Below, in pieces: positions 1 to 39,233 of a stretch of DNA of 39,233 bases. The notes under the pieces were generated by a model that was given only the letters and a program-made list of their open reading frames with translations, ran no database searches and had not been told where the DNA came from. Location: the IMG/VR virus record IMGVR_UViG_3300022670_000191, positions 1-39,233 of that record; one strand, 5' to 3'. How positions within the stretch are numbered: position 1 is the first letter of the stretch; each line of letters begins with the position of its first letter. Source of the DNA: a virus (lineage: Duplodnaviria; Caudoviricetes). Position numbers and translations under genes: made by a program.

Positions 1-144
1 ACCATTCTGATCGCTGCGTCTTAAAGGTAGTTTGCAGTGAACCACCACGAACGGCAATCAGGGCAATATGCGTTCCACGATAGGTCACAGGATCATCGTC
101 TAAGTGACCCCACTGACCACCACTAATACGGATGTCGGTGTCAA
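1..144 (+). repeat. Terminal direct repeat, left copy
   Basis: accattctgatcgc...gatgtcggtgtcaa is identical to 39090-39233. Confidence 0.97.
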
Positions 145-637
145 ATGTAGAGGGTACCAAGGGTCCAGGATCAACCGTTATTTGGGCGGATGTTGGCGCG
201 TTCTCATTCTTAATGGTGGCGTTTTCAGGTCGTTGACCATTCGTTCCCGCCCATGATCGTCGCATGATGCATTCAGGATCTAGTTCCAGAAGTGTGTTGG
301 ACTTAATAACAAGTTGCGCGCCTACAACCGTCGATCCTGCAACAGGCAATATATGGCCCTTAACATCAAGGGTTCGTTGCCATGCCGCTTGATCATCCGT
401 AACACCATCAAAAGTAACACCCTGCCGTCTTGGATCGCCGGGATCAAACAATAAGTTCGTCGGCGTAACTGATGCCGCTATTTCTTCTGCTGTTATCTCA
501 ATGTTTGGGTTGATATCTTCTACGTCAATCTTTTTAGTACCACCCGGTACATTCGGAACATCGACAATGGTCAATGTATTGCCAGCCGCAGCCTTCGCAA
601 GCGGTGATAATGCACTACCTCTTACGTTGTCAGTCAT
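1..637 (-). CDS. Tailspike / beta-helix depolymerase, N-terminal part (continues at 39089..37807; 639 aa total)
   Basis: ATG at 637 overlaps the upstream stop (ATGA). Manual translation MTDNVRGSALSP...GVTFDGVTDDQAAWQR...DPVTYRGTHIAL joins the 37807 ORF in frame (637+1283=1920 nt). The DGVTDD motif is typical of pectate-lyase-like tailspikes. Confidence 0.85.
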   Translation of the reverse strand, partial: MTDNVRGSALSPLAKAAAGNTLTIVDVPNVPGGTKKIDVEDINPNIEITAEEIAASVTPTNLLFDPGDPRRQGVTFDGVTDDQAAWQRTLDVKGHILPVAGSTVVGAQLVIKSNTLLELDPECIMRRSWAGTNGQRPENATIKNENAPTSAQITVDPGPLVPSTFDTDIRISGGQWGHLDDDPVTYRGTHIALIAVRGGSLQTTFKTQRSEW

Positions 638-1299
638 GCAGCATCGCCTATACGTTGTACAACCATACTGATGGACGGGACGGCTGGTCTGGTTGGCGCA
701 ATGACAACGGCGGGTGCACTCTTAAGGCCCATACCAACCGTGGCAACATCAACCTGTTGCATGATCCGAAACACATCACCAACGTCTAGAAATAACATAT
801 ATAAAGACATAATGGATAACATTATATCGGAGTCTTTGATGGTCACAGCAGAACCTGTGTTCGGTTCATCCACAAACCCGGAACCTCTGTCTACCTGTAG
901 AAAAATACCGGCACCAATTCTTGCACCACCGGAGTCCTTGCCAATTTCTGGACTTGGACTGATGGAATAAATACCTGCTTTGTCAATAGTAATTTCATCT
1001 GAATCTACTGACACTGAATGTGTTATACCGTTTATCGCATTCTGTGTGTTAAAGGTAACAGGCGTTGGGTCAGTCGTTATCGGTACTTGGTCTACACTGC
1101 TACTGAGCCACGCAAAGGTCGCAATGCTGTCATCAAGAACAAACTCTATACCATCTTCGGTGACATTCACCCTGAGCTTAAAGAATGCGCTGCCTGCAGG
1201 ATAACTGCTGGGAGTATCAATCAGGTCAAGAAAGGTCGCGGCGAGGTCTTCCAGCCGATGCGTGATAATTTCTGTACCGTCATCAGCCGTCAAACTCAT
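634..1299 (-). CDS. Tail/RBP accessory protein with C-terminal C1q/BclA-like jelly-roll domain
   Basis: LRVNVTEDGIEF linker, then VTFNT...ITHS...ITIDKAGIYSIS...LDVGDVFRI pattern; coupled ATGA overlaps. Confidence 0.6.
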   Translation of the reverse strand: MSLTADDGTEIITHRLEDLAATFLDLIDTPSSYPAGSAFFKLRVNVTEDGIEFVLDDSIATFAWLSSSVDQVPITTDPTPVTFNTQNAINGITHSVSVDSDEITIDKAGIYSISPSPEIGKDSGGARIGAGIFLQVDRGSGFVDEPNTGSAVTIKDSDIMLSIMSLYMLFLDVGDVFRIMQQVDVATVGMGLKSAPAVVIAPTRPAVPSISMVVQRIGDAA

Positions 1300-1634
1300 A
1301 TCAACTTTCCATAGACCACAAAGTCAACCGCATCAGCCGTTGTTGTGATGGCATCAATCTCATCGCCTACCTCTAGGGGAAGAATCTCTCCTCCATCCAG
1401 ATATTCAGCTGATTCATCTTTTTTTAATACATATTGCTGCAATTTTCTGAGTTCTCCGTCCTTCTTTCTTACCGATAAAATGATGGTTTGTTGCGTCTGA
1501 ATGTTATTGAACATCGTGATCTTATTAATATCCACCCGCGTAAAGTCCACAATATCTGTTCTAAAGTCTGTGCCAGTTACGATATAAACCGCTGCCTCTG
1601 TTGCTGGAATTGTACCATCTGCTAAAATAGCCAT
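1296..1634 (-). CDS. Small virion beta-sandwich protein (tail accessory)
   Basis: SD GGAG upstream; LEVGDEIDAITTTADAVDFVVYG C-terminus; located in tail cluster. Confidence 0.55.
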   Translation of the reverse strand: MAILADGTIPATEAAVYIVTGTDFRTDIVDFTRVDINKITMFNNIQTQQTIILSVRKKDGELRKLQQYVLKKDESAEYLDGGEILPLEVGDEIDAITTTADAVDFVVYGKLI

Positions 1635-1665
1635 TTTGCTCCCCCCAAAATTATTATTTTGCTCT

Positions 1666-2091
1666 TTATTTGACTCCCTGTCTTGAGATAAACGTCATGG
1701 TCGCCGTATCCAAAAGCGGAACTCCGGATACATCGCTGGATAATTCAAAAAATACCACCGTTGTTTTCTCTCCTTCCGAGGACTTTCGATTATCGTAATC
1801 CCTATCTACATTGAGTTGATTAAATGTTGCAACTGCTGGATCAACCTCAAGCGTGCCACTAATAATAGTATGTTGTACAAAAAACCCCGAAGCCGCACCT
1901 TGTCCAAGCCACTGACCGGAAATAGAACTCAAGCCATCGTCTGCCTGCCTTTTGAATAAAACACCATCGGATGCAAATCTGACTCCTGAATGACAGGTTC
2001 CAGAAATACGGAAATTATTGACTGTACGATCCGTAATATTAACAAAGTCCGATACAGCTCCATCAGTACCACGAATATGACGTAATAGCAT
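1666..2091 (-). CDS. Hypothetical tail-associated protein
   Basis: Start abuts upstream stop; beta-rich; in tail cluster. Confidence 0.55.
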   Translation of the reverse strand: MLLRHIRGTDGAVSDFVNITDRTVNNFRISGTCHSGVRFASDGVLFKRQADDGLSSISGQWLGQGAASGFFVQHTIISGTLEVDPAVATFNQLNVDRDYDNRKSSEGEKTTVVFFELSSDVSGVPLLDTATMTFISRQGVK

Positions 2092-2901
2092 TTACGCATA
2101 CGCCTGTGAGAATTCTAAATCGGTTATAGTTAGAGCATCAATAGTGCTGAAAGTTAATTTGTCTCTGGCATTATTTGCTACACTCATCGTATAGGTTGCC
2201 CCACCAGGAATTTCAACAGAGGCCGGTAGGGTTATTGTGAATGCACCGCCACCACCGTCCTGCGTTATTCTAAGTGTCACCTCTCCGTAAATACCTGTTG
2301 CCGGTGGATTGGTCAATACTATTGTCGTATTTTCGGTAAGCGTTGTTGAAAATGAATTGCCAGTCGTAAAATCAAGCGTCAACGTTCCTGATACACTCGA
2401 TACAGAATTGTGTTTGACTGCATAATCCACCAATAAAGCACGCCGCAACTCTTGATCAGATATTTGTAAGGCGGCAGTGAACGTTTGAATAGCTGAGAAT
2501 GTGTTGGTCCTGGCTAATTTAGCCCAATCATCGGAAATCTCTTTCAGTACTAACTCAACATCCGCTGCAGTGAAATTGCCGGCAGAATCTAAAACACTGA
2601 CATTGGATGCCGCAAGATCTGTAATGCCATCCTCAGGTGCAAAGAAATCGATTGGACCGTATACTACGGCACCTTGTTTCGTTTTAAGTGTTACCGTACC
2701 TTGGGTATCGGTGAAGATATCGCCGAAAAGACCGTCAGCATCGGCAACAACCGGATCTGTATTTTGCGACGTTAACGCCAGATCACTGAACGTTACTTTT
2801 GGTGTTGAGGTGCCGAACTCAAAGAAACTGAGCGTAGCTCCATCAAAGCTGTCAATACCATCACCAACACGAACACGCGGCTCCGGAAAGCGAAAGGCCA
2901 C
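2092..2901 (-). CDS. Tail fibre/adaptor with N-terminal head-binding-like domain
   Basis: GTG start with SD AGGAG; LSFFEFGTSTPKVTFSD...NTDPVVADADG resembles podovirus tailspike particle-binding N-termini; C-terminal beta-sandwich. Confidence 0.7.
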   Translation of the reverse strand: MAFRFPEPRVRVGDGIDSFDGATLSFFEFGTSTPKVTFSDLALTSQNTDPVVADADGLFGDIFTDTQGTVTLKTKQGAVVYGPIDFFAPEDGITDLAASNVSVLDSAGNFTAADVELVLKEISDDWAKLARTNTFSAIQTFTAALQISDQELRRALLVDYAVKHNSVSSVSGTLTLDFTTGNSFSTTLTENTTIVLTNPPATGIYGEVTLRITQDGGGGAFTITLPASVEIPGGATYTMSVANNARDKLTFSTIDALTITDLEFSQAYA

Positions 2902-2913
2902 TATCTATTCTCC

Positions 2914-2922
2914 TGTTATACT
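2914..2922 (+). promoter_or_regulatory. Extended -10 promoter (TGtTATACT) for a leaderless mRNA
   Basis: TG at 2914-2915, TATACT at 2917-2922, ATG 7 nt later at 2930, no SD. Confidence 0.55.
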
Positions 2923-2929
2923 GGGCGTC

Positions 2930-3097
2930 ATGAAATTACCCGCTGACAAAATTTGGAATTGGTCGCAAACATTTAACTATTTTCTTCCCATTATTGCCGT
3001 ATCGGTTGTTATGGTATCTTTTAACATTCCAAATTCACTGCTGTATATATATATTGTTTCAACTTTCATTTGGGCAGCACTTAAATACAATCAATAA
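2930..3097 (+). CDS. 55-aa hydrophobic membrane protein, candidate superinfection exclusion (sieA-like position)
   Basis: MKLPADKIWNW...FLPIIAVSVVMVSFNIPNSLLYIYIVSTFIWAALKYNQ; AT-rich; fills the gap between the gp16-like and tail genes on the opposite strand. Confidence 0.6.
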   Translation: MKLPADKIWNWSQTFNYFLPIIAVSVVMVSFNIPNSLLYIYIVSTFIWAALKYNQ

Positions 3098-4717
3098 TCA
3101 CTGTTCGGTTTGAACAGCAACACCACTCAGCGCCGCTCCAGGTATAACACCTGGTGCCGGTCTAATGGCCTCCGTAGAAAGTCCGGAGCGCCTAGCAACC
3201 TCACTTAACGCACCTCTTCTAAGTAACGGACGAGCTACGGTTCCAGCCAGTGGTATCAACGCAGCCGGACCTGCTCCAAGTACAGCCGCCGTACCGGCAA
3301 TGCCCGCAGATGTTCCGCCAACGGCTAGATCCAGTGGAGAAAATGCTTGTGCAGTCCCAGTGAATAATCTCGATACTGACGGAAATGTATTGGCAAAATC
3401 AGCAATAGTTCGCAATTCTCCGCTCAACGGTTTTCCTTTCTTGAGCTGAGCTGCAAGTTGTGTGGCGGACACTTCACCTGTTATACGACCCTGCAGAGCT
3501 TCTTGAACTGAGTATGTTTCAGCTATCTGCTGGCGAGCTTGTCGGAATGCATCAACCAATGCAGGATCACCACCTCTTCCAAGATGACGTTCCAACACAC
3601 TCTCTATTGCATTCGACGCTGCCCGATATGAATTGCCAAGTGCTTTATCGCCACCTCGAAATGCAACGTCTGCTCTGTTGCGTAGCAGGCTTATAGCATC
3701 AACACCAGCGCCTGCATCGAACTCGGCCACACGTAAACCTTCAACGATATCGATGATCTCGCTCTTGGCTAATTCAGGGAAGTCTCTTGCTGCATTTTTG
3801 AACTGTCTTGTTGATGCAGACAAATCCCGCTTAAAGCGATTGTCCGTAAATATCTGGCCAACATCCCTGACAGCTTCATATGCCTGACCAGCCTGACTGC
3901 GTATTCCCTGTAGTACATCTATGGTCACCGGCACCTCTTCAGGTAAACCAACAGCACGACTGGCAAGTCTGTTTGTCACTGCCTGGTTTGTCTCTATAGC
4001 TTGCTGACCAGTCTTGAGCCTACCGCCAAGGCCCTCAGCTAAACCGGCAGCACCAGCCTCACCTCTTACAGATGGAGGCGTAACATAGCCTTCCTCAGCC
4101 GCTGAAGCCGCGACCTGTTGACGTGGTGTTGGTTTTGCAGAAGGTCTGGTTATAGTCGGACCACGACGTAAACCAAACAGTGCTGGCGCGGCGAGTATGG
4201 CTGTCTTGACCAAGGTAGCGCCAAGCACGTCCTCCGGATCACCCGTGATCTCACCAGCGATATCTGCGAATTGTTCCAGAGACTCCAAAGGAGCTTGGAT
4301 AGCTTCTGCAGCACGTTGTCCTACTTCAGTACGTGGTTGAAATGTACCAATATCCTGAAATCGTTCGATTACGGCTCGTCCGGCACCAGCCGGATCTTCA
4401 CCACCTCTAAGCGCCTCAAAGGCAGTTACCGGAATAGCGGCGACTCCGCCTGCTGCAGTAGCCGCACCACCTGTGGCGAGCTGTAATGCAACCTCTGGCA
4501 GTCCACGAATATCAGCCACAGTGCCACCGATGACCTCAGCAGCACCACGAAGGATACCAGGCTGATCTTCTGTCAATGCAACTTGTTCTGCCTCCAGTTC
4601 AGATATACGGGCCAAACGCTGCTCACGGGTACGTTGACCGGGCGCAGACGCTGCTTGTCGTTGCTTGGCTTGCGCTATAGCAATAGCTTTTTGCTGTTCT
4701 ATAGTGAGATGAGCCAT
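3098..4717 (-). CDS. DNA ejection (internal virion) protein, P22 gp16-position
   Basis: 539 aa, Ala/Gly/Arg-rich helical; third of three ejection-slot genes. Confidence 0.7.
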   Translation of the reverse strand: MAHLTIEQQKAIAIAQAKQRQAASAPGQRTREQRLARISELEAEQVALTEDQPGILRGAAEVIGGTVADIRGLPEVALQLATGGAATAAGGVAAIPVTAFEALRGGEDPAGAGRAVIERFQDIGTFQPRTEVGQRAAEAIQAPLESLEQFADIAGEITGDPEDVLGATLVKTAILAAPALFGLRRGPTITRPSAKPTPRQQVAASAAEEGYVTPPSVRGEAGAAGLAEGLGGRLKTGQQAIETNQAVTNRLASRAVGLPEEVPVTIDVLQGIRSQAGQAYEAVRDVGQIFTDNRFKRDLSASTRQFKNAARDFPELAKSEIIDIVEGLRVAEFDAGAGVDAISLLRNRADVAFRGGDKALGNSYRAASNAIESVLERHLGRGGDPALVDAFRQARQQIAETYSVQEALQGRITGEVSATQLAAQLKKGKPLSGELRTIADFANTFPSVSRLFTGTAQAFSPLDLAVGGTSAGIAGTAAVLGAGPAALIPLAGTVARPLLRRGALSEVARRSGLSTEAIRPAPGVIPGAALSGVAVQTEQ

Positions 4718-4718
4718 A

Positions 4719-6011
4719 TCATTGCTTGAACAATGCTCGTTGTTCGGGTGTCATAAACTCAAGAAGTGATGGGTCAACAGTATCTGCTTCAATGGGTTCA
4801 TCTCCACGCCGTTGCTGACGTAAGAAACCTGCAATACTTCCTCCCTCATCAAGAAAATCAATCTGACTCTCGTAATATGTTCGCAGTTTTTCCTGCGCAG
4901 ACTTTTTATTCTGCAGAAAGGTAATCAGCTCAGGGGGCTGTAGATTTGTTGGCAGTGCGGTTGCGCGAGCAAGATCCAGTTCGCCCTTACTCAATGCACC
5001 GAAGGTAACGGAGCCAACCACATCCAACGCAAGCTCTCCCTGGATTTGATCCAGTATGACTGATGACTCACGTATTGATGGAAAAAAGTTGCTTTCAATC
5101 GCGCCTGTAGATGCACCACCTTCCAAAGCAGTAATTGCTCGATCAATGTTGCGCACGTTCTTATTAATGTTCTTGATGCTGTCAAAGCCTTTATCAATCG
5201 TTGCAGCACGAGACGCACCAGTGCGCTCTGCAAACTTGGTTCTTTCAGCCAGTGTTTCGCGCAGTTCTGCCACCAACTCACCCAACTGCTTATCAACCGC
5301 AATGGTTTGTTCGGCAGAGCCAATCGCACGCGGGTCGATACCCAATGCAACCCTGGCAGCTTCCTCTATTTCTTCTCCCTCTAATCCAGCAGACTCAATA
5401 AGTCCACGAAAAGTCTGTAACGCAAACGGCTCAACAGTGCCACGCTGCAGACCAAGGCGTTCTTTAGTACTCAATGCAGCCGACTGAACGATATTTAACG
5501 AACGATCTTGATCCTCTGGTGATTGTCCGATAAGACTTAAAGTATCTCTGGGATCGCGACCTTCGGTCTTAAGTGTTTCGGCCTGTTGTAAGATCACGGC
5601 TTCACGATCCTGCGGAGCTGTTTGTAATATTTCACTCGCTCTACGCGAGGCATCCTCACGTTGCGCAGACGAGGTAGCACCCATATTCTGAAATAGCGTA
5701 TCAGCCAATTCAGGATTCAATTGGAATAAACGATCAGATGCTTGCCTTGATTGCTCACCAGTACCTTGCTGTATCACATTGATTAGGCGTTGTGTTTCCT
5801 GCTGTTGTAAAACCGCTGCATCATTGGCTTCAACTTGCTGCTCGCCAAGCCTTACCTGGTTAGACGCTATTTCTGCAGCAGATGCGGCGCGATCTCGCTC
5901 TGATCGAATTGTCTCGATCTCTGAAGCGGGTATATCGGCTGCAAATGACACAATGCCCTGACCAACGCGTGATAAAAGCCCTCGTTTAACCTCTTCCTCT
6001 GGGGTTGCCAT
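4719..6011 (-). CDS. DNA ejection protein, P22 gp20-position
   Basis: 430 aa Gln/Ala-rich helical, with FGALSKGEL motif; synteny. Confidence 0.7.
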   Translation of the reverse strand: MATPEEEVKRGLLSRVGQGIVSFAADIPASEIETIRSERDRAASAAEIASNQVRLGEQQVEANDAAVLQQQETQRLINVIQQGTGEQSRQASDRLFQLNPELADTLFQNMGATSSAQREDASRRASEILQTAPQDREAVILQQAETLKTEGRDPRDTLSLIGQSPEDQDRSLNIVQSAALSTKERLGLQRGTVEPFALQTFRGLIESAGLEGEEIEEAARVALGIDPRAIGSAEQTIAVDKQLGELVAELRETLAERTKFAERTGASRAATIDKGFDSIKNINKNVRNIDRAITALEGGASTGAIESNFFPSIRESSVILDQIQGELALDVVGSVTFGALSKGELDLARATALPTNLQPPELITFLQNKKSAQEKLRTYYESQIDFLDEGGSIAGFLRQQRRGDEPIEADTVDPSLLEFMTPEQRALFKQ

Positions 6012-6580
6012 TAGATAAACGCCTGTGCAACTTGACCAAGGCCGCGTCTAATTCCGGCAGCCTGCCCTAAAATACCACTCGCCCGTGCCTCGCCTCGTTC
6101 CGATAAAAGACCGGCAATATTGGTCGATATATCTGCACCAATACCGGCTTGTTGACCCACTGCGCTAAGACCTCTTCGTGCGACACCTGCCAAACGATCC
6201 TTACGCTCACTCAACTGAGTTGAGGCAATGCCAAATGCTTGTTCCTGTAGCGCAGTGCGTACATTACCGCCGCCTAAACCTCCTATGGCCGCTTCGTTAC
6301 GCAGTAATGCGCGTTCCTGACGTTCACGTAGAAAGACCTGACCAGGTGACTCCTGAAAACCTGAAATAGCAGCTTGTTCGGCTTCGGTACCGCGTAATCC
6401 TAAAAATGCAGCCTCTCTTTCGCCGGCAGCACCACCACGTTCAACAAAACCGGAAAAATCCTGACGTGTAATATCGCGCTGGCGTCGTTGTTCGGCAATG
6501 CCCTCAGTTCGACCGGCCGCCGCCGCCTCGCCTGCCTTCTTTTCTGCACCTCCGAAGAAAGTGTCTGTAATAAAACTCAT
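6011..6580 (-). CDS. DNA transfer protein, P22 gp7-like
   Basis: FQESPGQVFL...AAIGGLGGGNVRTALQE motif typical of gp7-like proteins; synteny. Confidence 0.8.
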   Translation of the reverse strand: MSFITDTFFGGAEKKAGEAAAAGRTEGIAEQRRQRDITRQDFSGFVERGGAAGEREAAFLGLRGTEAEQAAISGFQESPGQVFLRERQERALLRNEAAIGGLGGGNVRTALQEQAFGIASTQLSERKDRLAGVARRGLSAVGQQAGIGADISTNIAGLLSERGEARASGILGQAAGIRRGLGQVAQAFI

Positions 6581-6978
6581 GAGTTTAATAACCTCCTGAT
6601 AAACAGGTCACGCTTATCCGATTCTAACAGTCTGAATCCTAGCCGACGTGCAAACATCACGACATGGCGCAATTTAGGATCGATTTCGGCATAAATGGAT
6701 GTATATCCATAGTTAAACAATGCCTGACAGGCTTCCTCAACTGCCTCATAGGCTAGTTTACCGCGTTTATCGGGCAATATGTTGGGATGGATTTTACAAC
6801 TATCTCTAAATGGATATACAGTTATCACACCATCGCCATCATTGACAATGAAATACAATACACTTGGCAGATAAGGTGGATCAAAAGGTTCTACTCCCTC
6901 AGGAGCAATATCTTTCCAGATATCCGGATGCTGCAGGATAGAATTAACGATATCCATGTCATAAGTACGTCTGATCAT
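6577..6978 (-). CDS. P22 gp14-like (DUF2824, GNAT-like fold) virion assembly protein
   Basis: IHPNILPDKRGK...FARRLGFR; position between needle slot and gp7; likely start MIRRTYD overlaps the upstream stop. Confidence 0.7.
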   Translation of the reverse strand: MIRRTYDMDIVNSILQHPDIWKDIAPEGVEPFDPPYLPSVLYFIVNDGDGVITVYPFRDSCKIHPNILPDKRGKLAYEAVEEACQALFNYGYTSIYAEIDPKLRHVVMFARRLGFRLLESDKRDLFIRRLLNS

Positions 6979-7400
6979 GTCATCTGTTGTCCGCGACATT
7001 TCCATTGCGTTGCCTCAATCTTCCGAAAACGCCCGGAGCCGGCAGCCGCTATCGTGCGTGAACCTGTAGTACCATCTGCCTCAAAAATCAGTGTGTCAGT
7101 GTCGATATCAACGCTTAACGTCTTATTCGTATCGTTTTGTATCTCAACGACTGAGCCTATTTCAAATCCCACCGAATCATTATCGGGAATAGTAGTTTTC
7201 AACGCCACTGTGCCCGTAAATCGAATCAGGGTATCGTCCAAAACAAAAGTGTAATCACTGGTCTGCGTATTGACGGGAGAAGCACCCAGATTGTTGACGT
7301 CTTCAACCAGATTCTCCAATACCTCTGCAAAGAGTGAGCTTGGTAATCCGTCTGTATCGACGAGTGAGTCAAATCGGTTAGGTGCAGCTCTCCTGGTCAT
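6975..7400 (-). CDS. Tail needle-slot (gp26-position) protein
   Basis: Directly after gp10; short helical N-terminus plus beta-knob (NTQTSDYTFVLDD...GFEIGSVVEIQN). Confidence 0.55.
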   Translation of the reverse strand: MTRRAAPNRFDSLVDTDGLPSSLFAEVLENLVEDVNNLGASPVNTQTSDYTFVLDDTLIRFTGTVALKTTIPDNDSVGFEIGSVVEIQNDTNKTLSVDIDTDTLIFEADGTTGSRTIAAAGSGRFRKIEATQWKCRGQQMT

Positions 7401-8854
7401 ATCTGCGGCACGTTTGAAGAGGCTGAGAACTCAGCATCCAGTCGAATTAAAGTGCTTTTTATCGGTTCAGTCGTTGTAAATCGTAATACACGGTCCCTTG
7501 GTATCTGTCCCTGTCTTCTCCAGGACGGAATCCGCCTGCGCTCGCCAATCTTGCCATACGAACGAAGACCGGCACTGGTAAAAATACCGCTCTGATCGTC
7601 AGAGAATTCCATTTTTATCTGCGGGTCAAGTCCGGCAATCGTTCCTACTCCAGCCTCCATCGTCAACATCAGTTTAGAAACCGTCAAAGGAAATCGGTCA
7701 ACATTAAATGGCTGCGATGTCTTCTGTCGTTTGATCACATTTCCATATTCAGTATGCGTGTCCTTATCAAAGGTACCAATGCGACCGTCAACCGAATCGG
7801 CAACGATTAGATCCCCAAAAACACTGACAATAGCCGTGACTCGCCACTTGTCATCAACGACTCCTGACTGGCGTTCATGCCATATGTTCTCGCCGGTTAA
7901 TGCACTGGTCGTTGCGTCATAGACCAAAGTGCGTGAGGGAATACGAATTGAAGTAAAAGTGAAAGCAACAAAATAGTTTCCACCGTGTGCATAAGTGAAT
8001 GCAAAGGCATCCGCAATCTCATCCGACGTGTATTCTTGAATTGCGTTATCGACTGCTGACGTTGATATCTTTCGCACACCACTTTCCAGACGCCATACAG
8101 CGGTAAGTTCATTCGGTGCACCACCTAGAAATACAAAAGAGTTATCAAAGTTAACGATGCTGTGTTTAGCTCTTAATCCTTTTTGTATGTCTCCGCCTTC
8201 AACACGTTTGAACGGAAATCCAGAACCTCCTACGTTACGAAATAGTTCACCTGTATCTTCACCCCAAACACGCAGCTCGTTGCGATTAACGTGTACCGCC
8301 ACAATCTTATCCGGACGGACTTCAGCAGAACCGAAATCGAGTCCACTATAGATAAGGGGTTGATTAAGGTTTGATATGAAAAACTGTTCGCCATCGGAGG
8401 CCGAGAAGACGAAAAATCCGTCCTTGAAATCCACGGTATCGGCTATTTGAAAGTCAATATCCGTTATTTCTGTGAGCGATGAATCAACGTTATCGAACAC
8501 ATAGCCTGTCACTCCAGGCACGACAATGACCAGAAACCGACCGTTATTCGCTAAAGACACGCGATCCGCACCGTCAATCGTGCCGTGATTCGTCACCACA
8601 TTATTGGCATCAAACGAATACAGTGCGTTCTCGTTGACGAAATAAGGCACACCGTTAACGACTTGGGCACCACGATTAATGCCTACAATAGTAGCGCCAG
8701 TGAGTGTCCGGGTGACTATGCCAAATACATCGAACAGCGCTCTGTTATTCAAAGCGCTGGCCTGTGGAACAACGGGAATCCAGTTAACGCAGCGTTGGTT
8801 TACCAGCGGTGTTGAGTCCGATTGATAAAAGCCTGTAGCAATTTCTAATTGCAT
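7397..8854 (-). CDS. Tail hub / packaged DNA stabilization protein, P22 gp10-like
   Basis: FKDGFFVF, DFGSAEVRPDKIV, TLVYDATT, WRRQG motifs; 485 aa; synteny. Confidence 0.88.
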   Translation of the reverse strand: MQLEIATGFYQSDSTPLVNQRCVNWIPVVPQASALNNRALFDVFGIVTRTLTGATIVGINRGAQVVNGVPYFVNENALYSFDANNVVTNHGTIDGADRVSLANNGRFLVIVVPGVTGYVFDNVDSSLTEITDIDFQIADTVDFKDGFFVFSASDGEQFFISNLNQPLIYSGLDFGSAEVRPDKIVAVHVNRNELRVWGEDTGELFRNVGGSGFPFKRVEGGDIQKGLRAKHSIVNFDNSFVFLGGAPNELTAVWRLESGVRKISTSAVDNAIQEYTSDEIADAFAFTYAHGGNYFVAFTFTSIRIPSRTLVYDATTSALTGENIWHERQSGVVDDKWRVTAIVSVFGDLIVADSVDGRIGTFDKDTHTEYGNVIKRQKTSQPFNVDRFPLTVSKLMLTMEAGVGTIAGLDPQIKMEFSDDQSGIFTSAGLRSYGKIGERRRIPSWRRQGQIPRDRVLRFTTTEPIKSTLIRLDAEFSASSNVPQI

Positions 8855-9309
8855 TTGCGGCGAATATTGGACGGAAAGAATCGGGAGTTACGTAGATTAC
8901 CTGGTGTATCTCCATCGGCCACAAAGTGATTGTCTTCATTTCCGCTGCCAATGGGTAAGCTATCTGGAAATTCTGTTGGTTTAAGGTCTATCGAGCCACG
9001 TAATGAACGTTTACTGCGTCTAGCACGAAGTCTTAGTTCATCTCCTACGCTACGCCCATACTCAGGGGCTATGTAGACGGCCAAGTTAGCTTTGATAGCA
9101 CCTATGGCGCCCAGATCAACAAATAACTCATCGTCTGCATCGTCGAGTGTTTCATAGCCAACATTGATACCGTTGACGTTCCACTCGTTCATCATGTCGT
9201 TGAGCGCGACACGACCGTCTTCAGCTTCTGCAGCTGTAATGGCGGCTTCTGCTACCTTAATTTCCAGTAATAGCAGCGCACCCTTTACAACCTCACTTAC
9301 CGTTGCCAT
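8845..9309 (-). CDS. Head-to-tail adaptor, P22 gp4-like
   Basis: ALNDMMNEW...NLAVYIAPEYG...LPIGSGN motifs; ATG at 9309 with SD GAGG. Confidence 0.88.
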   Translation of the reverse strand: MATVSEVVKGALLLLEIKVAEAAITAAEAEDGRVALNDMMNEWNVNGINVGYETLDDADDELFVDLGAIGAIKANLAVYIAPEYGRSVGDELRLRARRSKRSLRGSIDLKPTEFPDSLPIGSGNEDNHFVADGDTPGNLRNSRFFPSNIRRKCN

Positions 9310-9403
9310 ATTCAAGCGCCTCGAATGCTTTATCAGAGCCTATTTCAAGCACGAAATCACGCAGCTCATCATTCTCAAACTGCATGATCCAATGATAATT
9401 CCA

Positions 9404-9443
9404 TAACGGGGAGCCGGGTACACCAACCCCGACATCCCCATCA
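9404..9443 (-). promoter_or_regulatory. Strong stem-loop after the coat gene (mRNA stability or attenuation)
   Basis: Minus strand UGAUGGGGA-U-GUCGGG / CCCGGC-UCCCCGUUA with G-U pairs; no U-tract. Confidence 0.5.
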
Positions 9444-9459
9444 TGAACATAAGCCTCGA

Positions 9460-10740
9460 TTATGCTACGCCGTAACCTTGGCCTGCATAAAACGGATTAA
9501 GAACAGCGAAGGCAGGTAGAAGGTCAAAACGAACCTTCTGCACGTTAGCATCACCATCCGCATATTTCGAGACACGAAGCGAGAAGCCATCCTCAGTAAC
9601 CGCCGTTGTGTCTGTTGAGAACAACTTCGGTAGTTTCACAGATGCAAGGCTAAATGCCTGCGTGTGATAAAAGAGGTTCGGCTGGAACGTTGTCGAGTCT
9701 GCGCTGAGAATATTAACCACATCACCATCCACAATTGCTGCTACAACCGTGTCGTAGGCACTATCCCTGGAACCTGTGGTTTCCTTAACGGCAGGAGACG
9801 AGAAAACGAAGTCGCCTTCATTCGTCGCTGTCAAAACATCAGCATTCAAAACGCCGCGCCACGGAATGTTAGCGCCCGCTGCATCAAGGGCAGGAAGCCT
9901 GGTTGCTTGATTCAAAATAGACCGGGTCGGAATTTCAAAAACCGTTCCCGCAACATAGGTAGCCGCCGTCGCCAACGTGTCAATATGAATTGTCTGCTGC
10001 ATCGTATCTTTAACAGATACATAAGTCGCAGTCGGCGTTCCATCCACAACACCAGCGACATCGCCAGTTGCATTGGTTGTGTAGGATGACAGTGCATTAG
10101 CCGTTAATGCCATCATTCCACCGAAGTTCTGGCTGATCTGTGCTTTTTCCCATGCTGTCTGCACAAGGGTACTAACACTCGTTAATTGGTTCTGAAGATT
10201 CGCCATTGCAACCTGGGAGAATGGGTTCATGAGGTAATACCACGGACCATCGTTAGGAACACCGGTTGAAGCCATCAAGGCCCCTGCATTAGCAACTTCT
10301 GTCCAGGTATCAATAGCCTCGCCTGGGGTTCCTTGCACCATGCCGGTGTTCTTCATCATGAAATCGGCAAAATCACTCTCAAGGTCTGTGACAATGCGTC
10401 GTGCCATTGGCGCGATGATCTGGTCTAACTGATCAAGTTCCAATGCCTCTTCAACATTATCCCAATCGACCGAGGCCGTGAAATAATCCTGCACCGTTGC
10501 GGTTGCCTTACCGGAAATAATATCATCTTTGGTTGACCCAGAGATATCACCGCCTGAAGTCCGAATCGTGGTGTAGTCATGCGGACGTTTGATGTCCACA
10601 GTTGTACCCGATGCCGGTGTGAATTTACCTGTGAAAAGCTGCGTATCGACTGTTTTTGTCACAACTCGATTTGACTCGAAATGCTTCAAGAACACACGCA
10701 TCAGCTTACGGGTTGTGTTACTCGTTAAGTCATTTGCCAC
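9460..10740 (-). CDS. Major capsid protein, P22 gp5 (coat) family
   Basis: GTG start with SD GGAG; MANDL..., GTTVDIKRP, NLFYHTQAFSLASVKLPK, VRFDLLPAFAVLNP; 426 aa. Confidence 0.92.
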   Translation of the reverse strand: MANDLTSNTTRKLMRVFLKHFESNRVVTKTVDTQLFTGKFTPASGTTVDIKRPHDYTTIRTSGGDISGSTKDDIISGKATATVQDYFTASVDWDNVEEALELDQLDQIIAPMARRIVTDLESDFADFMMKNTGMVQGTPGEAIDTWTEVANAGALMASTGVPNDGPWYYLMNPFSQVAMANLQNQLTSVSTLVQTAWEKAQISQNFGGMMALTANALSSYTTNATGDVAGVVDGTPTATYVSVKDTMQQTIHIDTLATAATYVAGTVFEIPTRSILNQATRLPALDAAGANIPWRGVLNADVLTATNEGDFVFSSPAVKETTGSRDSAYDTVVAAIVDGDVVNILSADSTTFQPNLFYHTQAFSLASVKLPKLFSTDTTAVTEDGFSLRVSKYADGDANVQKVRFDLLPAFAVLNPFYAGQGYGVA

Positions 10741-10750
10741 GATCTAACTC

Positions 10751-11491
10751 CTATTCGTAAATGACCCCCTTTTCCCAGTCTTCCTTTTGTTCAGGAGCAC
10801 CACCGCCTTTAATAGTGGTGGGTGGGTTGGGCGCATTACTTGTTTGTGGTTTCAGTAAAGAAGCCTTTTGTCTGATATCACCGTTTAAGTGATTCACCAA
10901 CTGCAACACAGACATCCTGTTCATTTCTTCCAGTTCAACAGGATTTTGCGATAAATACGTCACGAGTAACGGGCCATCCGGATCTTCCAGAAGTACATCC
11001 TGAAAAGTCGTGGATATTCCATAACCGATAACCGTATCTGCCGCTTTCTTTGTTTCAGCCGGATTCAGACCGTGCGTCACCATATTTGTGTCAAACGCCG
11101 CTACCTTTTTACTCATGGCAGCGTTTTCTTCGGTGATGCGAGCCTCATCCTTTGTCTTGCGATCATCCGCTAGTCGTGTTTGTTCCGCATTCAGGTCCGC
11201 TTGCTTTTGAATCGCTTCGTCACGCGTTAGTATCTCGGCATCAAAGGTTTCTGAGTACCTGTCAGGCACTGGCGGAATAACTACCTCCGCTTGTTTGGCC
11301 CTTAGATCCCCAAGCTCCTTCTCTACCGCACTGGCACGTTCCTCGGCTTTGACTCGACCTCGCTCCTCGTCTCTGAACTTCTTGTGCTGAACATTGACGT
11401 CTTTCTGGTGCTTGTCGAGTGCAATAAAACCATCGTGCTTTTCTTCCGGTTCTGCTTCTACTGCCTCTTCACCTTCCACAGGATCTGGCAT
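10751..11491 (-). CDS. Scaffolding protein
   Basis: Acidic coiled coil, GPLLVTYLSQNP, C-terminal SNAPNPPTTIKG; lies between portal and coat. Confidence 0.82.
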   Translation of the reverse strand: MPDPVEGEEAVEAEPEEKHDGFIALDKHQKDVNVQHKKFRDEERGRVKAEERASAVEKELGDLRAKQAEVVIPPVPDRYSETFDAEILTRDEAIQKQADLNAEQTRLADDRKTKDEARITEENAAMSKKVAAFDTNMVTHGLNPAETKKAADTVIGYGISTTFQDVLLEDPDGPLLVTYLSQNPVELEEMNRMSVLQLVNHLNGDIRQKASLLKPQTSNAPNPPTTIKGGGAPEQKEDWEKGVIYE

Positions 11492-11504
11492 AACTAACTC
11501 CGTT

Positions 11505-13607
11505 TTATGGCTGTTCCGCTTGCGACTCCCGTACTTGAGCCGCTTGATCTATAAATGCTGTTATTCCTCCAGGACCGGATATTGCTTCCAGCCCCATTGC
11601 CTCACGAATCTTGTTCATCGTGTCGGCATGTGTGTTCAGTACCTCCGCTGCCATCTTGATCTGGTTCATAGCCTCATTCATGGACTCCCGATCATCGTCG
11701 CGCTGCGCATTTACAATCTTAGCATCCAGCTCACGGTCTTTGCGGGCCGCCTCAATGGCACTGATTTGTACCTTATCATCCTCCACCTCTGCCTGTCTTT
11801 CCAGAGCAACAGCTACTGGATCAGGCGGCGGTGCAGGCTGTGCTGCTAAAAATTCCTTCTCCTCATCCGTCAACTGATCTTCCGGTATTTGACCGGATAG
11901 TACCATACGTTGGCGTACACGCTCGGCCAATACATCAAATCCAGGTGCATTCATGTTCTTGTACAGGACGTCACGACCCTCCTCGATAATGCTTGGATCA
12001 ATACTGGCAACCTCTACCATCGAGTTAACAGTCTCACCCTGACGGTTCTTGAACGACTTCGATACCTCACAGGTGGCGTCATACACGCCTTTGGATAAAT
12101 CAATGACTTCAACCGCTTCCTCGGTTTCTGTGTCAATCACACGATCATTAATCATCACCATTTCGAACGAATTGTCCTCATTGATAATGCGTACTTGGCG
12201 TGCTGTATCATAAACTTTCGGAATGGCTCGCATCAATATTTTGCCGGTATGGCAGATGGCGATCTGCTTACTACGAACATACTTAAAGTTGCGTGTATCG
12301 CCACGGTTTTGCTTGAGTTCTACTGCGAGTCCAGATTGGAGTCCAAGTGGTTGCCCAGGTAACTGATCTATTCCAGCAGTAGATTGAAGGTTCTGCAACA
12401 TTGACTGAGAGGTAAGCTCAAGACCTGGATTAATCTCAGCACCTCCAAGCTTGTATGGAGGCACCACGCCTGGACTTTCATCAGATTCATAGGTAAGTGC
12501 CGGATCGGACGATACGTTCAATTGCTCCCAAGCGGTCTTTTCGCCACCAATCTGCACCTTGGTAACAAGAATCTTGGCTAATGGAGCTAATGCACCCTCT
12601 TCAACCTTACGGCTCTCAGTGTAGTTATAGATGCGTTGTGCATCCATTTTCTTCGTAACGATGCCCCAATAGTTAGGCACCTTCTGTCGCATACTCCAGT
12701 TTGCATACTCTGGAATAATCGGAATCAAATCAAATACTGTATCCTCAATGTCTGTTAGCCATTCTTTGCCATCAAAGACACGAGATTTAACCTCCGTCAT
12801 TGGACGTGTGCGTTCACGCTTAACTGTAGCGCCTTGTTCTTCCAGTTCGTCCTTGATCTTTTTGAACTTGTCGTCATCGACATAAACTGCACCGTTCGTT
12901 AGTTCTACGATGCGTCGCTCAACCTCAACCTTATACAGAATCTCGCCAACCACGATGGTATCCGGCATATGATCAGTATGAGTAACACGATCACCAATAG
13001 TGACTGATTTACCACTACCGTCAGGGAACTGTTCCTCATAATCAGCCTTGATCATGGTCGTCAGTACAAAGCAGTAATTCGCATCCTCACGTGTTTGCAG
13101 AACAGCACCAGGGTCAAACCACACCCGATCCACAAAGTCGTTGATGGTGTCGATGTATAAATCCTGATCAAAAGTATTGTTATCACCCCATCGTTGATTG
13201 ACACGCCAGCCATCCATGCCAGCGCGTATCATAAAGCGTGTTGAGGCATCGTAAACGTCAGTCGCGTTTGACAGATTCTGAATGTTTCGGATCAGCCCGT
13301 CATAGGTCTTGGCAAGGGGTTTGGTTGCATCACCGCCTGCCGGTAATATCTGAATATCGAAGTCCTGCTGTTCAATAGCTCCAGCGATATCGTCAACTAA
13401 ATCATTGCACTTATCCAAGGTATAGCGGGGTCGGTTTTTGAATGCATCACGCGCCTGTGAGTCCCACTGACCGTCCTTTTGATCAAGGAACTCGTGTACC
13501 TCACGAACAATCTCACGCACATCTTTCTCAACTGATTGTGCCTCACGCAACAATGTCAGGACTGATCCATGGTTTTTGAAGCCTTTGTCTTGGTCGTCGT
13601 CAGCCAT
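11505..13607 (-). CDS. Portal protein, P22-like
   Basis: 700 aa; GQWD...RPRYTLDK, VWFDP, IPIIP, DAQRIYNY, SGLAV motifs; C-terminal helical barrel. Confidence 0.93.
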   Translation of the reverse strand: MADDDQDKGFKNHGSVLTLLREAQSVEKDVREIVREVHEFLDQKDGQWDSQARDAFKNRPRYTLDKCNDLVDDIAGAIEQQDFDIQILPAGGDATKPLAKTYDGLIRNIQNLSNATDVYDASTRFMIRAGMDGWRVNQRWGDNNTFDQDLYIDTINDFVDRVWFDPGAVLQTREDANYCFVLTTMIKADYEEQFPDGSGKSVTIGDRVTHTDHMPDTIVVGEILYKVEVERRIVELTNGAVYVDDDKFKKIKDELEEQGATVKRERTRPMTEVKSRVFDGKEWLTDIEDTVFDLIPIIPEYANWSMRQKVPNYWGIVTKKMDAQRIYNYTESRKVEEGALAPLAKILVTKVQIGGEKTAWEQLNVSSDPALTYESDESPGVVPPYKLGGAEINPGLELTSQSMLQNLQSTAGIDQLPGQPLGLQSGLAVELKQNRGDTRNFKYVRSKQIAICHTGKILMRAIPKVYDTARQVRIINEDNSFEMVMINDRVIDTETEEAVEVIDLSKGVYDATCEVSKSFKNRQGETVNSMVEVASIDPSIIEEGRDVLYKNMNAPGFDVLAERVRQRMVLSGQIPEDQLTDEEKEFLAAQPAPPPDPVAVALERQAEVEDDKVQISAIEAARKDRELDAKIVNAQRDDDRESMNEAMNQIKMAAEVLNTHADTMNKIREAMGLEAISGPGGITAFIDQAAQVRESQAEQP

Positions 13608-13927
13608 TATTCATCGTCCTTTGATGGACGTTTTGAACCAATTATTTTATGAATTCCATCAAGAACGTGCTTCCGCCTACTGGCTGAAATAGCAACTAAC
13701 AAATTTGTCCTAACTTTATTCAGAAGGTGATGGGCTTCAAGCCATTGTTCTTTGGTTGGCTCGACAAATACAGCCCTCGGATAGGCGTCATACCACGCAG
13801 TAATGTCGTGTAAAATACCCTCAACATGTTCAATAACTTTTGACGCCTCAAGACAGTCTTGGTCTTGTTTGGAGTCGCCACCATATGACACCAAGCGCTC
13901 AATTAACTCTTTATTTTCAGTTGCCAT
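13607..13927 (-). CDS. Hypothetical protein inserted between terL and portal
   Basis: MATENKELIERL...WYDAYPRAVF; overlaps both neighbours. Confidence 0.6.
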   Translation of the reverse strand: MATENKELIERLVSYGGDSKQDQDCLEASKVIEHVEGILHDITAWYDAYPRAVFVEPTKEQWLEAHHLLNKVRTNLLVAISASRRKHVLDGIHKIIGSKRPSKDDE

Positions 13928-15413
13928 AAACGGTCGCAAAATGGAGTTTCATATCAGCCTTATTCGGTGGTGGCGTGGCAAGACTCATCATAAGTGAATC
14001 TGCCATATTCGGTGAAGGCAATGGTGGCTTCTGGCGTGCCATTTCCTCTTTGTTCATAATCTGAATTAACCCTGCACCGTTCGGTCTTGTCGGTATTCTA
14101 CATACTTCAGCACGCAATGCACTCATATTGCCGATATCTGATGACAGACTGATCATCTCATCCGGATCGATATAGACACCTCTCTCGACTGCCTGGTAAG
14201 CGTTGTAGAAGCGATCCCGTAGCATCCAATAGTATTGGGCACGTCTGTTCTTGAACGTCTCCTCATTGCTCTTAGCCTTGGTATTGCTGTGGCTATCGAC
14301 CTTCTGGTAGGTCTGTTTGGGATTATCGACACCCTTGCCACCCCGAAACTCAACGTGTTGCATCTTCTTGCCGGCAATAGCTTTCAACGTCTGTCTTCGT
14401 AAAGACACACCCAGGCCATCACAGTCCCAAATATAGACATCAGCCTGTTCATCAATGGCGTAGTCCAATGCCCAGTCACAGCCCTCATTCACATCCAAGC
14501 CGGATTTCTCTTGAACGTCCAGTATCACTGAACCATGCCTATAACATAAGCCCTTGTCATCCGGACCTTTATCGGACGGATCGTGTGAGATTACTTTCAC
14601 ACCCTTAGGCTCAAAGCCTAGTTTCACATGTGCATCGATTGCGGCATCAAACCATTCAGCCGGGATGATCGCACTGTCTACAGAATCCAGGTAATGACCA
14701 AGCCACTTATGATCGTATTGTGGTCTTGTCATTTCGATATAATCATCCACACGCTCACCCTCAAGACCTGATTGCAAGAACCATTCTTGTGGCATGTCGG
14801 TATAGTTCATCTCGACAACCATCAACAGATCATCTTCGTAGTACCCGCACTTCTGCAGTGATGGTTCAGCACGAGCAAGCCACTTCTTAGCCACAGCACC
14901 CGATCGTGAACCACGATTCATTGTGATAATGATTTCTGGCATCTTGACGTCTTCACCGGCTAGTGCTCTTTGAGTATCCGTTGCGTTAAGCCGCACACAA
15001 GCCGTCAAAACCCTCAAGGTGTTTTCAGATAGGTCTTCGCCCTCTTCTATCCATAAGCCATCAACGCCTGTGAGCGTGGATTTGAGCGATGTGATATTTC
15101 TTGCCAGTCCCTTATAAAACGCTCGCCCACCTGATACGTGGCTAATACTGGTCTTGGTGTCCTCAAAGCCTGGAATCTCTAATCTGGCGATCTCATCGAG
15201 CATAGTCCTGTGAACCGACTCCTCAATAGAGTTCATGTGTTCACGAGCACAACACCACAAAGCACCACAAGATATCTGTCCTGAGACATAATCGGCTATG
15301 CCAGTAGATTTGGTGGAACCTCGCCCACCGACAACAATCTTGATGCGCTTAGGTCTGGTATATACCGGATGCAGCTTGGAGACGTACTCTATGTCTATTT
15401 GTCGGGCGGACAT
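13917..15413 (-). CDS. terL: Terminase large subunit (Terminase_3/PBSX-like)
   Basis: Walker A GGRGSTKST, Walker B LWIEEG, nuclease HDPSD...WDCDGLG...SPNMADSL. Confidence 0.95.
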   Translation of the reverse strand: MSARQIDIEYVSKLHPVYTRPKRIKIVVGGRGSTKSTGIADYVSGQISCGALWCCAREHMNSIEESVHRTMLDEIARLEIPGFEDTKTSISHVSGGRAFYKGLARNITSLKSTLTGVDGLWIEEGEDLSENTLRVLTACVRLNATDTQRALAGEDVKMPEIIITMNRGSRSGAVAKKWLARAEPSLQKCGYYEDDLLMVVEMNYTDMPQEWFLQSGLEGERVDDYIEMTRPQYDHKWLGHYLDSVDSAIIPAEWFDAAIDAHVKLGFEPKGVKVISHDPSDKGPDDKGLCYRHGSVILDVQEKSGLDVNEGCDWALDYAIDEQADVYIWDCDGLGVSLRRQTLKAIAGKKMQHVEFRGGKGVDNPKQTYQKVDSHSNTKAKSNEETFKNRRAQYYWMLRDRFYNAYQAVERGVYIDPDEMISLSSDIGNMSALRAEVCRIPTRPNGAGLIQIMNKEEMARQKPPLPSPNMADSLMMSLATPPPNKADMKLHFATVYGN

Positions 15414-15700
15414 ATTGGAAGGTAGTTTAATTGTGCTTGTAATGGTTCGCCATCAGGACCGCCAAGCTCAATGCCCTGAACAGGCTTACCGTCAATACGA
15501 TTGGCTATCTCTTGCCATGCGTCTTTGTTGCCATCCGCTGCTTGTGCGACAACGCTCTTAGCAACACGATCAAGACCTCTGCGAAAGTTTGGCTTGTCTT
15601 CGCCGTCCTCTGCTGCAAGCTTAGTCAGGGCACGCTTCAACGCCTGCTGCCAAGGTAAGCGCTTCTTTGCTCCGTTCCTGTTTCCGATTGGTGCACCCAT
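15395..15700 (-). CDS. terS: Terminase small subunit
   Basis: MGAPIGNRNG N-terminus, EIANRIDGKPVQ, ELGGPDGEPL; immediately upstream of terL. Confidence 0.8.
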   Translation of the reverse strand: MGAPIGNRNGAKKRLPWQQALKRALTKLAAEDGEDKPNFRRGLDRVAKSVVAQAADGNKDAWQEIANRIDGKPVQGIELGGPDGEPLQAQLNYLPICPPDK

Positions 15701-15712
15701 TGTCTCTAACAG

Positions 15713-15916
15713 TTATCCTTTTGATTCGCTTGAAACTAACTCAACCGTTGTTTCTGGCGAATACCATACTTTTTCCCAGTCACTATGAGCAGCCATTAGC
15801 TCTTTGTCAGTGTTAAATATCCTGACAACACCGCTTTCGGTAATATCAAAACTACCCGCTTGATAAAGTATTTTCGATATGCGAGGGTTTTTAGGTTGTA
15901 CATTAATGTGTCGCAT
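15713..15916 (-). CDS. Small hypothetical protein (paralogue of 15941..16135)
   Basis: SD GGAGG; shared residue pattern with neighbour. Confidence 0.6.
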   Translation of the reverse strand: MRHINVQPKNPRISKILYQAGSFDITESGVVRIFNTDKELMAAHSDWEKVWYSPETTVELVSSESKG

Positions 15917-15940
15917 TATTTATTCCTCCACTTCGCTTGC

Positions 15941-16135
15941 TCATATTCCACTTCCTTCCATTGGATCAAAGAGAAAATAACCGTGAGTCCATTCTTTATA
16001 CACTGCTACTAACTCATTATCTTTGAGAACCAAAAGATCGCCGTCGTTACTAACATTCAACTCATCAGCTTCATGTATCGTACCCATTTCACGACCATCT
16101 ATAGTTTTCCACATAACATTTACTTTTTTATTCAT
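15941..16135 (-). CDS. Small hypothetical protein (paralogue of 15713..15916)
   Basis: SD GGAG; shared residue pattern with neighbour. Confidence 0.6.
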   Translation of the reverse strand: MNKKVNVMWKTIDGREMGTIHEADELNVSNDGDLLVLKDNELVAVYKEWTHGYFLFDPMEGSGI

Positions 16136-16170
16136 TACACTTTACTCCGCTTGTTGGGCTTTCAACCCGC

Positions 16171-16308
16171 TTATTTCTTCCGCTTACGTGCTTTTCCTGC
16201 TTTTCTCAAAGAGATGGCAACCGCTTGTGGTTGCGGTTTACCTTCTTTCCTCAATCTCTTGATATTCTTGGAGATTGTCTTTTTACTGCTGCCTTTAGCT
16301 AGTGGCAT
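16171..16308 (-). CDS. 45-aa highly basic protein ([16 protein letters not shown]...QAVAISL type)
   Basis: Manual translation; a type often seen upstream of phage terminases; start overlaps upstream stop. Confidence 0.7.
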
Positions 16309-16412
16309 TATTTCTTCCGTTTAGCCTTGGCTCTAACTTTTTTTCTTTTCTTCTTGGCTGGCCGTGTAAAGCCAGGTCGTTTGGCGCGCTCAGAGGATGT
16401 GTGAAATGGCAT
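16308..16412 (-). CDS. 34-aa Lys/Arg-rich peptide
   Basis: [34 protein letters not shown]; SD AGGAG. Confidence 0.6.
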
Positions 16413-16421
16413 GGTGTTCTC

Positions 16422-16751
16422 CTACGTTAGTTGAGCAAATTGCAGATTTTTGATTCCATAGAAATATTGCTCATAATGCTGACTTGACAGATCCTTGTCA
16501 GTGTTTAGCGTTACCACTTTTTGCTCCGCAGTCGTTCTGGTGGTGTTAATAATAGCATTTGCTGTGGCCGGTATAGTGATCTGCATTGAAGTGGAGGGTG
16601 TGACAATGGTTGTCCAGTCCACCAATTCCTTTCCTGATTCGCAATCATCGACTCGATAACGAGCCGTAGTCGGCGTAAAAGGATTACCGCTGGTATCTTC
16701 AGGCTTTGCCGTCACAGTAACCTCGACCAATTCATTGTGTGTTCTGCTCAC
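16422..16751 (-). CDS. Beta-sandwich structural-type protein (accessory module gene 5)
   Basis: Thr-rich beta protein; SD GGAG. Confidence 0.6.
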   Translation of the reverse strand: MSRTHNELVEVTVTAKPEDTSGNPFTPTTARYRVDDCESGKELVDWTTIVTPSTSMQITIPATANAIINTTRTTAEQKVVTLNTDKDLSSQHYEQYFYGIKNLQFAQLT

Positions 16752-16754
16752 CAG

Positions 16755-17435
16755 CTACTCCAGTGCAATGGGCAAATCATCCTCTTGCAGTATAATACCA
16801 TCATCCTCGGTCAGTATAAATCCGAGTGGATTGGGTGTATCCACTATCTTGATGGTACGACTAGCGCTGGAAAATGTCACTCTCCGCTGTGTTGAAGAGA
16901 ATTTGACCAATCTCGAAACAGAGCTAAAATTCACGACATGAGCTTGTAATATCGGTGCATCTGCTGTCACACCAATCGTCGGTGTTGCGATCAGAGGAGT
17001 GATAGAGGCATTCAGAGCCTCGTCAGGCACCGTGTCAGTAATAACCTCGCCCACAGTAATATCATAATCCGGCGAAGCTACAAGAGTGATCGTCACCACC
17101 GCATCAGAGGTTCTAACTACCGCTGTGACAGGCTGTTTGCCAAGAATCTCTCTATTCCAGCCCTTGTCCTCAGTCTGTGCAGAAACCATGCCATTGAGAA
17201 TAATCTGACGAACCTGATCAAAAGCTGATCCGGCAGCAACCCAGGTATCGTCAGTCAGCGAAATGGTGATGACCTGACCACCGGCAACAAGTAGTGGTTC
17301 GGTAAGGGCTGGTGCGCTTACTGTGGCACTCGGTATCCCCACGAATACAGTAATCTGCTGCACCAATAGAAATGAATTATCTAAATGCTGGTGTGCCCCC
17401 GTAAAGGCTGAGATATGGTTTTTCCACTGGATCAT
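16755..17435 (-). CDS. Putative structural protein (accessory module gene 4)
   Basis: Ig-like beta composition; C-terminal FILTEDDGIILQED; ATGA coupling. Confidence 0.6.
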   Translation of the reverse strand: MIQWKNHISAFTGAHQHLDNSFLLVQQITVFVGIPSATVSAPALTEPLLVAGGQVITISLTDDTWVAAGSAFDQVRQIILNGMVSAQTEDKGWNREILGKQPVTAVVRTSDAVVTITLVASPDYDITVGEVITDTVPDEALNASITPLIATPTIGVTADAPILQAHVVNFSSVSRLVKFSSTQRRVTFSSASRTIKIVDTPNPLGFILTEDDGIILQEDDLPIALE

Positions 17436-18526
17436 CGTGTAACAATTGTCAGGAACGTATCGTCAGCATCTGTGCCACTAAATCTGAATGTGATCGTATC
17501 TGCGTTCATGTCCGCGGCTGTAGCGTCAAATTGGTACATGCCATTGGATATTTCAGCAGCGCTGCCAGTTGCAGCACCAAATGCTGCACCGTCCAGTGAT
17601 CGCTGAACCGTTAGTGTAAGACCAGTCTTTGGCGTTACATGATCTGTGTCATCAACCATCAATACATAGATATTGCTAAAGGCGGCGTTCTTTTCCGGTA
17701 TGACCGTATCGGCCTTTACAGCGGCTATATCGGCTGAGATGTCAGCACCAACAGGGGTGCCAAGCACTGACGCCAATGCAGCGCTATCTGTTCCACGCAT
17801 CGTTGCCGTATCGACGCCATCCGTGCCTCTCATGGTCGCGGTGTCCACACCATCGGTACCGCGCATGGCGGCACCCGCTATACCTGTAACATCGTCACGA
17901 ATAGCACGAATAACTTCAGCCAAAGACACATTATTGGCCGGATCTGCAGCAGCTGGGAAGATCGGTATTCCAGCCGTTCCCTCAAGTGTATTGATCAACT
18001 GTTTGACGTATTGCATCAACGTGTCTGCAGATGTCGGATCACCTGCAGCCGCAGCATCGGCCAAAGCACCCAATACAGACGCGAGAGCCGCTGAGTCAGT
18101 GCCTCTCATATCTGTATTCGTGGTGCAGGTGTCTACAAGCTGAATATCAGTACCCGAAAGATCAACAGCAGTGGTAGGAGCCGTAACATTTGCCCAGTTC
18201 ACTGGAGAACGCTCAATACTGAATTGCGCAACTACCTCGCCAACTACCGAAACACCACCGACCGTACCAACAGAAATAATGGCCGCATATGACTTTCCAG
18301 CCTCATAGCCATTAGCGCCTGTGGCAACAATACGCAGATTATTCAACCCAACGACGCTATCAAAATCCACTGATAGTGTTTCACCGGCTGTTATTTGGGT
18401 TGTCGAATTATCTTCGTAAACCTCAATAACAGGACTTCCGGCCAAGACTGCTGGAATACCAGTAGCAAAAGCTCTGGTTGTAAATTTGAAATCTAGTGTT
18501 TTCCCTACGGGGTAATCAGGCATCAT
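17432..18526 (-). CDS. Putative fibre protein with MRGTD repeats (accessory module gene 3)
   Basis: N- and C-terminal beta domains flank an Ala-rich shaft with four MRGTD repeats. Confidence 0.65.
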   Translation of the reverse strand: MMPDYPVGKTLDFKFTTRAFATGIPAVLAGSPVIEVYEDNSTTQITAGETLSVDFDSVVGLNNLRIVATGANGYEAGKSYAAIISVGTVGGVSVVGEVVAQFSIERSPVNWANVTAPTTAVDLSGTDIQLVDTCTTNTDMRGTDSAALASVLGALADAAAAGDPTSADTLMQYVKQLINTLEGTAGIPIFPAAADPANNVSLAEVIRAIRDDVTGIAGAAMRGTDGVDTATMRGTDGVDTATMRGTDSAALASVLGTPVGADISADIAAVKADTVIPEKNAAFSNIYVLMVDDTDHVTPKTGLTLTVQRSLDGAAFGAATGSAAEISNGMYQFDATAADMNADTITFRFSGTDADDTFLTIVTR

Positions 18527-19974
18527 GCAGCGAGTCCTCCTCCTTGTCCCGCTATACCGCCAGCACCTGCGAGTCCGCCTGATCTTACAAGACTAGACAT
18601 GATCCTTCCACCTGCTACTGCGAATAAACTGGATAGTCGAATAGCAGTGAACGCACCATTCTGGCAAACCAGCGTGCCTGTCGTTTGGCTGAAAGTACTA
18701 TCATTCCAAACGTGTATGTCATCTTCAGCGCTCAATCCTGTTAACAATGTACCGCACATAATAGCGCCGTGGTCTGCTGTTTGGGTAGAGCGGTGATAAG
18801 TGGTTGCCCCTGCGGTTTCGTCATTGGTCGTATTCACTCGAAATTGCATGCTCGGAACTGCACGTGCTGCGGTTAAGCCAGCATCTGCTGTAACGGCTTG
18901 GTTCGCCATGACAATATAATCGTCAGCATTATCAACTTCTATGTTTGAATTTCCTGTCGTGTGCGTAAAAGCGGCCGTATCGATATGTGGGTTGGTATCC
19001 CACGCGAATACTGCGGCTGTCGATTCATTGAACAATCCAGTGGTTGCCTCAACTGTACAAGATTCAGTTCCACTGGGTAACTCAATCAGTGTAAGAGCAG
19101 CTTCCCAGTCATCACCTCCTAACTCCCTTGATACAATTTCAAAAATCAGGTCATCACCGGAACTGGGATAGATAATACACATCCCCGACATGGCGGCTTT
19201 GTTTAAGTCATCAGAATTTCTCGGACCGTACACTTGATTCCAGGAGCCTGGAACAATTGTGCCTGCGTTAAGGTTTAACCGTATCTGGCTTTCAGCTCGG
19301 TTTGCCGTGTTCTGTGTAGTTAGCCTGGCCGTAAAAAGGACCAGTACAGCGTTCGTTGTGGCTATGTCCACACTATTGGTAGAACGTGTAAAAGGAGAGT
19401 CTTCTTCGGCGGTCGTTTGGATATTGAGTGTTGTGGCAGCGTTATCCGTAACGCTTGCAGTGACAGAGGCCGATGACGTATAGCGTCCATAGCCAAATGT
19501 ATCATCGAGCTTAATGATCGTAACACCAGAACGAGTAGCCGCAATCCTCAAAGGAAGTGGAGACGCTACAGTATTGTCATCACGGATATGATGAATAAAG
19601 AATTCATCTCCATTGCCAGTCGTTGTTGTGACGCTGACAACTGCAAAACCCTGCACAATATATTCTTCAGTGAGTCCGTTTTGGCGTGAGTGTCCAGTAC
19701 AACTACCGGCAATAATATCGGAACCTGCAAAAGTAATCCGAGATTCCCACCCAATACGACTACCATCATCTGGGTCAGTACATCGTATAGCGTCTGACCA
19801 CATAATCAGGAAATGGCCTGTTTCCCCAAGCGTAAACGTACCTGCGCTATGCGTAATACCAGAACCCTGATTAGCAACAGCAGTGTCCCAGATCAAAGTC
19901 AGATCACCACTGGTGTTAGCAATCGTATCGACATTAGCGTTGTTTCGCCGTACTACAAAATCACCAGCAGCCAT
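18523..19974 (-). CDS. Protein with three tandem C1q/BclA-like domains (accessory module gene 2)
   Basis: Three repeats of a WDT/IQT...(F/I)T(H/R)...I...(F/Y)(L/I)(I/V) pattern; Gly-rich C-terminal tail. Confidence 0.6.
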   Translation of the reverse strand: MAAGDFVVRRNNANVDTIANTSGDLTLIWDTAVANQGSGITHSAGTFTLGETGHFLIMWSDAIRCTDPDDGSRIGWESRITFAGSDIIAGSCTGHSRQNGLTEEYIVQGFAVVSVTTTTGNGDEFFIHHIRDDNTVASPLPLRIAATRSGVTIIKLDDTFGYGRYTSSASVTASVTDNAATTLNIQTTAEEDSPFTRSTNSVDIATTNAVLVLFTARLTTQNTANRAESQIRLNLNAGTIVPGSWNQVYGPRNSDDLNKAAMSGMCIIYPSSGDDLIFEIVSRELGGDDWEAALTLIELPSGTESCTVEATTGLFNESTAAVFAWDTNPHIDTAAFTHTTGNSNIEVDNADDYIVMANQAVTADAGLTAARAVPSMQFRVNTTNDETAGATTYHRSTQTADHGAIMCGTLLTGLSAEDDIHVWNDSTFSQTTGTLVCQNGAFTAIRLSSLFAVAGGRIMSSLVRSGGLAGAGGIAGQGGGLAA

Positions 19975-21356
19975 TAGTCATTACGACCCGTAACAATATT
20001 ACGATACTTAAACGCCTCATAGATTGAATACATATTCTGATTCTTAGTCTTTTGTTTGAACGAGTCTTTGTATCGAAGCACAGCACCGTAGAATAAATTA
20101 TCCCCATATTCAATCATCTTATTGTCATTTGTTATTGAGGCCAGCCACCAATAGTTAATGACGTTCATCATTTGGATATTATCGGCTTTGTAAGCATTGG
20201 TACTTCTGTAGTAAGCAACATTGTTCTGCACCATAGGATCGCCAAGCAACCTGTCTCCACCAGACCCAGGACCACCACCATCATTAGCGGTATGTGTTCT
20301 TGTGACCCGACAATACTCTGACGATTTGGGATAGGGGTCTGTGTCTAAGCCATCGGCTACAAGCCAATTCAAAACATCCTCACAAGCTGCGATTGAATCT
20401 GTCCACGTATTTGTGATAAAACTAGTTGAACCGTATTCTCCATTTAGGACTTGTGCAGGGAAAAATTGTTCTGGGTTTTCTCCATTTTCAATAAACCATT
20501 CTCTACACACTCGTATAGCATCTATCGTCAGAGCGATCATAAACGGAGCTGTATCGTCATCCGATTTATTCGGTGTGTCTTGGTTCAGAAATTCATTGCG
20601 CCAACGATAAAGATGATTGATCATCATCTCATAAACGAACGGAATGGTTTCATTGCCCTGTTGTGGGTCTTTATATCGTCCTAGCCCCTGCATCTCGTAG
20701 TAAACAAGAGCTTTTGCCAGTAGTGCTGCAGGACGAGATCGAGAGGTATAGCGTCCATGATACTGGTGAGTCGTATCCTCAGCAGACCCCATCTTGTATT
20801 CATTTAGCCTGGAGAATGAGAAATTACCCTCGACATGCCCGATAATGTCTTGTTCTGTGGCTTCTCCTCTCTGTACGGCGTGATAGACAGCGTCAGCAGC
20901 TCTGTGCCACGCAGATGATGGTCCAACACCCCAACGGCTCAGTTGTACTTGTAGAGCCTTAGAACGTCCAGCACTGAGATCATCGACTGTATTGCCTGTT
21001 CTTATTGCCCACTCAGTGTGTTGCAGTAAATTATCATAAGCTGAATAAAAGACTGTTCTAGGACCGTTTTCTTTGTATTCGTCAGCTTCCCAGTCATTTC
21101 CACCAGCAGCGAAGTTGTCAGCAGAGGCTTTTGCCATCTGCGTCCAGTTGGGGACGAAATCAGCATAGCCTGGCGGTGCCTCTGGAGGTTGTAAAATAAG
21201 CGCTACATCAACCTCCCGGTCTGGACACTTGATTCTATAGGTTCCGGTACCGTCCTCGGTTATAGCCTCGTAACATTCATCTCTTGAGGTATGTTGAGAT
21301 AGGAATGAGCCATCAGGACGTATAGCGCGATAATAGCCCTTGCGAGTGATCTTCAT
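19974..21356 (-). CDS. Hypothetical 460-aa protein, possible alpha-helical carbohydrate-active enzyme (accessory module gene 1)
   Basis: Short N-domain, PPEAPPG linker, aromatic-rich helical body; SD GAGG; function is inference only. Confidence 0.5.
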   Translation of the reverse strand: MKITRKGYYRAIRPDGSFLSQHTSRDECYEAITEDGTGTYRIKCPDREVDVALILQPPEAPPGYADFVPNWTQMAKASADNFAAGGNDWEADEYKENGPRTVFYSAYDNLLQHTEWAIRTGNTVDDLSAGRSKALQVQLSRWGVGPSSAWHRAADAVYHAVQRGEATEQDIIGHVEGNFSFSRLNEYKMGSAEDTTHQYHGRYTSRSRPAALLAKALVYYEMQGLGRYKDPQQGNETIPFVYEMMINHLYRWRNEFLNQDTPNKSDDDTAPFMIALTIDAIRVCREWFIENGENPEQFFPAQVLNGEYGSTSFITNTWTDSIAACEDVLNWLVADGLDTDPYPKSSEYCRVTRTHTANDGGGPGSGGDRLLGDPMVQNNVAYYRSTNAYKADNIQMMNVINYWWLASITNDNKMIEYGDNLFYGAVLRYKDSFKQKTKNQNMYSIYEAFKYRNIVTGRND

Positions 21357-21503
21357 CCTCTGGGTATTCCTCGCAAATCAATTCCAACTCACACAGGAAC
21401 CCATTGAGAAGGCAAAATACCCTCCCACAAATCAGTCTTACGTGTGTTACGTCCCCCATAGCATGTCTTCATGGCTTGCATGCGGCGAAGTATACATTGT
21501 TTT

Positions 21504-21686
21504 TCAGGGGGATATGCTGCTAGCCGGAGTCACCTTCAGCCCTTGAGCCGCAGTCTGGACAGAAATACATTTGGTATCCCTCGCTGTCTTCATATTCGTA
21601 TTGCCCGTCATGCGGGCATTCATCGGGCGTGTATTCTCGGTTTTCTCCGTATTTGCCAGTTGGCATTTTACTTTCCTCAGTGACAA
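21504..21686 (-). CDS. Uncertain 60-aa ORF
   Basis: TTG start with a strong SD (GGAGAGGGG) but atypical composition. Confidence 0.3.
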   Translation of the reverse strand: MSLRKVKCQLANTEKTENTRPMNARMTGNTNMKTARDTKCISVQTAAQGLKVTPASSISP

Positions 21687-21770
21687 CTAACCCCTCTCCC
21701 TTAGTAGGTAGGTGACGAGTCTACCAATGGGGAGATCCAACCTCTGGACTTTGCCTTAGTCCCCGTTCTG

Positions 21771-21962
21771 TTAGTCAGTCAGAACGTCCCTGTATTCTTG
21801 GTGATTCGCGTATTCAGATTGTCTCTTACAGGAATAGCAGTACATCACTTCGCGATACTGTCTTTCATTGAAACGAACAAACCACTCGCTCAATGTATGA
21901 CCACACTCGCAATGTGCAAACTTATCTTGGAAGATTCTTTCTAGATACTTGATAATACTCAT
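21771..21962 (-). CDS. Small Zn-ribbon protein
   Basis: CECGH...CYSCK. Confidence 0.55.
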   Translation of the reverse strand: MSIIKYLERIFQDKFAHCECGHTLSEWFVRFNERQYREVMYCYSCKRQSEYANHQEYRDVLTD

Positions 21963-22179
21963 AAATCACCATTAAAGTTACCGTAAAGGCGAGCAGAGAG
22001 TGTTTGGCATATGCGCTCTGGCGAAATCTCGATAGCCTTTCTGTCCGTTCAGGCGGCTTATTCCTAGTGCTTTCGTGACGGGTACGAGAAATAGCCAAGA
22101 CATCAGATATTGTGTTAGACTTGCCGAACAATATTTCCATGGGTAGCTCAGGTGGTCTGATTTCTATTAAGCTATTCCT

Positions 22180-22223
22180 AACGCCCCTCGATTTCGCAGT
22201 CTTGGGGCGTTTTTATTGTATCA
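22180..22223 (-). promoter_or_regulatory. Candidate late promoter (extended -10 TGaTACAAT) followed by a hairpin
   Basis: -10 at 22215-22220 with TG at 22222-22223. AACGCCCC/GGGGCGTT stem at 22180-22211 also has a T-tract on the plus strand. Confidence 0.45.
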
Positions 22224-22249
22224 CCTTTGAAGTCGCGAAGAGATTTAAT

Positions 22250-22597
22250 TCATTTCCTAGGTTTTCGCGGGAACGTTGTCAGAACTCGGTAATTATGCGC
22301 TGCCAACCCACGCCACCAAGCCCAGTCTCGGTACATTTGGATGGCCTCACGACGTCTGTAACGTGTCTGACTAGGTGTCATCTTCTGACCGCTATCGTAT
22401 TTCTCCCAGCACTCAAAAGCTAAGTCCGGGCTGTAGTCTTCATGTTCGTGATAATTCCAACCACCTTGAAAGTCACACATAAATGCGTCCTTGGTTTCAG
22501 CTTTCAATGATTCAATTTCACGTTCGTGCAACCGTCGTTCTCGCGGACTAAGTGATACATAGAAACCACAATTAGGACAAGTGTCAGTCATGCTCAT
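22250..22597 (-). CDS. Hypothetical protein with CxxC
   Basis: CPNCG; SD AAAGG. Confidence 0.5.
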   Translation of the reverse strand: MSMTDTCPNCGFYVSLSPRERRLHEREIESLKAETKDAFMCDFQGGWNYHEHEDYSPDLAFECWEKYDSGQKMTPSQTRYRRREAIQMYRDWAWWRGLAAHNYRVLTTFPRKPRK

Positions 22598-22611
22598 GAA
22601 GATGCCTTTTC

Positions 22612-22962
22612 CTATTTAGAAAGCAGAGCTTCAACATGCGCAATAAGGTTCTCTCGGTCCTTGTGGCATGCCTCAAAATCACCATACCGCTGACGAACAA
22701 CCGTCTCATGGCGCATCTTTGTGGAGTGAAAATTGTACTCGGCATATTGATCGTCAGGGCGAGTGATCTTATTCAAATCTCTAGCGTAGCTAAGTTCCTT
22801 TGCTAGATATTCGATCTGTTCGGCGGCCTCAACTTGGATAATAGTGCGAGACTTTCTAAGAGCTACGATCAGGCTATTCCTGTCATCAATTTCAGCTTGC
22901 TCAATTTGACCAAAAATACCGGCCAATTCAGATCCTGTATCTGCGACATATATTTTATTCAT
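22612..22962 (-). CDS. Hypothetical protein
   Basis: ORF track; SD GGTG. Confidence 0.55.
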   Translation of the reverse strand: MNKIYVADTGSELAGIFGQIEQAEIDDRNSLIVALRKSRTIIQVEAAEQIEYLAKELSYARDLNKITRPDDQYAEYNFHSTKMRHETVVRQRYGDFEACHKDRENLIAHVEALLSK

Positions 22963-23188
22963 CGTTTCACCAATTCATAATGCTCATCAATAATCTTCAG
23001 GCTTCTGACCATACCGTGTAGCATATCAGTGGGATCGTGCATTTCCTGATTCCAAAATTGCTACGAATTCGGCGACATCTTCAGGCGGTTTACGATCAAG
23101 GTCTTTCTCGCATCGCCAGATACCGGGAACACCCTTCTCATTTATGCGAAAGACCGTGGTTCCGTCTTGAGGGCCTAGCCCGCACCAT

Positions 23189-23398
23189 TCACATTTCATT
23201 GGCTTCAGCCTCTTGCATATCAATTCGGAACCATTTCGATCCACCAGATTTTGGCAATACATTGAATTCAATAGTGTCATCACGCATACAGAATCCAACC
23301 CGATTGCCCTCTGCGGTCTCTAAGTAAGCACCACTGAATACCTCCTTGATAATTGGGGTGGCGTTCTTGTCGTAATCAATTTTCATCTCGTACTCCAT
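23189..23398 (-). CDS. Hypothetical protein
   Basis: ORF track; operon-coupled. Confidence 0.5.
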   Translation of the reverse strand: MEYEMKIDYDKNATPIIKEVFSGAYLETAEGNRVGFCMRDDTIEFNVLPKSGGSKWFRIDMQEAEANEM

Positions 23399-23411
23399 AA
23401 TTGCCGTGCTT

Positions 23412-23708
23412 TCATTTTAACTTGCCCTCTTTCTCCAGCGCCACAATAGTCCTGAGACAGCCTTCAGCATGAGCCAGCCTAACGGCCATTCTGTCACCTT
23501 CATAGGGCTTACGGTTGTCACAATAATCATGACACGAGCCACATGCCCATGCCGCCATAATGTCGGGTGGCTTCATTCCTGTTCCTGAATATCCAGCAAG
23601 CCTGTAATGGGCGAGTACAGTAGTTTGACCACCACCATCACAACCCGGTAGTCTTATCTGGCAATCCTGGTTACGGGCGAATTGACGCAAAGAGATAGAT
23701 TTATTCAT
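23412..23708 (-). CDS. DUF1364 / YbcO-like putative nuclease
   Basis: ARNQDCQIRLPGC...TTVLAHYR...GTGMKPPD...AWACGSCHD signature. Confidence 0.85.
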   Translation of the reverse strand: MNKSISLRQFARNQDCQIRLPGCDGGGQTTVLAHYRLAGYSGTGMKPPDIMAAWACGSCHDYCDNRKPYEGDRMAVRLAHAEGCLRTIVALEKEGKLK

Positions 23709-23940
23709 TAATCGCCCCCTGTGCATAGGCCATCACATTAGACTCCGCCTCATCGACTTCCTTCTTTAGTTTTTCGATCTGAATATCTCGGCGATCCTCA
23801 CAATCCGTAGCACTTATGGCCATTGCAATAATAGTCTTAATCAGATGCGCTATTTTTTCTTCGTCTGTCATCCACCACGTAGCAGAATGAATCAGAATTT
23901 CCTGCGTTAGCTGACATTGTTTCTTTGCTTCGCTAGTCAT
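23701..23940 (-). CDS. Hypothetical protein
   Basis: ORF track; overlaps neighbours. Confidence 0.5.
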   Translation of the reverse strand: MTSEAKKQCQLTQEILIHSATWWMTDEEKIAHLIKTIIAMAISATDCEDRRDIQIEKLKKEVDEAESNVMAYAQGAINE

Positions 23941-24154
23941 CAGGAATATGTACCTTCAATAATTTCAACTTGCATTGTTCCAACAACCATAAGACGCTGC
24001 CACCATCAGCAATACTGGATGCAAATACTTCTTCACCTTCCTTGTCATATCCCATAATTACAACGCTATCCAGTTGGCCTATGGCCCTCTCAAGCACCTT
24101 GTCTGGCGGTGAGTCCAGTCGTGTAATGCAACCAATATCAACTACCTTACTCAT
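23933..24154 (-). CDS. Phage hypothetical protein
   Basis: PDKVLERA...VVIMGYDKEG...LWLLEQCK. Confidence 0.6.
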   Translation of the reverse strand: MSKVVDIGCITRLDSPPDKVLERAIGQLDSVVIMGYDKEGEEVFASSIADGGSVLWLLEQCKLKLLKVHIPDD

Positions 24155-24467
24155 CAGTCACTATCCTTATTGCCTCATCTTCGTTTCTTGCGAAACCACC
24201 CGGCCATAGTTCAAAGAACTTGATCTGTTCTTCGGATTCCACGTTGAGGCCATCAGGGTTCTTAACTTCAATGAATCGCACTCGGCCTCTGTACAATGTG
24301 GCGAGATCAACCAGGTTGTCGAGTTGTTCCACAACACAACCGATGGCTTGCAGTGCTTTGATGATGTCAGGTTCATTTAAGTCCCTCGCCTTTGCATATT
24401 TGGGTTGGCTACGTTTCACTTTCGATGGCCTCCAGTGCCTTGATAATATCGCCTTCGTTGTCATCAC
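24147..24467 (-). CDS. VRR-NUC / PD-(D/E)XK endonuclease (resolvase-like)
   Basis: RDLNEPDII...VDL...FIEVKNP...SEEQIKF. Confidence 0.8.
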   Translation of the reverse strand: MMTTKAILSRHWRPSKVKRSQPKYAKARDLNEPDIIKALQAIGCVVEQLDNLVDLATLYRGRVRFIEVKNPDGLNVESEEQIKFFELWPGGFARNEDEAIRIVTDE

Positions 24468-24495
24468 GTTTGTTTCCGTATCGGCTTAGAGGCAC

Positions 24496-24714
24496 TTAAT
24501 CTCCAGTCTTGCCGGCCATCATTTCATTGAATGGATTAACACCGGGATTAGTGACGGATCCATTATTCTTGATATCAGCCCACGACCATCCCTCAGCACC
24601 ATCAACATGCAGGTGGAAGTTAATTTCGTCTTTCGGCAACTCTGGGTGTTTTGTATCACGCAGAACTTTCTGAACTGCATCTGAAATATCTCGTTTCTGT
24701 TGTACTGAAAACAT
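24496..24714 (-). CDS. Phage hypothetical protein
   Basis: SD AGGAG; HPELP...WSWADI. Confidence 0.6.
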   Translation of the reverse strand: MFSVQQKRDISDAVQKVLRDTKHPELPKDEINFHLHVDGAEGWSWADIKNNGSVTNPGVNPFNEMMAGKTGD

Positions 24715-24806
24715 TTCTATCTCCTATTGAAGTATCAAACTGATAATAGCAGCCCACATTAATAGACTAAGCATTAGCATTCCAAGAAAACATAGGAATC
24801 TCCAGT

Positions 24807-25100
24807 TCATGAGCGCTTCTGTTTAGCAACCATAATAACGGCATCACGATATTCGCTATCTAACTCCTGAACTTCCTCAGTAAGCTCTGCAAAAGGAATG
24901 AGTGAACGATGTTTTGGCTCTGACTTTGTTTGCCATACAGACCAAGCATCGTGTATATGCTCATTGGTACAGTTTACCCCAACCACCAACACCAGAATTG
25001 CGTACACACCTAATAAATCCGAGTAATCCGTTCCACTCATGTTTAGAATATCGTCTAGGGCGTCCTCAATATTTTCGATGTAGTTAGCGTTAGTCATCAT
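24807..25100 (-). CDS. RyR-domain-like small protein
   Basis: IHDAW...HRSLIPFAELTEEVQELD pattern. Confidence 0.5.
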   Translation of the reverse strand: MMTNANYIENIEDALDDILNMSGTDYSDLLGVYAILVLVVGVNCTNEHIHDAWSVWQTKSEPKHRSLIPFAELTEEVQELDSEYRDAVIMVAKQKRS

Positions 25101-25314
25101 CTGATTCCATTATTTTATACGCTACGTAATGCAATACTCCGACCGTCCATATGCGTGAATCAATCTCAGTTGTCCACCACTCCAAATGACGTTCGCCATT
25201 TTCTTTTCGATAAGATCGAAGCACACACAATTCTTCGGTGTCATCACGATCATTAAGGCTTTCTAAGATACTCTCTACAGTTGCCGCCCGACCAATCTTA
25301 ATGACATTATTCAT
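25090..25314 (-). CDS. Hypothetical protein
   Basis: ORF track; coupled. Confidence 0.5.
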   Translation of the reverse strand: MNNVIKIGRAATVESILESLNDRDDTEELCVLRSYRKENGERHLEWWTTEIDSRIWTVGVLHYVAYKIMESDDD

Positions 25315-25643
25315 GATCGTCTGTCCAATCCTCTGTTAGTGGCTTCCTCGGATCTCCAAACATCGAATTCAGCAAAGGATAGTTTCATAAATGTCTCGGC
25401 TGTTTTCCAGTCACAATAGGCATTAGCTTTATCTTCTACCCCTTGCTTATATTCTGGCCGTCTTTTAACCCACGCATCAATAGCAGGAACCGTTGTCAGT
25501 GACGTTGGAGCCAAGTCCCTTAGTTGGGCATAGATTATCTTCAATCGTTCGTCAGAAGTCTCCTTAGCGCCGTAACAGCGACCGTATGAGCCACTATCGA
25601 CACGTTCTCGTATTCGGTCAAGGGTCTTTCGAATATCGCTCAT
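25311..25643 (-). CDS. Helical protein, possibly UvsY-like recombination mediator
   Basis: PEY...DVWRSEEATNR C-terminal pattern. Confidence 0.4.
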   Translation of the reverse strand: MSDIRKTLDRIRERVDSGSYGRCYGAKETSDERLKIIYAQLRDLAPTSLTTVPAIDAWVKRRPEYKQGVEDKANAYCDWKTAETFMKLSFAEFDVWRSEEATNRGLDRRS

Positions 25644-25645
25644 AA

Positions 25646-25807
25646 CTATTTCCGACAGGCTTTCAATAAGTCAAGTTTCGATATGCCAAATGCCTCTGCT
25701 GCCTCCCATATGTCTTTGTGTGATTGATCAGACATTTCTGCATTAACTGCCAATGCCATAAGTAGATTAAGAAGCTTTGTTACAGCTAATTTTTGTTCTT
25801 CGGTCAT
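25646..25807 (-). CDS. 53-aa hypothetical protein
   Basis: Manual translation MTEEQKLAVTK...ACRK; ATGA overlap. Confidence 0.5.
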   Translation of the reverse strand: MTEEQKLAVTKLLNLLMALAVNAEMSDQSHKDIWEAAEAFGISKLDLLKACRK

Positions 25808-26061
25808 ACCCTCATCTCGTGTTGTGGTTCTATTCTCTGCGGCTCACAATACCGAATGATTCGCCACTTTCTTCCTCCTGGTCTTTTCCCGTGTACAGGA
25901 GTATGTGTAAACGTCCACCTGACGCCCGCATCGTCGCCCTGTGACCGCAATTCACCTATTCTGCTGGATAGCTCGAATATATACATATTGGCTGCTGTAG
26001 CACGTGTAATGCCGCCGAATTTGAGGATGTGATCAAGAATCTCTTGACGCTGAGTTTTCAT
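25804..26061 (-). CDS. Winged helix-turn-helix DNA-binding protein (HTH_39-like)
   Basis: MKTQRQEILDHI...GGIT...LSSRIGELRSQG; SD AAGGAG. Confidence 0.75.
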   Translation of the reverse strand: MKTQRQEILDHILKFGGITRATAANMYIFELSSRIGELRSQGDDAGVRWTFTHTPVHGKRPGGRKWRIIRYCEPQRIEPQHEMRV

Positions 26062-26248
26062 TATCGTTCTCCTTGGCCATGCGCATCGCATCTTCAAAGG
26101 ACATTTGTTCACGATAAGCATAAGGCTCTATCAATATTTCGACAATCCTTCTCAATTGCAGGTTCTGAAAATCAAGTCCTTGTATTCGATTTTGGTCTTC
26201 CCTACGATCCATCAAACAATACTTATTCTCACAAGGTCCGTCGTTCAT
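26033..26248 (-). CDS. Hypothetical protein
   Basis: ORF track; coupled. Confidence 0.45.
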   Translation of the reverse strand: MNDGPCENKYCLMDRREDQNRIQGLDFQNLQLRRIVEILIEPYAYREQMSFEDAMRMAKENDNENSASRDS

Positions 26249-26466
26249 TATTCGCTCTCCGGTGGTTCTGGGAGGGGTTGCCAGTGGGTTACATCAATCC
26301 ACGCTGGAGCAGTATTCGATGCGCTACCGTCGCCACGCGGATAAGTAAACCAAGGCTCATGCATTCCGTAGCACATACACGACTCAAAAACGATGCCATT
26401 GCGGTTATAAGCAAGAAAGTGTTCGTGCGGTGCTGGCAATCTATCCTCAATCGATATCCACTTCAT
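26248..26466 (-). CDS. DUF551 family protein
   Basis: MKWISIEDRLP...VTHWQPLPEPP. Confidence 0.88.
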   Translation of the reverse strand: MKWISIEDRLPAPHEHFLAYNRNGIVFESCMCYGMHEPWFTYPRGDGSASNTAPAWIDVTHWQPLPEPPESE

Positions 26467-26852
26467 CGTTCTATCTCCACCATTGGATTAAACTCACAAT
26501 CAGACCATTGACTTGAGATAAGGGCTTGGTTGAATCGGTCTGCAGGATGGTATTTGTCTGCGTAGAGTCTTAGGGCTTTGGCGCATTCTGGGGCTGAATC
26601 TTTCCATTTATGCGATCCACAAAACAATGTAAGTTCAGGAAAACTAGCTTGCCTCTTAATACCAAGAGCACGACAAACATCCCGGCCTAAACCGTGTTTT
26701 TTACAACTCATGCCAAGATGAAACCCTATCCACCCCAAGGCGCAAGCTGGCGAACCACAATCCGGTATATCAACCGAATCATAATCAAACATCTTCGGAT
26801 TCTGCTCAATCGAATCTGCTGCTTTCAGTATTGCTGTTCTGATGTTCATCAT
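26463..26852 (-). CDS. Phage hypothetical protein (CGSPACALGW motif)
   Basis: SD AGGAG; Cys motif. Confidence 0.6.
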   Translation of the reverse strand: MMNIRTAILKAADSIEQNPKMFDYDSVDIPDCGSPACALGWIGFHLGMSCKKHGLGRDVCRALGIKRQASFPELTLFCGSHKWKDSAPECAKALRLYADKYHPADRFNQALISSQWSDCEFNPMVEIER

Positions 26853-26876
26853 TGTTCTCCTGGTTATCTGTAGCCT

Positions 26877-27122
26877 CTATTTACTTGGCTCTAAATCTTT
26901 CGTATTGCCTGAATATGGGCATAGCTCCTTCTTGATCCGAATACCATCAACGACTTTGTTTGCAGGGCGTTCATGATGATAAAAGGTCTGCAAGTACTCG
27001 TAGACAGCTACATAACGCCCACAACCTGGGCACCGAATATCACCCTCATCTCTTGGGTGATCTAAAGTATTGGGATATGAAAAACCCCTTTCCCAACTCC
27101 TATCTGTATAATCCCAAGCCAT
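26877..27122 (-). CDS. Small Zn-binding protein
   Basis: CPGCGR...H...CPYSG. Confidence 0.55.
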   Translation of the reverse strand: MAWDYTDRSWERGFSYPNTLDHPRDEGDIRCPGCGRYVAVYEYLQTFYHHERPANKVVDGIRIKKELCPYSGNTKDLEPSK

Positions 27123-27124
27123 AG

Positions 27125-27556
27125 TTATAAACCAGCAGCTTTAGCGTCTGCTACTATTTTCATCTCTGCCTCACGCATTGCAGCAAGCTCTGTGTTGATG
27201 CGCCTCATCTCTCTGGTACCCCTTGGACCTATGCGTGTTCTGTGTACTTTTATTTCTAGGCCATCAGGTAAAAATTTAGGCCACTGACTAAGCGACCTGA
27301 AAACCTTTGAGGTAAACCACTCACCGGCTAATCGTTCTTTCTTAAATCGTGTATGGAATTTAGCCTCACAGTGAGCAGCCTGGAACTCACTCATTGGACC
27401 TATCGTTATGGCAACCTCTAAAACCTTTGGATTACCAGTCTGTAATTCAGATAGTCGTTTCTGAGGATTGCGAGCAATACCAATCTTTACACACGAATCA
27501 CCTTTAACTTTCTGATGATATGTCTCAACTATGAAATATATGTACTTAGTAGCCAT
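27125..27556 (-). CDS. GIY-YIG superfamily nuclease (T5orf172/MUG113-like)
   Basis: YIYFI...VKIGIARNPQKRLSELQTGNP...EAKFHTRF...GEWF. Confidence 0.85.
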   Translation of the reverse strand: MATKYIYFIVETYHQKVKGDSCVKIGIARNPQKRLSELQTGNPKVLEVAITIGPMSEFQAAHCEAKFHTRFKKERLAGEWFTSKVFRSLSQWPKFLPDGLEIKVHRTRIGPRGTREMRRINTELAAMREAEMKIVADAKAAGL

Positions 27557-27569
27557 ATGACCCTTTATG

Positions 27570-28045
27570 TTGTATCCGGGTAAGCGAGACCCTGACGATT
27601 AAGTCATTTCATCTCGCTTAACTCCTGACCCTTTAGAGGTTTGTAGAGCCGTTATCAGCGCCCTGCTGCTTACCTTCTGACCACATGATCCCGCAGGGTA
27701 CGACCCGGAATGTGGCTGATACGGTGAGTGAGGAACGTTGTCACCCCGATACTCGTTCGATAAGCGTCCCAGACTATTCGACAACGCCCCTCTGGGATAG
27801 AGCTCTACTAGTACAGGCTTGTTTAGTCCTGCAGCTTGCCTTATTAAACGCTTATACCTAAAACACCGACTATATGAATCAGCATTAGAGGTGGCCCGAC
27901 CATTCACTACAGCCTCGCGTGGTCGGCGTGTATCGCTTGGGGTCTCAGGTCCCCGGACTGTTCCTCGGATGCCGGCATTCAAGAAGGCACCACCACCACT
28001 AATACTGACTCTATCGACGTTAATTCGCCGCTGGTTGCGGCTAGG
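27570..28045 (-). ncRNA. Candidate large structured non-coding RNA / structured origin element (boundaries approximate)
   Basis: More than ten nested inverted repeats, a possible pseudoknot and an end-to-end helix; several stems close only with G-U pairs on the minus strand. Confidence 0.6.
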
Positions 28046-28046
28046 G

Positions 28047-28077
28047 TTGATTTCTTGGGCGAGGTTTGGTGTATAAT
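28047..28077 (+). promoter_or_regulatory. Antisense promoter (TTGATT-N19-TATAAT)
   Basis: Perfect TATAAT at 28072-28077; -35-like box at a long 19-nt spacing. Confidence 0.45.
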
Positions 28078-28083
28078 GACATC

Positions 28084-28150
28084 GGCCCTGGAATCTCTCG
28101 AAACAGCTTTCCAGAAAAGGCTCAGCATTATCTAAGGTGCTGGGCCTTTT
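28084..28150 (+). ncRNA. Candidate ~67-nt antisense RNA (OOP/RNA I-like)
   Basis: Lies between the TATAAT box and an intrinsic terminator; contains hairpin CTGGAA 28088-28093 / TTCCAG 28109-28114. Confidence 0.5.
28115..28150 (+). terminator. Intrinsic terminator, possibly bidirectional
   Basis: AAAAGGCTCAGCATT-ATCTAA-GGTGCTGGGCCTTTT; three U-G pairs favour the plus strand. Confidence 0.7.
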
Positions 28151-28298
28151 GAATAATGAGTATGCGCTATTCATCAAAACAATTCCACCCACTGCATAAG
28201 GTTGCTCCACATATATCCTGCTGGATGTGCCAGTATCAAATGAGCCATGTATAAGACTCCAAAAAACCATGCCCAATATTTATATGTAGAACGCTTAA

Positions 28299-28604
28299 TC
28301 ATGAGTATTCATTTAAGGCCCACTTATTCCAATCAAACCCGCATTGACACTTTCCGTCGGTCGCGTAACCTGCATCAAGGCCGCATTCTGGTGTTGGACA
28401 TATCGGCAAACTAACAACCACCTTCGCCCCGTAAGGAAACGTAGATGCCGCCAATTCAAGTTCTTCAAGTCCATCCTCACCCTGCTTGTCCCCGTCGCAA
28501 TAACAACTCCAAGCAGCCTTTAGTCGGTCACAATTGGGACCGTCGTAACAATCCGGCTTCTGCATAGCCCACATGGTTTCACGATATTGAAGTCGCTCAT
28601 TCAT
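28299..28604 (-). CDS. Cys-rich hypothetical protein
   Basis: CPTPECG...CQCGFDW; SD GGAGG. Confidence 0.6.
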   Translation of the reverse strand: MNERLQYRETMWAMQKPDCYDGPNCDRLKAAWSCYCDGDKQGEDGLEELELAASTFPYGAKVVVSLPICPTPECGLDAGYATDGKCQCGFDWNKWALNEYS

Positions 28605-28837
28605 TATCTGTCCTCCTCTTGTATGCGCTCATTAGGATTCCACTTTTTGCTTTCGTTCTTGCAGTTTGAGCATTCTCCTGATTCGCCAATTTCTTCTAAC
28701 AGCCTCGATGCTAAGGGCGCGCCACCCATTGCTGTGTTCAAGCTCTGCAAGCCTTGGAAGTGTTTCTCGCACGCCTTCACTTCCTGACCCGGCCAAAACA
28801 CTACATACTTTGCTGGAAATTCTGTTTGTTCACTCAT
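28604..28837 (-). CDS. Small Zn-binding hypothetical protein
   Basis: FWPG...ACEKH...CSNC. Confidence 0.6.
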   Translation of the reverse strand: MSEQTEFPAKYVVFWPGQEVKACEKHFQGLQSLNTAMGGAPLASRLLEEIGESGECSNCKNESKKWNPNERIQEEDR

Positions 28838-29006
28838 TATCAGCGTCCCTGGATAGGTGTTCTTCTGTTAAGTCCTGCCACCGCTTTTTGAGGGCATGGC
28901 CACGAAATGTTTTATGCAGTGGATCACGCTGACCTGGATCACGATAATCAATTCCCTGAGCCAAAGTTACAGTGGGTTCGTGTATGCCTGTTTTAGGGTC
29001 AGTCAT
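28830..29006 (-). CDS. 58-aa hypothetical protein
   Basis: Manual translation MTDPKTGIHEP...; overlaps both neighbours. Confidence 0.45.
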   Translation of the reverse strand: MTDPKTGIHEPTVTLAQGIDYRDPGQRDPLHKTFRGHALKKRWQDLTEEHLSRDADNE

Positions 29007-29263
29007 GGCCTACCTGCCAGTCCACACCAACCATGTCCAGGCTCTGCTTCGGTTACGATTGTGCCACCTGCAGTTACTGATGTGTGTGATGTGCGCCATG
29101 CCATACATTGAGAGCCTATGCAATGAGCGTTTGTTCTGCTTGTTGCACCATGATTTTCTTTGCTCCAAACTTCTGGACTACGGTTAGTAGAATTGGCACC
29201 GTCATCGCCATTGTAATAGCGAACCATTGGACACCAGCGTAATTTTGCCTCATCCTCTGTCAT
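29003..29263 (-). CDS. Cys-motif phage hypothetical protein
   Basis: MTEDEAKLRWCP...CIGSQCMAWR...GWCGLAG. Confidence 0.65.
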   Translation of the reverse strand: MTEDEAKLRWCPMVRYYNGDDGANSTNRSPEVWSKENHGATSRTNAHCIGSQCMAWRTSHTSVTAGGTIVTEAEPGHGWCGLAGRP

Positions 29264-29574
29264 GATAAAGCTTCGGTGCAAGCTTCTATGATTGCGCGAG
29301 GGAGTGATTCGTCTGTTCCATACTTTGATTCAAGCGACTTATCTAATTCGCCTGTTTCAGCATAGAATTTAACAATCCATTTCTTTGTGCCGGGCACTTT
29401 TGACCAATCGCCCCATCGTGCCTTCTCCATCAGCGCCATTGCTACTCGTGGGTCACGCACGAACTTGTCAGGGCTAACTGAGTGTGGTCCGTCAAAGTAA
29501 TAGCTCCCGCCTTTAGGGTTGGCCTGACCAACACCCAAAGCCACAACTGCATTTGCTAATTCTTTGTCGTTCAT
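29260..29574 (-). CDS. Phage ABA-sandwich-like protein
   Basis: MNDKELANAVV...DPRVAMALMEK...SLPRAIIEAC. Confidence 0.6.
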   Translation of the reverse strand: MNDKELANAVVALGVGQANPKGGSYYFDGPHSVSPDKFVRDPRVAMALMEKARWGDWSKVPGTKKWIVKFYAETGELDKSLESKYGTDESLPRAIIEACTEALS

Positions 29575-29653
29575 CCGTATACCATTATCATCGCTATTGC
29601 GACTCCTGCAGCGATACAAATAATGACGTACCAGAACAGGCGGGATGTGTATT

Positions 29654-29980
29654 TCATTGGAGTACCTTCAGTGCTGCTCTGGCGTAATTGCCAACACGAT
29701 ACATCGGAAAACTATTTCTAGGATCACCGCCCTGTTCTTCTATCAGTGTAAGCATCGCAATAGCGTATGCCTCACTATCGATATCACTATCGATACGAAG
29801 CCACACCAACACCGCATAGTCATCGTCAGCGTTTGTGAATGGGTCTGGAACCACCTTCCCAGATAGCCCTCTTTCGTTTGGAGGAATGCCAAAGTCTTTT
29901 CCAGTAATATCTCCAACATAGAAACCACCCCACCCCATAGCCTTACAAAGACGAATCCTATCTTCTGTATTATTGGACAT
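29654..29980 (-). CDS. Phage ABA-sandwich-like protein
   Basis: DRIRLCKAMGW...PDPFTNADD...ARAALKV. Confidence 0.55.
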   Translation of the reverse strand: MSNNTEDRIRLCKAMGWGGFYVGDITGKDFGIPPNERGLSGKVVPDPFTNADDDYAVLVWLRIDSDIDSEAYAIAMLTLIEEQGGDPRNSFPMYRVGNYARAALKVLQ

Positions 29981-30461
29981 CTTGATATATCCTTCTTTTC
30001 CGAATAAAGCAGATCATTTGCGGTGATGTTGAAAAGTACTTTGCTGCATCAGTCCCAGATAGCCATGAAGTTCTAATGCCTCTAATTTGATCTTCCGTGA
30101 ACCTCCTTCTAATACGTACCGATAGCGCCTGAGCTGCCTGACATTGCTTTCTGGTTGGCGCTCGCCCCCGACCCTTACGGTCACGATCATGATTGTTATC
30201 AGCTATCGTTCCAACGAATAAATGCTTAGGGTTGACGCAAGATGGGGTGTCACAATGATGACAAACTAACTTATCTCCAGGTATTTCTCCGAAGTGCAGC
30301 ATCCAAGAAAATCTGCTGGCCTTCTCACTTCGACCATCAAAGTGAAATGATCCATACCCCTGTGCAAAATGACCAGCGGTCCATAGCCAACAATCATCAT
30401 CACCAAGTTTTGCAACATAGTTCCAAAAACGGGCCTCTGCCAGTTTAATCCTATCGTTCAT
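29970..30461 (-). CDS. HNH homing endonuclease (HNH_3 type)
   Basis: RFWNYV...CWLWT...VCHHCDTPSCVNPKHLFVGTIADNNHD plus C-terminal HTH. Confidence 0.9.
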   Translation of the reverse strand: MNDRIKLAEARFWNYVAKLGDDDCWLWTAGHFAQGYGSFHFDGRSEKASRFSWMLHFGEIPGDKLVCHHCDTPSCVNPKHLFVGTIADNNHDRDRKGRGRAPTRKQCQAAQALSVRIRRRFTEDQIRGIRTSWLSGTDAAKYFSTSPQMICFIRKRRIYQDVQ

Positions 30462-30625
30462 TTGAGTGCCTTTAGTTCCTTTCTGGATTTGGCCTCTTCT
30501 CGATCGACGCGCTGTAGTACCATTTCCATTCGATCCATAGTCTCCTTTGCCTTCTCATGTTCGCCAGCAAGCCTTTCAAGGTATGCCTCAAGGAATTTTC
30601 TGAGCATTTCATTGTTGTCTTTCAT
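30458..30625 (-). CDS. Small coiled-coil protein
   Basis: MKDNNEMLRK start with SD GAGG. Confidence 0.5.
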   Translation of the reverse strand: MKDNNEMLRKFLEAYLERLAGEHEKAKETMDRMEMVLQRVDREEAKSRKELKALK

Positions 30626-30748
30626 TTCGGCCTCTTTATAATCTTGATTTCCTGTTCGCATCTTGAACAAACCTCGACTCTGACTGGCTTGCCATTGCTA
30701 TTACGAACACGAACCTGGAATAAGTGATTGACCTGTCGTAAGCAGTGT

Positions 30749-31030
30749 TCACAGGTTTTCATCGAGTACTTCACGGACTTTGATCCAGTCTCTTTCGCCT
30801 TCACCGTCTTGCCGTATCGTAAGTATCCAACCGTGTTCATCAACGAGTACGTCCCACTCACGCGGCGATGGTTTGATTCGGAACTCAATTTCATTAACCT
30901 TGGACATACCAAGCGCCATAAAATCATTGCAGTCATCCCAATCAATTCCCTTCCATCGAAACTGAATATCCTCCCCATTGGCAAAAGCCTCTATAATGGG
31001 GAGTAGTTCTTTGGCGCGTTCTCGGTTCAT
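30749..31030 (-). CDS. Phage hypothetical protein
   Basis: MNRERAKELLPIIEAFANGEDIQ...FRIKP. Confidence 0.65.
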   Translation of the reverse strand: MNRERAKELLPIIEAFANGEDIQFRWKGIDWDDCNDFMALGMSKVNEIEFRIKPSPREWDVLVDEHGWILTIRQDGEGERDWIKVREVLDENL

Positions 31031-31173
31031 GCCAGTACTCCTGCTATAGCGAATATTCCAGAGGCTATGAGGACGCGAGTTGCATTTGCCGAAGTCTTAT
31101 GGTCAGTATTGGTCCCGCCATAAAAGCTAATAGCAAACAACAATCCAGATATAACAAGGAATAGGGCGCTCAT
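31027..31173 (-). CDS. 48-aa two-helix membrane peptide
   Basis: Manual translation MSALFLVISGLLFAISFYGG...VLIASGIFAIAGVLA; ATGA overlaps at both ends. Confidence 0.55.
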   Translation of the reverse strand: MSALFLVISGLLFAISFYGGTNTDHKTSANATRVLIASGIFAIAGVLA

Positions 31174-31358
31174 CGGTAGTCGTCCAAGCATAGATCAAGT
31201 TCACCATTTGATAAGTCCTTGAGCTTGATAATGTGTTTCATCGGAATAATGCCATCATCCCTTGACTTCCAAACGCTTACTGCGGCTTCGCTCAACCCCA
31301 ATATATCCGCCACATTTCGCTGTGACTTGAAATGTTCAACCGCGTCTTGTAATTTCAT
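31170..31358 (-). CDS. cro: Cro-like HTH repressor
   Basis: DAVEHFKSQRNVADILGLSEAAVSVW...IIP; ATG at 31358 with SD GGAG; first gene of the leftward operon. Confidence 0.8.
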   Translation of the reverse strand: MKLQDAVEHFKSQRNVADILGLSEAAVSVWKSRDDGIIPMKHIIKLKDLSNGELDLCLDDYR

Positions 31359-31381
31359 AACTGCTCCGTTAAGTTGAAATG

Positions 31382-31425
31382 AGATTAACATAGTATTGAC
31401 TTCGAGTAAAGGACTGTGTTAGATT
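31382..31425. promoter_or_regulatory. Overlapping divergent sigma70-type early promoters
   Basis: Minus: TTTACT(31410-31405)-N17-TAATCT(31387-31382) with TG. Plus: TTGACT(31396-31401)-N18-TAGATT(31420-31425) with TG. Confidence 0.7.
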
Positions 31426-31449
31426 GGCTTATCGAAACGGGAGAACGGT

Positions 31450-31599
31450 ATGAATGACATTATCAGCGAACTACGAAGTTATGGTTATTGTGTAGGTGTC
31501 ACAATTAATGGCTTTGCTGCTTACAACGCAGACGGCGATTACATTGAGGCTAATACGCTTCCAGATTTACGGAAGGCTTGTCATCACATTGTTGCCTGA
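31450..31599 (+). CDS. 49-aa hypothetical early protein
   Basis: SD GGGAG; manual translation MNDIISELRSYG...CHHIVA. Confidence 0.5.
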   Translation: MNDIISELRSYGYCVGVTINGFAAYNADGDYIEANTLPDLRKACHHIVA

Positions 31600-31700
31600 A
31601 TCTGGAGAACTTCAATGAACGACTGGATGAGTGAATTACAGGATTATCCTGATCCTCTTATTGACGGATTGTTCGATGATGATCCTGCGGAGATAGTGGA

Positions 31701-31904
31701 ATGAGCATTGAAATTGAAAAAAACATCCCGATGCCAAGTAAATACCCTTTTTCTGATATGGAAATCGGTGATTCATTTTGTGACAGCATTACCAATCGGT
31801 ATAAGATTTCCTACTACATTGCCAAGGAATCAAAAAAATCCGGTTCAAAATTTTCTATCAGGACAATCTCCGAAACTGAATATCGTGTATGGAGAATAGA
31901 ATGA
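31701..31904 (+). CDS. Small phage protein (IEKNIPMP...YPF...GDSF...RVWR), putative DNA-binding
   Basis: Recognisable motif; SD GGAG. Confidence 0.65.
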   Translation: MSIEIEKNIPMPSKYPFSDMEIGDSFCDSITNRYKISYYIAKESKKSGSKFSIRTISETEYRVWRIE

Positions 31905-32125
31905 CCAGAATGCCTTGTTCAATTACCGATGGTCCCGCATCTGAAATGGACGCAATCGAAGAAGCACGAGAACCTCAAGAGCGCGAATACGACAAGCATA
32001 TTGATTCTGTAGACATCAAGGCCGCATTCGAACACAGCGTTACTGAAAGTATCCTTGACGCAATTGAGGGTATGCACCAAGGGCTAGATCGCATGGCTCT
32101 GCTGGTACGGAAACAAGGAGAATAG
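31901..32125 (+). CDS. Hypothetical protein
   Basis: MTRMPCSITDGP; ATGA overlap; SD GGAG. Confidence 0.5.
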   Translation: MTRMPCSITDGPASEMDAIEEAREPQEREYDKHIDSVDIKAAFEHSVTESILDAIEGMHQGLDRMALLVRKQGE

Positions 32126-32126
32126 A

Positions 32127-32450
32127 ATGAAAGCAGGAATTAAGAAACGGTGGATCAGTGCGCTTCGGTCTGGAAAATACAAACAGGGCACCGGTCAACT
32201 TCGTGATGCACAAAATAACTTCTGTTGTTTGGGTGTCCTTTGCGATGTGCAGGGTAGGCATTGGTGGAAACCAGAAGGTACAGGAGAATGGACTATAGGC
32301 GTTGGAGACCAACAAGACTGGCTTGGCCCAAATAATGAAAAATTAATCAGAGATATTGGTGGCTACGAGCATCGTACCAAGCTTATAAAGATGAATGACT
32401 CTGGCAAATCATTCGAGCAGATCGCTCGGTATATCGAACAGCACTTATGA
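32127..32450 (+). CDS. Phage hypothetical protein
   Basis: WISALRSGKYKQG...FCCLGVLCD...MND...FEQIARYIE. Confidence 0.7.
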   Translation: MKAGIKKRWISALRSGKYKQGTGQLRDAQNNFCCLGVLCDVQGRHWWKPEGTGEWTIGVGDQQDWLGPNNEKLIRDIGGYEHRTKLIKMNDSGKSFEQIARYIEQHL

Positions 32451-32575
32451 GCATGATTCTCTGCACAGTATGTGACCGTCAGTTCGATACCGACAAACAG
32501 GTAGACGCTCAATACGATCCGCCCGTATGTGAGGACTGTCTTATGGAAGACGAAGGAAACGACGATGGCAGCTAA
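32447..32575 (+). CDS. 42-aa zinc-finger peptide
   Basis: CTVC...CEDC; manual translation. Confidence 0.5.
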   Translation: MSMILCTVCDRQFDTDKQVDAQYDPPVCEDCLMEDEGNDDGS

Positions 32576-33197
32576 CACAGGTATCGTAGATATTTACGGC
32601 GTAGACTACAAAACCGTAGCCCTTCGTGTCAACGAGTTCCGAGAAAAGCAGCCCACCTGGACGATTGAAACCAAGCTGATTTTTCAAGATGAGCACAAGG
32701 TCATTATGCGCGCCCGTATCTTGGACGGAGAAAACCTCATATCAACTGGCTATGCCGAGGAAGTGAGAGACTCAACAAATGTCAATATTACCTCTGCGTT
32801 GGAGAATGCGGAAACAAGCGCTGTAGGTCGAGCGTTAGCCTTCTACGGCCTCGCAGGCACTGAAATTCGTTCAGCAGACGAAATGAGTGACGCTCTAATC
32901 GCTCAGGGCATTAAAACGGCTACGCAGCGCCTAGTGGCCCACAACGAAGCGTGGAAGCGAAATGAGGCCAGCGTGCATTCAATTAAAGGCCACCTGAGAG
33001 ATGAGAGACTGTCTGCTGCTTGGGAAGAGTTGTTGGAGATTGACGAAGAGGACCGCATCAATCTTCGTATCGCGCCAACAAAGGGTGGCTGTTTCACTGT
33101 AGAGGAAAACAAGCAACTCACTCAGGCAAAGGCTGACGACTTCGATGCCGAGGCCGGCGTTTACCGATCAATAGCAGACAGGAAAGGCAATGCCTGA
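32565..33197 (+). CDS. Single-strand annealing protein (Rad52/Sak-like)
   Basis: YKTVALRV...TGYAEE...ALENAETSAVGRALAFYG...SADEM; adjacent to SSB-like gene. Confidence 0.7.
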   Translation: MAANTGIVDIYGVDYKTVALRVNEFREKQPTWTIETKLIFQDEHKVIMRARILDGENLISTGYAEEVRDSTNVNITSALENAETSAVGRALAFYGLAGTEIRSADEMSDALIAQGIKTATQRLVAHNEAWKRNEASVHSIKGHLRDERLSAAWEELLEIDEEDRINLRIAPTKGGCFTVEENKQLTQAKADDFDAEAGVYRSIADRKGNA

Positions 33198-33465
33198 ATA
33201 TTCAAACAGAAACCGAGGTGCTATCTGGCCTAATGACAGAATGCGCGAGGATAAGCAAGATCCGCATTTTACGGGGTCGCTGAATGTCGATGGTAATGAG
33301 TACTGGGTCAGTGCATGGAAGCGCAAACCAGATGCTAAACAAGGCTCTCCATCGTTGACCTTTACGGTAAACAGGAAGGATCAGAACAAGGCACCCAATC
33401 CAGCCAAGAAACCACCGCCACCGACTGAACCACCAGATGATTTCGATAGTGAAATCCCATTTTGA
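33190..33465 (+). CDS. ssDNA-binding protein (DUF736-like fold) with acidic tail
   Basis: PHFTGSLNVDG.EYWVSAW; C-terminus DDFDSEIPF. Confidence 0.75.
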   Translation: MPEYSNRNRGAIWPNDRMREDKQDPHFTGSLNVDGNEYWVSAWKRKPDAKQGSPSLTFTVNRKDQNKAPNPAKKPPPPTEPPDDFDSEIPF

Positions 33466-33524
33466 CAGATCGAGATATTGAAATGATTACTGACCTACAA
33501 CGTCTCAATCCAAAGGAGAATTAA

Positions 33525-33872
33525 ATGCAAACCGTAACAGTAAGCAAAGACACGCTCATCGTGGTAATGACGGAAAACCGTGAAAAACATCGCGATGCTT
33601 ACGAAACAGCCTTCGATGGATACTGCAAAGAGTGCATCAAGGTGCTTGAGGAAAACCTTGCTCAGTTCAAGGCTGGCACTCGCAAACGGCTGGTTTGGAC
33701 CGAGGCAGCGCCAGAAGATCATACGAAGGATTACGACCGCGTTCTACAGATGCTTGAAATGTCGGTGGACGATGAGATTGACCTGCTCTCTAACGAGTTT
33801 GAATGCTACGTGCAGGACGATTGGGGCTGGAAAGAACGGTGGTCAACCAGCAATTCCAAGTACATGACTTGA
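33525..33872 (+). CDS. Phage hypothetical protein
   Basis: SD AAGGAG; PEDHTKDYDRVLQMLEMS...DDWGWK. Confidence 0.65.
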   Translation: MQTVTVSKDTLIVVMTENREKHRDAYETAFDGYCKECIKVLEENLAQFKAGTRKRLVWTEAAPEDHTKDYDRVLQMLEMSVDDEIDLLSNEFECYVQDDWGWKERWSTSNSKYMT

Positions 33873-33888
33873 GTCCCACGAAGACACA

Positions 33889-34041
33889 ATGAAACCTGAT
33901 CTCATACTATCTGCAATCATTATCACAATGCTTTCATATGGAACCTGGAGAATAATGGATACCGTTATGCAACCTGTTGAACCGATATGCGAGAAAGAGG
34001 GAAGTCCAATTCCATGTGATTCTGACGGAGATAGGCAGTGA
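33889..34041 (+). CDS. 50-aa peptide with N-terminal hydrophobic helix
   Basis: Manual translation MKPDLILSAIIITMLSYG... Confidence 0.4.
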   Translation: MKPDLILSAIIITMLSYGTWRIMDTVMQPVEPICEKEGSPIPCDSDGDRQ

Positions 34042-34202
34042 CCGATTGCGAATGGTGGATGGAATTTATGGCGACTATGACCATGATTGGCACGGTGTTC
34101 GGTGTCATTTTGTTGCTCTCGCTAGCAACTCAGTTCAGTAGATTTCTGCTTTGGTGGAAATCGAAGATAGACGAGGACAGGCAGGAGCGTGAAAATGGGT
34201 GA
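34038..34202 (+). CDS. 54-aa membrane peptide
   Basis: GTG start with SD GGAG; single transmembrane segment. Confidence 0.45.
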   Translation: MTDCEWWMEFMATMTMIGTVFGVILLLSLATQFSRFLLWWKSKIDEDRQERENG

Positions 34203-34506
34203 ACCAGACTATAAAGACGATACCGGAAAATCTGTTCCGCTTTTTACTTTATGCAAAATGAACCCAGAATGGGCAGCATCACATATTAAAAACACTAGGG
34301 ACGAGATCGAGCGTCTGAGTGCTGAAGGCACACGACTCTCTGAGCGACTGGAGACTGAGATCGAGTACGCATGCAACCTCCAGAGAATCATTGAGCGTCA
34401 TTGTCGTGGATTGCGCATCGAGGATGAGTTGGCTGACAAGAGTCCACACCTATCGAATAAGCTGAATCGTTTTCTGGACTCTGCTTCAGGTAATCAGAAG
34501 TCGTAA
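34189..34506 (+). CDS. Hypothetical coiled-coil protein, last gene of rightward operon
   Basis: ORF track; converges on the late operon at 34514. Confidence 0.55.
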   Translation: MKMGEPDYKDDTGKSVPLFTLCKMNPEWAASHIKNTRDEIERLSAEGTRLSERLETEIEYACNLQRIIERHCRGLRIEDELADKSPHLSNKLNRFLDSASGNQKS

Positions 34507-34513
34507 TTCTTCT

Positions 34514-34753
34514 CTACAAATTAAGTATTTCCTTGAGTCGTTCTCTGGCCTTCATATCAGCTTCTGTACGTCGTTCTACTTCGTTTTCAAAGCGAGTGTA
34601 CAGTTCTATTATATCGCTTAATTGTTCGTCCGTTAGAAGGCCATTCGCTACTAGTGTCACGGCAACGTCTGTGAGTTCACGAAAATTATCGACCACAATT
34701 GCATCCAGACATCCGCCCGCACAAGCTGCTGCTTTACATTGCTGTTCACTCAT
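34514..34753 (-). CDS. Hypothetical protein, last late gene
   Basis: SD GGAG; overlaps upstream gene. Confidence 0.55.
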   Translation of the reverse strand: MSEQQCKAAACAGGCLDAIVVDNFRELTDVAVTLVANGLLTDEQLSDIIELYTRFENEVERRTEADMKARERLKEILNL

Positions 34754-35051
34754 CCGTCTTCTCCAATGGTGTTAATTCGAAACCCCTAGCCCTCAGTTCA
34801 GAATGTGTCAGGGATTGTTGAAAGCGGTATGTTGCTACATCATCGCTCAATTGTTCTATCAAGTTTGCTTGCGCTGCTGAATTAGCCTTAGCCTCTTTAG
34901 CATCATCAATAGCACGTTCTGCTCTTGACCATGAAATCATTGATGACACTACAGCAAGACTTACTAATAGCACCAAAAGACCTTCTAAGAAATACCGCTT
35001 TAGAAACCGTTCAAGAAGTCGATAAGCATTATCCTGTAGATCTTTTGCCAT
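34746..35051 (-). CDS. Single-TM membrane protein with coiled coil
   Basis: YFLEGLLVLLVSLAVVSSMISW. Confidence 0.6.
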   Translation of the reverse strand: MAKDLQDNAYRLLERFLKRYFLEGLLVLLVSLAVVSSMISWSRAERAIDDAKEAKANSAAQANLIEQLSDDVATYRFQQSLTHSELRARGFELTPLEKTDE

Positions 35052-35277
35052 TTAACTTGAGTATTTCCTTGACATCACTACTGGTTTCATCAAGCGTGAC
35101 TCTGATATGTTCTATGTTAGCTTCAACAACAGCAATCTTAACGTTCTGCTCGCTCTCGGTATCTTCGAGTATTTTTAGTCTTTTCAAGGTACCCATAATC
35201 CATTGAGTAATCAGCCAGCCAAGTATAACTAAAAGCGTCGCTCCTATCGCTATCTCTTGCGGTTCCATTATAAACAT
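35029..35277 (-). CDS. Single-TM coiled-coil protein (holin/XhlA-like architecture)
   Basis: IAIGATLLVILGWLITQWIMG followed by heptads. Confidence 0.55.
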   Translation of the reverse strand: MFIMEPQEIAIGATLLVILGWLITQWIMGTLKRLKILEDTESEQNVKIAVVEANIEHIRVTLDETSSDVKEILKLNGKRSTG

Positions 35278-35317
35278 AGTCCTGAGTGGTTTGATGGATT
35301 ATGCCACATTTGGGAAA

Positions 35318-35587
35318 TTATTCCTTATTCGCTTGTCGCTCAAGATAAGCCATAAAGAATTCGTCACGCTTGATCATGCGATTTTCCATGCTCGTAAGTT
35401 GCTGTTGGATTGCACCAATGGTGGCGGCATTCTCCGTTGCGTTCTCATCAGGAGCAATAAGCGCGGATGCGGCCACTTCTGCTGCATATAGGTCAGCAAC
35501 CTGTCCTTTCAAATACCACGGCACACCCCAAAGAACCATACCAACAAGTACCAGTACCGCTGTAGCGCCTCCAATCCATTTACTCAC
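35318..35587 (-). CDS. Single-TM membrane protein
   Basis: WIGGATAVLVLVGMVLWGVPWYL. Confidence 0.6.
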   Translation of the reverse strand: MSKWIGGATAVLVLVGMVLWGVPWYLKGQVADLYAAEVAASALIAPDENATENAATIGAIQQQLTSMENRMIKRDEFFMAYLERQANKE

Positions 35588-36215
35588 TGATAATCTCCCG
35601 ATAAGTCTCTAAGTCCTGTTGGGCTGTCTGTTGTTCCAGCTCTTTTTGCTGTTTTGCCACTACAGCCGCCGCATTGGCCCTCTGAGTCACTTTCCTTGTG
35701 TTATCCTCAGCCTTGCTTATCTGCTCCTCATAAGCTGCCATACGGGCATACAGAGCCTCGTAGCGATCATCGTCACGGTCTACTTTTGCCGGTTTCTCGA
35801 TATGTTTCATCTGGAACATTACAGCCTTTTCGCATTCTTTTGGATCTGGATAAATGGCTTTTATTGTCTCAGTAGTACACCTGACCTTAGCTGCAGCTGC
35901 ATGCGCGCCACGGGCATCCAGAGAATTAGCCATACACCAGGGGTTTTCTTGAACGGTCTGTTTGGCGAAGATAACGGGGATTCCCCATTGAGTGCTGGCA
36001 AGACAATCGTTTATATCAACGTCTCCCAGAGACTGAGAAACACCATAAGAACGACTACCCGCAATACTGGCTATATTGTCGCCGCCCGTTAGGACAGTAT
36101 CGACTGTGGTTTCTACTTCAACATCGGGGCCAGAACTCTCGGCAATCTTAAACACAACGACAACCATAAATATAGCAATAGCGACCATTAATAGAAGATT
36201 AGGTTTTTTCTTCAC
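35580..36215 (-). CDS. Membrane-anchored periplasmic protein with four Cys and a coiled coil
   Basis: KKKPN followed by hydrophobic anchor; Cys-containing core; helical C-terminus. Confidence 0.6.
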   Translation of the reverse strand: MKKKPNLLLMVAIAIFMVVVVFKIAESSGPDVEVETTVDTVLTGGDNIASIAGSRSYGVSQSLGDVDINDCLASTQWGIPVIFAKQTVQENPWCMANSLDARGAHAAAAKVRCTTETIKAIYPDPKECEKAVMFQMKHIEKPAKVDRDDDRYEALYARMAAYEEQISKAEDNTRKVTQRANAAAVVAKQQKELEQQTAQQDLETYREIISE

Positions 36216-36625
36216 AAAGATATCCCCATTACAAAAATTAGTGCATAAAGCCCGATTTTCTCAAAGAAGTTCCTTTTTCGTTCATCGTCCAGCATCTCCT
36301 GTTTCATCTCCGCTATGCGCCTTTGATGCTGACCAGCGTCTATAAGATTTCCAACAGCGTCCCGCATTTCCTTGATTTGGGTGATATGTTCGCTGGCGAT
36401 ATCATAATTCGCCATTGCACACTCACGCATGGCCTCTATACGTCCCTTTCCGATGTCATCCAAAGCAACGGGTTCAGGTAACTCATTACACGGTAGAGGC
36501 GTTTCTATGGCCTCTGAAGGGACTTCAATAGAGTCCCACGGATTAGCTGGAGGAGTCGCGCAGGCGAGAAGACTTCCAACCAGACACAACAGCAGCCAGT
36601 TGCGGGTCTTTTTTACCGATGACAT
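36212..36625 (-). CDS. Lipoprotein spanin (Rz1-position) with additional C-terminal TM segment
   Basis: MSSVKKTRNWLLLCLVGSLLA-C lipobox; Pro-rich linker; overlaps the 3' end of the Rz-like gene; C-terminal IGLYALIFVMGISL. Confidence 0.7.
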   Translation of the reverse strand: MSSVKKTRNWLLLCLVGSLLACATPPANPWDSIEVPSEAIETPLPCNELPEPVALDDIGKGRIEAMRECAMANYDIASEHITQIKEMRDAVGNLIDAGQHQRRIAEMKQEMLDDERKRNFFEKIGLYALIFVMGISL

Positions 36626-36869
36626 CAAGTTTTTTCCTTGCATTCTCTTTAGCCTCACGCGCTCTGTTGTTAGCCAATTTAGCTTGTGTCAGTGCTTGAC
36701 TAGCCTTGTGCACAGAGTCGAATACATCCTTTTCCTTCTCATCCACAGCCGTCTTACGCCACTTGTCAGCTTCGGCTTGTGATCTTGCCGCAGACAGTGC
36801 GGCCAAAGCCATACCAACGGCTAATATGCCAATCCAGATTGATGAAACTAAGCCCTTCAGCCAGTTCAT
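36543..36869 (-). CDS. Inner-membrane spanin (Rz-like)
   Basis: N-terminal TM plus helical periplasmic domain; overlapped by the lipoprotein gene. Confidence 0.65.
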   Translation of the reverse strand: MNWLKGLVSSIWIGILAVGMALAALSAARSQAEADKWRKTAVDEKEKDVFDSVHKASQALTQAKLANNRAREAKENARKKLDVIGKKDPQLAAVVSGWKSSRLRDSSS

Positions 36870-37087
36870 TATGGAATCAAGCCGCCTGAAATGGCACCGA
36901 CTTCGACATCCTTACCCCCGATGATATGCATGCCATCGTTTGAATTGATCTGTCTCTCAAAGCACAATATATGACCTCTTGGTATGTAAATGCCACGTAT
37001 GAATGTGTGATTACCAACTTTCAAAATAGTTTTCTTTTTCAGCAATACAGATAACTGAAGTTTGAGCCAGAAAAAGTAATCTTTCAT
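36869..37087 (-). CDS. Hypothetical protein within the lysis cassette
   Basis: SD GGAG; AT-rich. Confidence 0.45.
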   Translation of the reverse strand: MKDYFFWLKLQLSVLLKKKTILKVGNHTFIRGIYIPRGHILCFERQINSNDGMHIIGGKDVEVGAISGGLIP

Positions 37088-37088
37088 T

Positions 37089-37358
37089 TTATCTATCTCC
37101 CTTTGCCACGTCACCTAATGAGTTTGCAGCAACACCACCGAGAAACGCAGATGATAGCGTCAGTGCATCACCACTCAATAATCCAAGATAGACGCCACCA
37201 GCAGATGCAAATGTGAGGAACGTCTGATAAGGATGTCCAGCAAGGTAATTCCATAGACTAAATGTCTTATCAACCTGATACTTTTGCGCACCCTTTTTGA
37301 CAATGTGAACTAACACACCGGCCAATAATGCAATGATCGTTGGAATATACTCTTTCAT
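37089..37358 (-). CDS. Holin (2-3 TM)
   Basis: Hydrophobic helices; adjacent to endolysin; SD GGAGG. Confidence 0.65.
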   Translation of the reverse strand: MKEYIPTIIALLAGVLVHIVKKGAQKYQVDKTFSLWNYLAGHPYQTFLTFASAGGVYLGLLSGDALTLSSAFLGGVAANSLGDVAKGDR

Positions 37359-37810
37359 ATCAAATCCTCCATTCGGATTATACCGTTTACATATCGAACT
37401 TTACCGTCTTTTCGATAGGCTGTTAATTGTTCGCCTCTAAGTATATCGGCCACACCTAAATGCGTCCATCGGGAGAATTCTAAAATTACCTGATCGAATG
37501 GTAGTTCCATAGCCACAATCAATTCACAAACATCAAAGGGAGTCATTTTTGTTACACTGAAATCCACTGCATTGCCTTTTACATGGGCGCTTGTTTTAGA
37601 CCCACCGATGCGTGTATTAAGCTCTAACGGACGATATCCACTACTGATGTATATCGGGCCGGCTTCGTCACGCAACGGTTGTAAACAAGCTTTTACAAGG
37701 TTCCTGATATTGTCCACGACGATCTCAGGTGGATGCATATCAATACCGAAGCGTTCAGCGGTTTGGCTGACAGTGAATTCCGATAGAGTGAAGTTTTTAC
37801 TGAGTCTCAT
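37355..37810 (-). CDS. Endolysin, peptidase M15A (M15_3) family
   Basis: LSKNFTLSEF...ISSGYR...SAHVKGNAVDF...WTHLG; Zn ligands H-D-H. Confidence 0.9.
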   Translation of the reverse strand: MRLSKNFTLSEFTVSQTAERFGIDMHPPEIVVDNIRNLVKACLQPLRDEAGPIYISSGYRPLELNTRIGGSKTSAHVKGNAVDFSVTKMTPFDVCELIVAMELPFDQVILEFSRWTHLGVADILRGEQLTAYRKDGKVRYVNGIIRMEDLI

Positions 37811-39233
37811 GCGCCAGCCGAGTTATCTACACTAACGTCAACAAATCCCATCAGTCTCCATACGGAACTAGACGTACCACCAGTTTCACATATCCACATT
37901 GTTATATCTCCGCTTGCAGTCGTAATGTCAACACTACTTCCAATGAGTCTTGATGCAGTCGATGTATCATAAACTGTTGCACCCTTTGAAATGACTTCTA
38001 TTTTTTGGCCCGTATATCCGTTGTCAAACTGAGTTACAGTAACTCCGGTGGTTCCCGTAAAGAACTTGTCAAAAGCAGCTACATTAGGAGTTGTGTCTGA
38101 ATTAGTCCATGTATCAAAGTCATGCCCAAGGTTGTTTGATTGCTTAAAATTGGTCGGGAACGTAGCAAGTTCAATTGTTGAGTCAATATCAACCAGGTCA
38201 ACGCCTTCGACTATTAAGGATGTATTGGTAGCACCGGAATCAGACCGTATTCCCTTGGCTGTGGTTTCACCTGACTTTCTTGTTATCTTTGTTCCAGGTA
38301 ATACCACGCAATCAGACGTTCCCTGAAGAATAATCCCTGCGAAGGAATCTTCAACCTCTGTGATATTTGCTCTGATCTGGGCATCAGTGACATTGTTTAG
38401 CTTGAATCCTGCTTGCGCGTTACACGCAACATTGCCGCCACCAAATTTGAATCCGGTAATGTTCGTAAGGTCGGCAATTCGTTCGCCAGACTTTGTAGGG
38501 GCTGGACTATCAAGTCTTTCAAAGGTTAAACCAACTACATCTGAGGCTTGAATAATGTCTCTGATCGGCGTCCCTGTAACCTCGCAGATGCCAAGGTGAA
38601 CACCGACACCAGCCTCAAAGCGAAATGGAAAGACATTGGAGCCGTCTACCGTTCCTGAGAAATTAACATTGACTTGACCCACACTGATGTTTTTGAATAA
38701 GTTGGTAACAGAATGGCCGGTAATATCTAAATAACAAATACCAGAACGCTTGGCGGCGAAATCTCCGGCTATCTTACCGACACTGATGTTTTTTAGTTCT
38801 TCTGTAGGGTCGCCAAATCCTGCTGTGACACCGTTGCGAGATTGAACGATCCTTAATGCATTACTATTGCTATTGCCATTGATAGAATCAATTGTGATGC
38901 CATCTCCAGCTAAATTTGTATTACTGCCGAGAACAACTAAATCGTCATCAGAGCCTCCATTAACTCTGCCAACAGTGACGTTTTTCCACGCGATAATATG
39001 CAAGGCATCGTTTGATACGTTGGCACCGCCTTCTGCAACGTTGAATTGCAGCCACGGAATATCGAAATCTTCAATCCATAAAACCGTACACCATTCTGAT
39101 CGCTGCGTCTTAAAGGTAGTTTGCAGTGAACCACCACGAACGGCAATCAGGGCAATATGCGTTCCACGATAGGTCACAGGATCATCGTCTAAGTGACCCC
39201 ACTGACCACCACTAATACGGATGTCGGTGTCAA
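37807..39233 (-). CDS. Tailspike / beta-helix depolymerase, C-terminal part
   Basis: Beta-helix-like rungs (KNVTVGRVNGGSDDDLVVL, KNISVGKI, KNISVGQV); in frame with 1..637. Confidence 0.85.
   Translation of the reverse strand, partial: DTDIRISGGQWGHLDDDPVTYRGTHIALIAVRGGSLQTTFKTQRSEWCTVLWIEDFDIPWLQFNVAEGGANVSNDALHIIAWKNVTVGRVNGGSDDDLVVLGSNTNLAGDGITIDSINGNSNSNALRIVQSRNGVTAGFGDPTEELKNISVGKIAGDFAAKRSGICYLDITGHSVTNLFKNISVGQVNVNFSGTVDGSNVFPFRFEAGVGVHLGICEVTGTPIRDIIQASDVVGLTFERLDSPAPTKSGERIADLTNITGFKFGGGNVACNAQAGFKLNNVTDAQIRANITEVEDSFAGIILQGTSDCVVLPGTKITRKSGETTAKGIRSDSGATNTSLIVEGVDLVDIDSTIELATFPTNFKQSNNLGHDFDTWTNSDTTPNVAAFDKFFTGTTGVTVTQFDNGYTGQKIEVISKGATVYDTSTASRLIGSSVDITTASGDITMWICETGGTSSSVWRLMGFVDVSVDNSAGA
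39090..39233 (+). repeat. Terminal direct repeat, right copy (circular assembly overlap)
   Basis: Identical to 1-144 and lies inside a CDS that stays in frame across the junction. Confidence 0.97.

What the first reader, a model, noticed from the sequence alone, without database searches (positions are those of the whole stretch)
27570..28045. Large, densely base-paired RNA-like element in the slot where lambdoid phages encode replication proteins O/P
Seen (plus-strand coordinates): nested stems GAGGAAC 27730-36/GTTCCTC 27960-66, CGATAC 27747-52/GTATCG 27930-35, ATAAGCGT 27760-67/ACGCTTAT 27848-55, CCCAGA 27768-73/TCTGGG 27791-96 and CCGACCA 27896-902/TGGTCGG 27920-26. Also hairpins at 27812-33, 27856-92, 27939-54 and 27968-91. 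A second domain has TATCAGC 27653-59/GCTGATA 27715-21 and CCACAT 27681-86/ATGTGG 27710-15, and there is a terminal stem 27581-89/27612-20. Several hairpins (27856-92, 27812-33, 27968-91) close only through G-U pairs on the minus strand, which suggests a folded single strand in the operon direction. Knowledge: in lambdoid genomes the interval between cro and the nin-type genes (here DUF551, VRR-NUC, DUF1364) holds the replication genes, and ColE1 replicates from a folded ~550-nt RNA primer without its own initiator protein. Inference: this is an undescribed large ncRNA, possibly an RNA primer/origin replacing O/P.
Basis: partly seen in the sequence, partly recalled or inferred. Interest (0 to 1): 0.9.

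Follow-up and report, generated by a model that had tools for sequence, protein, structure and literature searches.

The report
Swappable RNA cassette array in phage
Where related viruses keep their DNA-replication genes, this marine-sediment phage has a chain of folded RNA modules whose inserts are swapped between relatives, headed by a predicted sense/antisense RNA pair, and it likely starts or controls DNA copying with RNA instead of a protein.

Summary
It spans 27557-28190 on the minus strand and has three parts: a fixed head (S), optional stem-loop cassettes that each hold a variable cargo RNA, and a tail (T).

Seven DNA copies and 73 related shadow ORFs show the arms covarying (36 of 37 slot-A cases, shuffle mean 19). 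They also show about 83 different cargos among 99, the same cargo in different slots, and one empty S+T form. A reading frame stays open through every cassette, but its product does not look like a protein (AlphaFold pTM 0.15).

S holds a predicted sense promoter and a predicted antisense RNA of about 70 nt with covarying hairpins, the layout of ColE1 RNA II/RNA I, with no sequence similarity to ColE1. The complete genome has no recognisable initiator, helicase, primase or integrase.

Best reading: an antisense-controlled RNA primer/origin that carries accessory RNA cassettes (0.45). No Rfam, phage or plasmid match was found. Expression and function are untested.

The parts
28174..28302 (-). 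42-aa upstream ORF; its stop overlaps the start of the array ORF
   Evidence: translation; no Pfam hit
28159..28187 (-). predicted sigma70-type sense promoter (-35 at 28182-28187, -10 at 28159-28164); start near 28152, downstream of the ATG
   Evidence: -10 at +11 with a 17-nt spacer in 6 of 7 arrays (own scoring); weak in this copy and not called by the standard scan
28028..28174 (-). head module S, present in all 7 DNA arrays
28072..28077 (+). -10 box (perfect consensus) of the predicted antisense promoter
   Evidence: the -35 spacer is 19 nt in 5 of 7 best calls, which is atypical
28084..28152 (+). predicted antisense RNA of about 70 nt: hairpin 28088-28114, then long hairpin 28115-28150 with a U-rich tail
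   Evidence: 6 loci aligned: 20 pairs, 10 with changes on both sides, covariation term -4.6; S folds better antisense in 4 of 4 loci
27599..28174 (-). 191-codon open frame over the array; likely translated, product likely without function
   Evidence: open in 1 of 2000 shuffles; pTM 0.15; composition like random codons
27866..28027 (-). cassette A: long carrier stem enclosing a variable cargo (about 27890-27998)
   Evidence: z -3.4 sense versus -1.3 antisense; 6 joints in 3 other samples skip 94-120 nt here
27755..27865 (-). cassette G: second, optional module
   Evidence: shared with P0003 and P0059, absent from the other 6 DNA arrays; weak fold, z -0.5
27557..27754 (-). tail module T1 (one of several alternative tails); ends at the ribosome-binding site of the next gene; candidate origin end
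   Evidence: shared with P0002, P0004, P0011, P0013; z -2.4; other sediment contigs cover it
27125..27556 (-). GIY-YIG-type (T5orf172/MUG113) endonuclease gene directly downstream; also downstream in G002

Best explanation
This is a modular non-coding RNA locus, with a fixed head, swappable stem-loop cassettes and a tail inside one open reading frame, that likely serves as an antisense-controlled RNA primer for phage DNA replication in the manner of ColE1.

Shown: the modular anatomy, arm covariation, cargo exchange between slots, the open frame, and the absence of a recognisable initiator.

Inferred: (1) A promoter overlapping the ORF start makes an untranslated RNA of 300-850 nt, about 600 nt here. 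(2) That RNA folds and its tail forms an RNA-DNA hybrid that host enzymes extend. (3) The antisense RNA of about 70 nt binds the RNA's 5' end and sets copy number or superinfection specificity. (4) The longer operon mRNA from the cro side is translated through the locus, which avoids polarity on downstream genes and explains why cassettes keep the frame. (5) Cassettes are accessory. Each folds on its own, so it can ride in the RNA without disturbing head or tail, may be cut out by a double-strand RNase, and is exchanged by recombination at short shared arm ends.
For: The window is a complete genome (direct terminal repeats). It has no initiator, helicase, primase, polymerase or integrase hit, and neither do G001 and complete G007. 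One of the two cultured portal relatives I read, PspP-H6/1, has an initiator plus DnaB in this slot; G023 (39% portal identity) has DnaB and no array. Five close relatives by portal (77-78% identity) carry the element in the slot. S and T are always present while cassettes number 0 to 3, and G006 has none, so the core function is not cargo delivery. The sense promoter sits at the same offset although the -35 lies in different upstream genes. The antisense RNA ends where the sense RNA starts and has two hairpins, as reported for ColE1-type replicons of Vibrionales and Pasteurellales (PMC8683028 passages). Downstream genes differ between relatives, so there is no fixed regulatory target.
Against: There are no RNA data and no functional test. 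The arrays show no sequence similarity to the ColE1 origin (12-197 of 200 shuffles score as well) and no GC-skew inflection. The standard promoter/terminator scan finds nothing in the window, and my promoter score is ad hoc: this copy scores 13, which 16% of random windows reach. G012 has the array plus a stand-alone initiator C-terminal domain. Vibrio phage 234P9 also has no annotated initiator and no array, so a missing annotation is weak evidence. An unrecognised small initiator (for example the winged-helix gene 25804-26121) cannot be excluded. Several unrelated tails exist, which is odd for an origin. The G-rich 3' ends can simply be ribosome-binding sites.
Confidence: 0.45

Rival explanations
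1. An antisense-controlled expression switch. The small RNA controls translation or termination of the array ORF, and so the downstream operon, like P4 CI or Gifsy-1 IsrK/orf45, standing in for the missing CI/N/Q proteins.
For: The frame is kept open and starts by overlap with the upstream stop. In 3 of 6 complete arrays (G001, G002, G006) it runs to the next start. The T2 tail can pair over the next ribosome-binding site. No CI, N or Q hit in the window. Precedent for a nucleotide-conserved coupling ORF: PMC4825925 passages.
Against: In the other 3 of 6 (window, G007, G012) the frame stops inside the tail. Downstream genes are not conserved. The antisense RNA covers about +23 to +90 of the ORF, not its start site. 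A U-tail after the hairpin on the sense strand appears in only 2 of 7 arrays (read). It does not explain how the phage replicates.
Confidence: 0.25
2. A polycistronic small-RNA factory. The main purpose is to express captured structured RNAs (tRNA-like and others), released from the carrier stems, as decoys or regulators against the host.
For: About 83 cargo clusters among 99. Long carrier stems fold on the sense strand. Cargos compatible with a tRNA T-loop: 15 of 98 versus 4.8 expected, or 11 after removing 4 false ones that the DNA of G001/G002 shows are the inner closing helix. A dedicated promoter is predicted.
Against: The empty form G006 keeps S, T, both promoters and the frame. No cargo with DNA in hand matches Rfam or ARAGORN. 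The T-loop evidence rests on back-inference from amino acids.
Confidence: 0.2
3. Single-stranded DNA hairpin cassettes moved by a site-specific recombinase, in the manner of integron attC sites, or acting as priming signals.
For: Modules join at a recurrent CGG, and G012 has two tandem D cassettes. G-T pairs are also tolerated in single-stranded DNA.
Against: No tyrosine recombinase in 5 of 5 genomes searched. Slot order is mostly fixed. The cargo sits inside the stem, not between stems. Head and cassettes favour opposite strands, as two RNAs would.
Confidence: 0.07
4. An ordinary but divergent protein gene, for example an unrecognised initiator.
For: Open frame of 106-279 codons in all 7 arrays; 73 called relatives.
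Against: No family hit. No invariant column. pTM 0.15 and no residue at pLDDT 70 or more (shallow alignment). Composition correlates 0.94 with codon counts, against 0.63 for real genes. Residue changes follow base pairing.
Confidence: 0.03

Closest known systems
ColE1-type replicon, RNA II pre-primer with RNA I (PMC8683028, passages read; record NC_001371 region read)
   Same: Predicted long folded sense RNA with a short antisense RNA over its 5' end; two hairpins, as in Vibrionales and Pasteurellales variants; no initiator protein.
   Different: No sequence similarity; lies in a tailed phage operon; overlaid by an open frame; carries exchangeable cassettes and alternative tails.
RNA-based prophage origins of cluster A mycobacteriophages (PMC7157519, passages read)
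   Same: A phage without repA that has a non-coding RNA needed for replication.
   Different: Those lie beside parABS and serve only the prophage state; deletion leaves lytic growth normal. No cassette array appears in the passages read, and no parAB was seen here.
Gifsy-1 IsrK/orf45/anrP and P4 CI RNA (PMC4825925, passages read)
   Same: A structured phage RNA overlaid by an ORF conserved in nucleotides rather than amino acids.
   Different: The regulator there is sense-encoded, the target gene is fixed, and there are no cassettes.
Integron cassette arrays, T4-type PeSL cassettes, GOLLD RNAs with embedded tRNAs (recalled, from no call)
   Same: Variable modules exchanged within a conserved frame.
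   Different: Here the cargo is RNA held inside a slot-specific stem, the reading frame is preserved, and no integrase is present. Rfam gave no hit.

Membership tests
ColE1-type replicon | Sequence homology to RNA I / RNA II | tested here: not met
   No Rfam hit; no plasmid hit; alignment no better than shuffles
ColE1-type replicon | Two overlapping convergent RNAs, the short one complementary to the 5' end of the long one | tested here: inconclusive
   Predicted from promoter motifs and covariation; standard scan negative; no RNA data
ColE1-type replicon | Antisense RNA of about 100 nt with 2-3 stem-loops | tested here: met
   About 70-90 nt; two hairpins in 6 arrays and three in G012; by prediction
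ColE1-type replicon | No initiator protein needed | tested here: inconclusive
   None found in the window, G001 or G007; headless initiator domain in G012
ColE1-type replicon | RNA-DNA hybrid, RNase H cut and Pol I extension at a fixed origin | not testable with these tools
   Needs an experiment
P4 CI / C4 / IsrK-type switch | Rfam C4-type RNA | tested here: not met
   No hit
P4 CI / C4 / IsrK-type switch | ORF coupled to a conserved downstream antirepressor or replication gene | tested here: not met
   Downstream genes vary; the frame stops inside the tail in 3 of 6
Integron | Tyrosine integrase beside the array | tested here: not met
   0 of 5 genomes
Group I/II intron or other catalogued large RNA | Covariance-model match | tested here: not met
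   0 hits at gathering over the window; only weak chance-level hits by E-value

The most novel reading that the evidence does not exclude
A family of tailed phages has replaced its replication proteins with an antisense-controlled primer RNA. The same RNA doubles as a programmable cassette array that captures and reshuffles small structured RNAs inside frame-preserving stems, an RNA counterpart of an integron.
Probability: 0.35. Interest if true: 0.95.

Novelty: categorically new. Interest (0 to 1): 0.82.

Why it matters
The anatomy alone is surprising: dozens of different folded RNAs are exchanged among ordered stem slots, and all keep a reading frame whose product looks meaningless. It offers a natural library of about 80 uncharacterised small RNAs and a natural RNA display scaffold. 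If the head and tail form a primer, this would be a tailed phage that relies on RNA priming with no initiator of its own, whereas the published phage case concerns only the prophage state. The empty form of about 320 nt makes that directly testable as a minireplicon. It also shows that gene callers hide such RNAs as hypothetical proteins.

Tried and rejected
Rfam: no credible hit for the window, L001/L002, L003 or five cut-out arrays. ARAGORN: 0 genes in 5 sources.

Sequence searches: blastn and tblastn against cultured phages gave only one 25-nt chance match. Plasmids gave none. GTDB genomes gave no confirmed locus for the array or the portal, so the host is unknown. The pattern searches (0 hits; 5 chance hits, L006-L010, dropped) led nowhere.

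Folding in fixed 150-nt tiles cut the modules and showed no signal at the element. Sequencing runs: no RNA holder listed.

The profile search missed the arrays of G007 and G012, which tblastn found, so negatives from that search are weak. In one search the G007 frame was mis-indexed; its 157-aa length comes.

A direct count of G-U versus A-C pairs in the carrier arms and a second read-laying on further samples were not obtained. Strand asymmetry therefore rests, and cargo exchange in other samples rests.

I considered a likeness of the tails' G-rich ends to the ColE1 origin and set it aside. Hammerhead-like and RNase P-like guesses for some cargos came from amino acids only and were not tested.

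Nine literature searches showed no description of such an array in their listings. The library lacks most subscription papers, and no supplements were read.

Full report
Setting. The window is a complete genome of 39,233 bases with direct terminal repeats. It is a P22-type podophage: portal, scaffold, coat, head-closure and ejection genes. The best-holding sequencing run is a marine sediment sample that may be its source. PHROG scans of 74 ORFs found a cro-like gene, an SSB, HNH and GIY-YIG nucleases, but no initiator, helicase, primase, polymerase, CI or Q. Six-frame searches for two initiator families and the tyrosine integrase were also empty. PspP-H6/1, a cultured portal relative (35%), has an initiator and DnaB between its cro-like and nin-type genes.

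Checking the observation. The 8 stems are exact complements and the minus strand folds better than shuffles. Only 3 of 8 are probable in the full ensemble, and 2 more form within module G alone. The two outer stems link a variable cargo to the tail and are probably chance. Rfam has no match.

An open frame covers the element. It has no family hit, yet three searches returned 73 relatives besides the window's own ORF; those listed with cluster sizes are all singletons. They share short paired blocks around variable inserts. The grammar is a head S, optional carriers in a mostly fixed order (E, B, A, C or G, D, F) and one of several tails. The 5' and 3' residues flanking the cargo can be encoded by reverse-complementary codons in 36 of 37 slot-A cases (shuffle mean 19, maximum 28) and in 71 of 84 over four slots (mean 50, maximum 59). 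P0046 and P0074 were left out of this count, and slot D was left out because its parsing was unreliable. Two common classes dominate and may be one old event, but rarer pairs (T/S, S/R, L/Q) add further ones. The inner closing helix also covaries: 40, 15 and 8 cases fall on three matched classes. The 99 cargos form 83 clusters, and 5 of 17 significant pairs lie in different slots (null maximum 38, threshold 45). The product does not behave as a protein: pTM 0.15, and composition correlates 0.94 with codon counts versus 0.63 for real genes.

DNA evidence. Seven arrays were read: the window, G001, G002, G006, G007, G012 and L003. Carrier modules fold on the operon strand: A gives z -3.4 to -7.1 sense versus -1.3 to -4.7 antisense, B -3.8 and D -6.3. 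G, C2 and two tails score near 0. The four A modules are 162, 207, 192 and 153 nt, all multiples of three. G006 has S joined directly to a tail, and G012 has two D cassettes in tandem. In three other sediment runs, contigs pile on the arms and on the tail, almost none cover the cargo, and 6 joints skip 94-120 nt across it. Loose ends show other modules joined at the same junctions (these contigs were laid at 80% likeness, so they are relatives, not variants of this phage). The frame is open for 106-279 codons, against 0-17 of 2000 shuffles, in the six arrays scored; G007 has 157. Three arrays were found by DNA pattern and three by portal, so for these the open frame is not a search artefact, whereas for the protein set it is selected. 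In 3 of 6 complete arrays the frame stops inside the tail.

The head. On the opposite strand each S has a -10 box 99-129 nt from the start, followed by two hairpins (three in G012), the last long and, in the six arrays aligned, followed by a U-rich tail. Across those 6 loci, 10 of 20 pairs change on both sides, and S folds better antisense in 4 of 4 loci. On the sense strand a -10 lies at +11 with a 17-nt spacer in 6 of 7 arrays, with a TTG-type -35 in 5 of 7, located in different upstream genes. The sense start would fall where the antisense RNA ends. This is the ColE1 layout (PMC8683028 passages), without sequence similarity. Cautions: the scoring is my own, this window's sense promoter is weak, the antisense spacer is often 19 nt, the standard scan finds neither promoter, and the loci are related.

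Exclusivity. Of 29 portal relatives, 16 are 63-92% identical. Five of these carry the array (G001, G002, G006, G007, G012). The other 11 are 6-24 kb fragments with no hit. Of these I read the ORF lists of three: G003 and G016 appear to stop short of the slot, and G015 begins there with an O-like C-terminal domain. DnaB was found in 1 of 29, the distant G023, which has no array. Against strict exclusivity, G012 has the array and a 132-codon stand-alone initiator C-terminal domain, and Vibrio phage 234P9 has neither an array nor an annotated initiator. ColE1 origins also co-occur with rep genes in Aeromonadales (PMC8683028).

Mechanism. Because S and T persist without cargo and no downstream gene is fixed, I favour a primer/origin role for the core (0.45). 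In that reading the cassettes are accessory riders, and the open frame is the means by which ribosomes carry the operon mRNA through the structure. An antisense expression switch (0.25) and a small-RNA factory (0.2) remain, and the latter can coexist with the primer model. Some cargos look tRNA-like (15 of 98 versus 4.8; 11 after removing a false class), but none with DNA in hand matched Rfam or ARAGORN. Exchange by recombination at short shared arm ends is inference.

Comparison. It probably works like ColE1 but is not a member. RNA-based prophage origins are known in mycobacteriophages, for the prophage state only (PMC7157519 passages). A nucleotide-conserved coupling ORF is known in Gifsy-1 (PMC4825925 passages). 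Nine literature searches listed nothing on a frame-preserving, cargo-swapping RNA array; supplements were not seen. Earlier notes of this scan describe antisense-controlled RNAs in initiator slots of other phages. They are unchecked leads, and two sequence look-ups found no look-alike.

Verdict. The feature is real and apparently undescribed (about 0.9 for the anatomy). Its function is unproven. Interest 0.82.

Noticed in passing
window 28590-28620, 28800-28870, 28970-29006: Short gene-boundary sequences recur in G002 and L003 around different genes, and other sediment contigs pile up at 28798-28871. They are likely recombination linkers for gene shuffling.
   Followed up: partly
P0036, P0037, P0046, P0051, P0053: Long inserts that read by eye like HNH endonuclease genes in another frame, nested in the array while the array frame stays open.
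   Followed up: no
L058:19202-19600 (G012) and L060:107-529 (G015): Stand-alone C-terminal domains of O-like initiators without the DNA-binding half. They could load a helicase at an RNA-made origin.
   Followed up: partly
window 25804-26121 and 25311-25643: A small winged-helix-like gene followed by a 110-aa gene recurs downstream of the array in G001 and G006. It is the best candidate for an unrecognised replication helper.
   Followed up: partly
window whole genome: No CI, N, Q or integrase hit despite a lambdoid layout with divergent early operons.
   Followed up: partly
window 16755-21356: Four large ORFs without a family hit lie between the early region and the terminase; relatives have different large genes there.
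   Followed up: no
L047 (Vibrio phage 234P9) 28844-30244: A cultured P22-like phage with no annotated initiator; the 286-aa hypothetical at 29082-29942 may be one.
   Followed up: no
L002:6225-6365 and equivalents (tail T2): A C-rich loop can pair with the G-run before the next start codon, forming a possible pseudoknot or switch.
   Followed up: partly
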